Part shown: piece after piece, positions 1 through 42,465 of the stretch
Position numbering within the stretch: the stretch's first letter is position 1
Layout: every line of letters starts with the position of its first letter
Source: a bacterium
Lineage (GTDB): Bacteria > Margulisbacteria > Marinamargulisbacteria > CANKTL01
Length of the DNA: 42,465 nt
Assembly (NCBI GenBank): GCA_947486405.1
Contig: CANKTL010000003.1
Location: forward strand, 1 to 42,465
Reading direction: 5' to 3'
Program-made: the position numbers and the translations under genes
Notes under the pieces: generated by a model
The model's database searches: none
What the model was told of the DNA's origin: nothing
What the model saw: the letters and a program-made list of their open reading frames with translations, nothing else

Positions 1-1
1 A

Positions 2-721
2 GTAAAATACACCGTATTGTCCATTGATGATGAGCCCGATATTCGCAGTGGCATTCGCCTCAATTTGCGTAAATTTTACCATTTATTAGATGCTGAAAGT
101 GGCCAGGTCGCCCTGAAAATATTGGCGGACCATCCCGAAATTGATGTGGTGCTATTGGATGTGCGCATGCCCGGAGAATGGGGTAATGTATTGCTACCCA
201 AAATCAAGGCCCTGCGCCCGGATGTCGAGGTTGTTATGCTGACCGCATACGAAGAAACCGCCATTGCCATCGATACCTTCAAAAAAGGCACTTACGAGTA
301 CCTTAACAAGCCCTTTAGTAAGGTTCAAATTCAAGATTGTGTGTACCGGGCCCTAAATGTGAAGCTGACTCGGCAGTACGGACGGACCCTCCCGTTACCC
401 GAAAGAATTCCCATTTTTGAGGAGTACGCGGCCATTAAAGCGGCCTTGAATCAAACGGTGACCTATGGCGATTTGGGCCTCTTTTTCCGAGAAATTTTGT
501 TGCTGGATATTCCCAGTACCCAGATTGTTGATTTTGCCGGGCGATCGATTGCCGATCTTGTGTGTGAATTGGTTCAACAGTCGACGCAAGGCAACTCTGA
601 GGCACTCGACTCGTCGCGGGATATGGCCGTGGCGTTGACCCTGGCATTTACCCAAAATCCCACCGATGAAAACCGCGTCAAAATGCAGGATGCATTGAAT
701 CGCTTAGGTCAGCATATTTAA
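2..721 (+). CDS. Response regulator (receiver domain plus uncharacterised C-terminal domain), probably 5'-truncated by the window edge
   Basis: Frame is open from position 2 (VKYTVLSIDDEPD). Receiver motifs present: DD, LLDVRMP (phospho-Asp), MLTAY, NKPF. Confidence 0.85.
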   Translation, partial: VKYTVLSIDDEPDIRSGIRLNLRKFYHLLDAESGQVALKILADHPEIDVVLLDVRMPGEWGNVLLPKIKALRPDVEVVMLTAYEETAIAIDTFKKGTYEYLNKPFSKVQIQDCVYRALNVKLTRQYGRTLPLPERIPIFEEYAAIKAALNQTVTYGDLGLFFREILLLDIPSTQIVDFAGRSIADLVCELVQQSTQGNSEALDSSRDMAVALTLAFTQNPTDENRVKMQDALNRLGQHI

Positions 722-730
722 TCCCAGATA

Positions 731-759
731 TTGCATGTCCCCAATTAATCTGATATAAA
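731..759 (+). promoter_or_regulatory. Sigma70-type promoter of the rpsF operon
   Basis: TTGCAT (731-736), 17-nt spacer, TATAAA (754-759) with extended TGn. A CCTCA/TGAGG hairpin (764-788) covers the GAGGAG RBS. Confidence 0.6.
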
Positions 760-797
760 TCTACCTCATTTTGTAAGTAAATTTGAGGAGAGTCTCT

Positions 798-1121
798 GTG
801 AAAGAATACGAAATTCTATATATCGTTAAGCCTAACTTGGGCGATGATCGTTACGCGGAATTAAATGATAAATTTAAGGCTGCAGTTGAAAAAAATAATG
901 GCGAAGTGATGAGCTTCACTCCTCAAGGCGTGAAAGACATTGCCCCAACCTTTGAAGGTTTAGAGCGTGGGTATTATGTAGTGTCTCAGTTTACAACCAC
1001 CCCAGCTGGCCTTGATGCCATTCAAAATTTATTTAAAGTGGAAGAAGATATGGTTCGGTATTTGAATGTTGAACTATCATCGGTGTTCCCTGAACAGCTT
1101 GAGCCTGAAGTTAAGAGCTAG
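798..1121 (+). CDS. rpsF: 30S ribosomal protein S6
   Basis: GTG start after RBS GAGGAG; MKEYEILYIVKPNL...GYY...VRYL; canonical operon position. Confidence 0.93.
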   Translation: MKEYEILYIVKPNLGDDRYAELNDKFKAAVEKNNGEVMSFTPQGVKDIAPTFEGLERGYYVVSQFTTTPAGLDAIQNLFKVEEDMVRYLNVELSSVFPEQLEPEVKS

Positions 1122-1594
1122 TGGCCAGTTTTAACCGCATTGTCTTGGTGGGAAGCCTGACCGAAGATCCTGAAATTCGGGTGACCAACGGGGGTATTTC
1201 TATGTCCCGGTTTACCCTTGCGGTTGATCGGCCTACCCGCGTTATGGGTGAGGCATCAGCGTCTGATTTTATTCAGGTGACAGCCTGGCGTGAACTGGCG
1301 GAAGAAATTCAGCAATCGGCCAAAAAAGGGTCGTTGGCGTATTTAGAAGGTTCAATTAAAACAGATTCGTTTGAAACCCCTCAAGGTGAAAAGCGCTATA
1401 CCACTAAGGTCGAAGCGAATCGCTTTAAAGTATTGACTGGTGGGGGTGCCGTTTCAGCCGGGCAGTCTGATTTGCCACCCTTAGAGGCAGTAGGCGCTCC
1501 GTTGAAAGATTCAGACTTTGATTTTGGTGAGCCGGCAGGTTCAGGACAGAACGATTCGCTGAGTTTTGGCGAAACCGAAGAAATTCCATTTTAG
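1121..1594 (+). CDS. ssb: Single-stranded DNA-binding protein (copy 1, acidic EEIPF tail)
   Basis: FNRIVLVGSLTEDPEIR, FTLAVDR, OB fold; C-terminal ETEEIPF. Confidence 0.92.
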   Translation: MASFNRIVLVGSLTEDPEIRVTNGGISMSRFTLAVDRPTRVMGEASASDFIQVTAWRELAEEIQQSAKKGSLAYLEGSIKTDSFETPQGEKRYTTKVEANRFKVLTGGGAVSAGQSDLPPLEAVGAPLKDSDFDFGEPAGSGQNDSLSFGETEEIPF

Positions 1595-1604
1595 GCGATA
1601 TGCA

Positions 1605-1982
1605 ATGAACAAAGTGTTTTTAATTGGACGATTAGTGCGCGACCCTGAGATGAGATTAACCACCTCGGGGATTGCGGTTACCCGCTTTACCTTGGCCATC
1701 GATCGCGGCTTCAAACGGGGCGATGAGGCTGAGCGTACCGCTGATTTTATCCGCGTCGTCGCTTGGCGTCGTTTGGCTGAGATTTGCAACGACTACTTGA
1801 AAAAAGGAAAGCTAGTGGCCATTGAAGGCCGCCTTCAAGTGGATTCGTTCGAGAAGAACGGTGAGCGTCGCACCGTTTCAGAAGTAGTGGCCGATAATAT
1901 GCAAATGCTCGACCGCGGGGGCGATGTCGCTGCCGAGGGCGTGCCGGCTGACGCGAGTGCGTTCGAAAACAGCGGGTTTTAG
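1605..1982 (+). CDS. ssb: Single-stranded DNA-binding protein (copy 2, short tail)
   Basis: ATG at 1605: MNKVFLIGRLVRDPEMR...LKKGKLVAIEGRLQ; ends FENSGF. Confidence 0.93.
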   Translation: MNKVFLIGRLVRDPEMRLTTSGIAVTRFTLAIDRGFKRGDEAERTADFIRVVAWRRLAEICNDYLKKGKLVAIEGRLQVDSFEKNGERRTVSEVVADNMQMLDRGGDVAAEGVPADASAFENSGF

Positions 1983-2037
1983 GGCCTGTTGACAAATACA
2001 TAAATTTCTAATCAAATAGGAGATTCGAGGAGTTTCA

Positions 2038-2280
2038 ATGACAGATCAAGCATCAAACATCAAAAAACGAAAACGTCGCCGCAAGGTATGTGCCTTCTGC
2101 GTGGGTCGTTATATTGCATTAGATTATAAGAACATCGACCGATTGGGCCGTTATATCAGCGATCGAGGCAAAATTGTGCCACGTCGGACATCTGGTTGCT
2201 GTGCTAAGCACCAACGGATGGTAGCGCAAGCGGTTAAACGGGCTCGCTTTATTGGCCTCGTGCCGTTTTGTATTGACTAG
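2038..2280 (+). CDS. rpsR: 30S ribosomal protein S18 (zinc-binding C+ form)
   Basis: RRKVCAFC...DYKN...GKIVPRR.SGCCAKHQR...AVKRAR; RBS GAGGAG. Confidence 0.97.
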   Translation: MTDQASNIKKRKRRRKVCAFCVGRYIALDYKNIDRLGRYISDRGKIVPRRTSGCCAKHQRMVAQAVKRARFIGLVPFCID

Positions 2281-2296
2281 GTAAGGAGCCAGGATC

Positions 2297-2761
2297 ATGT
2301 CGACAATCGTTGAAGTAATATTGACTCAAAGTGTAGATGGCCAAGGTACTGCTGGCCAAAGCAAAAAAGTAAGGCGTGGCTTTGCGAACTATTTGGTTCG
2401 TAAAGGATTTGCACTGCCGTATTCAGCTCATTATGTAACAATGGCTGAGTCGCTTCGGAAAAAAGAAATTAAGCGCTTAGAAAAAGAAAAAGAGTCCGCT
2501 GAAGCTGTGGCCAAAGAACTCAACGGTAAAACCATTGAGATCGAGAAAAAAGCCCACGATGAAGGTCGTTTGTATGGTTCAGTAACGTCACAGGAACTGT
2601 CTGAACTAATCAATCGTGACTATGAAGTTAAAGTTGAGCGTAAGAGATTTGTGATGCCTGAGCATATTAAAGAAGCCGGCGATCACACCATCAAAATTAA
2701 GCTTCATTCTGAAGTCGAGTGCGAAATCACTTTACGCATCGTTCCTCAAGCGGAGCACTAA
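2297..2761 (+). CDS. rplI: 50S ribosomal protein L9
   Basis: VRRGFANYL, GRLYGSVT, IKLHSEV; follows rpsR. Confidence 0.95.
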   Translation: MSTIVEVILTQSVDGQGTAGQSKKVRRGFANYLVRKGFALPYSAHYVTMAESLRKKEIKRLEKEKESAEAVAKELNGKTIEIEKKAHDEGRLYGSVTSQELSELINRDYEVKVERKRFVMPEHIKEAGDHTIKIKLHSEVECEITLRIVPQAEH

Positions 2762-2780
2762 TTCGGAGTTAGCCGATCTC

Positions 2781-4568
2781 ATTAAAGCCCTTCCCAGCGA
2801 GTCTGGTATCTATAAGATGCTGGATTCGACTGGGACTATTATTTATGTAGGCAAGGCCAAAAACCTTAAAAAACGGGTATCTAGCTATTTTAATCGGACC
2901 CACACGGACATTAAAACGGCGGCTTTAGTATCCCAAATCCGTCACATTGAATTTATTGCCACTCAAAACGAGCAAGAAGCCCTGGTGCTTGAAAATCAGC
3001 TCATTAAGCGGCTGATGCCCAGGTACAATATTCAGCTCAAAGATGACAAAAATTACCCTTACCTTAAACTTACCACCAACGAACCATTTCCCAAATTATT
3101 GATTACCCGCAGTCGCGAGGCTGATGGCGCGGAATATTTTGGGCCTTTTCCATTTATGGGTTCGATTTATCGCTTTCGCCAAACATTACTCAGTCTATTT
3201 CCGATTCGGGACTGCATGCAGTCCATTGATCTCACTCATGAGCAAAAAAAATGCATTAAGCTCGACATGAAAACATGTGTGGGCCCCTGTGTAATTAAAG
3301 ACGTGAAGCCGGAATATGACCATATGATTCATCAGATTCGGTTGCTATTAAGGGGCAAGAATCGACAGTTAATTGGTGAATTGCGGGACGAAATGATGCG
3401 GTTGGCGGCCGAACAGCGCTTTGAAAAAGCGGCCCATATTCGAGATAGCATTCAAAAAATTGAGAAGATTCAGCAGCGGCAAACCGTGGATATTGAGTAT
3501 GATGGGGTGGTCCACGTCTGGGCGGTGGCTGAGCGTGATTCGATTGTGTATGCCTTGGTTCAAGAGATCATCGATGGGAAATTGCTCGCGCAAAAGGGGT
3601 TTTACGCAGATCGCGATGGCCAATCAACGGATGAGTTTTTGGTGCAGAGTTGTGTGACCTATCTGGAAACAGGCACGCCGCCGGATGAAATTTGGTGCGA
3701 GTCGCCATTTCAAGGGGTGTTTCAAAGCACCACGGTAGGGATGGCGGGTAAATTGGTGAATGTGGTGGTGCCGGTGATTGGCGCAAAGCGAACCTTATTG
3801 GACACCGCGAACTTGAATGCTCGGTTGGCCGTATCTCGGATTCAGCGATCGGCACCGTTGCCCCTGCAGCCTGAAACAGTGGCTGTGCTCGAATCCTTGC
3901 AGCAGCAGTGCCAGTTGCGCCGTTGTCCGCATCGGATTATTGGCTTTGATATTTCGCACTTGTCTGCCACCAATATTGTGGCTTCAGCGGTGTATTTTTT
4001 TGAGGGCAAGCCGTTGAAGTCCATGTATCGCAAGTTCAATATTCGCTCGGTGGTGGGCAAAAGCAACGATCCGTTGTCGATGTATGAAGTGGTATTGCGC
4101 CGCTTGCACCGCACGTTGGTGGATGATGAACAGTTGCCAGATCTGGTTCTGATTGACGGTGGAAAGGGACAGTTGAATTTTGCGGTTTCTGCGATGCAGT
4201 CGCTACCGTTGCCGCATCCGGTGGATGTTGTGAGTTTGGCTAAGCGAGAAGAATTAGTGTTTTCGCCAGGGTTGGCCGAACCCATACGGCTGTCTCTGTC
4301 GGACCCGGCACTGCGGTTGCTGCAGTACGTGCGGGATGAATCTCATCGGTTTGCAGTGAGTTTTCAGCGTCAAAAACGGGCGGGGTGGCTGACGGACTCT
4401 GTTTTAGATCAGATTCCAGGTTTAGGGCCGAAACGAGTGACGCTCCTTTTGTCGCAGTACAAGTCGGTGGAACGCATTCGGGAGTTAACGGTTGAGGAAC
4501 TGGCAAAAGTTGGTAATATGGGTAGAACATGTGCCGAATCCGTACTCAATTTTCTGTCTCATCGCTAA
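2781..4568 (+). CDS. uvrC: Excinuclease ABC subunit C (start uncertain; homology extends 5' of ATG 2817)
   Basis: LPSESGIY...YVGKAKNLKKRV GIY-YIG domain, UVR motif (RFEKAAHIRD), GFDISH, LIDGGKGQ, RDESHRFA, HhH GLGPKR. Confidence 0.95.
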   Translation: MKALPSESGIYKMLDSTGTIIYVGKAKNLKKRVSSYFNRTHTDIKTAALVSQIRHIEFIATQNEQEALVLENQLIKRLMPRYNIQLKDDKNYPYLKLTTNEPFPKLLITRSREADGAEYFGPFPFMGSIYRFRQTLLSLFPIRDCMQSIDLTHEQKKCIKLDMKTCVGPCVIKDVKPEYDHMIHQIRLLLRGKNRQLIGELRDEMMRLAAEQRFEKAAHIRDSIQKIEKIQQRQTVDIEYDGVVHVWAVAERDSIVYALVQEIIDGKLLAQKGFYADRDGQSTDEFLVQSCVTYLETGTPPDEIWCESPFQGVFQSTTVGMAGKLVNVVVPVIGAKRTLLDTANLNARLAVSRIQRSAPLPLQPETVAVLESLQQQCQLRRCPHRIIGFDISHLSATNIVASAVYFFEGKPLKSMYRKFNIRSVVGKSNDPLSMYEVVLRRLHRTLVDDEQLPDLVLIDGGKGQLNFAVSAMQSLPLPHPVDVVSLAKREELVFSPGLAEPIRLSLSDPALRLLQYVRDESHRFAVSFQRQKRAGWLTDSVLDQIPGLGPKRVTLLLSQYKSVERIRELTVEELAKVGNMGRTCAESVLNFLSHR

Positions 4569-5665
4569 TTATTGCCCTCTTGGTTTTGGTGTCACCACTT
4601 CAGGCCCAGACCAAAAATAACGAAGCCTATTATAAAGAGAAAATGAAGCAGATTGACCGACAGATTCAAGAGAAATCTAGGGCTATTGAAGAGAAAAAAG
4701 AGAAGCGCTCCGCCGTTTATCGGGATGTGTTGCAGCTTCAAAAATCAATTGTTCAAACCGACGCGCATTTAAATCAAAATCGCCGCAGTTTGATGGTGTA
4801 TTCTCAAAAAATTGAAGACACGCAAAATCATATTCGGGTTTTGCAAACCTCATATCAGCGTCAATCCAACGCCTTTGGAAAGCGCTTGGCGGGGTTTTAT
4901 AAGAACAAAAACTTGGGCGTTTTAGAACTACTGTTTTCTAAGGCAGATTTTGAAACGATCGTGGATTCGTCGTATTACTTTGATCGCATTATGAAGACAG
5001 ATATCGACCTATTTAACGAACTCCGGTCCCAATACAATCATCTGAATCAAGAGAACCGGGTTCTCTCGCATCAGGTGATTCAAATCAAAGAGGTCCAATC
5101 TGAAATTCGGCAGCAGAAATATGAACTGGCAACCAAAAAGGCCAAAAAAGAGGAATATCAGCGGGCCTTAGACCAAGAAATTCGACAGTATGAAGAAGAA
5201 ACCGAGGAGCTGCGGCAAAGCTCATTGGAAATTACGCAGTTATTAGAGCGGTCGGGTGGCGTTAGCGACGTGGTTGGAACAGGGCGCTTTATTATGCCTA
5301 CACAAGGGTGGTTTTCGTCGCCGTTTGGGTACCGAGTTCATCCCATCTTTCGCACACGCCGATTCCACGCGGGCCAAGATATCGCGGCGCCTATGGGCAC
5401 CCGCATAATTGCCGCAGATAGCGGAACGGTGATCTTCGCCGGTACTAAGGGTGGTTACGGAAAGCTCACGATTATCGACCATGGACGTAATATGTCTACG
5501 GTCTATGGGCATCAATCACGAATTATTGTGGCAAGCGGCCAGGCGGTTAAGCAAGGTCAGTTGATTGGCTACGTGGGATCCACCGGATTTTCTACCGGAC
5601 CCCATCTCCATTTCGAAGTTCGGATTTCAGGAAATCCGGTTGATCCACGCACTTATTTAAGATAA
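4529..5665 (+). CDS. Secreted coiled-coil M23/LytM peptidase (EnvC/MepM-like)
   Basis: Signal-peptide-like N-terminus, long coiled coil, intact Zn motifs HAGQD and GPHLHFE. Confidence 0.9.
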   Translation: MCRIRTQFSVSSLIIALLVLVSPLQAQTKNNEAYYKEKMKQIDRQIQEKSRAIEEKKEKRSAVYRDVLQLQKSIVQTDAHLNQNRRSLMVYSQKIEDTQNHIRVLQTSYQRQSNAFGKRLAGFYKNKNLGVLELLFSKADFETIVDSSYYFDRIMKTDIDLFNELRSQYNHLNQENRVLSHQVIQIKEVQSEIRQQKYELATKKAKKEEYQRALDQEIRQYEEETEELRQSSLEITQLLERSGGVSDVVGTGRFIMPTQGWFSSPFGYRVHPIFRTRRFHAGQDIAAPMGTRIIAADSGTVIFAGTKGGYGKLTIIDHGRNMSTVYGHQSRIIVASGQAVKQGQLIGYVGSTGFSTGPHLHFEVRISGNPVDPRTYLR

Positions 5666-5701
5666 ATTAAAATTTAGTTAAAATTTTGTCTTTCAGAAGG
5701 A

Positions 5702-7645
5702 ATGGGTCTAATGAAAAAAATTGTGAGTGCATCAAAAATGCCGTTTGAATTCTCGTCTAAACAATTGAAGTCGATACAGGCCTTGGCCTCTCTATTTCGG
5801 GGAATTGAAGCCGATCAGTTGAAGATTTTTACAACCCATGTGAGTGGAGATTCCGAATTTAGAGGAGGATTTGAAAAGCTATGGGCGTATGTAACGGCAT
5901 TTTCGGCTCAAGTAGTGGCTACCCAAATGTTGGCGTTTTCAAGGGTGATGAATGAAGCCAGAGACCGCGGCCAAACACCTTGGGCAGTGAAAAATGCCGC
6001 TGATGGCCTGGCATGTACGGTTGTAGAATCCATTTTTAACGAGTTGGCTCGCCAAATTCCGGGATTTCAGGCCCGCGTTATTGCCAGTGAAGGGTTGAAA
6101 GACGGCGCTCCGGGTATTCGAGTGGGTGCTGTGTATACCAAAAATGGCAAATCTGTTGATTTGCCTGAATTTGTAATCAGCGTGGATCCCATTGACGGCA
6201 CAAGTCCCTTTGTTGCTGGCCGGGGTGGGGCGACATCTGGGTTTTCGGTTCAATTGTCCTTTCCAGGTCAGGTGCGGGTTCAGTTACCCGATCCCTTATC
6301 TGTGTTTGGCATTGTTACCGGTCCCCATGTTCCCAATTTGTCCGAAATGGGGCTTCCGAACTTGGATCCAAGGCCCTCAAAAATGGCTGAAAACGTGCGG
6401 AATATTGCACTTGCGACCCTTCGGCGTGACACCCCCGGGGTAGAGTTTGCGAAAAATGATATTGATGCCAAACTTACGAAAAGCAGATTTGCAATGATGA
6501 ACCGGCCATATCAAAATCGCCAAATTGTAGCCGAACTCAATCGAGCTGGCTGTCAGCTGACGGCAGCCTTTGACAAAGATGGAAAACCGGATCCCAAAGC
6601 TGTGTATTTGGATGGGCCATTTGTCGGTCAAACTATTTGGTTGAACGATAAATCCAACTGGGAGACCCGCGACGGACGGTTGGTAATGGTGGATGATGGG
6701 AATTGGACCTTACACCTCAACCCCGATTATTTGGCGGTACTGGGGAACGGCGGTTTACCGGAATACGCGGCAATGGTGGCGTCTGCCAGCAACTACACCG
6801 CGGTTCTTTTAGATAAAGATAATCGTCAAATCGAACTTGTTGAAGCGACTGCAACCTTTGCACTATTGCCGAAATCCAGACAAGATCCAGAAGATCTGAA
6901 GGCGTGTTTTGGTGCGAAAAGCATTCAAGCATTCAGAGAAGCCAATCCTGGGATGACTGAAGCGGAATCTCTCGCCAATTTAGGTAAAATTTGGGATGTT
7001 GCGGAGATGGGTAGTCAGGAGGGCCTCTTTGTTGCGACGGCGCTCTCGACATTGGCACGTGAAAAAGCGGGCGAAGTTTATCCTCAAGTACACCCTGAAT
7101 TAAGGGGCGCCCGATTGGAAGACGGTGTTATTAAAACATCGGCGATTGTAGCTTCTCCTCAGACCGTTAAGGTTTTGTCTGCCGAAGTGCCGATTACGTT
7201 GCCGGTAATGCTTCGTCAATTTGCGACAATGGAAATTGGGATTGAAAAATTAGATCTTGCTAAGCAAATTCTAGAAATTGCTTACAAATATGGGTGTTTT
7301 GAACAGGCACGAGAAGTAGTTGACGTGGTTATCTCTCAACTCAGAAATGCCAAATTGGATTTATTCCAAAGTTTAGACGCGGAAGAGACACAAGATCCTG
7401 AGCGCCAAGAATTGGGCAGCCACTATGTCAGCCTGATGCAGTCTTATAACTTGTCCCGCAGATTCATCGCTATTTTAAGGGATGCTGCAGCGGTTAAAAA
7501 AGAGGATGTTGCGACCATGAAAGCCCTGATTGCAAGGTGCGATAGCTTTTTGGGCCAATACCATGTCGCCAAGCATGAAATTGGCGGCCAGGTGAGCGAA
7601 ATTCGGATGGCGTTGCAGGACCAAGTGGCCGTCCTTTCGAAATAA
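5702..7645 (+). CDS. Divergent, enlarged GlpX-like (class II FBPase fold) protein
   Basis: KNAADGLA, SEGLKDGAP, VDPIDGT, DDGN, GNGGLPE and FVATAL match GlpX motifs in order; 647 aa, about twice the usual length. Confidence 0.65.
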   Translation: MGLMKKIVSASKMPFEFSSKQLKSIQALASLFRGIEADQLKIFTTHVSGDSEFRGGFEKLWAYVTAFSAQVVATQMLAFSRVMNEARDRGQTPWAVKNAADGLACTVVESIFNELARQIPGFQARVIASEGLKDGAPGIRVGAVYTKNGKSVDLPEFVISVDPIDGTSPFVAGRGGATSGFSVQLSFPGQVRVQLPDPLSVFGIVTGPHVPNLSEMGLPNLDPRPSKMAENVRNIALATLRRDTPGVEFAKNDIDAKLTKSRFAMMNRPYQNRQIVAELNRAGCQLTAAFDKDGKPDPKAVYLDGPFVGQTIWLNDKSNWETRDGRLVMVDDGNWTLHLNPDYLAVLGNGGLPEYAAMVASASNYTAVLLDKDNRQIELVEATATFALLPKSRQDPEDLKACFGAKSIQAFREANPGMTEAESLANLGKIWDVAEMGSQEGLFVATALSTLAREKAGEVYPQVHPELRGARLEDGVIKTSAIVASPQTVKVLSAEVPITLPVMLRQFATMEIGIEKLDLAKQILEIAYKYGCFEQAREVVDVVISQLRNAKLDLFQSLDAEETQDPERQELGSHYVSLMQSYNLSRRFIAILRDAAAVKKEDVATMKALIARCDSFLGQYHVAKHEIGGQVSEIRMALQDQVAVLSK

Positions 7646-7683
7646 AGAATTAGGGTCAGGGCTGTCGGTGACTTCGCCTCTTA

Positions 7684-7712
7684 TTGAGCCAAGCCCGACA
7701 TCCGGCTATAAT
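7684..7712 (+). promoter_or_regulatory. Sigma70-type promoter of the hem operon
   Basis: TTGAGC (7684-7689), 17-nt spacer, perfect TATAAT (7707-7712). Confidence 0.7.
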
Positions 7713-7747
7713 GATCCTCATTTCGTTCGAATTCGGGGGTCTCGCCC

Positions 7748-8764
7748 ATGTTACTCGGTGTCTTAAAAACAGATCATACAAATCTCTCTCTGGTTGAGCG
7801 AGAGCAGGTCTATTTCTCGGATTCTGATAAAGACCGATTTTTAAGCCTGTGGCGGACCGAATCGCCGGTGGATGAGCTGGTCATTATGTCGACCTGCAAT
7901 CGGAGTGAAATTTATTTTTCTGGGGCCGATTTGACGGCCTCTGAGCAGCGGCTTAAGCGTTTGATGAGTGCATTTTTTGGGGTGTCCTCCGATTGGATTG
8001 ATCAAAAATTTGAGTCCATTCGCGGTGATGCGGCCCTCAAACATTTGTTTGGAGTCATTTCGGGTATCCATTCGATGGTGTTTGGTGAGAATGAAATATT
8101 GGGCCAAGTAAAAGCGGCCTATCAGTTTTGTTTGGAAAAGGGATCTACCCAATCGATCTTGAATAAGGCGTTTCAGTCCGCGATTGCGGTCGGTAAACGG
8201 GTGCGCGATGAAACCGAGCTTGGAAAAGGCGCGTATTCGGTCAGTTCAATTGCCATTGACCGTGCGGCCCAGATTCGACCTGATTTTCTAAAATTACGTA
8301 CCATTATTGTAGGTGCTGGCGATACCAGTTTGCGCTGCGTCAAAAAATTGGCCGCTTTGGGCCATCAAAACCTGGTAATTACGAACCGCACGCCTGAACG
8401 GGCCGGACAAATTGCGGCTGAATATGGCTTGGAAACGTTAGACTATGCGCAATTAATTAGCCGCTTAAATGAATTTGATTGTGTATTTGTGGCGACGTTA
8501 TCACCGGATTACTTGGTATTTCCCGCACAAATTGCCTCGAATCGGCCGAAGGTGGTTGTGGATTTGGGCGTACCTCGGAACGTGGACCCACGGGTCGCGG
8601 AGCTGCCGAATGTGACCTTGATTACGATTGATCATCTCACCGAAATCGCGGATGAAAACGTGGCGCGGCGACGGGTGGAACTGCCCAAAATTAACGGTAT
8701 TTTTGACGAAGAGATTGCGATTTTTCATCAATGGCACAACTACCGCCGCCTCGTATCCGTATAG
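7748..8764 (+). CDS. hemA: Glutamyl-tRNA reductase (short form)
   Basis: STCNRSE catalytic Cys, SMVFGENEILGQ, GAGD NADPH fold, DLGVPRNVDP. Confidence 0.95.
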   Translation: MLLGVLKTDHTNLSLVEREQVYFSDSDKDRFLSLWRTESPVDELVIMSTCNRSEIYFSGADLTASEQRLKRLMSAFFGVSSDWIDQKFESIRGDAALKHLFGVISGIHSMVFGENEILGQVKAAYQFCLEKGSTQSILNKAFQSAIAVGKRVRDETELGKGAYSVSSIAIDRAAQIRPDFLKLRTIIVGAGDTSLRCVKKLAALGHQNLVITNRTPERAGQIAAEYGLETLDYAQLISRLNEFDCVFVATLSPDYLVFPAQIASNRPKVVVDLGVPRNVDPRVAELPNVTLITIDHLTEIADENVARRRVELPKINGIFDEEIAIFHQWHNYRRLVSV

Positions 8765-9648
8765 GGACGCGGCCGTCTCCCCTGGCGTTGGTTCAGGCAG
8801 AGATGGTGCATGCGCGGTTGAAGGCGCAATTTCCGACGGCGGAACTGACCATTGTTCCCATTCAATCCGAAGGCGACCGGCAAGGTTCGCTTCCGATTGC
8901 TGAAATTGGGGGGAAGGGTATTTTTATTAAGGCCTTGGAACAGGCGTTACTGGCGGATGAAATTGACATTGCGGTGCATTCGTTTAAAGACATTACGAGT
9001 GCGATTCCGGCTGAATTAGAGGTAATCGGGTTTTTTGCGCCTGAGTCTAGCCAGGATGTGTTGGTGGCGAATGGTAAGAAATTAAACGAGCTACCGGCCG
9101 GTGCACGGGTAGGTACTGGCAGCGTTCGGCGCATTGCGCAGCTGGCGCGGGTGTGTCCGGGGTTGCAGTGTGTGCCGGTGCGCGGCAACGTGGGGTCGAG
9201 AGTGAACTTGGTGAAGGAAGGCTCCGTTGATGCCGTTATTTTGTCTGAGGCGGGCCTGATTCGGCTTGGACTGACTGATTATATTGATGAGGTACTCACC
9301 ACGCCGGATTTTGTGCCGGCCCCCGGTCAAGGTGTAATTGCCATCGAGGTAAGGCGTGATGATAGGGCAGTTATCGCCGCTGTTTCGGACATTAGCGATC
9401 ATCAGCAGGGGGAAATTTCACGCCTGGAGCTACAAATGATGTCGATACTGGGATTCGATTGCCAGATTCCCCTTGGTATCGCGTCACGGGCGCATTTAAG
9501 TGGTGTTGAAATGGATCTTTTTCTATCAGACCGATCGGGTGGCTTGGTTTGGCGAGAAAAACGGGTTTTAGCTGCCGAGGATACCAATGCCGCGGCTACC
9601 TGGGCAGCTGAGTTGAAACAATGGGGCCTTGCGCATGGCATTCGCTAA
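8731..9648 (+). CDS. hemC: Hydroxymethylbilane synthase
   Basis: IGTRPSPLA, GGKGIFIK, AVHSFKD, RGNV, PAPGQG, cofactor Cys in DCQIP. Confidence 0.96.
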   Translation: MAQLPPPRIRIGTRPSPLALVQAEMVHARLKAQFPTAELTIVPIQSEGDRQGSLPIAEIGGKGIFIKALEQALLADEIDIAVHSFKDITSAIPAELEVIGFFAPESSQDVLVANGKKLNELPAGARVGTGSVRRIAQLARVCPGLQCVPVRGNVGSRVNLVKEGSVDAVILSEAGLIRLGLTDYIDEVLTTPDFVPAPGQGVIAIEVRRDDRAVIAAVSDISDHQQGEISRLELQMMSILGFDCQIPLGIASRAHLSGVEMDLFLSDRSGGLVWREKRVLAAEDTNAAATWAAELKQWGLAHGIR

Positions 9649-11119
9649 ACAAGGCCGCGTCATTTTGGTGGGGGCTGGTCCCGGTGATCCTGAGCTTTTA
9701 ACGCTTAAGGGCCGCCGATGGTTAGGTGAAGCTGACGTGGTTTTATACGATTTTTTGATTCACCCGAATTTATTGGCCCTTTGTAGACCCGACGCTGAAC
9801 TCATTTGCGTGGGTAAGCGAAAAGGCCTTCATGTGAATCATCAGACCTCAATTAATGCGCAAATTGTGACCCACGCCGTCGCCGGAAAAACGGTAGTCCG
9901 CCTCAAAGGGGGCGATCCCTTTGTCTTTGGACGGGGTGGCGAAGAACTGCTGGCAGCCAAATCAGCGGGCATTCCGGTTGAAGTGGTGCCGGGCGTAAGT
10001 TCAGGGTGGGCCGTGCCAGCCTATGCGGGCATTCCCCTCACATTTCGCGAAGTGTCCCGCTCCGTGGCGATGGTTTCGGGGAGTTTGTCCACCGGGGCGG
10101 CACCCGAAGCGCACCAGTTGCCGATTGCAGACACGGTTGTGGTGTTTATGGCCGTGAGCCACCTGGACGATATTGTGGCGGCCTACGTTAAAAATGGCCA
10201 TTTTACGACGCAAACGCCGGTGGCCGTTATTTATCGCGGTACTTTGGCTGCCCAATCGACTTTGATTTCCACCTTGGGTAACGTGGCCGCCGATGTGCGT
10301 CAGGCCGAACTAAGCTCCCCCTCCTTGCTGGTTATTGGCGAGGTTGTGGCCCTGGCACCTCAGCTTAATTGGATTTCAGATCTGCCGCTTTTTGGCCACA
10401 GGGTGGTGGTACTGCGTGCGGCGCACCAGTCAGCTGAACTCACCGAAAAATTATCCCATTTTGGGGCGGAAGTGGTTCAGCTGCCGGTATTAAAATTCGA
10501 GAAAAAACCCGAATTATTGAACTTAATTTCACCCCAATACCTCTCTGATTTTTCAATGATTATATTTACGTCTCCCAACGGGGTACGCCACTTTATGGAC
10601 CATATCTTAAGTCGGGGAATGGATGCGCGTGGATTGATCGGCAAGCAAATTGTGGCGATCGGACCCAAAACGGCGCAGACTTTACGGTCGTATGGCATTT
10701 CAGCCGATTTTCAGCCTGAGCATTACCATTCTGAGGGCATTGCAGAGATGTTACCTGTGGAACTGTCTGATCAGCGTATTTTAATGCCGGTTGCGGCCGG
10801 AGCCGATGGCCAATTGAGCTCGAATTTAGAGAAGAGGGGTGCCCAAGTGACGGTACTTAAAACCTACGAAACCGTTATGCCTGATCACCTGTCCTTTACC
10901 CTCATGCCTCACGACTGGATTGTTTTCACCAGTCCATCCACCGCCACGCACTTCTTCCAATCAGTTTGGGATGGTCAAACGCCCATTCGCTGTGTCAGTA
11001 TCGGGAAGAAGACCTCTGCGAAAATTCATGATCATTGGTCAGAGTCTATATTTGAAGCGGAATTTGCGGGTGACGACGGGGTCGTTGCCGCAATTATTTC
11101 GCAAGCGGGAGGTCATTAA
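9635..11119 (+). CDS. cobA: Fused uroporphyrinogen-III C-methyltransferase / uroporphyrinogen-III synthase
   Basis: VGAGPGDPELLTLKG and RLKGGDPFVFGRGGEE, followed by a HemD domain (FTSPNGV, AIGPKTA, FTSPST). Confidence 0.95.
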   Translation: MAFAKQGRVILVGAGPGDPELLTLKGRRWLGEADVVLYDFLIHPNLLALCRPDAELICVGKRKGLHVNHQTSINAQIVTHAVAGKTVVRLKGGDPFVFGRGGEELLAAKSAGIPVEVVPGVSSGWAVPAYAGIPLTFREVSRSVAMVSGSLSTGAAPEAHQLPIADTVVVFMAVSHLDDIVAAYVKNGHFTTQTPVAVIYRGTLAAQSTLISTLGNVAADVRQAELSSPSLLVIGEVVALAPQLNWISDLPLFGHRVVVLRAAHQSAELTEKLSHFGAEVVQLPVLKFEKKPELLNLISPQYLSDFSMIIFTSPNGVRHFMDHILSRGMDARGLIGKQIVAIGPKTAQTLRSYGISADFQPEHYHSEGIAEMLPVELSDQRILMPVAAGADGQLSSNLEKRGAQVTVLKTYETVMPDHLSFTLMPHDWIVFTSPSTATHFFQSVWDGQTPIRCVSIGKKTSAKIHDHWSESIFEAEFAGDDGVVAAIISQAGGH

Positions 11120-12115
11120 ATGTTTCCATCGATTCGATTGTCTCGGCACCGCCAAACCGCCGCTTTGCGGAATTTTAATCGGGAAACTGATTTATTGCCC
11201 CGTCATTTCATTCAACCTTTGTTTGTGCGTGAAGGCATTGAAGCTGATCAGCCTATTAACGCGTTACCCGGCGTGAGCCAGCTTACCGTGAAATCTGCGG
11301 TGGCTCGGGCCCATCAGGCGGCCAAAAGTGGGGTTTCGGCGGTCATTTTATTCGGGATTCCGGTTCTAAAAGACGCCCGAGGCACCTCAGCCAGTGACCC
11401 CAATGGAATTGTGCAAGAAACCATTCGGGCGATCAAAGATGCCGTGCCTGAACTAGCTGTCATTGCAGATTGTTGTCTCTGCGAATACACCGACCATGGC
11501 CACTGTGGCATCTGGAATGGCCCTGACCAATGGAATAACGATGCGACTTTAGCGCGGCTGGCCGACATTGCCCAAAGCTACGCCGACGCTGGCGCGGATA
11601 TTGTGGCGCCCTCCGGCATGATCGACGGTATGGTCAGTGGCATCCGAAAGGGGCTCGATGATCATAATCATCACCATGTCGGCATTATGAGCTACGCCAT
11701 CAAATATGCGTCGGCGTTTTATGGGCCATTTCGACATGCGGCCGGCAGTTCTGAGGCGTTTGTGGGGGATCGTAATCATCACCAATTAGCGCCCACTCAG
11801 CGTCAAGAAGGATTGCGAGAGGCGGCTTTAGATGTCAATGAGGGAGCGGATTATTTAATCGTCAAACCTGCGCAGCACTACATGGATATGATTCGCGATC
11901 TGCGAAATCAAACTCAGGTGATGATTGTGGCGTATCAGGTTTCAGGCGAATATGTGATGATTAAGACGGCAGCCCAGCAAGGGGTAATGAATGAGCAGGC
12001 GGCTTTCCTGGAAGTCTTTACGGGACTTCGCCGGGCGGGGGCGTCATCCATCATTGCATATAACGCCATTGAGGTGGCGCAAGTATTAAAAAATAGACTC
12101 AAAGGTGATGATTAA
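11120..12115 (+). CDS. hemB: Porphobilinogen synthase (Zn-type)
   Basis: DCCLCEYTDHGHCG, APSGMIDG, KYASAFYGPFR, VKPA, AYQVSGEY. Confidence 0.97.
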   Translation: MFPSIRLSRHRQTAALRNFNRETDLLPRHFIQPLFVREGIEADQPINALPGVSQLTVKSAVARAHQAAKSGVSAVILFGIPVLKDARGTSASDPNGIVQETIRAIKDAVPELAVIADCCLCEYTDHGHCGIWNGPDQWNNDATLARLADIAQSYADAGADIVAPSGMIDGMVSGIRKGLDDHNHHHVGIMSYAIKYASAFYGPFRHAAGSSEAFVGDRNHHQLAPTQRQEGLREAALDVNEGADYLIVKPAQHYMDMIRDLRNQTQVMIVAYQVSGEYVMIKTAAQQGVMNEQAAFLEVFTGLRRAGASSIIAYNAIEVAQVLKNRLKGDD

Positions 12116-13391
12116 GGTGGGTAGTGATTTGTTTGGTGCGGCATCGGACGTATTGGTTGGCGGGGTGAATAGTCCGGCCCGGGCTTTTAAGGCCATTGGC
12201 ATTCCGCCGGTCTTTATTGACCGAGGTGAGGGTCCATATATCTACGACACCGAAAATCGGCGTTATATCGACTATATCCAATCGTGGGGTCCGATGATCC
12301 TGGGTCATTGCCATCCGCAGGTTTCTGAGGCCTTACACCGGGCTGTGGACAAAGGAACCTCGTTTGGGGCACCCACCGTTGCTGAAACCGAGATGGCCAA
12401 ACGAGTGCAGGGGTTTTTCCCATCGATGGAAAAGATGCGCTTTGTGAGTTCGGGTACCGAGGCCACAATGAGTGCCATTCGCCTGGCTCGGGGGGCAACC
12501 GGCCGGCGGAAAATTTTAAAGTTTGAGGGATGCTATCACGGGCATGCCGATAGTTTATTGGTCGCTGCCGGATCAGGGGCTTTAACCCTCGGTGAGCCCG
12601 ATAGCAAAGGTGTATTGGCTGATCTGGCCCAACATACACTTACCGCGCCGTTTAACGATTTGGATACTGTAAAGGCTATTTTTGAACGCTGGGGTGATGA
12701 TTTGGCGGGGGTAATTGTAGAGCCAGTGGTCGGCAATATGGGCGTTGTTCTGCCACAACCTGGTTTTTTAGCGGGTCTTAGGCAATCATGTGATGATTAC
12801 GGGGCACTTTTGATCTTGGATGAAGTCATGACGGGGTTCCGGGTGGGCCTCAACGGTGCCCAGGCTCTCTACGATTGTAAACCCGACTTAACAGTACTGG
12901 GTAAGGTGGTGGGCGGTGGGCTTCCCTGCGGGGTCTATGGGGGTAGGGCCGATATAATGGCTCACGTCGCGCCCGAAGGTGGCGTGTACCAAGCGGGAAC
13001 ACTCTCGGGTAACCCGCTCGCGATGGCTGCCGGAATCATCACCTTGGATATTTTGAAAACCGCGGACGCGTTTGCGATGGCTGAAAAACAGTGCCAACAA
13101 TTGGTGGTCGGTATCAAAGAAATCATCACCTCACACTCAGTTCCTGCAACCATTCAATCGGTCGGCACCATGTGGACCCTCTTCTGGTGTCCCGATCCTA
13201 TTCATAACCTAACCGATGCCAAGCGTTCAGACCTGGCCCAATTTCGGACCTTTTATAAAGCGATGCTGCGGCAAGGCATCTATATGGCGCCGTCGCAATT
13301 TGAAGCCAATTTTGTGTCAGCCGTTCATACGGAGGAAAACATAGACTCGACCCTGACGGCGATTCGAACCTACTGCCAAACTGTTAGGTAA
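12105..13391 (+). CDS. hemL: Glutamate-1-semialdehyde 2,1-aminomutase (start 12105 or 12108)
   Basis: GGVNSP, SWGPMILGH, SGTEAT, YHGH, DEVMTGFR, GKVVGGGLP, YQAGTLSGNP. Confidence 0.97.
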   Translation: MMIKVGSDLFGAASDVLVGGVNSPARAFKAIGIPPVFIDRGEGPYIYDTENRRYIDYIQSWGPMILGHCHPQVSEALHRAVDKGTSFGAPTVAETEMAKRVQGFFPSMEKMRFVSSGTEATMSAIRLARGATGRRKILKFEGCYHGHADSLLVAAGSGALTLGEPDSKGVLADLAQHTLTAPFNDLDTVKAIFERWGDDLAGVIVEPVVGNMGVVLPQPGFLAGLRQSCDDYGALLILDEVMTGFRVGLNGAQALYDCKPDLTVLGKVVGGGLPCGVYGGRADIMAHVAPEGGVYQAGTLSGNPLAMAAGIITLDILKTADAFAMAEKQCQQLVVGIKEIITSHSVPATIQSVGTMWTLFWCPDPIHNLTDAKRSDLAQFRTFYKAMLRQGIYMAPSQFEANFVSAVHTEENIDSTLTAIRTYCQTVR

Positions 13392-14844
13392 ACAACGCCG
13401 AATTCAAAAACTCTTCGTTGGAATGGGTTTGTTTCAACAAGCGAATCAATTCTTCCGTAGCACTTTCCGAATCGATGTTTTTACGCAACATATAGCTCTT
13501 TTTGAGGGTGGATTCAGAGAGTAGTAATTCTTCCTTACGCGTTCCAGAATTAACCACATCGATGGCAGGGAATATTCGGCGATTGGCCAGTTTACGGTCA
13601 AGGTGAAGCTCAAGGTTACCCGTTCCTTTAAATTCTTCATAAATAATGTCGTCCATCCGTGATCCAGTATCTACCAAGGCGGTTGCGATAATGGTTAAAC
13701 TCCCGCCGTGCTCAATATTTCGCGCACCGCCGAAGAAGCGCTTGGGTTTATGCAATGAACTGGGGTCCAAACCGCCGGAAAGTGTTCGTCCTGATGGTGG
13801 CACGACCAAGTTATACGCCCGAGCCAATCGGGTAATGCTATCCAGAAGTATAACGACGTCTTTGTCACATTCCACTAGGCGCTTAGCACTTTCCAATAGC
13901 AATTCTGAGATGCGCACATGTTGTTCAGGGGGTTCGTCGAAGGTGGAATAGACGACTTCGCCATTCACCGATCGTTCCATATCGGTAACCTCTTCAGGCC
14001 GCTCATCAATCAACAGCACCTTAATAATGACTTCTGGTTGGTTGATACTTATCGCATTGGCGATTTCTTTCATAATGGACGTTTTTCCGGCCTTTGGCGG
14101 GGATACAATTAGCGCGCGTTGCCCTTTCCCGAAGGGGACCAGCATATCCATAATCCGCCCGGAAACCGGTAACTTCCCAATTTCCATTTTGAGCTGTTGA
14201 TCGGGGTAAATAGGGCAGAGATTAGAAAATACGGTGCGTTCTTTAATCTTTTCAGGCGCATCGTAGTTGATGCTTTCGACGCCCAGCAACGAAAAATAAC
14301 GCTCGCCTTCTTTGGGGGGCCGAACTTGGCCGGTGAGGGTGTCGCCCGTCATTAAGCGCATGCGTCTGATCTGGTTCTGAGACACGTAAACGTCTTCTGA
14401 GCTGGGCAGATAGTTGGTCGTTCTTAAAAATCCATATCCATCGGGCAAAATTTCTAATACACCAGTGGCAAAAATAGATCCGTTTTGTTCGGTTTTAGCC
14501 TGTAAAATGCGGAAAATCAGGTCGTTTTTATTTAACGCTTTATAGTCGGTTAAGTTGAGTTTTTCGGCCAATTGGTGAAGGTCTTTAACGGTGCTTTTTT
14601 GAAGATCCACAAGATTGAGGCGATCTTCAGGTGCAACCACCGAAAGCGGGGCATCTGGATTTTCCTCGATATAAAGAGAAGGATTTCCCTCCGGGTTGTG
14701 GTTTTTTTTGCCGTGGTTGCCCGTATTGGTCCCGCGGGTGCGAAACGACCCATGTTTTTTTCCTGAATTTTGATGTTTATAGTTGCGGCGCTGGTTATCC
14801 TGGCGATTACTGTCTCCGCTATTAGTGAAAGTGCTGTCAGTCAT
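13384..14844 (-). CDS. rho: Transcription termination factor Rho with polar N-terminal extension
   Basis: GVLEILPDGYGFLR, GKGQR...PPKAGKT, LLIDERPEEVTD, DSITRLARAYN, EEFKGTGN. Confidence 0.98.
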   Translation of the reverse strand: MTDSTFTNSGDSNRQDNQRRNYKHQNSGKKHGSFRTRGTNTGNHGKKNHNPEGNPSLYIEENPDAPLSVVAPEDRLNLVDLQKSTVKDLHQLAEKLNLTDYKALNKNDLIFRILQAKTEQNGSIFATGVLEILPDGYGFLRTTNYLPSSEDVYVSQNQIRRMRLMTGDTLTGQVRPPKEGERYFSLLGVESINYDAPEKIKERTVFSNLCPIYPDQQLKMEIGKLPVSGRIMDMLVPFGKGQRALIVSPPKAGKTSIMKEIANAISINQPEVIIKVLLIDERPEEVTDMERSVNGEVVYSTFDEPPEQHVRISELLLESAKRLVECDKDVVILLDSITRLARAYNLVVPPSGRTLSGGLDPSSLHKPKRFFGGARNIEHGGSLTIIATALVDTGSRMDDIIYEEFKGTGNLELHLDRKLANRRIFPAIDVVNSGTRKEELLLSESTLKKSYMLRKNIDSESATEELIRLLKQTHSNEEFLNSALFT

Positions 14845-15048
14845 TGATTTTGAGGCTCCTTAACCGGTCCAATGACATCAAAATAGTCAGAGGCGGCAGC
14901 GTAATGGGGGTAAATAATTTTTAGGATTAAGTTTGGTGATTTCCTGTGCCCATTGAGCGGACTCAGGCTCTTGCTGACTCACTGTAAAGTATAATCAGAC
15001 TCTTTGAGAATAAAATAAAACGACTGATTTTGCAATATTTGAGTTTGG

Positions 15049-16395
15049 CTAGGGTTTGCTGAGGTAAACAACGCTTTCGATATGAAAGGTGTTGGGGAAC
15101 ATATCGACGGGCTGAATGTAATGGATCCGATACCCGTGGGTTTCAAATTCTTTAAGGTCCCGAAACAGGGTAACGGGGTTGCAGGAGACGTAGACAATAT
15201 GAGGGGCGTTACAGTCTAAAATGCGCCGAATGGCTTTGGGCACCATGCCACTTCGGGGCGGATCAATGACTATAAGTTCAGGCGTCCAGGTGTGGCTTTT
15301 AAGCACGTTTTTAACGCGGTCGCAGATAAATTGAATATTGGTAACACTATTCAAAGCCGCATTTTGAGTGGCGTCGGCAATTGCAGACGGGTTTTCTTCG
15401 ACCCCAATTACCGTGCCACAGTGCTCGGACATATAAATGCCAATTGTGCCGGTGCCACAATAAAGGTCAAAGGCCAGTTTGGGCGCAATTTTCTGCGCCA
15501 CTTTGGCCACTTCATCGTACAAGATTCGTGCTTGAAGGCTATTGGTTTGGAAAAACGACAGTGGCGAAATCTTAAATTGGTAGCTGCCAATCGATTCTAT
15601 AATATGATCGTCGCCGGCCACGTGGTGAATGTTGGTAGTGAAGGCCGTGTCACCGACCGCGGACTGAATGGATTTGAATACCGATGCCACCGACGGAAAC
15701 TGGGCCATGAGGGCCGTTGAAAATTGGGAAATGAGCTCGGGATTGTCTTCGCTGACCACCAAATTTACCATCCAAGCGGCCTTGCGTTTGCTCTGCCGAA
15801 GCATTAAATGACGCAGAAAGCCAACGTGCTCGCGGTAATCCCAAGTGCTTGCCTTAGCGGCCCTAAAAAAAGCCTGGGCAAAGGCAATGATGGCGTTGCT
15901 TTCTTGATCTTGCAGCAGGCATTGGGTAATGGGTACTACCTGATCAAACTGCCCACGCCGTTTAAGTCCTAAAATGACTTCGCCGTTTTCGCTGCCAAAC
16001 GCAAATTCCATTTTGTTGCGGTAAAAATAGGGCGAATCACAGGCCAACACAGGTCGAATTAAGGGAATGGCCGATTCCAAATGATGCTGAAAGGCCGCAT
16101 CCGCGATCATACTGGCTTTGAACTGAATCTGGGTCTCGTATTGGACGCCTTGAAGTTGGCAGCCGCCACAGTCGTCCGCGTGTTGGCAGGCAGCGGGTTC
16201 TCTGAACGGGGAAGGCGATTCAAGGGCCAGCTTTACCCCATGCCAAAATCGCTTTTCTTTCTTTTTAATTCGAACCAATACCCGATCTCCGGGCACCGTT
16301 TGCGGTACGAATACCTTGATCCCGTCAATGGTCCCCATGCCCCACCCGTGATAAACGAGTTTTTCGATGTCGACGGAATACGTAGGAGGCGTCAT
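15049..16395 (-). CDS. rlmD: 23S rRNA (uracil-5)-methyltransferase RlmD
   Basis: TRAM domain, C..CGGC Fe-S motif, YRNK, SFFQTN, DLYCGTG, DPPR, YVSCNP, DMFPNT.HIE. Confidence 0.94.
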   Translation of the reverse strand: MTPPTYSVDIEKLVYHGWGMGTIDGIKVFVPQTVPGDRVLVRIKKKEKRFWHGVKLALESPSPFREPAACQHADDCGGCQLQGVQYETQIQFKASMIADAAFQHHLESAIPLIRPVLACDSPYFYRNKMEFAFGSENGEVILGLKRRGQFDQVVPITQCLLQDQESNAIIAFAQAFFRAAKASTWDYREHVGFLRHLMLRQSKRKAAWMVNLVVSEDNPELISQFSTALMAQFPSVASVFKSIQSAVGDTAFTTNIHHVAGDDHIIESIGSYQFKISPLSFFQTNSLQARILYDEVAKVAQKIAPKLAFDLYCGTGTIGIYMSEHCGTVIGVEENPSAIADATQNAALNSVTNIQFICDRVKNVLKSHTWTPELIVIDPPRSGMVPKAIRRILDCNAPHIVYVSCNPVTLFRDLKEFETHGYRIHYIQPVDMFPNTFHIESVVYLSKP

Positions 16396-18734
16396 CGGGT
16401 TAAACCAAACGACGGAATAGGCATAGTCTCGATAGGAACTCGAATGTGGTGGGTATTTCGGGTAAATTTAAGCCGACGGGGGCCCAATCGGTGAATCCCG
16501 TTGGTGGCTGGAAAATGCGCGATATTTTTGGGGAAATTAATGAAAATGTCTTTAACCGATGCGACCAAATTAGGCGTAAGCTGAATTTCGATCTCATCCC
16601 CAGTGAGTTTGAGTTCCAACGAAATCTCGCCCCATTTGCAGCCCAAATTTTGAAGACTAATGGCCGCACCCGAGGACGCCCACGCCAACTCAGGAATGGT
16701 GATTTCAATGCCAGACTCGACAGTGGTCAACATCAATCGATTGCTAAGCCGAATGAACGCAGTGTTGGCTGCGAGATCGTGGCCTTCGCCATAAATCCCC
16801 AAATTGGTTTGCGGATGCATCCGCTCGGGCCAAGTGGCGGTAGCACTGGCGGTGGTGATCAGGGTATCCCAAATTTCCCAGGCCAACTCTGTGTCTCCTT
16901 GGGCTGCCGCAATTTGGGCCAGTTGGGCGGATAGGACCGGACTGATTCCGGGAATAAATTCGTGCGTATATACCATGTTTTCGTGGCTAAAGTGGCGCTT
17001 GATTTGGGCCACTGTTTCGACCACTAATGGATCGTTGGGGCTGAGGAGTTCCATGTCGGTCACCACGCTCAGTAGGTCGCAAATACGTTCATCTAATAGG
17101 AGGTGAGGATCGCCCGGTAAGAAGGGTGTTTGGCCGGACCGATCAAACAGCACGCCGAGGTGGGCCAGCAGTCGCGATTGGAATTGCGCTGCATCCGCCA
17201 AAAGACGATTTGCAGTTTCAAAGTCATACAATTCTTGGGCCAGTTTTCCCGTCGATTTGAGTCCGAAAATTCCCCAAAAAAGATCCAAGATTGGGGTGTG
17301 AATATACTTGGCCCGGTTTTTAGCTTTGCTGGGCTTGAAAAACACAGAATCGGTTAACTCGTGAGACAAACGCCGCGTGACCACGGCTGCTTCTCGCTTA
17401 AGTTGAGGCAATACGCCCTGAAATGGATCGATAGTGCGATTGGCCTGCAGGTAACGCAGTACCATTCCCGAAGTCGGGCCAAGATCTGACCACGATTTAG
17501 ACAGGGTTTGTCGCGTCGGTTTGGGATGAAAAATAGAATCTAACAGCGAGCGCACCGATGAAAGGGCCCCGATGTCACACAAGACGGTAGTGGTTTCATA
17601 AATGTCGCGCAGCAGCGGCCGAATCCCAGTGGTAGGAAATGGCGTAATGTCGGAGCGAAAGCCGGAGACATGGGCACAGGATAGGGAATATACCCGATTG
17701 AAGTTGGAGTGGGGCAGTGTGACTTTGGTCAGGGTGTCGAGCCGATCTGTTTGGTCAAATCGAGCAATATCGAAAATATAGTCATTGATCTTGGCCTGAA
17801 TCAGTGATTGGTATATTTTGGGTGCCGCTTTTCGCAAGATCGGCAGCATTGAGGACTGAGGATGGGCGGGACTGTCGTAGCACAGGGTTTCGGTTTGGTT
17901 AGGTTCAAGTGTAATTTTAAATTCGGCCGCAGCAGTAGCTGCTGAGTTGGGACATGTGCAACTTAAGATCATCTCCCAATTTTTAAGGGCCATCTCAAGT
18001 GGCTGATCGCTTCCTTTCAAACACAACACGTTATCGGGTGTCCGTTTGAACAGTAGCCCGATTTGATGGTCCACAATAAACCCTTTTTCAGACAAATATT
18101 GAATGTGAGAAACGGGGGCGGCTCCTTCTTGATTAAAGGGATTGATCAATAAAACAACCGAAATGGTTTGCGGCGTGCCGCTGGTGTTTTTTACCGACAC
18201 GCTACCTTTGATAACGGCGGACGCTGCGTCCGCACCCACCAACGATACACTGTGTTCTAAAAGAATAGGGGCGGAGGTAAATTTTGTTTTCACCGCATTT
18301 TGGTTGGGAATGAATATTTGAGAAATGGGGGACAACTGGTTGGCGAGGGTGATCGTGCTACTGGTTTTGATGGCCAGGTCAATGGACCAGGAGTTGGGGT
18401 GAGGCACTACTAACCCCGAGGGATCAACTACCGTCGAGATACCCACTTCTGCCAGTGAAAGGGTCGTCCAGTTGCGATTTTGAAAATTATTGAAGAGGCG
18501 ATCAAGCCCAGAGGGGGAGTACCGAGACGAATTGGGGTCGAGTTGGGCTTTTGCCCAGACCGGCCAATGGCTAAGTGGGAGCGTTGCCAAGCGTTTTCGA
18601 TTGGTTTCCCCGATGCGTTTCAGGCGGTCAATGGCGCCATCAAAACGACTACCTTTTGCACTTCGCCGGATACGACTGGCCACAGCATCAGTCAATTTCC
18701 GAGGCGGCTTCCATTTCTTTAAAAAATTGGCCAT
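16392..18734 (-). CDS. Hypothetical protein with six-hairpin glycosidase-like C-terminal region (alternative start 18788)
   Basis: Long ORF coupled to rlmD by a 4-nt overlap; WPERMHP...GEGHD motif near the C-terminus; helical core; TGnTATCTT -10 shortly before ATG 18734. Confidence 0.55.
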   Translation of the reverse strand: MANFLKKWKPPRKLTDAVASRIRRSAKGSRFDGAIDRLKRIGETNRKRLATLPLSHWPVWAKAQLDPNSSRYSPSGLDRLFNNFQNRNWTTLSLAEVGISTVVDPSGLVVPHPNSWSIDLAIKTSSTITLANQLSPISQIFIPNQNAVKTKFTSAPILLEHSVSLVGADAASAVIKGSVSVKNTSGTPQTISVVLLINPFNQEGAAPVSHIQYLSEKGFIVDHQIGLLFKRTPDNVLCLKGSDQPLEMALKNWEMILSCTCPNSAATAAAEFKITLEPNQTETLCYDSPAHPQSSMLPILRKAAPKIYQSLIQAKINDYIFDIARFDQTDRLDTLTKVTLPHSNFNRVYSLSCAHVSGFRSDITPFPTTGIRPLLRDIYETTTVLCDIGALSSVRSLLDSIFHPKPTRQTLSKSWSDLGPTSGMVLRYLQANRTIDPFQGVLPQLKREAAVVTRRLSHELTDSVFFKPSKAKNRAKYIHTPILDLFWGIFGLKSTGKLAQELYDFETANRLLADAAQFQSRLLAHLGVLFDRSGQTPFLPGDPHLLLDERICDLLSVVTDMELLSPNDPLVVETVAQIKRHFSHENMVYTHEFIPGISPVLSAQLAQIAAAQGDTELAWEIWDTLITTASATATWPERMHPQTNLGIYGEGHDLAANTAFIRLSNRLMLTTVESGIEITIPELAWASSGAAISLQNLGCKWGEISLELKLTGDEIEIQLTPNLVASVKDIFINFPKNIAHFPATNGIHRLGPRRLKFTRNTHHIRVPIETMPIPSFGLTR

Positions 18735-18774
18735 CTTGAAGGGGAAGATACCATAAAAGGGCTTTTCGGGCCAT

Positions 18775-20076
18775 TTATGCCGTTTCAAAATCCTTATTTA
18801 AAGGTAAAGTCGTGATATCTACTGTCATGATCCGGCGCTTATGGGTTTCGGTGACTGAGAACTGATGGTGGTTATACTGAACGGACTCGCCTTTTTTGGG
18901 GAAACGTCCAAAGAGGTGCAGGACAAGGCCGCCTAAAGTATCAAATTCCTCGTCTTCGGGTAAACTTAAATTCAACTTGTCGGAGAGGTCGTCGATGTTC
19001 ATGCCGGCATTCGCACGATATATGCCGGGCGAGAGCTCGATAATTTCCAAATCGGCTTCGGTGTCATATTCGTCTTGAATTTCGCCAACGATTTCTTCAA
19101 TAATGTCTTCAAAAGTTACGATCCCGGACATCCCGCTATATTCGTCTAGCACCACCGCCAGTTGAAATTTTTGGCGTTTCATCTGTTGAAGTAAGTCTTC
19201 AATATTCTTGGTTTCAGGGATAAAGACCGGTTCTCGGAAGAATTTTCGTAGGTCCTGTTTGGATACGGCCGGATCTAGTCCGAGTAAATCTTTAGCATAT
19301 AAAACACCAATAATATTATCGATGCGCTCTTCAAATACGGGGATACGGGAGTGACCATGTTCCACAATAAGGTGAATCGCATCCGAAACGGTTTTGTGCA
19401 CATCAATGCAAATGCAATCCGGACGAGGCGTCATGATTTCGCGCACAACCGTATCTGAAAACTCAAAAATACTGTGAATCATATTTTTTTTGTCTTCTTT
19501 GAGTACCCCGGCGTCTCGACCCAATTTTACCATCATCATGATTTCTTCTTCAGTGAGCAATTGCCGGGCTTTGTCACTAGAAACGCCAAATAAAAATGCG
19601 ATTCCTGCAGACATCCAATTCAAAAGGCGGATAAGCGGCTTAAACAAGAAGATAAAGAGTTCGACGGGCGGCGCTAAAAATAATGCCCATGTCTCGGGAT
19701 GCTTAACGGCCATGGTTTTGGGCGTTATTTCGGCAAATATTAGAATAACAAAGGTGGTTATTAGCGTCATTGCGGCAATGATGAGGCCCGTGTGGCCAAG
19801 ATCGAATTTGTGGCTGAGTTCCAGCGTGAGCGCAGTGGCAAAAGCTGATAACACCGTATTGGCGAGATTATTGCCTATAAGGGCAGCCGTAATAAATTGG
19901 CGGCGGTCTTGGAGGAGCCGTTTTAAGCGACTGGCCCCGCGGACCTTTTGGTCCACCATGCCTTCAACGCGAACATGGTTAACGGCAGTTAATGCGGTTT
20001 CTGAGCTCGAAAAAAAGGCTGAGAGCAGCAAAAAGAAGATAAAAATGAGGAAAATCCCCAATAAACTAATGTCCAA
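18775..20076 (-). CDS. CNNM/HlyC/CorC family transporter (DUF21-CBS-CorC)
   Basis: FFSSSETAL, EITPK, VREIMTPR, HSRIPV, VLDEYSG...TFEDIIEEIVGEI.DEYD, TLGG. Confidence 0.94.
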   Translation of the reverse strand: MDISLLGIFLIFIFFLLLSAFFSSSETALTAVNHVRVEGMVDQKVRGASRLKRLLQDRRQFITAALIGNNLANTVLSAFATALTLELSHKFDLGHTGLIIAAMTLITTFVILIFAEITPKTMAVKHPETWALFLAPPVELFIFLFKPLIRLLNWMSAGIAFLFGVSSDKARQLLTEEEIMMMVKLGRDAGVLKEDKKNMIHSIFEFSDTVVREIMTPRPDCICIDVHKTVSDAIHLIVEHGHSRIPVFEERIDNIIGVLYAKDLLGLDPAVSKQDLRKFFREPVFIPETKNIEDLLQQMKRQKFQLAVVLDEYSGMSGIVTFEDIIEEIVGEIQDEYDTEADLEIIELSPGIYRANAGMNIDDLSDKLNLSLPEDEEFDTLGGLVLHLFGRFPKKGESVQYNHHQFSVTETHKRRIMTVDITTLPLNKDFETA

Positions 20077-20470
20077 GTAAGGTCACACTTCCTTTCAAAA
20101 AAATAATAATAGGGTGAGCGAATATAAATATCCCCACCACCAGTGCATTTACGGCTGTTATTAACACACCGCCCGCGGCTAAATCTTTACTGAGCATGGC
20201 CCTATAGCGGGTTTTTCGGGTGCTCATATCAACGGTGACTTCGATGGCGGTATTGATGCATTCAGCGGCCAATACCAACGTGAGCGTAAGGCTTAAAATC
20301 ATCCATTCGAGGGCAGAAATATGGCAGGCGATACCTAGCAGTATAGCGGCAATAGTCGCAGCGACATGAAAGCGCATATGACGTTCAGATCGGATTGCAA
20401 ATCCCACACCGCGGATTGCGCACCAGAAGCTGGTGAACAAGGTTGGCCGTTTATATCGTCGGATGGCCAT
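20066..20470 (-). CDS. dgkA: Diacylglycerol/undecaprenol kinase
   Basis: SERHMRFH, ECINTAIEVTVD, KDLAAGGV; three TM segments. Confidence 0.92.
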   Translation of the reverse strand: MAIRRYKRPTLFTSFWCAIRGVGFAIRSERHMRFHVAATIAAILLGIACHISALEWMILSLTLTLVLAAECINTAIEVTVDMSTRKTRYRAMLSKDLAAGGVLITAVNALVVGIFIFAHPIIIFLKGSVTLLGH

Positions 20471-20885
20471 GGTGAATTAGGTTCAGAAGTTGAGTTTCTT
20501 GGTTACGCATTTCAATTTGTTCAGTCTTAGTATAATCGGCATAGCCCAACAAATGAAGCACCCCATGAACAATTAGCAATTTAATTTCGTTTTCTAAGGA
20601 CTGGCCAAATTCTTGGGCGTTTTGGGTGGCCTGGCTGACACATATATAAATATCACCCAAAATAGGCTCAGGCGGGGTACTTAAATTGAATGAAATAATA
20701 TCGGTTACATAATCCCGCTTGAGGTACTGTTGGTTAAGCGCCACAATTTTTTCGGGCGATACAAACGACACCGTAATAGCGCCGGCCTCAATTGCTTTGG
20801 CGTTGCAGGCCGCTGTTAAAAAGGTCAATGGGTCAAACGAAAGCGAGAGCGGAACTTCGGTGTTAATACAACAATCGGTGCTCAT
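20451..20885 (-). CDS. ybeY: rRNA maturation RNase YbeY
   Basis: LNQQY...TDIISF, GDIYI, HGVLHLLGY. Confidence 0.93.
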   Translation of the reverse strand: MSTDCCINTEVPLSLSFDPLTFLTAACNAKAIEAGAITVSFVSPEKIVALNQQYLKRDYVTDIISFNLSTPPEPILGDIYICVSQATQNAQEFGQSLENEIKLLIVHGVLHLLGYADYTKTEQIEMRNQETQLLNLIHHGHPTI

Positions 20886-23014
20886 GAGGGAGTGTCTTTG
20901 GGGGGCTCAGACTTAATCATGGCGTTGAGCTCGGTTTTGTAATCCACCCGATGATGATAAATGCCCTGCAAAATACGCAGAAACGTTTGTCGGATGATCT
21001 GAATTTCTTTCAAACTTAATGGGCAGTCTGAGAGTTGGCCATCATCGATTTTGTCTTTGAAGATTCGGTCAACCAGGGCTTCGATTTTAGGCATAGTGGG
21101 CTTGTCCATTGAGCGCACCGATGCTTCAACCGAGTCAGCGAGCATTAAGATGCCCGATTCCTTAAAATGAGGCTTGGGGCCAGGATAGCGGTAGGATTCT
21201 TCGGTAATATCGTCATCGTCATCTGGGTCATTGCTCTTTTTTTGAAGTGCCTGTGTGTAAAAAAACGAGACCAATGAGGTGCCATGGTGTTCCATCATAA
21301 ATTCTTTTAACACATCGGGCAGGCGGTATTTATTGGCCAGTTCGACCCCATCTTTGGGGTGAGCCACAATAATTTGCTTACTCATTTTGGCGCTTAGATT
21401 ATGGTGCGGATTTTCGCCTGAAAATTGGTTTTCAGCGAAAAAGTTAGGCCGTTTTATTTTTCCTACATCGTGAAAGTAGGCTCCGATTCTGCTCAGTACC
21501 ACGTCAGCGCCAATCGCCTCGGCTGCGGCTTCGGCCAGGTTGGCCACCATCAGGCTGTGGTGATAGGTACCCGGTGCGGTTACCATCAGGCGTTTGAGCA
21601 AGGGGTGGTTCAGATTAGATTGTTCGAGCAAGCGTTGTGGTGTGGTGATATTAAACAAGGATTCAAAGTAGGGTAGAACGGCCAGCGATAACATTGCAGA
21701 TAAAAGACCGTTGGCCACGCCCAAGCCGCCGTTATACACAAACCACATCGGATCATGAACGTTGGACGTAATGCCCAATACTATCACCAAGACCAGGTTC
21801 ACAATCCCGATCCAATACCCCGATATTGTAAGTTCACTGAGTTTATATTTGCGATAAATTAAAAATGTGGTCGCACAGTTGGATAGAAATAGATAGAAAA
21901 ACAGCGAAAAATCGTTGCCGTACATCATAGCGATTAACCCGGCGATGATGGTGCCGACTAACATCGAAATGTTGGGCGTTACGGTAACCGACAAAATAAA
22001 GGCTGCCAGTGAAATTGGTATCAGAAATTGGAAGGCCAGACGTTCATCAAACAGGGTCACGTTGTGAATCAAACGGGCCATGACGACCAGCAAGATGGTG
22101 ACCAACAGCATTAGTAAAAAATATTTGGGGCGCTGCGAAATTTTGGGATAAAACACACTGACAAAGCGCTCGACCAAGATGGCCAATAAAACGGCCGACA
22201 AGAAAATGCCAAAATACGCTTCGATGTTGGCTTTTCGGCCGTACATATTAAGCTCAGTTAAGATTTTGATGTGGTCGGGGGTGACGCGATCACCCCGGTA
22301 GATAATGGGCTGGCCTTCACGAACAAAGGTAAGTTGGTGCAGTTCAGTGAGCTTTTTCTGAAGCGAGGCCTCGGTTTTTTCAGGGTCGGGCAGCAAATTT
22401 GGCCGAATGGAGTGCAAGAGAAATTCGATAATCATGTCTTGCCGATAGCCGGGGGCCTTGGTTTCTTCCGATGCGGAAATCACGTTGGACCGAATCCGTG
22501 AGGGGTCTACAAACCGAAGGCCGGGACTCAGAATTTTTTCGGCTTGGTCCAGTGTTGAAACCCGAATCGTGGCCAATTCTGAAGCCGGCATTGTTTGCAC
22601 CCGTTGAATCATTTTTTGAGGGATAAACGAAAGCACTGATGGCACTGGTGCGCTGTGATTTTGGCTGTATGCAATGCGATAGGTTTCTAGTAAATCGAAC
22701 GTGTTTGTGAGGTCGTCTAAGACGGCGTCGGTGGTTTTGGGGTCAATGGAATAAATGCTGTCTGACTCGGCCTCCAGTTTGGATTTGAGTCGCGCATATT
22801 CGACCGTATTTTTAGAGTCTGTAATTTCAATGTCTTGGGGAGACACTATGGTTTTGTTGGAAATATCGTCCACCTTGAAATTGACCGTTTCGGGCAACTG
22901 GGGCGAGTATACGATCACTGAAACGAACGCGACCCCAAAGAATGTCAGAAGGGGAAGCAAAAATCGTTTAAATAAGCCGAAAAAGCTAGGGTTTATACCA
23001 GTCAAGGTGTTCAA
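20882..23014 (-). CDS. pgpH: 7TM-HD phosphohydrolase, PgpH-like (cyclic-di-AMP phosphodiesterase family)
   Basis: Extracellular domain, 7 TM segments, APGTYHHS, YFHDVGK, EHHGT, YPGPKP, MLADSVEA; located before ybeY-dgkA. Confidence 0.88.
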   Translation of the reverse strand: MNTLTGINPSFFGLFKRFLLPLLTFFGVAFVSVIVYSPQLPETVNFKVDDISNKTIVSPQDIEITDSKNTVEYARLKSKLEAESDSIYSIDPKTTDAVLDDLTNTFDLLETYRIAYSQNHSAPVPSVLSFIPQKMIQRVQTMPASELATIRVSTLDQAEKILSPGLRFVDPSRIRSNVISASEETKAPGYRQDMIIEFLLHSIRPNLLPDPEKTEASLQKKLTELHQLTFVREGQPIIYRGDRVTPDHIKILTELNMYGRKANIEAYFGIFLSAVLLAILVERFVSVFYPKISQRPKYFLLMLLVTILLVVMARLIHNVTLFDERLAFQFLIPISLAAFILSVTVTPNISMLVGTIIAGLIAMMYGNDFSLFFYLFLSNCATTFLIYRKYKLSELTISGYWIGIVNLVLVIVLGITSNVHDPMWFVYNGGLGVANGLLSAMLSLAVLPYFESLFNITTPQRLLEQSNLNHPLLKRLMVTAPGTYHHSLMVANLAEAAAEAIGADVVLSRIGAYFHDVGKIKRPNFFAENQFSGENPHHNLSAKMSKQIIVAHPKDGVELANKYRLPDVLKEFMMEHHGTSLVSFFYTQALQKKSNDPDDDDDITEESYRYPGPKPHFKESGILMLADSVEASVRSMDKPTMPKIEALVDRIFKDKIDDGQLSDCPLSLKEIQIIRQTFLRILQGIYHHRVDYKTELNAMIKSEPPKDTPS

Positions 23015-23849
23015 ATTGTTTGATCCACGTTAGTTGTCGTTTCGCGAAGTTTCGCGTGTGTTGTTGGACTAAGTTTATCATTTCATCGTACGAGATGCCA
23101 CCTGTTAGATGGGCAATGACTTCTTTGTATCCGATGGCGCTGAAGGCGGGGGCGGTCGGGGGAATGCCTTGGGCGAGTAGTGATTGGACTTCGGCGACTA
23201 GCCCGGCTTGAATCATGGCGAGGACGCGGGCGTTGATTTGGGCGTAGAGTTGATCGCGGGGGCGGGTTACGCCGATGAGTTTGCAGTCGGATCGGGGTGC
23301 GGGTTTTTTACTGCGATGTTGGGAAGGCGGCGTTTGGGTTTGGTGAAAAATCTCTAGGGCCCGGATGACCCGACGATGGTTGTTGGGATGGATGGCAGCA
23401 GCGGAAGTAGGGTCGATAGACTTAAGTTCGGCCCACAGGGCTTCTGGCCCAATTTGAGCGAGCTTTTCATTTAATTCGTCTCGAATTTGGGAATGGGCGG
23501 CAGGAGCAGAGAGAGAATATCCGTATAAAAAAGCATGAATATAAAACGCGGTGCCACCACAAATTATTATGGGGGTGTTCTTGGCGCGAAGTTGTGCAAT
23601 GACGTCCGAACTTCGGGCAATAAAGTCGGCCACCGAGTAACCTTCTGTAGGCGCCAAAATATCAATGAGATGGTGCGGAATTTCTTGGATAGTTGCTTGG
23701 GGCACTTTCGCGGTGCCAATATCGAGCCCCCTATACACCTGGTAGGCATCCGCAGAAATAATTTCGGCCCCCGTCTCGCGTGCCATGCGCAACGCCAACT
23801 CAGTTTTTCCCACGCCGGTGGGCCCAATGATGACCGTAATATCTGCCAT
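22986..23849 (-). CDS. miaA: tRNA dimethylallyltransferase
   Basis: GPTGVGKT, SADAYQVY.GLDIGTAK, GGTAFY, RVIRALE, AIGYKE, FAKRQLTW. Confidence 0.97.
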   Translation of the reverse strand: MADITVIIGPTGVGKTELALRMARETGAEIISADAYQVYRGLDIGTAKVPQATIQEIPHHLIDILAPTEGYSVADFIARSSDVIAQLRAKNTPIIICGGTAFYIHAFLYGYSLSAPAAHSQIRDELNEKLAQIGPEALWAELKSIDPTSAAAIHPNNHRRVIRALEIFHQTQTPPSQHRSKKPAPRSDCKLIGVTRPRDQLYAQINARVLAMIQAGLVAEVQSLLAQGIPPTAPAFSAIGYKEVIAHLTGGISYDEMINLVQQHTRNFAKRQLTWIKQFEHLDWYKP

Positions 23850-23884
23850 TTTGGAAATTGTAGCGCATTTGCTACACTACGCCG
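23850..23884. promoter_or_regulatory. Back-to-back -10 elements for divergent, probably leaderless miaA and coaX
   Basis: Minus-strand TACAAT is 7 nt from the miaA ATG; plus-strand TGcTACACT is 6 nt from the coaX ATG; no SD; TGTAGC-N6-GCTACA palindrome. Confidence 0.6.
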
Positions 23885-24589
23885 ATGACTGACTCAACCC
23901 TGTTGGTAGACATCGGTAATTCAAAAACCGGTTTGGCGGATTATGGCAGTGGTCATATTAGCAAAACGCGCTGGCTAGATACCGCTATCATTCAGTCTTC
24001 AGCACCTTTTGAAGGATATGTTCGCATTGTGGTGTCGTCTGTCGTGCCTGATCTTGATCATTTTTTACCTGGACATGCCCAGTTTATTACCCATCAAAAT
24101 ATCCCCAATCTGACAATTAATCTAAGCTCTCCCAACGAAGTAGGCGCAGACCGAATCGTGAACGCGTTGGCGGCATATTCCGGTCAAAAACGGAGTTGTT
24201 TGGTGGTGGATTCCGGTACCGCCACTACCTTTTGTTACGTGACTCAATCGGGTGTTTATGAGGGTGGTGCTATTTTTCCGGGTTTAAAAATGTCCTCACA
24301 GGCATTAAATGATCACACTGCCAAAATTCCATTGATTTGGGTAGAGCCTCAGCCTCGGATGTACGGAAAAAATACTGAGCAAGCAGTGCAAGTGGGCTTG
24401 TATCACGGGTTTATTGCGATGATCAATGGCATGATCGCCCAATATCGGCAGCTGGACCCTCTGATTTGGGTGGTGGGTACTGGGAATGGCCTGTCAATTT
24501 TGAAAGACCAATTGAAATTAGATGCATATGATCCGGATTTGATATTTAAGGGGTTGGCGGTGTGCGCCGAAAAGACAAATAGGCCTTAA
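23885..24589 (+). CDS. coaX: Type III pantothenate kinase
   Basis: VDIGNS, GADR, VDSGTATT, GGAIFPG. Confidence 0.94.
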   Translation: MTDSTLLVDIGNSKTGLADYGSGHISKTRWLDTAIIQSSAPFEGYVRIVVSSVVPDLDHFLPGHAQFITHQNIPNLTINLSSPNEVGADRIVNALAAYSGQKRSCLVVDSGTATTFCYVTQSGVYEGGAIFPGLKMSSQALNDHTAKIPLIWVEPQPRMYGKNTEQAVQVGLYHGFIAMINGMIAQYRQLDPLIWVVGTGNGLSILKDQLKLDAYDPDLIFKGLAVCAEKTNRP

Positions 24590-26429
24590 CCAGTGAAGTT
24601 GCGTCATTAATTTTTGACATGGCTTGATCTTTGTCCTCTATAAATTCATCTAATTGTAGAGGCCCCTCTCGCGTGGCTAATTGACTTATTAAACCAGTAT
24701 CCGGTTCACTTCCGGTTACGTGCGCGTCAAGGTCTGCTTGGAAGCTGGTCAGAACCTCGCCAGCTAGTTCTCTTTGACTTTGGTCTTGCAATTGTATGAA
24801 TTGCTGTCGAAGACTATCCTCGGGGCTTTCTTTAACTAAACTTGAAAACATTGCCAGGAGGGTAGTGCCCTTATTTATAGGCGGTGAAACCGGGAGGTGT
24901 GCACTTGCCGCCGTATGTCTTAACTCCTTGCTATTAAAGCTCCTTATGGCGGCCAAGAATGAGTTCTGGGTCTGTTCCCCGACCGTCGGTGAGTCTGGTC
25001 CAACTGCGCTGTCTTTTGATCCGGTGTCAGTTGATAATGCTGCCAATGAGGCACTTAAGGGTGACGCGCTTGGTTCTAGCGTTGAATCGGGTTCTTCCGA
25101 CAATAATGATGTCTGTGAACCAAGGTTGCTGTTACGACTATTAAATCCCGAATCACCAATTGGAGCTCGATCTCCATCTCCATCTCCATCTCCATCTCCA
25201 TCTCTATTTCCTGTGGTTTCGTAGGTTGTTTCATCGCTTATTTGTTGCTTTGGTCGGATTAAATCTACAATAATGCGTATTGCAAAATTGTATTCTTCAC
25301 TACCACGCTCCCCGTAGTCTGACGGGGAATTCGCAATGAAATTCTTTGCTGCGAGATGGAGTCCCTCAGTCGTTAATTCATCCGTTCTTGTAGTTGATCT
25401 AGCGGCCAGAAACTCAGCGAGGAGCTGTAAATTCTTTAAATCAGGGCGCATATGCTCCTTCCAGTTTGAGGCATTTTCTGCATCGTTTTCAAAATAGCTG
25501 CTTAAAGCCTCACCTACCTTCTCCTGAAAACTGTGTGTTGAAGGGCTGGTTGGCCGAAGGTATATAGTCACTTCTTCGTCGTCTGTTTCTGAATTAGATA
25601 ATTCGAACTCATCTTCGGTGCTGCAGAGGTCTGTGATGACAGTTCTTGCGTATGCTTTTATTTTTTTAGCTGCGTCCCCAAATTGATCCCAATTATAGTG
25701 TTCCAATAATTGGTCGAGATTGGCTTCAAATGTATCCTGGTCGGGGTCATTTTGGGTATAAAAATCATAGAGCTTTCGGTCATTGCTCAAGTGAACCTTA
25801 AGTTGATCTCGAACTTCCGTTTCTATCGTTTCAACAGTTGGAAACGTGTCTAAATCAAAGTTAAGTGAATATAGGAAACTGCCGTATGGATACTTTGTTT
25901 CTAGGTGAGTGTGCTGTTGTTGGATTTCTGTTAGCTGGTGTTTAAACGCCAAAAGGGCTTTTCTATTGCCTTTGAAACTGGAATCTTGAAGTAAAAGCGC
26001 TATTTTGGATAGCGTATCTTTAATCTCTTTTCCAAACGATGGTTGGCTTGCAGCCGAAAATAAATGGTGGAGTTCTAATGTTTTAAAAGAGGTTGTAGGC
26101 CCCAATAGAGTGCTCGCATTGTGCAGGGCATTTTTTACCCATTGTTCGATGCTCGTAGGTGGATTTTGGGGGCGATAATCTTCCATCGCTTTCTGTGCTT
26201 CTTGGTCTTTTTTGTTGGGAGTGCGCAGCTCTTCAATTTTAACCTGTAGCTTTTGAAGATGGTCTAAATAGGTGTTAGGGTACTCAGAAATAGCGGCACT
26301 CATTCCGGCCGACACTGAATACTCTGGTAGCAGTGCTAACGCTAAATTAGTGATGGCTTCGGCCCGTTTAGTGTCGTTGGCTAACTGCAATTTGAAAGAT
26401 AGTTCGAGCAGCGCGGTCATCGTGGGCAA
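24546..26429 (-). CDS. Orphan acidic/low-complexity protein with a WH2-like motif (may be the 3' part of a frameshifted gene starting at 26610)
   Basis: 627-aa ORF, AT-richer than its neighbours; helical N-terminal half, Ser/Asp/Pro-rich linker, FLAAIRSFNSKELRHT. Confidence 0.7.
   Translation of the reverse strand: MPTMTALLELSFKLQLANDTKRAEAITNLALALLPEYSVSAGMSAAISEYPNTYLDHLQKLQVKIEELRTPNKKDQEAQKAMEDYRPQNPPTSIEQWVKNALHNASTLLGPTTSFKTLELHHLFSAASQPSFGKEIKDTLSKIALLLQDSSFKGNRKALLAFKHQLTEIQQQHTHLETKYPYGSFLYSLNFDLDTFPTVETIETEVRDQLKVHLSNDRKLYDFYTQNDPDQDTFEANLDQLLEHYNWDQFGDAAKKIKAYARTVITDLCSTEDEFELSNSETDDEEVTIYLRPTSPSTHSFQEKVGEALSSYFENDAENASNWKEHMRPDLKNLQLLAEFLAARSTTRTDELTTEGLHLAAKNFIANSPSDYGERGSEEYNFAIRIIVDLIRPKQQISDETTYETTGNRDGDGDGDGDGDRAPIGDSGFNSRNSNLGSQTSLLSEEPDSTLEPSASPLSASLAALSTDTGSKDSAVGPDSPTVGEQTQNSFLAAIRSFNSKELRHTAASAHLPVSPPINKGTTLLAMFSSLVKESPEDSLRQQFIQLQDQSQRELAGEVLTSFQADLDAHVTGSEPDTGLISQLATREGPLQLDEFIEDKDQAMSKINDATSLVKAYLSFRRTPPTP
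25171..25204. repeat. Hexamer tandem repeat (TCTCCA)x5 plus partial copy, encoding a GD repeat
   Basis: Five exact TCTCCA copies at 25171-25200; translates as DGDGDGDGDGD on the minus strand. Confidence 0.95.
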
Positions 26430-26610
26430 TTCTTGGACGGGGTGGGGACTGGGGATCTAAAATAGATTGCCCTGGTGCCTTTCGGCTCTCGGCCAACTCA
26501 CTTGCAAGGCGCTGTTGCACTTTTGCTTTGGCCTTATCTGAGATAGATGTATTCCTATTTCCGACTAACCCGAAGCTTCGATTAAATAACGATTGCTTGG
26601 AAACATCCAT
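26368..26610 (-). CDS. Small hypothetical ORF, possible N-terminus of the downstream orphan
   Basis: ATG at 26610, 80 aa; overlaps the 627-aa ORF by 62 nt in another frame. Confidence 0.45.
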   Translation of the reverse strand: MDVSKQSLFNRSFGLVGNRNTSISDKAKAKVQQRLASELAESRKAPGQSILDPQSPPRPRIAHDDRAARTIFQIAVSQRH

Positions 26611-26739
26611 GTTTCAAATTCCCATCTTGAGTCAAAAGTCGTACTTAAGAAGGTTTTTCCCGTAAACGAATGAAATTAAACACGAATGGAGCCTGGCCCT
26701 TGAACAGAGCCATACATACCAATGTGCTGGAATGACACT

Positions 26740-27657
26740 CTAAAACAGTTGCGGGGCGTGGGTATATTGTTGAAAGAGGGTGTAACGTTCTTTTAGGGCC
26801 GTTTCGGTGATGGTTTTGAGTTGATTGAGGCTAAATCCTTGAACAGTAAATGAGGATACCAAGGTGCCCGCAATGACGGCTTCTCGAAAGTCGGCTTCGG
26901 TTTTGGCCCCTTTTTTGGACAGATATCCCAAGAATGCACCGGCAAAGCTATCACCAGCGCCGGTGGGGTCAATGACTTTGCTCAACGGGAAGGCCGGTGT
27001 TACGAAATGCTGGTCTTCGGTATACATAATTGCCCCATGCTCGCCTTTTTTTACAATGACACGAGATGGCCCCATTGCAGTGACCATCGGCAGTGCTGAG
27101 ATAATATTGGATTCGCCGGTTAACAGGCGCAGTTCTTGGTCATTGATGATTAAGACATCAACTAATTTAAGTGTTTTTTTAACGGCGTCCAGCTTCGTAT
27201 CAATCCAAAAATTCATTGTGTCCAATACAACGAGTTGCGGTGTTTTAAACTGCAAAATCGCTTTTTCTTGTAGCTCGGGGTCAAAATTGGCGCAGAAGAC
27301 GAAGTTGCTGTCTTTGTGGGTATCAGGCACTTGGGGGTCAAATTCCAGTAATACGTTTAAATCGGTAGCAATGGTGATGGCCTGGGCCATATCGCCCTCG
27401 TATTTGCCTTGCCAATGGAAGGTATCCGCTTTTCCAACGACGATTCCGCTGGTGTTGATATTGTGCGTGGCAAAGTGAGCGTGGTGCTCGTCGGGAAAGT
27501 CTTTTCCGATGATGCTGATCACATTGATATCATTGGGGGAAAAAATGCGGGCCGCTGTGGCAGCATACGTGGCAGACCCGCCTAAAATGCGCTCAAAAGT
27601 GCCGTGGGGGGATTCAATACTGTCTAGGGCGACAGTGCCGATCATAGTAATGCTCAT
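26740..27657 (-). CDS. PfkB/ribokinase family carbohydrate kinase
   Basis: Start MSITMIGTVALD (ATGA overlap with the ileS stop), GGSATY, KKGEHGA, DPTGAGDSFAG. Confidence 0.93.
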   Translation of the reverse strand: MSITMIGTVALDSIESPHGTFERILGGSATYAATAARIFSPNDINVISIIGKDFPDEHHAHFATHNINTSGIVVGKADTFHWQGKYEGDMAQAITIATDLNVLLEFDPQVPDTHKDSNFVFCANFDPELQEKAILQFKTPQLVVLDTMNFWIDTKLDAVKKTLKLVDVLIINDQELRLLTGESNIISALPMVTAMGPSRVIVKKGEHGAIMYTEDQHFVTPAFPLSKVIDPTGAGDSFAGAFLGYLSKKGAKTEADFREAVIAGTLVSSFTVQGFSLNQLKTITETALKERYTLFQQYTHAPQLF

Positions 27658-30425
27658 GCAGGTGCTCCTGGTTGGGGGATGGTGACGGGTCCGTAGCTGA
27701 CGATCGCGGTTTCGCAACGCTCGCAAATGTGGTTGTTGAGGGGTAAAACTCTCCAGCAACGCTGGCATTTGTCGCCAGTGGCCAGTTCGATTTGGTAAGA
27801 GAAAGTGTCGCCGATGGTGATATGGGCTTGGCTCACTATTAAAAGAGAGGCCCAATCGCACTCAGCCACGGGGGCGGGTAGGGTCAAGCTGATCGCGCAT
27901 TCCATAAAGCTTTTGACGCGTTTGTCATTTCGCCATTGTTCGAGTTCCTGATAGATCTTGGATTTGGTTTCCAATATACCGGCGTATTTTTCAATTAACG
28001 CGGTTTGAGGGGCTGCAAAATAAGGGGCCGGGAATTGGGTTAAATGAACACTATCCAGACGGGGGCCGGGCCAAAACTGATACGCATCTTCCATGCTAAA
28101 TACCAAAACGGGTGCTAATAATTTCATTAAACGGGAAAACAGTTCCGCCATTGCAGTTTGGGTGCTCCGGCGGTCATTTCCGGTTTTTTCACCGCAATAA
28201 AGGCGGTCTTTCACGGCGTCCATATAATGGCTACTCAAGGTGACCGCGCAAAAATCGTGAATACCGTGGGAGATGATATGGAAATCGAAGGTTTCGTAAG
28301 CGCCTTGAACTTTTTCAGATAGGGCATCCATTTCGGCCAATATCCATTGGTCCAATTCATTTAAGTTGGCACCAGGCAGCGCATCTGTTTCTGGATTGAA
28401 GTCGTAAAGATTGCTGAGCAAAAACCGAAGTGTATTTCGCACTTTGGAAAAGGCATCTTGCACTTGTTTGAGAATCGCATCGGAAATCGCGACATCGTTT
28501 TTGAAGTCGGTGGAGAGCACCCACCAGCGCAGTACATCTGCGCCCATTGTTTTGAGTACGTCTTGGGGGCTGACCACGTTACCGACGGATTTACTCATTT
28601 TTCGGCCTTTGTCATCGACCAAAAATCCGTGGGTGAGAACGGTTGTATAGGGGGACTTGCCGTTTGCCGCAAGGGAGATGAGTAACGAAGATTGGAACCA
28701 TCCGCGGTGTTGGTCGGACCCTTCGAGATAGAGGTCAGCCGGGTACGTTTGGGTGTTTAATACGCTGGCAAAACTAGAGCCGGATTCAAACCAAACGTCT
28801 AATATATCGGCTTCTTTTTTAAAGGTAGTACCGCCGCATTTTGAGCACGATAATCCGGCAAAAATCGACTCGGCGGGTTCTGAAAACCAGCCGGCAGTTC
28901 CGGATTTTTGAATCAAAGTCACTATTGCCGCGTTAAATTTACCGGTCATTTCGGGATGTTGGCATTTTTCACACTTGGCCACGGGAATGGGGATGCCCCA
29001 GCTGCGTTGGCGAGAGATGCACCAATCAGGTCGTTTTTCGAGCATGCCGCGAAGCCGTTTTTCGCCCCAGGCGGGTACCCAGTTTACTTCGTCGATTGCG
29101 TTTAATGCCGCTGAGCGAAGGGTGGTGCCGGTGTGGGCCATTGGGGTATCCATTGCGACAAACCATTGTTCGGTGGCCCGGAAAATAACGGGGTTTTTAC
29201 AGCGCCAGCAATGGGGGTAGCTGTGGGCAATGAATTGTAACTTCATCAGCTTGCCCAGAGATTCGATGTGTTGGGTAATCGGTTTGTTGGCATCAAACAC
29301 AAAGGTGCCTGGCCATTGCGTGGTTTCGTCTAAGCGGCCTTTTTCATCCACTGGCATTACAATCGGAAGGTTGTTTTGCAGTCCGGCGATATAGTCTTCT
29401 TGACCATGACCCGGCGCAATATGCACAAACCCGGTGCCATCCTCTTGCGTGACGAAATCGGCAAGGATAACGGGGGCCATGCGATCGATGAACGGGTGTG
29501 CGGTTTGCGTACCCTTTAGCTCAGAACCTAAAACGGTACCCAGTGTCTTAACGCTGGTGAGTTCAAGGGTGGCGATGGTTTTTTCTAACAACGCGGCGGC
29601 GAGAACAAAGTTGCCTTGATCTGATTGAATCACGGAATAGTTGAAATCGGGGTGGGCGGCTAAAGCCACGTTAGCGGGCAGCGTCCAGGGGGTTGTGGTC
29701 CACACTAGGAAATGTGTATCACAGGCGATTTTTTCAAGCGCAGGAGATGCGGTTTTTACCGTAAATTTCACCGTAATCGATGGCGATTTATGGTCGGCGT
29801 ATTCGATTTCAGCTTCGGCCAACGCGGTTTCGCAACTCGGGCACCAATGAATCGGTTTTCGGCCTTGATAAATCAGACCGTTTTCAGCCATTTTGCCAAA
29901 CATCTTAATGACGCCAGCTTCGTATTCGGGGTTTAGCGTTAAATAGGGCTTCTCCCAATTTCCCAAGATGCCCAGCCGTTTGAATTCGTTGCGTTGGTTG
30001 TCCACATAATCCAGCGCAAATTGTTTGCAGCGATTCCGAAACCACGCGACATCTGCCTTTTTGGATTCTTCTTTGTTCTTTTTCAGTTCTTTAATGACCT
30101 GCGTTTCAATCGGGAGTCCGTGGCAGTCCCAGCCGGGCGTGAAGTCAATTTTACTGCCCGCCATCCATGCGGCGCGGTTGACGATATCTTTCAGGATTTT
30201 GTTGAGCGCGTGGCCCATATGGATGTTGCCATTGGGGTACGGGGGTCCGTCATGAAGCGTATATGTTTTGGAAAATTCAGTTTGTTTTTGGGCCCGAAGT
30301 CCGTCTAAATTTTGGGTGGCCCATTTGGCCAAATATTCAGGTTCTTTCACCAATAAACCGGCGCGCATCGGGAATTCCGTTTGCGGTAGGTTGATGGTTT
30401 CTTTTAACGAAGTAGATTCGGACAT
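27654..30425 (-). CDS. ileS: Isoleucine--tRNA ligase (type 1)
   Basis: LHDGPPY, HMGH, GWDCHGLP, WTTTPWT, DWCISRQR, EGSDQHRGWF, KMSKS, C-terminal Zn finger; start at MSESTSLKET. Confidence 0.98.
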   Translation of the reverse strand: MSESTSLKETINLPQTEFPMRAGLLVKEPEYLAKWATQNLDGLRAQKQTEFSKTYTLHDGPPYPNGNIHMGHALNKILKDIVNRAAWMAGSKIDFTPGWDCHGLPIETQVIKELKKNKEESKKADVAWFRNRCKQFALDYVDNQRNEFKRLGILGNWEKPYLTLNPEYEAGVIKMFGKMAENGLIYQGRKPIHWCPSCETALAEAEIEYADHKSPSITVKFTVKTASPALEKIACDTHFLVWTTTPWTLPANVALAAHPDFNYSVIQSDQGNFVLAAALLEKTIATLELTSVKTLGTVLGSELKGTQTAHPFIDRMAPVILADFVTQEDGTGFVHIAPGHGQEDYIAGLQNNLPIVMPVDEKGRLDETTQWPGTFVFDANKPITQHIESLGKLMKLQFIAHSYPHCWRCKNPVIFRATEQWFVAMDTPMAHTGTTLRSAALNAIDEVNWVPAWGEKRLRGMLEKRPDWCISRQRSWGIPIPVAKCEKCQHPEMTGKFNAAIVTLIQKSGTAGWFSEPAESIFAGLSCSKCGGTTFKKEADILDVWFESGSSFASVLNTQTYPADLYLEGSDQHRGWFQSSLLISLAANGKSPYTTVLTHGFLVDDKGRKMSKSVGNVVSPQDVLKTMGADVLRWWVLSTDFKNDVAISDAILKQVQDAFSKVRNTLRFLLSNLYDFNPETDALPGANLNELDQWILAEMDALSEKVQGAYETFDFHIISHGIHDFCAVTLSSHYMDAVKDRLYCGEKTGNDRRSTQTAMAELFSRLMKLLAPVLVFSMEDAYQFWPGPRLDSVHLTQFPAPYFAAPQTALIEKYAGILETKSKIYQELEQWRNDKRVKSFMECAISLTLPAPVAECDWASLLIVSQAHITIGDTFSYQIELATGDKCQRCWRVLPLNNHICERCETAIVSYGPVTIPQPGAPA

Positions 30426-30432
30426 TTTTAGT

Positions 30433-30461
30433 AGTATATGAAAAACGTGCGGAAAGGCCAA
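30433..30461 (-). promoter_or_regulatory. Promoter for probably leaderless ileS
   Basis: Minus strand TTGGCC-17 nt-TATACT, then 7 nt to ATG 30425; no SD. Confidence 0.6.
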
Positions 30462-30515
30462 GTTCTGGAATATAAAATGGACGCATCCTTAACTTGTGGG
30501 TTATAAATTGAATCT

Positions 30516-32102
30516 ATGATCTTTTCAAAGCGGATGGCCGGATTTTTAGCTGCGGCCACAGTGGTTTTTCTGGGGCTTTTTGGGTGTAGTAAGTCCAATT
30601 CCAATGACCACACTTTGACGTTGAGTTTGGCGGGTGAGCCAACCGTTTTAAATCCCATTTTATCGACTGATACCGGCTCTTCGACGGTCCAAAGCTTTGT
30701 TTTTAATGGCCTGTTGAAGGTCAATGAGAATTTGCAGTTTGAGCCGGATTTAGCCGAATCTTATACCGTGAGTTCGGATGGATTGATCTATACATTTCGC
30801 CTTAAAAAAGGGGTGAAGTGGCAGGATGGAAAGCCATTTACGTCGGCAGATGTTTTATTCACATTCGAACGCCTACTGGATCCTAAAACCAAAACAGTTC
30901 GACGCAGTAGCTATGTGATTGATGAAGTCCCGATTGTATTTAAAGCCCCCGATGACTACACATTTCAAGCGACCCTTCCAAAGCCGTTTGCACCCGCCCT
31001 TGCGAGCCTGGCCACTGATATTCTGCCCAAGCATTTACTCGATGGCCAAGATATCAATACTGCCACATTTAATCGGCAACCAGTCGGTACAGGGCCCTTT
31101 AAGCTGACCAAATGGCAGGCGGGTGCATTTTTGAAATTGGATCGAAATCCCACATATTTTGGAACGGCCCCTAAACTCAACTCTGTGATTTTAAAAATTA
31201 TTCCCAATGAAGTAACGGCGTTGGCGGCATTTGAACGGGGTGAGCTAGATATGGTGGGTGTTCCGATTAAGGACATTCAACGCATCAGCCAGAAAGAAAA
31301 GACGCGAATTTTGCGCTATTACCCCCTGCAATATGATTATTTAAGTTTCAATTTGAAAAATGCGTTATTTAAAGATGTAAAGGTGCGTAAAGCCATCGCG
31401 TACGCAATCAACAAGCCTGCATTGGTTAAAGGGGTGTTGCAAGGCTACGGCACGCAGGTGGATATTCCCGAAAGTCCGTCGATGTGGACGTACCCTAAAA
31501 AACTGGGGTTTGAGGCGTACACATATCAGCCTGAGACAGCCAAAAAACTCTTGGCCGAGGTCGGATTTAAGCCTGGCAACGACGGAATATTGGTCAAAGG
31601 TAACCAACGATTTGAATTTACGGTCATTACACGTGCCGGGAATAAAGACCGAGAAAAAGCAGCTCAGATTCTTCAGAAATATTTGGCCGATGTGGGCATT
31701 AAAATGAATATCCAGTCGATGGAATGGGGTGCAATGTTGCAGCGTGTGAATGCGCCCACGGATCCCAAGCCGTTTGATGCTGTAGTGCTGGGATGGTTTA
31801 GCGGGATTGAGCCGGATTCTTACTCGATCTGGCATTCCTCGCAATATCCGAATGGGTTTAACTTTGTGGCCTATTCGAACCCGAAAGTAGATACCTGGCT
31901 GGCGCAGGCCAGAACGACGGTAGATCGGGGTGCCAGAAAGACAATTTACCAATTGATTTATAACGAAATTGGGCGTGAAGTACCCTATATCTTCTTATAT
32001 GTGCCCGAATCGGTTACTGCGGTGCACGACGGGGTAACGGGGTTATCAAAACCAGGTCCGGCCGGGTTGATGGTCCATATTGAATCAGTGGACGTTGAAT
32101 AG
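30516..32102 (+). CDS. Peptide ABC transporter substrate-binding lipoprotein (OppA/DppA/AppA family)
   Basis: Lipobox LFGC, PDLAESY, YTFRLKKGVKWQDG, PVGTGPF, VRKAIAYAI. Confidence 0.95.
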   Translation: MIFSKRMAGFLAAATVVFLGLFGCSKSNSNDHTLTLSLAGEPTVLNPILSTDTGSSTVQSFVFNGLLKVNENLQFEPDLAESYTVSSDGLIYTFRLKKGVKWQDGKPFTSADVLFTFERLLDPKTKTVRRSSYVIDEVPIVFKAPDDYTFQATLPKPFAPALASLATDILPKHLLDGQDINTATFNRQPVGTGPFKLTKWQAGAFLKLDRNPTYFGTAPKLNSVILKIIPNEVTALAAFERGELDMVGVPIKDIQRISQKEKTRILRYYPLQYDYLSFNLKNALFKDVKVRKAIAYAINKPALVKGVLQGYGTQVDIPESPSMWTYPKKLGFEAYTYQPETAKKLLAEVGFKPGNDGILVKGNQRFEFTVITRAGNKDREKAAQILQKYLADVGIKMNIQSMEWGAMLQRVNAPTDPKPFDAVVLGWFSGIEPDSYSIWHSSQYPNGFNFVAYSNPKVDTWLAQARTTVDRGARKTIYQLIYNEIGREVPYIFLYVPESVTAVHDGVTGLSKPGPAGLMVHIESVDVE

Positions 32103-33144
32103 CGAGTTCCCTTCGATACCACCCATTGGCAAGCGTCGATTTTTTTGGAATCGGGGCGTTGCACTTGTTCGATTCTTTTGGTCGCCCTTTGCGAGGCGTA
32201 TTTATATTTCGTTTGGGGTTTTGATCGCGGTATCGGCCGTTTCGTTTTCGGTGATGAAGCTGGCCCCGGGCGATCCAGCGTCGTTTTTGATGGACCCTCA
32301 GATGAAACCAGAGGCCCGCGAGCAATTTCGGCGGGATTGGGGGTTGGACGAGCCTATTCCGTTGCAGTACGCAAAATGGCTAAATCAGGCTGTGAATGGC
32401 AACTTGGGGTATTCACTGATTTCCCACCAACCCGTATCGGATGCAATTGCCGATCGGCTTCCTGCCACCTTGCTGTTGATGGGCGTTTCTTTTGCCTTAA
32501 TTCTGATTATTTCACTCCCGCTGGGCGTATGGTCCGGGGCCAAAAAAGGTTCTGTGTTTGATCGCATTACAATGCTGACCTCCTTCGTGGGATTTTCGAT
32601 TCCCACGTTCTGGCTGGGCCTGGTTTTGATCCTGATTTTCTCCGTGAAACTAAATTGGCTGCCGACCTCTGGTATGCAGGATCCGATGCTGACCGATGCG
32701 GCCTTGCCTCAAAAAATTGCGGACATCGCCAAGCATATGGTATTACCGGTGCTGACTATCGTGATCGGTGGATTGGCGGGACTGACGCGCTACCATCGCT
32801 TTGGTACTATTCAAGTTCTTTCTCAAGAATATATTTTGGCGGCGCGGGCCCGTGGTATTCCGGAATGGCGGATTTTGTATATTCACGCGCTTAAAAATGC
32901 CGCATTGCCGTTGATTACAATTATGGGCATTCAGCTCCCAGCGTTGGTGGGCGGCTCGTTTGTGATTGAATCGATTTTTGGATGGCCCGGCTTGGGGCAG
33001 CTGGGTATTTCGGCGGTGTTTGCCCGGGATTATCCGATTTTGATGGGGATTTTGATGATGTCTTCGATGTTGATTGTGGTGGGTAATTTGGCGGCGGATT
33101 TTTGCTATGCCAAAGTCGATCCCCGGATTCGGACGCGCATATGA
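32080..33144 (+). CDS. Peptide ABC transporter permease (OppB/DppB); start uncertain
   Basis: LAPGDP, GLDEP...QY, EAA loop AARARG, IESIFGWPGLG, RDYP. Confidence 0.93.
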   Translation: MNQWTLNSEFPSIPPIGKRRFFWNRGVALVRFFWSPFARRIYISFGVLIAVSAVSFSVMKLAPGDPASFLMDPQMKPEAREQFRRDWGLDEPIPLQYAKWLNQAVNGNLGYSLISHQPVSDAIADRLPATLLLMGVSFALILIISLPLGVWSGAKKGSVFDRITMLTSFVGFSIPTFWLGLVLILIFSVKLNWLPTSGMQDPMLTDAALPQKIADIAKHMVLPVLTIVIGGLAGLTRYHRFGTIQVLSQEYILAARARGIPEWRILYIHALKNAALPLITIMGIQLPALVGGSFVIESIFGWPGLGQLGISAVFARDYPILMGILMMSSMLIVVGNLAADFCYAKVDPRIRTRI

Positions 33145-33983
33145 AGCCGCTGCAGTTGTTTTGGCGGAATTGGCAAAATCGAGTCGCTGTTTATTTTTTG
33201 GCAGTGGTAATGGTGATATCGGCCGGTTCGAAGTTTATTGCTGCAATCGATCCTAATTATTTTGATCCCGCGCATATCTATCCGGTGGCCCCCAACGCCC
33301 ACCATTGGTTGGGTACAGATGACATGGGCCGAGACATTTTATTTCGTTTGATTGCGGGAGCGCAGGTGTCATTTAGCATCGCGATAATGGCCGTTGGCAT
33401 TTCGATTGGCGTGGGCGTTATTTTGGGCCTAATCGCCGGGTATTGGGGCGGATGGATTGATGCTTGTTTGATGCGAATTGTGGACTTTTTAATGGCGATT
33501 CCAACTATTTTTTTGATTTTGGTGATTCAGTCTATTTTGAATCCGAATATTGTGACGGTGATGGTGGTCATCGGGCTGACCTCATGGATGGACGTGTGCC
33601 GTATGGTACGCGCTGAAGTGATGAGTATAAAGGAACGGCCCTTTGTGCTGGCCGCACAGGCCCGGGGAATTCGGGGGTTGCGCCTGATTCTGGTTCATAT
33701 TTTCCCACACACCTTGAGTCCGGTTATCGTGGCCGCGACATTGGGTCTGGGGGGCGCCATTTTAACGGAATCGGTAATCAGCTTTTTGGGCCTGGGGGTT
33801 CAACCTCCCTATGCCTCTTGGGGGAATATGTTGGAAAATAGTCTCGCCTATATGAACGATGCCCCGTGGATGATATTATCGCCTGGCATTATGATTACGA
33901 TGACCGTTCTGGTTCTTAACGTTATTGGCGACGGTTTGCGCGCCTCACTCAATCCCAAGGAAAACTATGTTAAAAGTTCGTGA
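33141..33983 (+). CDS. Peptide ABC transporter permease (OppC/DppC)
   Basis: HWLGTDDMGRD, AAQARG, ISFLGLGVQPP.ASWG, GDGLR; ATG 33141 overlaps the upstream stop. Confidence 0.94.
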   Translation: MKPLQLFWRNWQNRVAVYFLAVVMVISAGSKFIAAIDPNYFDPAHIYPVAPNAHHWLGTDDMGRDILFRLIAGAQVSFSIAIMAVGISIGVGVILGLIAGYWGGWIDACLMRIVDFLMAIPTIFLILVIQSILNPNIVTVMVVIGLTSWMDVCRMVRAEVMSIKERPFVLAAQARGIRGLRLILVHIFPHTLSPVIVAATLGLGGAILTESVISFLGLGVQPPYASWGNMLENSLAYMNDAPWMILSPGIMITMTVLVLNVIGDGLRASLNPKENYVKSS

Positions 33984-34929
33984 TTTGGTCACTCAATTTC
34001 GGGTAGATGATCATACCGTTTATGCGGTAGATGGCATTTCGTTTGATGTCCAAGAACGGCAATTGGTGGGATTGGTGGGAGAGTCCGGCTCTGGAAAGTC
34101 GGTGACGGCGCTGTCGATTTTGAATTTGTTGGCGCATAACGGACGTGTGGTGTCAGGTGATATTGAGTGGCAGGGCAACTCATTACGGAATCGGTCTCAG
34201 AAAGAGTGGACGCAGATTCTGGGTCGCGAAATTGGCATGATTTTTCAAAATCCACAGGCCTCTTTAAACCCCGTTTTTACTATCGGTGATCAAATGATTG
34301 AAACCATTCGCCTGCATACAAAATGCAACAAAGCTGAGGCCAGTGAAAAAGCGATTTCGCTGTTGCGCCAGGTGAACTTGGCCGACCCCGAACTCCGCAT
34401 GAATGATTACCCCCATCAGCTATCTGGCGGCATGTGCCAGAGAGTTATGATCGCGATGACGTTGTCGATGTCGCCCAGATTACTCATTGCTGACGAACCC
34501 ACGGGGGCCCTGGATGTTACAATTCAAGCACAAATCGTTCGCTTGCTGGCCTCATTAAATGAGTCGCTGGGGATGTCGGTGCTACTCATTAGTCATGACC
34601 TAGGGGTCATCAATCAGTTTTGCGACTATGTATACATTATGTATTTGGGCAAAATTGTGGAAGAAGGGCCTCCCAAGCTCATTTTTGAATCGCCGCAGCA
34701 TCCCTATACCCAGGCGCTTTTGGCGGCGGTCCCCAGTGTTCACTCCAATCATACCTATTCTGGCATGGTGGTATCGGGTGAGATCCCCAGCCCCATTAAT
34801 CTGCCCACAGGGTGTAGATTTCATCCTCGCTGCCCATTTGCAATGGATCGCTGTACCTTAGCTGTGCCGGAGTTATATCCGGTCGGCGATGGCAAGGCAG
34901 CTTGTTTTTTGGTGGAATCTTCGAATTAA
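33967..34929 (+). CDS. Peptide ABC transporter ATP-binding protein (OppD/DppD)
   Basis: GESGSGKS, YPHQLSGGMCQR, ADEPT, HPYT, GCRFHPRC Fe-S tail. Confidence 0.95.
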   Translation: MLKVRDLVTQFRVDDHTVYAVDGISFDVQERQLVGLVGESGSGKSVTALSILNLLAHNGRVVSGDIEWQGNSLRNRSQKEWTQILGREIGMIFQNPQASLNPVFTIGDQMIETIRLHTKCNKAEASEKAISLLRQVNLADPELRMNDYPHQLSGGMCQRVMIAMTLSMSPRLLIADEPTGALDVTIQAQIVRLLASLNESLGMSVLLISHDLGVINQFCDYVYIMYLGKIVEEGPPKLIFESPQHPYTQALLAAVPSVHSNHTYSGMVVSGEIPSPINLPTGCRFHPRCPFAMDRCTLAVPELYPVGDGKAACFLVESSN

Positions 34930-34962
34930 GGACCCAAGTTTCGGTTTGGATTTTGTCAGATT

Positions 34963-35814
34963 TCAGGAAGTGGCCGTATCCGCCTCAACAAAACCCCGAT
35001 AGACCTCGCAAATCTGAGTCGTAACCGCCTGGCTGGCAAGCCCGGTATAGCCAGAGACTTCGCCCACCCCAATCACGCCTTGAATGCCGCTGCACAAGAA
35101 AATTTCATTGGCCACTGTCAACTCTGAGCGATGAACCTTTCGCTCTTCCCATTTGAGGCCCAATTTTTCGATGGATTTTTGAATGATGGTCCTGGTGATG
35201 CCTGGGATAATATCGGGCCGCATCGGGGTGGCCACGCGTTTGCCTTGCACCAAACACACAGTGGAAAAACTGGTTTCAAGCAAGTTCCCTTGGGGGTCAG
35301 TCCATAAAATATCTTCAGATTGTCCCTTGCCGATGAGCTCATAAAAATTGCGTAAATAGGACATCGTTTTGTGTTGATGAAGGGGGCTTCTAAGCTCTGT
35401 TTCTTGTTTAACGAATAATTTAACAGGGGGTCGGGTGGCAGTCGGGGCTAAGGGTCGAAGCAACATCCATAATGAGGTGCTGGGAACTTCAAAGAATCCG
35501 TGGGCCGTGGTGAAGTTGTCGGCGGTTAGATACAGGTTTAACCGGGCATCTTTGACCTCGTTTTTTTTAATCAACGCGGTAATCCACTGTAAAAATTGAT
35601 CGTGAGAGACCAAGAAGGGCAGTTTTAAGCCCTGGGCGGAGTGCACCATTCGGTTGAAATGGGCCTCTAAAAACACCCCTTTTCCGTTGTGCACCAAGAT
35701 GGTTTCAAAAAGGCCGTAGCCATATAAAAATCCGATGTTATCAAAGGGAAATTGAATGTCCGATGCGGCCTCAATCTGACCGTTAACTGAAACGTAGGGA
35801 TGGTGTTGATACAT
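34963..35814 (-). CDS. pabC: Class IV aminotransferase, probable aminodeoxychorismate lyase
   Basis: YGYGLFET, HFNRM, catalytic Lys in HKTMSY, PGITR; follows pabB. Confidence 0.75.
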   Translation of the reverse strand: MYQHHPYVSVNGQIEAASDIQFPFDNIGFLYGYGLFETILVHNGKGVFLEAHFNRMVHSAQGLKLPFLVSHDQFLQWITALIKKNEVKDARLNLYLTADNFTTAHGFFEVPSTSLWMLLRPLAPTATRPPVKLFVKQETELRSPLHQHKTMSYLRNFYELIGKGQSEDILWTDPQGNLLETSFSTVCLVQGKRVATPMRPDIIPGITRTIIQKSIEKLGLKWEERKVHRSELTVANEIFLCSGIQGVIGVGEVSGYTGLASQAVTTQICEVYRGFVEADTATS

Positions 35815-37174
35815 TGGCGTTGTAGGTCCTTGCTGCCGCTAAAATACCGGCTGATTTGTCTAAGGTTTCTTGCCACTCGGCGGTGGGATCTGAATCGGCC
35901 ACAATGCCGCCACCGGCGTGAAAATACCACCGATTGCGGTCGCCGTACATCGTGCGAATGGCAATGTTGAAATCGGCGTTCCCCGAATCGGACCAATAGC
36001 CAATACTGCCGGTGTAAATATTGCGTGGTGTGGTTTCGAGTTTGGCAATGAGTTGAGCGGCGCGAATTTTGGGCGCACCGGTAATGGATCCGCAGGGGAA
36101 CAGGGCTTGAAACACCGATGAAAGAGTAATGTCGGGTCGTAATTTCCCGGCAATGGTTGAGATCAAATGATGCACCTGTGCAAAACTGGACACCTGTTTG
36201 AGATTGGGGACCGAAATACTGCCCGTCTCGCAAATTCGGCCTAAATCATTGCGAATTAAATCAGTGATCATGAGCAACTCGGCACTGTCTTTTTTAGAGT
36301 TGAGGAGCTCGTTTTTGAGTGCGGCGTCGATATCGGGGTTGAGGTTTCGGGGGCGGGTGCCTTTGATGGGGTTGCAGGTAATTGCGCCGTCGGAAATTTG
36401 GAAAAATCGCTCGGGCGACGCGCTGAATATAGTGCCCGATCCTAGGTTGATCAGCGCGGCATGCGGGGCGGGCGACGTGACACGCAGGGCATCGTAAAAC
36501 CGAATAGGGTCAATTTCGCCCGTCGCGCTAAATCGGTGGGATAAATTGGCTTGGTAAATGTCCCCGTTGGTGATGGCGTCTTTGAGTTCTTTTACTAATG
36601 GTAAATAGGTTTGTTTTGAAAATAATGAGGTAAAAGGGGAAATCTGCTTTCCGGGGCCGGGTTTAAATTTGCTGGCCGTGATGTCGGAAAATGCGATGGG
36701 AAAAATCGCGGGTTCGGAGGAATCGTTTTCAAAATACCAGGCCGATTTTTGGCCTTGGTGAATGGCTACCCCGTGATTGAAAAAGCCCACCACTGAAATC
36801 GCGGTTTCAGGTGGTGTTAAAAATGAAAAATCAGAAAAATGATTGGCCGATTCGTATCCAAAATAACCTACCATGCCGCCCGAAAACGGGATATTAAATT
36901 CACTACTGGGGGGAACCAACTCTCGTCGCTTCTCAAGTTCAACTGTGGCCAACTCAAAAATAGAAGCCGGATCATCATATGAGTCTTTCGCGGTAATTAC
37001 CCGGCAGTGATCCCGATACTGAATAATAATTTTAACCGGCGACCATCCTAGGAAGGACCAATCTCCCGCCGTGTGGCCATAACAACTATCTAAAAAAAAG
37101 GAGTAGGGCATCCGGCAAACAGACTTCCATAAGTCCAATGCCTGACGGTAAAAAATAGGGTTAGTGCGCAGCAT
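35783..37174 (-). CDS. pabB: Aminodeoxychorismate synthase component I
   Basis: GDIYQANL, SASPERF, PIKGTRPR, AELLMITDL.RNDLGR, FPCGSITGAPK, NIAIRT, GGGIVADS. Confidence 0.9.
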   Translation of the reverse strand: MLRTNPIFYRQALDLWKSVCRMPYSFFLDSCYGHTAGDWSFLGWSPVKIIIQYRDHCRVITAKDSYDDPASIFELATVELEKRRELVPPSSEFNIPFSGGMVGYFGYESANHFSDFSFLTPPETAISVVGFFNHGVAIHQGQKSAWYFENDSSEPAIFPIAFSDITASKFKPGPGKQISPFTSLFSKQTYLPLVKELKDAITNGDIYQANLSHRFSATGEIDPIRFYDALRVTSPAPHAALINLGSGTIFSASPERFFQISDGAITCNPIKGTRPRNLNPDIDAALKNELLNSKKDSAELLMITDLIRNDLGRICETGSISVPNLKQVSSFAQVHHLISTIAGKLRPDITLSSVFQALFPCGSITGAPKIRAAQLIAKLETTPRNIYTGSIGYWSDSGNADFNIAIRTMYGDRNRWYFHAGGGIVADSDPTAEWQETLDKSAGILAAARTYNANVSTPSLRFS

Positions 37175-38963
37175 CGTCTATTTTAAGGATCGTCATGAAC
37201 GCGTCCTTGGGCACTTGAATGGACCCGATACTTTTCATTTTCTTTTTGCCCTCTTTTTGTTTCTCAAGCAGTTTTCGTTTTCGCGAAATATCACCGCCAT
37301 AACACTTGGCTGTGACGTTTTTGCGGATGGCGCTAATCGACTCACGACATATAATTTTACCCCCAATTGCCCCTTGGATTGCAACGTCATACATTTGCTT
37401 TGGAATTTGTTCTTTTAACTTGGATGCCATCGAAGTCGCAATATGCCGCGCTTTGGATTCGTGAGCAATAAATGATAGCGCATCCACCGGATCACCATTG
37501 ATTTTCATATCAACTTTTACCAATTTGGCGGGCTGATATTCCTCAAACCAATAATCCATACTGGCATACCCTTTGGTACGGGATTTAAGCCGGTCAAAAA
37601 ATTGAGTGATCATTTCGTTTAATGGAATTGAAAACGTGAGCTGTTGACGCGTGTCATCCAGATATTCGGCCTTGCGGTAGATGGCGCGGCTATCTTGGCC
37701 CAGTTCCATGATGGTCCCGATATACTCATTGGGCGTAATGACGGTGAGGCCCATAAACGGCTCTTTCATCATCGCAACTCGGGTGGGATCGGGAAAATCA
37801 CTTGGGTTTTCCAGTAAAATTTCTTCACCATTGCTGAGGGTAAATTGATACGTGACGTTGGGCGCGGTGGCCACGATGTCCATATTGAATTCCCGCTCGA
37901 TGCGTTCCCGAATAATATCCATGTGCAGGAGGCCCAAAAACCCGCAACGGTATCCAAATCCCAATGCCTGGGAGCTTTCGGGCATATATTGCAGGGCTGA
38001 GTCGTTTAATTTGAGTTTTTCAAGTGCGTCTTTGAGGTTGGGGTAGTCGTTGGTATCGACCGGATAAAGGCCGCAAAACACCATCGGTTTGGCCTCGCGA
38101 TAGCCGGGTAGAGCGGTGGGCGCGGGTTTTTTGGCGGAGGTAATGGTGTCGCCAATGTGCGCGTCTTCAACCGTTTTGATGTTGGATATGACATAACCGC
38201 TTTCGCCGTTTTCAATCGCTTGAGCGGCGGTCATTTTGGGTTTGAAAAAGCCCACATCCAACACATCAAAATCGCGACCAGTGTGCATCATCTGAATTTT
38301 TTGGCCTTTTTCAATTCGCCCGCTTTTCACACGTACATAGCAAATAACCCCGCGATACGCATCAAAATGGGCGTCAAAAATCAGGGCGCGAAGGTGATCG
38401 CTTTCAAATTGGGTGGGGGCTGGTACGCGGGAGACTACCGCTTCGAGAATTTCGATAATCCCAATGCCGCTTTTGGCGCTGGCCAGCAAACATTCTTCCT
38501 GTGGAATGCCCAGCACTCGCTCAATTTCTTCGGATACTTTATTTACGTTTGCAGAGGGCAAATCAATCTTATTAATAACGGGAATAATTTCTAAATTGTG
38601 CTCCAAAGCGAGATAAAAATTGGCCAAGGTTTGGGCTTCGATTCCTTGCGTGGCGTCTACCAACAAAAGTGCGCCTTCACAGGCCGCCAACGACCGAGAC
38701 ACTTCATAACTAAAATCCACGTGGCCGGGGGTATCAATAAGGTTGAGAATGTAATCTTCCCCATTTGCCGCTTTGTAGGTTAAGCGCACGGCCTGCATTT
38801 TAATCGTTATTCCCCGCTCGCGTTCCAGATCCATGGAGTCGAGTAACTGGGGTTTCATATCCCGCATTTCAACGGTGCGTGTGGCCTCAATTAAGCGGTC
38901 TGCCAAGGTTGATTTGCCGTGGTCGATGTGGGCAATGATGCAAAAGTTTCGAATATGTTTCAT
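37161..38963 (-). CDS. lepA: Elongation factor 4 (LepA)
   Basis: IRNFCIIAHIDHGKSTLADR, DTPGHVDF, GFLGLLH, KCYGGDISRK. Confidence 0.98.
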   Translation of the reverse strand: MKHIRNFCIIAHIDHGKSTLADRLIEATRTVEMRDMKPQLLDSMDLERERGITIKMQAVRLTYKAANGEDYILNLIDTPGHVDFSYEVSRSLAACEGALLLVDATQGIEAQTLANFYLALEHNLEIIPVINKIDLPSANVNKVSEEIERVLGIPQEECLLASAKSGIGIIEILEAVVSRVPAPTQFESDHLRALIFDAHFDAYRGVICYVRVKSGRIEKGQKIQMMHTGRDFDVLDVGFFKPKMTAAQAIENGESGYVISNIKTVEDAHIGDTITSAKKPAPTALPGYREAKPMVFCGLYPVDTNDYPNLKDALEKLKLNDSALQYMPESSQALGFGYRCGFLGLLHMDIIRERIEREFNMDIVATAPNVTYQFTLSNGEEILLENPSDFPDPTRVAMMKEPFMGLTVITPNEYIGTIMELGQDSRAIYRKAEYLDDTRQQLTFSIPLNEMITQFFDRLKSRTKGYASMDYWFEEYQPAKLVKVDMKINGDPVDALSFIAHESKARHIATSMASKLKEQIPKQMYDVAIQGAIGGKIICRESISAIRKNVTAKCYGGDISRKRKLLEKQKEGKKKMKSIGSIQVPKDAFMTILKIDDAAH

Positions 38964-38980
38964 AGATTCTTTCCTATGTT

Positions 38981-39976
38981 ATGATAAAATCCTCTGTCGT
39001 GCCAATTCAAACCATCCAGCAATTAATAGAGCAGTCGCCCAGCCATCGTATTTTGGTGGTAGGAGATGTGATGTTGGACGAGTATTTGTGGTGCCAAGTG
39101 TCTCGTATTTCACCTGAGGCACCTGTGCCTGTTTGCGCGGTTTCCTCAACTACACATGTATTAGGTGGTGCTGCTAACGTCGCCGCTAATATTTTGGCCT
39201 TGGGCAGCGTGCCCATTTTGGTGGGTGTTGTGGGCGATGATCAGGGTGCCGAAAAGCTATTAAAATTGGCTGAATCCAAAAAAATTAATACCTCCGGCCT
39301 ATTGACCGTGGTCAAACGACCCACCAGCGTCAAAACTCGGATTGTGGCGCATCATCAGCACGTGGTGCGTGTGGATCACGAAACCTGCGAAGAAATTGCA
39401 ATGGCAGACCAGAATCGGGTCTTTGATGCCGTCAAATCTGAAATTGGAACAGCGAAAGCGCTGGTGTTATCGGATTATTCCAAAGGTGTGCTTACTGGCG
39501 AATTAACTCAGCGGCTAATTAAGCTGGCGGTTGAAAATAAGGTGCCGGTGCTGGTCGATCCCAAAGGCGATGACCCACATAAATATAAAGGAGCCACCAC
39601 CATGACTCCCAATTTTTCGGAATTCCAAATTTTCGCTAAAACCAAGTTTTCAGACGAGGCAAAAATCGCGGCTTTCGGTCAAAAATTGATTCAAGAATTG
39701 GGCCTTCAGGCTTTGTTAGTGACCCGGTCCGAAAAGGGCATGTCGTTGCTTAGTGCCAGCGAAAAACACGACATCCCCACCCGCGCGGTGGCCGTCTATG
39801 ACATCACTGGTGCTGGCGACACCGTTTTGGCCGCTTTTGCAGTGGCCATTGCCGACGGCTTGAACTATCTCACCGCGGCCCAGTTTGCGAATTATGCAGC
39901 GGGTGTTGTTGTTGCCAAAGTAGGTACTGCCACAACGACCTTGGCTGAAATAGCCCAGGTTTTAGACCATGCCTAA
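38981..39976 (+). CDS. rfaE1: D-glycero-beta-D-manno-heptose-7-phosphate kinase (possible start GTG 38999)
   Basis: GDVMLDEY, RISPEAPVP, GGAANVA, SDYSKG, VDPK, TPN, DITGAGDT. Confidence 0.94.
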   Translation: MIKSSVVPIQTIQQLIEQSPSHRILVVGDVMLDEYLWCQVSRISPEAPVPVCAVSSTTHVLGGAANVAANILALGSVPILVGVVGDDQGAEKLLKLAESKKINTSGLLTVVKRPTSVKTRIVAHHQHVVRVDHETCEEIAMADQNRVFDAVKSEIGTAKALVLSDYSKGVLTGELTQRLIKLAVENKVPVLVDPKGDDPHKYKGATTMTPNFSEFQIFAKTKFSDEAKIAAFGQKLIQELGLQALLVTRSEKGMSLLSASEKHDIPTRAVAVYDITGAGDTVLAAFAVAIADGLNYLTAAQFANYAAGVVVAKVGTATTTLAEIAQVLDHA

Positions 39977-40439
39977 CCCAGGTACAGTTGTTGCGTTTTC
40001 AGAGTTGGCGACGCTGGGAGATGAGCTCAGAAAAGCGGGCCAAAAAATCGTCTTTACGAATGGTTGCTTTGACATATTACACGCCGGGCACGTTCAAATT
40101 TTGGGACAAGCGCGTGCTTTAGGTGACCTACTGGTTGTGGCAATTAATTCCGATGCCAGCGTTCGAAAGCTAAAAGGCGAAAATCGGCCGATCCACTGTC
40201 AGGAAGACAGGGCAGATGTGCTGTTGGGACTTCGCGCGGTTGATTACGTCGTGGTTTTTGACACAGACACACCTATCGACTGTATTGCCGCACTCAAACC
40301 CGCCATTCACGTTAAAGGCGGGGACTATACCAAAGACCAGCTTCCCGAAACGAGAGTCGTGGAACAGTTTGGGGGCGAAGTTCGGATTTTGCCGCTTTTG
40401 CCAGGCCGATCGTCGAGTAGCGCGTTAAGTCGTCTTTGA
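39969..40439 (+). CDS. rfaE2: D-glycero-beta-D-manno-heptose 1-phosphate adenylyltransferase
   Basis: FTNGCFDILHAGH, NSDASVRKLKG..RP, VKGGDY. Confidence 0.95.
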   Translation: MPNPGTVVAFSELATLGDELRKAGQKIVFTNGCFDILHAGHVQILGQARALGDLLVVAINSDASVRKLKGENRPIHCQEDRADVLLGLRAVDYVVVFDTDTPIDCIAALKPAIHVKGGDYTKDQLPETRVVEQFGGEVRILPLLPGRSSSSALSRL

Positions 40440-40592
40440 TGGCTCTGGGGATCCATTCAGATCAAGAACCAATCCTAAAATATAATCAAACAACCCCAAC
40501 ACCGGGCCTAGGCATCCTAGATCGTGTGGCGAGTAGGAATTTGCCGCCCTGTGGCGACGGCCGTTGTGATCAAGTGCAATTATTTTATTCAT
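40425..40592 (-). CDS. Possible 55-aa small protein
   Basis: AAGGA 8 nt before ATG 40592; MNKIIALDHNGRRHRAANSYSPHDLGCLGPVLGLFDYILGLVLDLNGSPEPSKTT; no recognised homology. Confidence 0.3.
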   Translation of the reverse strand: MNKIIALDHNGRRHRAANSYSPHDLGCLGPVLGLFDYILGLVLDLNGSPEPSKTT

Positions 40593-40764
40593 AGTTTGAG
40601 TCCTTAAAAGGGCGTGGTATTCAACTTTCTTCTACATGATTACGAGTTATTAGTTGTCGGGATCGGATTTGAATAATTTCAAAGCTTCAAATAGCTACAG
40701 CCTTTGGCCTTTTCCTCCCCCTTCAACCTAAACCCAAAAACAACTATGAAACTTCTAATCGCCT

Positions 40765-40773
40765 TGTTATACT
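40765..40773 (+). promoter_or_regulatory. Extended -10 promoter of tRNA-Arg
   Basis: TGtTATACT ending 10 nt before the tRNA 5' end. Confidence 0.6.
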
Positions 40774-40783
40774 GACTGCGCTT

Positions 40784-40859
<76 letters not shown>

Positions 40860-40860
<1 letters not shown>

Positions 40861-40925
40861 GCCATCATTCAAAAATTGCCCCCTCCACGAGAAATTCGCC
40901 TGGGAACAATTTTTAAACGATGGCT
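40860..40925. repeat. 19-bp imperfect inverted repeat (hairpin) abutting the tRNA 3' end
   Basis: AGCCATCATTCAAAAATTG (40860-40878) versus CAATTTTTAAACGATGGCT (40907-40925): 17 of 19 complementary. Confidence 0.8.
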
Positions 40926-41002
40926 ACGAGTTCTTTCGATTGTTGCGCTTGCCTTTGGCTTTGCTTTTTTGTCGGAAGAAAGATAGATTTTTAGACGCCT
41001 CT

Positions 41003-41032
41003 TTGACAAACCTGTTTGCACTCAAGGACAAT
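41003..41032 (+). promoter_or_regulatory. Putative promoter of the crRNA-like element
   Basis: Perfect TTGACA (41003-41008), 18-nt spacer, GACAAT (41027-41032); predicted TSS near 41038-41040, where the closing stem begins. Confidence 0.55.
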
Positions 41033-41039
41033 TGATAGC

Positions 41040-41191
41040 GAGCCTTGGGGGTAACGAGTAGGTTCGATATGATTTCTACATTTGTAGATCCTAGCCTTGC
41101 GCAAATCGACCTAACAGAGGCTAAAGCTCCTCATTAATTTCTACTTTTGTAGATATAGATAGTAAATTTGGAGCCATTACCCCCAAAGCTC
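41040..41191 (+). ncRNA. Putative structured crRNA-like small RNA enclosing two Cas12a handles
   Basis: Closing stem GAGCCTTGGGGGTAA/TTACCCCCAAAGCTC (14 of 15), inner stem TAGGTTCGAT/ATCGACCTA, two TCTAC-N4-GTAGA hairpins. Confidence 0.55.
41071..41154 (+). CRISPR. Type V-A mini-array: degenerate handle, 29-nt spacer, full 36-nt repeat
   Basis: GATTTCTACATTTGTAGAT (41071-41089), spacer CCTAGCCTTGCGCAAATCGACCTAACAGA (41090-41118), GGCTAAAGCTCCTCATTAATTTCTACTTTTGTAGAT (41119-41154); matches the Cas12a repeat consensus AATTTCTACTnTTGTAGAT. Confidence 0.85.
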
Positions 41192-41303
41192 AGTTAGTAA
41201 GCTCCGTTTATATTTGCCAATATAACTATCCTTTAAAACAAAGCCTACATTTTGAACAATTAAATTTTAATAGATAATTTTTTGGATGATAGTGAATAAA
41301 CTA

Positions 41304-41332
41304 TTTACAACAAGCGGCAAGGGTGCTACTTT
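41304..41332 (+). promoter_or_regulatory. Putative cas12a promoter
   Basis: TTTACA (41304-41309), 17-nt spacer, TGc-TACTTT (-10 at 41327-41332); RBS AAGGAG at 41380-41385. Confidence 0.55.
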
Positions 41333-41391
41333 TCCGTCAGTCACCCGCCCTCCACGAACACGGCACAGATTTAATCTAAAAGGAGAAAAAT

Positions 41392-42465
41392 ATGAAAAAA
41401 CCCGAAAAGATACACGAATCCAAAACCAACCTTTATTCGGTTAGTAAAACGCTGCGCTTCAAACTAAAGCCTATCGGGGAAACCGAAATTACCTTTGATT
41501 CTAGCAAAATTCGCGACGAGGATGAAAAGCGAAACGTGGCGTACCAGGAAGTCAAAAAAATGATGGATGTGCTACATCGGAATTTCATTAACGACACACT
41601 GAATAGCATCCGTCTCAATTCTGACTTACTTGAAAAATATATCGGCTTGTTTCAGATAAAGGACAAGGACGAGAAACAAAAAAAAGACCTAACGGACACT
41701 CAATCCAAACTCCGAAAAGAAATCCATTTAAAATTCACAGAAGAGGGGCTCTATAAGCATTTGTTTGATAAAGAAGTTCTCCAACTACTCAAGGACGATA
41801 TTGAACGGATTCGCAATGACAAGCACATCAGCCTAAGCCCCAATGATGCTTTGGACTGCATTAACCAGTTTGATAAATTCACTACCTATTTTCGGGGCTT
41901 CTTTGAAAATCGAAAAAATATGTATTCTCATGACGAAATACATACCAGCGTGACCCACCGAATCGTTAACGAAAACATCCCTATTTTCTTGCAGAACCAA
42001 AATACGTTTCAAAAATTGAATTCAAAATACCCTGAAATACTTTCTAAGTTTGAAGAAAAGCAATTCAAACAAATCCTCGACAAATTCAAAATGGATACCT
42101 ACCCTCCTTTAGCGTCTATTTTTGAAAATGATTCTATCAACCGCATCCTAGATCAAAATGGTATCGATTTTTACAATGCCATTCTGGGTGCTTACAAAGA
42201 GGATAACAAGATTAAATCCATCATCGGATTAAACCAATTAATCAACCAAGAATGCCACCAAACTGGGGACAAAACTATCGGTAAATTATCTAAATTAAAA
42301 AAACAGATTCTTTCAGATATCGGATCCATATCCACCCGTCCAGAACCCTTTGTTACTGACAGTGATATGTATGTAGCGGTCGCCAAATTCTACGAAATCA
42401 GTCGCGATTCATTTTCAAATTTAGAACGGGTTATAAGCTCATTAGCGGAAGGGCAGCTCCCAACA
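41392..42465 (+). CDS. cas12a: Type V-A CRISPR effector Cas12a (Cpf1), N-terminal 358 aa, runs off the window end
   Basis: Hand translation shows no stop codon. Motifs TNLYSVSKTLRFKLKPIGET, DEKRNVAYQEVKKMMD, FTTYFRGFFENRKNMYS, HRIVNEN, GIDFYNAILG, GLNQLIN and LKKQILSD are the WED-I/REC1 motifs of Cas12a. Strong RBS and adjacent V-A repeats. Confidence 0.96.
   Translation, partial: MKKPEKIHESKTNLYSVSKTLRFKLKPIGETEITFDSSKIRDEDEKRNVAYQEVKKMMDVLHRNFINDTLNSIRLNSDLLEKYIGLFQIKDKDEKQKKDLTDTQSKLRKEIHLKFTEEGLYKHLFDKEVLQLLKDDIERIRNDKHISLSPNDALDCINQFDKFTTYFRGFFENRKNMYSHDEIHTSVTHRIVNENIPIFLQNQNTFQKLNSKYPEILSKFEEKQFKQILDKFKMDTYPPLASIFENDSINRILDQNGIDFYNAILGAYKEDNKIKSIIGLNQLINQECHQTGDKTIGKLSKLKKQILSDIGSISTRPEPFVTDSDMYVAVAKFYEISRDSFSNLERVISSLAEGQLPT

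Follow-up and report, generated by a model that had tools for sequence, protein, structure and literature searches.

A two-handle mini-array upstream of cas12a in a lake metagenome-assembled genome: a predicted CreR-type autorepressor

Upstream of the cas12a gene in a metagenome-assembled genome lies a mini-array with two Cas12a handles, of which only the second belongs to a full-length CRISPR repeat. The guide that follows this repeat has a PAM-flanked partial match directly before cas12a. On balance, and with a confidence a little above even, we read the mini-array as a CreR-type autorepressor of cas12a, acting through the RNA made of the second repeat (R2) and its guide (S2). This autoregulator reading is a sequence-level prediction.

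The window analysed here is a stretch of 42,465 nt, the entire contig C3 of an assembly of 983,649 bases (∼984 kb) that is 67% complete and whose LepA shares 70–76% identity with proteins labelled Margulisbacteria. The ORF from 41392 encodes the N-terminal 358 residues of Cas12a (TIGR04330, E 2e-73); a search of 5.8 billion proteins found 92 full-length Cas12a homologues, with a maximum identity of 41%. The mini-array elements lie 200–390 nt 5′ of cas12a, on the same strand. The features of the region are as follows, X4 and X5 being runs from other lake samples described below.

40784–40860: tRNA-Arg gene, followed by a 531-nt intergenic region and then the cas12a ORF
41003–41032, + strand: sigma-70-like promoter candidate of the mini-array, TTGACA (41003–41008), 18-nt spacer, GACAAT (41027–41032)
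41040–41054, + strand: 5′ arm of an inverted repeat (the clamp), GAGCCTTGGGGGTAA, pair probabilities 0.67–1.0 in a 177-nt transcript model
41071–41089, + strand: first handle (psiR1), the 3′ 18–19 nt of a repeat only
41090–41118, + strand: S1, spacer-like, 29 nt, between the handles
41119–41154, + strand: R2, 36-nt V-A CRISPR repeat with an intact handle at 41136–41154; repeat-spacer-repeat joints in X4 and X5
41155–41176, + strand: S2 guide part after R2, ATAGATAGTAAATTTGGAGCCA, the first 22 nt, up to the clamp arm; unchanged in X5
41170–41216, + strand: weak terminator-like hairpin, GGAGC(CA)TTAC, 16-nt loop and GTAAGCTCC (41170–41205), then GTTTATATTTG
41177–41191, + strand: 3′ arm of the clamp, TTACCCCCAAAGCTC, pairing with 41040–41054
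41266–41289, + strand: predicted S2 target, PAM TTTA (41266–41269) and ATAGATAATTTTTTGGATGA (41270–41289)
41392–42465, + strand: 5′ part of cas12a, 358 codons, ATG at 41392, open at the contig end

The rest of cas12a and cas1 were searched for in the assembly and not found, which at 67% completeness does not imply that they are absent. A single-protein scan of genome contigs found no relatives. Of 60 relatives, G034 alone encodes a Cas12a (36% identity), and the 228 nt upstream of it carry no handle. In an Rfam scan of 40000–42465 (E up to 1) the tRNA was the sole match, and exact DNA patterns from the locus were found neither in JGI metagenomes nor in IMG/VR.

A preliminary description of this DNA, made from the sequence alone, had placed two Cas12a handles here, with 29 nt between the first handle and a full 36-nt repeat, and this layout holds. 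The handles ATTTCTACATTTGTAGAT (41072–41089) and ATTTCTACTTTTGTAGAT (41137–41154) are identical at 17 of 18 positions. Over 19 nt the identity is 17/19: at its 5′ end psiR1 has G where the full repeat has A41136, and its TCTAC is followed by A rather than T, the substitution for U that had been reported. The description had also been right that only the 3′ 18 nt of a repeat survive in the first copy; compared with the whole repeat it matches 22/36, and its 5′ half (41054–41071) only 5/18. Searching the 983,649-base assembly for the 19-nt handle with up to two mismatches returned these two sites alone, and a reversed control pattern returned none.

Having lost its 5′ half, the first copy should be unable to act as a normal repeat. 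Deleting the upstream part of the repeat caused no significant change in Cas12a binding or processing in vitro (PMC11404446), so a handle-only psiR1 could still be cut. In the locus survey described below, T follows TCTAC in each of the 12 handles that are correctly oriented, where psiR1 has A. In Cas12a–crRNA structures, the U after UCUAC is base-paired to an A within the handle. Given A in place of that U, psiR1 may be a poorer Cas12a substrate.

Further copies of the region come from four DNA runs of lake metagenomes, X2, X3, X4 and X5, which were compared over 40500–42465. The mini-array is identical in X2 (contig 40802–41476) and X3 (contig 41031–41196). In X5 position 41154 is joined back to 41119 with 29 letters between, and in X4 it is joined back to 41116 with 23 between. 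These repeat-spacer-repeat contigs indicate that R2 is a genuine CRISPR repeat used in the arrays of these communities, and they bear out the 36-nt length given to it earlier. No X4 or X5 contig at least 80% alike was found across 40896–41093, which covers psiR1, part of S1 and the 5′ clamp arm.

S2 matches a site that precedes the cas12a ATG by 103–126 nt. The match consists of TTTA followed by ATAGATA (41266–41276), a 7-nt PAM-proximal seed, with 12/20 positions matching overall. A PAM-plus-seed match of this level was reached in 12/5000 dinucleotide shuffles of the 200-nt region and by 7/5000 shuffled guides; in a 730-nt region, it was reached by 28/5000 shuffled guides. TTTV with the 7-nt S2 seed occurs at a single site in the 984-kb assembly, counting both strands.

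One X5 contig bears on this match. Over 41155–41365 it differs from the window at four positions (41223, 41277, 41297 and 41309), none of them inside S2. The change at 41277, A to G, falls at target position 8 and turns a mismatch into a match, giving a seed of nine contiguous nt (13/20 overall); target positions 10–12 are mismatched in the window and X5 alleles alike. Of the 633 possible single changes in this 211-nt contig, about 8 add a match and 1 extends the seed, so that the four observed changes would do so with probabilities of ∼5% and ∼0.6%, respectively, on a post hoc reading. The allele difference comes from one contig at depth 5.1, and its meaning was read after the fact.

S1 behaves differently from S2. 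Near cas12a its best seed is 2 nt, TTTV with a 6-nt S1 seed occurs nowhere in the assembly, and its self-hits there have E values of 0.8 or worse. One sequence on another contig (C34) matches S1 at 17/20 positions but lacks a PAM and is mismatched at position 2; it was taken as chance. Searches of the spacers against GenBank phages gave a best E of 0.5, with all hits in the handle region, and exact scans of IMG/VR gave no match; such absence is weak evidence.

We surveyed 80 cas12a loci (33–40% Cas12a identity) out of 473 detected; 73 of the 80 come with 300 nt or more of upstream sequence, and none of the loci is closer than 41% Cas12a identity. A handle was found within 600 nt in 6/73 loci, three in the orientation of the gene and three opposite, against 1/73 in a shuffled control. 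One of the six, L052, is a true upstream array in the same orientation, with at least seven repeats in 600 nt and a terminal repeat that lacks the hairpin; the guide of its last handle has no seed of 6 nt or more. The other five have a single handle each, and all five show TTTA plus a seed of 7–11 nt near the cas12a start, with these lengths:

L027: 9 nt
L050: 7 nt
L055: 11 nt
L065: 7 nt
L078 (Moraxella sp.): 9 nt

Shuffled guides equalled these five seeds in 1–26 of 5000 trials. When guides were paired with the regions of other loci (off-diagonal pairings), seeds were at most 4 nt save for one of 7 and one of 6, and a 7-nt match alone is therefore only moderately rare. The survey places the S2 match under a recurrent rule, at its weak end. 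None of the five single-handle loci has a second handle, and no leader-to-tail helix in them exceeds chance: shuffles equalled the best ones in 24–144 of 200 trials.

The most serious competing explanation is that the mini-array is a minimal or decaying V-A array with one or two old immune spacers, in which R2 and its flank give an extraneous crRNA and the seed and the inverted repeat are accidents or by-products. L052 demonstrates that same-orientation arrays upstream of cas12a exist. R2 is identical to the array repeat of X4 and X5, S1 has the 29-nt length of the X5 spacer, and a 7-nt seed did arise once among the cross-locus pairings. Of the at least two full-length near-identical repeats that define an ordinary array, however, the locus has one, R2. 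The first copy lacks the 5′ half of the repeat (5/18), while the last repeat is intact rather than disabled, which is the reverse of ordinary V-A polarity, where the leader-proximal repeat is intact and the last one degenerate.

The heptamer AAAGCTC, from within the 5′ half of the repeat, recurs at 41185–41191. This would suit a decaying array and suggested a degenerate third repeat after S2, but the best alignment there reaches 18/36, a value equalled in 821/2000 shuffles, and this candidate was rejected; a third repeat is thus undetectable. Two further points count against decay: the 3′ end of S2 is complementary to the leader (0/200 shuffles; see below), unexpected for a captured phage fragment, and the PAM-plus-seed match lies directly before cas12a and is unique in the assembly. 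We consider the decaying array unlikely, yet deserving of real weight.

Two features of a CreR are present. The mini-array has a repeat-like unit with the cognate handle, R2 being the repeat of the X4 and X5 contigs and its handle perfect. It lies upstream of the effector gene and adjoins it, with the handles 238–321 nt before the cas12a ATG and on the same strand. Against the autorepressor reading stands the 7-nt seed of the window allele, below the 9–10 nt of published V-A cases as far as these are given in the sources cited below. Since the decay pattern is reversed relative to an ordinary V-A array, we read R2 with S2 as a co-opted extraneous crRNA.

A promoter-like site TTGACA-N18-GACAAT with a start at about 41040 had been proposed for the mini-array, and it is present at 41003–41032. 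It matches the consensus at 10/12 positions and is the top site in 40600–41500, where the scan called 3 sites against 1.6 expected; this is a consensus match only. The start predicted from it falls near 41039–41041. For cas12a itself the scan of 41192–41391 called no promoter, and the best pair read by hand is TTGAAC (41252–41257), a 17-nt spacer and TAATTT (41275–41280), matching 7/12.

In the proposed CreR mechanism the promoter at 41003–41032 would transcribe psiR1-S1-R2-S2. Cas12a would bind both handle pseudoknots and cut just 5′ of each, and the resulting R2-S2 RNA would guide Cas12a to the TTTA-flanked site at 41266–41289. There it would bind without cutting, since pairing is confined to the 7–9-nt PAM-proximal seed (12–13/20 overall). 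Transcription of cas12a would be lowered, either by promoter occlusion or by a block of read-through from the mini-array promoter. The outcome would be a negative feedback, lifted once ordinary crRNAs or anti-CRISPRs occupy Cas12a. From transcription and processing through to binding and repression, each step is inferred from sequence, and so is the location of the cas12a promoter.

The preliminary description had taken the element for a dedicated ∼150-nt regulatory crRNA-like RNA rather than an immune array. Its regulatory part gains from the S2 PAM-seed match, the X5 allele, the handle-only first copy and the intact last repeat. A single stable RNA of ∼150 nt is, on the other hand, not what we predict, because Cas12a would cut at both handles.

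The first handle with S1, and the clamp, lie outside the CreR model. The clamp is an inverted repeat of 15 nt enclosing both handles, as had been described; its arms, 41040–41054 and 41177–41191, are complementary at 14/15 positions (93%). It is non-random, being equalled in 0/200 shuffles of the two 100-nt flanks. Both arms are single-copy in the assembly, and a mobile element with terminal inverted repeats was rejected on this ground. When RNAs of 152 and 211 nt are folded, the clamp closes the structure and both 5-bp handle hairpins are kept (z −4.05 and −2.87, respectively). Because the clamp begins at S2 position 23, the first 22 nt of S2 are outside it: in the folds the leader pairs immediately 3′ of S2 position 22, and both handles and the seed stay free. 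The clamp may stabilise, shape or protect the primary transcript, or may set the 3′ end of the S2 guide. A minus-strand RNA folds even better (−54 kcal/mol, z −5.3) and was rejected: the handle flanks are correct on the + strand only, and no minus-strand gene or promoter fits.

Overlapping the 3′ clamp arm is the hairpin at 41170–41205, with nine pairs, a 2-nt bulge and a 16-nt loop, followed by GUUUAUAUUUG. By itself it is worth −6.3 kcal/mol. A terminator scan did not call it and found no strong terminator after S2. Positions 41177–41180 are common to the clamp and the hairpin, and the two are therefore mutually exclusive. In an RNA that includes the 5′ arm, the minimum-energy structure is the clamp, at −51.1 kcal/mol against −35.8 kcal/mol when the hairpin is enforced, a gap of ∼15 kcal/mol, and the hairpin pair probabilities are ∼0. 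The minimum-energy fold of an RNA starting at 41071 or 41136, the ends that Cas12a cutting would produce, includes the hairpin.

These folds raise the possibility of a Cas12a-sensing attenuator on top of the CreR: the clamp would block the hairpin and allow read-through, whereas abundant Cas12a, by cutting at psiR1 and R2, would release the 5′ arm, let the hairpin form and stop transcription at the U-rich 41206–41216. The shared positions, the energy gap and the appearance of the hairpin once the RNA begins at a handle all accord with this, as does GTTTATATTTG directly after the hairpin; in published V-A CreRs the 3′ end is formed by a rho-independent terminator, going by the Ruminococcus report (10.1101/2024.10.29.618823). 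The hairpin is weak in energy, with its large loop and bulge, and went uncalled as a terminator. A severed 5′ arm could moreover pair in trans, and the idea is post hoc, conceived after the folds. We hold the attenuator to be improbable. The same low standing goes to the combined proposal that the clamp is an antiterminator dismantled by Cas12a, by which one 150-nt RNA would sense free Cas12a twice, through attenuation and through S2-guided CreR repression; on that proposal the truncated first handle would be mainly a cut site that releases the clamp.

A last alternative is a decoy or sponge, with two handles that titrate Cas12a without useful guiding. Shmakov et al. (PMC10120712) suggested such a role for V-A standalone repeats, for which they give no conserved targets. 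In its favour, the affinity of Cas12a for pre-crRNA is picomolar (PMC11404446), and the assembly holds no target for S1. Guiding is favoured instead by the PAM-plus-seed match of S2, by the allele change in X5 and by the promoter-proximal targets in 5/5 comparable loci, and a sponge seems to us very improbable.

If the autorepressor reading is true, Cas12a autorepression by a crRNA-like RNA reaches an uncultured lake lineage whose LepA is nearest to Margulisbacteria. The mini-array would then be a natural case of a one-spacer array whose last, intact repeat yields a guide that now serves as a regulator. It would realise the co-option of extraneous crRNAs (ecrRNAs) for other uses, raised as a possibility in recent work (PMC13187072). 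If the clamp and second handle gate termination or processing, they would offer a compact design for self-limiting Cas12a cassettes.

The preliminary description had not recognised the two-handle clamped architecture as a described type, but the kind of element was already known from experiment. Liu et al. (10.1101/2023.03.10.532045) traced CreR RNAs to degenerate mini-CRISPRs that precede cas12a. The spacer-like part of these RNAs has a partial match at a TTTA-flanked site beside the −35 element of P_cas12a, and with Cas12a they repress P_cas12a ∼33-fold in Escherichia coli; in Moraxella bovoculi the CreR represses P_cas12a by way of a partial match next to a TTTA PAM (10.1101/2023.03.10.532045). 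The Ruminococcus CreR consists of a single repeat-like unit, a guide that matches over 10 consecutive nt and a rho-independent terminator; it has a viral mimic, likewise with 10 consecutive nt, and the search threshold used in that work was at least 9 PAM-proximal pairs (10.1101/2024.10.29.618823). Within what these reports describe, the window has in common with V-A CreRs a cognate 5′ handle upstream of cas12a and a short, TTTA-flanked, PAM-proximal match near the start of the gene. Our surveyed Moraxella sp. locus, with its 9-nt seed, mirrors the published case.

The same reports bring out the differences. Upstream, the window has an additional truncated handle and a 29-nt spacer that goes with it, and the repeat before its predicted regulatory guide is full-length and perfect instead of degenerate. 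It lacks a recognisable degenerate second repeat, and its terminator-like hairpin is weak. The seed is 7 nt in the window (9 in X5) as against 10 nt in the Ruminococcus CreR. Finally, the 15-bp clamp from leader to guide tail is an addition. Of the parts of the mini-array, only the second handle and the clamp met no precedent in the literature consulted.

Shmakov et al. (PMC10120712) reported that ∼34% of V-A loci have repeat-like units next to cas12a and that in 4–15% of V-A loci two such units form a mini-array. Their standalone units and mini-arrays are, like ours, repeat-like sequences upstream of cas12a. In the window the target candidate belongs to the guide after the second unit rather than to the inter-unit spacer. 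Their survey reported no conserved V-A targeting pattern, whereas 5/5 single upstream handles among our 73 loci obey TTTA plus seed, which suggests that the rule is general.

Likeness to ecrRNAs lies in R2 being the last repeat and its guide coming from outside the spacer set. V-A arrays usually disable their last repeat by mutation and so avoid an ecrRNA (PMC13187072), whereas R2 has stayed intact and gives a guide that matches a PAM-flanked site at cas12a. The leader-repeat hairpins of II-A and type VI arrays and the guide-trapping hairpins of II-C arrays also pair a leader with a downstream array element and shape crRNAs. As described in that source (PMC13187072), the leader there binds the first repeat, or the hairpin traps an ecrRNA guide, whereas in the window the leader pairs past guide position 22. 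The mini-array thus belongs to a described kind, the CreR, and its two-handle clamped build is a variant not met in the 73 other loci.

The assembly from which this stretch comes is ∼1 Mb in size, with a completeness of 67% and a GC content of 47.6%, and Cas12a was found in only one of the 60 related genomes searched. Two features of the window concern the host lineage and promoter use:

37161-38963, minus strand, LepA, whose nearest named relatives are Candidatus Margulisbacteria or Marinamargulisbacteria (70-76% identity)
40746-40773, promoter-like site ATGAAA-16-TATACT, with TG preceding the second hexamer, ending 11 nt upstream of the tRNA-Arg gene

HldE is encoded at 38981-40439 not by a single bifunctional gene but by two separate ORFs that overlap by 8 nt, one for the heptose-phosphate kinase domain and one for the adenylyltransferase domain (TIGR02198 and TIGR02199). 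The site ahead of tRNA-Arg suggests that promoters of the sigma-70 type are in use here. The stretch from tRNA-Arg to the promoter candidate of the mini-array showed no clear terminator. At 41392, contig 41329-41579 of X4, a lake metagenome DNA run, has G in place of A, which turns the initiating ATG of cas12a into GTG; GTG, too, is a start codon, possibly weaker than ATG.

Short motifs recur in and around the mini-array. AGCCTTG is present in the 5′ arm of the clamp (41041-41047) and at the start of S1, the segment following the first handle (41093-41099), and AAAGCTC(C) or TAAGCTCC is present in the 5′ half of the repeat R2 (41123-41130), in the 3′ clamp arm (41185-41191) and 7 nt further on (41198-41205). 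Alternative pairings are therefore possible: the 3′ clamp arm could also pair with S1 and the 5′ clamp arm with the repeat.

Among the other cas12a loci surveyed, L050 (Chitinophagales) and L065 (Chryseobacterium), both Bacteroidota, have one handle each in divergent orientation, placed as follows relative to the cas12a ATG:

about -105, divergent strand, single handle of L050
about -70, divergent strand, single handle of L065

Their guides look related, GTTATAAA followed by CCTG being found in both, and each locus carries, where cas12a begins, a site made up of TTTA and a 7-nt seed; the two units look like a conserved divergent family of creR, the crRNA-like regulatory RNA gene. The longest seed (11 nt) was seen at L055 (Paludibacteraceae), where the handle lies at -93 and the target is on the other strand, at -170, upstream of the locus's own creR-like unit, and where the guide has a small hairpin of its own.

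A full V-A array is found at a further locus, L052, 170-740 nt upstream of cas12a and read toward it. Its terminal repeat retains the 5′ half and has lost the handle hairpin. The array is a useful contrast to the window.

Follow-up and report, generated by a model that had tools for sequence, protein, structure and literature searches.

A probable CreR-type guide gene upstream of cas12a in an uncultured Margulisbacteria lineage

The closest described relatives of the element considered here are the CreR RNAs of type V-A CRISPR-Cas loci, for which autorepression of Cas12a and its relief by crRNA or AcrVA proteins is already published (Liu et al., 10.1101/2023.03.10.532045). The account given there puts forward about a dozen V-A candidates and validates that of Moraxella bovoculi, in which an intact handle is accompanied by a site beside the -35 that is flanked by TTTA and partly matched by the guide, Cas12a-dependent repression in a reporter is about 33-fold, mutation of guide or target abolishes repression and compensatory changes keep it, and both crRNA and AcrVA proteins relieve it (10.1101/2023.03.10.532045). 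A further report describes the V-A architecture as a handle, a spacer-like guide (psiS) and a terminator, with a 10-nt match giving binding by EMSA and no cleavage; the Ruminococcus V-A CreR and phage CracrVA1 described in it each have a single handle, psiS and 3' hairpin, a TTTA PAM and about ten consecutive matched bases, and show binding without cutting (10.1101/2024.10.29.618823). The underlying logic, a short-match guide that turns the effector on its own promoter, is common to tracr-L of Cas9 (type II-A) and CreA/CreR of type I, as these are outlined in the literature, but effector, RNA architecture and PAM are all different there and the likeness to our locus is one of logic only.

We analysed a window of 42,465 nucleotides, the entire contig C3 of a 984-kb assembly that is 67% complete, at the end of which a cas12a gene begins (41392..42465, + strand, RBS AAGGAG at 41380-41385) and is cut by the contig end after its first 358 codons. 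Given that the mechanism is published for type V-A, this locus extends a known circuit and is not a new mechanism. The 358-residue product matches the Pfam REC1 family PF18501 at 1.7e-54, and its best homologues are 37-41% identical; the 92 longer homologues are all full-length proteins (92/92, 1,092-1,357 aa), whose names, where the source gives one, are Cas12a or Cpf1. A Cas12a effector would unite REC lobe, RuvC and Nuc domains in one protein of about 1,200-1,300 aa; here residues 1-358 only are on the contig, and the 67%-complete assembly contains neither the remainder of cas12a nor cas4/1/2 nor the main array.

As in the published description of M. bovoculi, a handle unit lies upstream of cas12a, and its psiS partially matches a TTTA site by a promoter, here a putative one. 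The unit in the window is a two-repeat mini-array on the + strand. Its degenerate repeat 1 (41054..41089) has a 5' half unrelated to that of repeat 2 and a handle-like 3' part, GATTTCTACATTTGTAGAT at 41071-41089, that retains a Cas12a-type hairpin. It is followed by a 29-nt spacer 1 (41090..41118) and by the intact 36-nt repeat 2 (41119..41154), with the handle AATTTCTACTTTTGTAGAT at 41136-41154, from the end of which 237 nt separate it from the cas12a ATG (41392). This handle is exactly that of a second genome of the class, G034, and against the handles of other loci differs in the loop only. The sequence 3' of repeat 2 reads ATAGATAGTAAATTTGGAGCC..., with no third repeat downstream, and begins with the spacer-like guide (psiS) ATAGATAGTAAATTTGGAGCCATT (41155..41178, +), the first 17 nt of which are ATAGATAGTAAATTTGG (41155-41171). 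Compared with M. bovoculi CreR as reported, the window has a full-length intact repeat where theirs is degenerate and adds the upstream degenerate repeat and 29-nt spacer; here the guide is encoded on the strand of cas12a, whereas in Moraxella the two are divergent. Spacer 1 was considered as a self-targeting guide and rejected, as its best TTTV-flanked seed in the 67%-complete assembly is only 5 and no self-target is found there.

The first-pass annotation of this DNA had called repeat 2 intact, and other sequencing runs bear this out. The assembly holds two copies of the repeat only, but in contigs of a DNA run (X4) and an RNA library (X7) position 41154 is connected back to 41116/41118 through 23 or 26 other letters, so that a true CRISPR array with this same repeat, identical to repeat 2, exists in related samples. 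An exact search of metagenome contigs with the 36-nt repeat gave 0 matches. The region is present in two DNA runs, X1 and X2, both of which are identical to the window there and offer no natural variants. In a single X4 contig, at depth 3, G replaces A at 41392, which changes the start codon from ATG to GTG. X7 is the one RNA library, of which contigs only were used; one contig covers 41538-41839 within cas12a and none covers 41172-41525, but the missing cover is uninformative, and DNA carry-over is possible.

Further upstream is a tRNA-Arg(ACG) gene (40784-40860), directly 3' of which a 24-nt inverted repeat, 83% complementary with an 18-nt loop (40860-40925), may be the terminator of the tRNA. 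In the Rfam search the tRNA alone reached its family's gathering score, two further matches lying far below theirs. Between the tRNA and the mini-array a promoter-like site, TTGACA-18-GACAAT (41003..41032, +), matches the consensus at 10 of 12 positions only and could drive the mini-array. A second inverted repeat, of 15 nt and 93% complementary, has its 5' arm at 41040..41054 (+) and its other arm at 41177-41191, and thereby encloses exactly both repeats, the spacer between them and 22 nt at the start of the guide. In the fold this pairing can be extended to about 18 bp, with a fold z-score of -3.0, and it could set the ends or the stability of the RNA. The long-range stem was rejected as a conserved feature: G034 has a 6-bp equivalent only, with a z-score of -1.4 against -3.0 in the window.

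The guide is predicted to target site B (41266..41289, +), which precedes the cas12a start codon by 126 nt. The PAM of this site, TTTA at 41266-41269, is followed by ATAGATAAT, which matches the guide contiguously over the seven PAM-proximal positions (seed ATAGATA, 41270-41276) and again at position 9, for 11 of 17 overall; a notional 20-nt protospacer ends at 41289. The coordinates and strings that the first-pass annotation gave for the guide, the handle and its three sites (A, B and C) are all correct on recheck, and the composition-preserving shuffles it proposed as a check argue for the match. Within the 220 nt from guide to ATG (41172-41391, both strands), a TTTV-flanked seed of at least 7 arises in 0.00145 of 20,000 dinucleotide-preserving shuffles of the region, in 0.00905 of 20,000 shuffles of the guide and for 0.00124 of 27,320 pseudo-guides (20-mers from the rest of the window), so that comparable PAM-plus-seed matches occur in 0.1-0.9% of nulls. 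Across the assembly one of the 40,594 TTTV sites has a seed of at least 7, and this is site B; a seed of 6 is found at three sites. The seed match at site B is not a product of chance.

Because no close orthologue was found in the collections, we turned to Cas12a loci as a class: among pattern matches to the 358-aa fragment, 0 of 84 were confirmed as close orthologues in genome contigs and 0 of 129 in metagenome contigs. An alignment of 15 full-length Cas12a proteins served as query, giving 584 confirmed loci in species-representative genomes, of which 80 were kept; 62 of these 80 yielded a handle consensus. Eleven of the 62 have a handle-like sequence at most 700 nt upstream of cas12a, among them L080, which is a real 8-repeat array. 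When the 20-24 nt 3' of each handle were compared with the region upstream of cas12a, nine of the ten standalone handles proved to have a contiguous match there (L010, L034, L042, L044, L046, L051, L076, L077 and L083), flanked by TTTA in all nine, with seeds of 11, 15, 9, 11, 9, 7, 9, 9 and 10 nt. The lone exception is L056, whose handle, 537 nt upstream, is doubtful. The observed seed was reached by none of 2,000 shuffles in eight of the nine loci, the ninth being L051 (P = 0.003), and among 108 mismatched pairs of guide and region the longest seed was 6, with 0/108 reaching 7.

The nine loci come from Bacteroidota, Bacillota, Campylobacterota, Moraxella and an alphaproteobacterial MAG, and as the two Moraxella species, Moraxella bovis (L046, seed 9) and M. 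equi (L083, seed 10), carry the same guide, they stand for eight independent lineages. In L034 and L046 the PAM is 0-6 nt from the -35 of a promoter matching at 11 of 12 positions, in agreement with the published account, and in other reference loci 11-46 nt separate the target from the ATG. Handle and cas12a are divergently oriented in Moraxella and in L051. Judged by its sequence, the window fits this class in its TTTA PAM and in the 126 nt between target and ATG, and its seed is among the shortest: its 7 nt is, with that of L051, the joint shortest of the ten cognate pairs, the rest having 9-15, and is shorter than the 9-10 nt reported for the validated cases.

A single related locus allows guide and target to be compared directly. 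Among 55 genomes of the class, G034 is the only other one with this handle or with a Cas12a, which is 36% identical. Its contig C83 (L086) carries the identical handle, ATTAATTTCTACTTTTGTAGAT, 6 nt after the end of a promoter-like site. The guide that follows, TACAGTTCTCAAATTTGTTGCC, aligns with that of the window, AAATTTG..GCC..CCCCCAA being common to both, and differs from it at seven of the first nine bases. Its target, TACAGTTCT, 176 nt 3', has a 9-nt seed and 13 of 17 matches overall and stands 12 nt before the TTGACA of TTGACA-18-TACCTT, a sequence similar to the candidate cas12a promoter of the window and, like it, below the threshold of the promoter scan. The PAM of this target is CTTA and not TTTV, strict TTTV giving a best seed of 2, and the 9-nt match is expected by chance at 0.0002 with an NTTV PAM or 0.002 with any PAM (5,000 shuffles each). 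With the guides swapped between window and G034 the seeds fall to 4 and 2 only. Each guide matches its own target and the swaps fail, so guide and target have changed together; the covariation that the first-pass annotation had named as a further check is present, with the caveat of the CTTA PAM in G034.

The handle contig of G034 (C83) is tied to the contig that bears its cas12a (C86) by homology, not contiguity, the end of C83 being about 90% identical over some 60 nt to the stretch directly upstream of cas12a on C86. Downstream of the putative promoter and ahead of cas12a, G034 has a small ORF with a strong RBS (L005 60-164, L086 1798-1866), of 34 codons on C86 and 22 on C83 and with no counterpart in the window; the copy on C86 has a stop codon overlapping the start codon of cas12a, a sign that the two may be translationally coupled. 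The 5' flank of degenerate repeat 1 in the window, ATATGATT, is similar to the flank of the G034 handle, and this hints at a single-handle ancestor from which the two-repeat form of the window arose.

An alternative is that the mini-array survives only as an inert remnant of the CRISPR locus or as a scar of recombination, the 7-nt match being a coincidence in AT-rich DNA. The shortness of the seed and the AT-richness of the region lend this some weight, as does a survey by Shmakov et al. (PMC10120712), which, in the part relevant here, counts about 56% of V-A loci as having standalone repeats, sees no conserved targeting pattern among these and suggests a role for them in recombination. Against it, the nulls stand at 0.1-0.9% with site B the single best site in the assembly, the same pattern is found in nine of ten other loci and in none of the 108 mismatched pairs, and guide and target covary between the window and G034. 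We therefore regard an inert remnant as unlikely, and favour the reading that the element is a functional CreR-type gene of a type V-A CRISPR-Cas locus, which we consider probable on the strength of its sequence.

The first-pass annotation had proposed that this CreR-type guide acts at three sites, and of these site B, with its seed of 7, stands up. Site A (41217..41237, - strand) has TTTA at 41237-41234 followed by AAGGATAGTTATATTGG and matches the guide at 12 of 17 positions in PAM register with a seed of 1; site C (41281..41301, +) has TTTG at 41281-41284 followed by GATGATAGTGAAT and matches at 9 of 17 (positions 4-9 and 11-13) with a seed of 0. Cas12a requires PAM-proximal pairing, and since neither has it, A and C are not credible Cas12a sites; nor do the reference loci have secondary sites, their second-best seeds being at most 3. 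The likeness to the guide is nevertheless beyond what shuffling yields (20,000 shuffles: P = 0.0026 for a site with at least 12 of 17 and a seed of at most 1, 0.0005 for a second-best site of at least 11 of 17, 0.007 for a third-best of at least 9 of 17), so the four sequences are related. Site A is a relative of the guide that is otherwise unexplained. It had been suggested in passing that A might be a hairpin partner of the guide in RNA, a role we rejected, as A is unpaired with the guide in both folds. Such seed-less relatives of the guide, and the bracketing inverted repeat, set the window apart from the described cases, and G034 lacks any multi-copy pattern of the A/B/C kind. They could be accommodated in a two-guide array with a graded operator, in which B together with A and C would tune Cas12a occupancy, the inverted repeat would fix where the RNA ends or how stable it is, and spacer 1 would serve as a second guide with a target outside the assembly. 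We think this elaboration improbable; were it true, the locus would be a CreR variant with a functional seed far shorter than in any validated case.

The position of a promoter near site B is a prediction. The -35 that had been placed at 41304 is present as a hexamer, TTTACA at 41304-41309, and it opens a candidate cas12a promoter, TTTACA-17-TACTTT (41304..41332, +), with TG two bases 5' of the -10 (TGcTACTTT, 41324-41332); the promoter scan made no call there, because the -10 TACTTT matches at 3 of 6 positions only. A second candidate, TTGAAC at 41252 with GATAAT at 41273, is likewise below the scan threshold, and nothing near site B reaches it. Relative to the -35 at 41304 the 20-nt footprint of site B stops 14 nt short. 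Compared with M. bovoculi CreR as reported, the target PAM is distal to the putative -35. At the other end of the predicted guide RNA, the centroid fold contains a hairpin, GGAGC..UUAC / GUAA..GCUCC, followed by the U-rich GUUUAUAUUU (41170..41215, +), which is a possible 3' end or terminator. This hairpin has 9 bp, interrupted, and is weak. The terminator scan called nothing on the + strand between guide and cas12a, and with no clear intrinsic terminator after the guide read-through into cas12a is possible. In this respect the window differs from Ruminococcus CreR and CracrVA1 as described, its putative terminator being weak and no phage copy turning up in an exact search of viral contigs with handle plus seed (0 matches).

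The absence of a called terminator between guide and cas12a, together with the placing of the region's best promoter match (10 of 12) upstream of the mini-array, would suit an action at the RNA level only, in which Cas12a cuts or binds the leader of its own mRNA, or the RNA soaks up Cas12a, with no DNA targeting; sequestration of the effector by such RNAs is among the proposals of Shmakov et al. (PMC10120712). We hold this to be distinctly improbable, as it leaves the PAM-flanked seed match and the covariation unexplained, and the centroid fold does place a hairpin and U-rich tract after the guide, while in G034 the promoter-like site ends just 6 nt before the handle. Least probable of all, to the point of being very unlikely, is that a DNA-binding protein uses A, B and C as its operators, all three sharing TTTR-nnn-GATAGT-like cores and A facing the opposite way to B and C, and that the guide is merely similar to them: the likeness among the four copies beyond chance and the inverted repeats I5, I7 and I8, which connect A with B, C and the guide, speak for it, but the multi-copy pattern is absent from the reference loci and from G034, the surroundings of the locus show no evident regulator gene, and the fit of the PAM in guide register would go unexplained.

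Returning to a CreR-type guide gene as the preferred reading, we infer its operation from the published system, step by step from transcription and processing to binding, repression and relief. The mini-array would be transcribed, and Cas12a would cut before the intact handle and retain handle and psiS as a guide, whose bases 1-7 (8 of the first 9) would pair with the TTTA-flanked site B over 41266-41276, just upstream of, or overlapping, the cas12a promoter. Because this pairing stops early (11 of 17), Cas12a is predicted to bind there without cutting, by analogy with the short match described in 10.1101/2024.10.29.618823, and in doing so would hamper transcription of its own gene; in this predicted binding without cleavage the window resembles M. 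bovoculi. Repression would be lifted once ordinary crRNAs draw Cas12a off or anti-CRISPR proteins inactivate it. The autorepression that the first-pass annotation put forward is thus supported in silico by the chance tests, by nine of ten other loci and by covariation with G034; its three-site elaboration is not supported.

Among the 15 listed of 116 full-text matches on Cas12a, no paper contained the word Margulisbacteria; the V-A candidate lists of the CreR authors lie outside that search. If functional, a natural seed of 7 nt would give tool builders a lower bound for useful binding by Cas12a. The window and G034 together provide a natural covarying pair of guide and target. The nine in ten found in an unbiased sample support the idea that a standalone V-A repeat upstream of cas12a is in most cases a self-targeting regulator, in contrast to the earlier survey (PMC10120712), which, as far as its account goes, saw no conserved targeting pattern. 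For the organism itself, our reading would bring the CreR circuit of Cas12a into an uncultured lake-water lineage that has been little studied.
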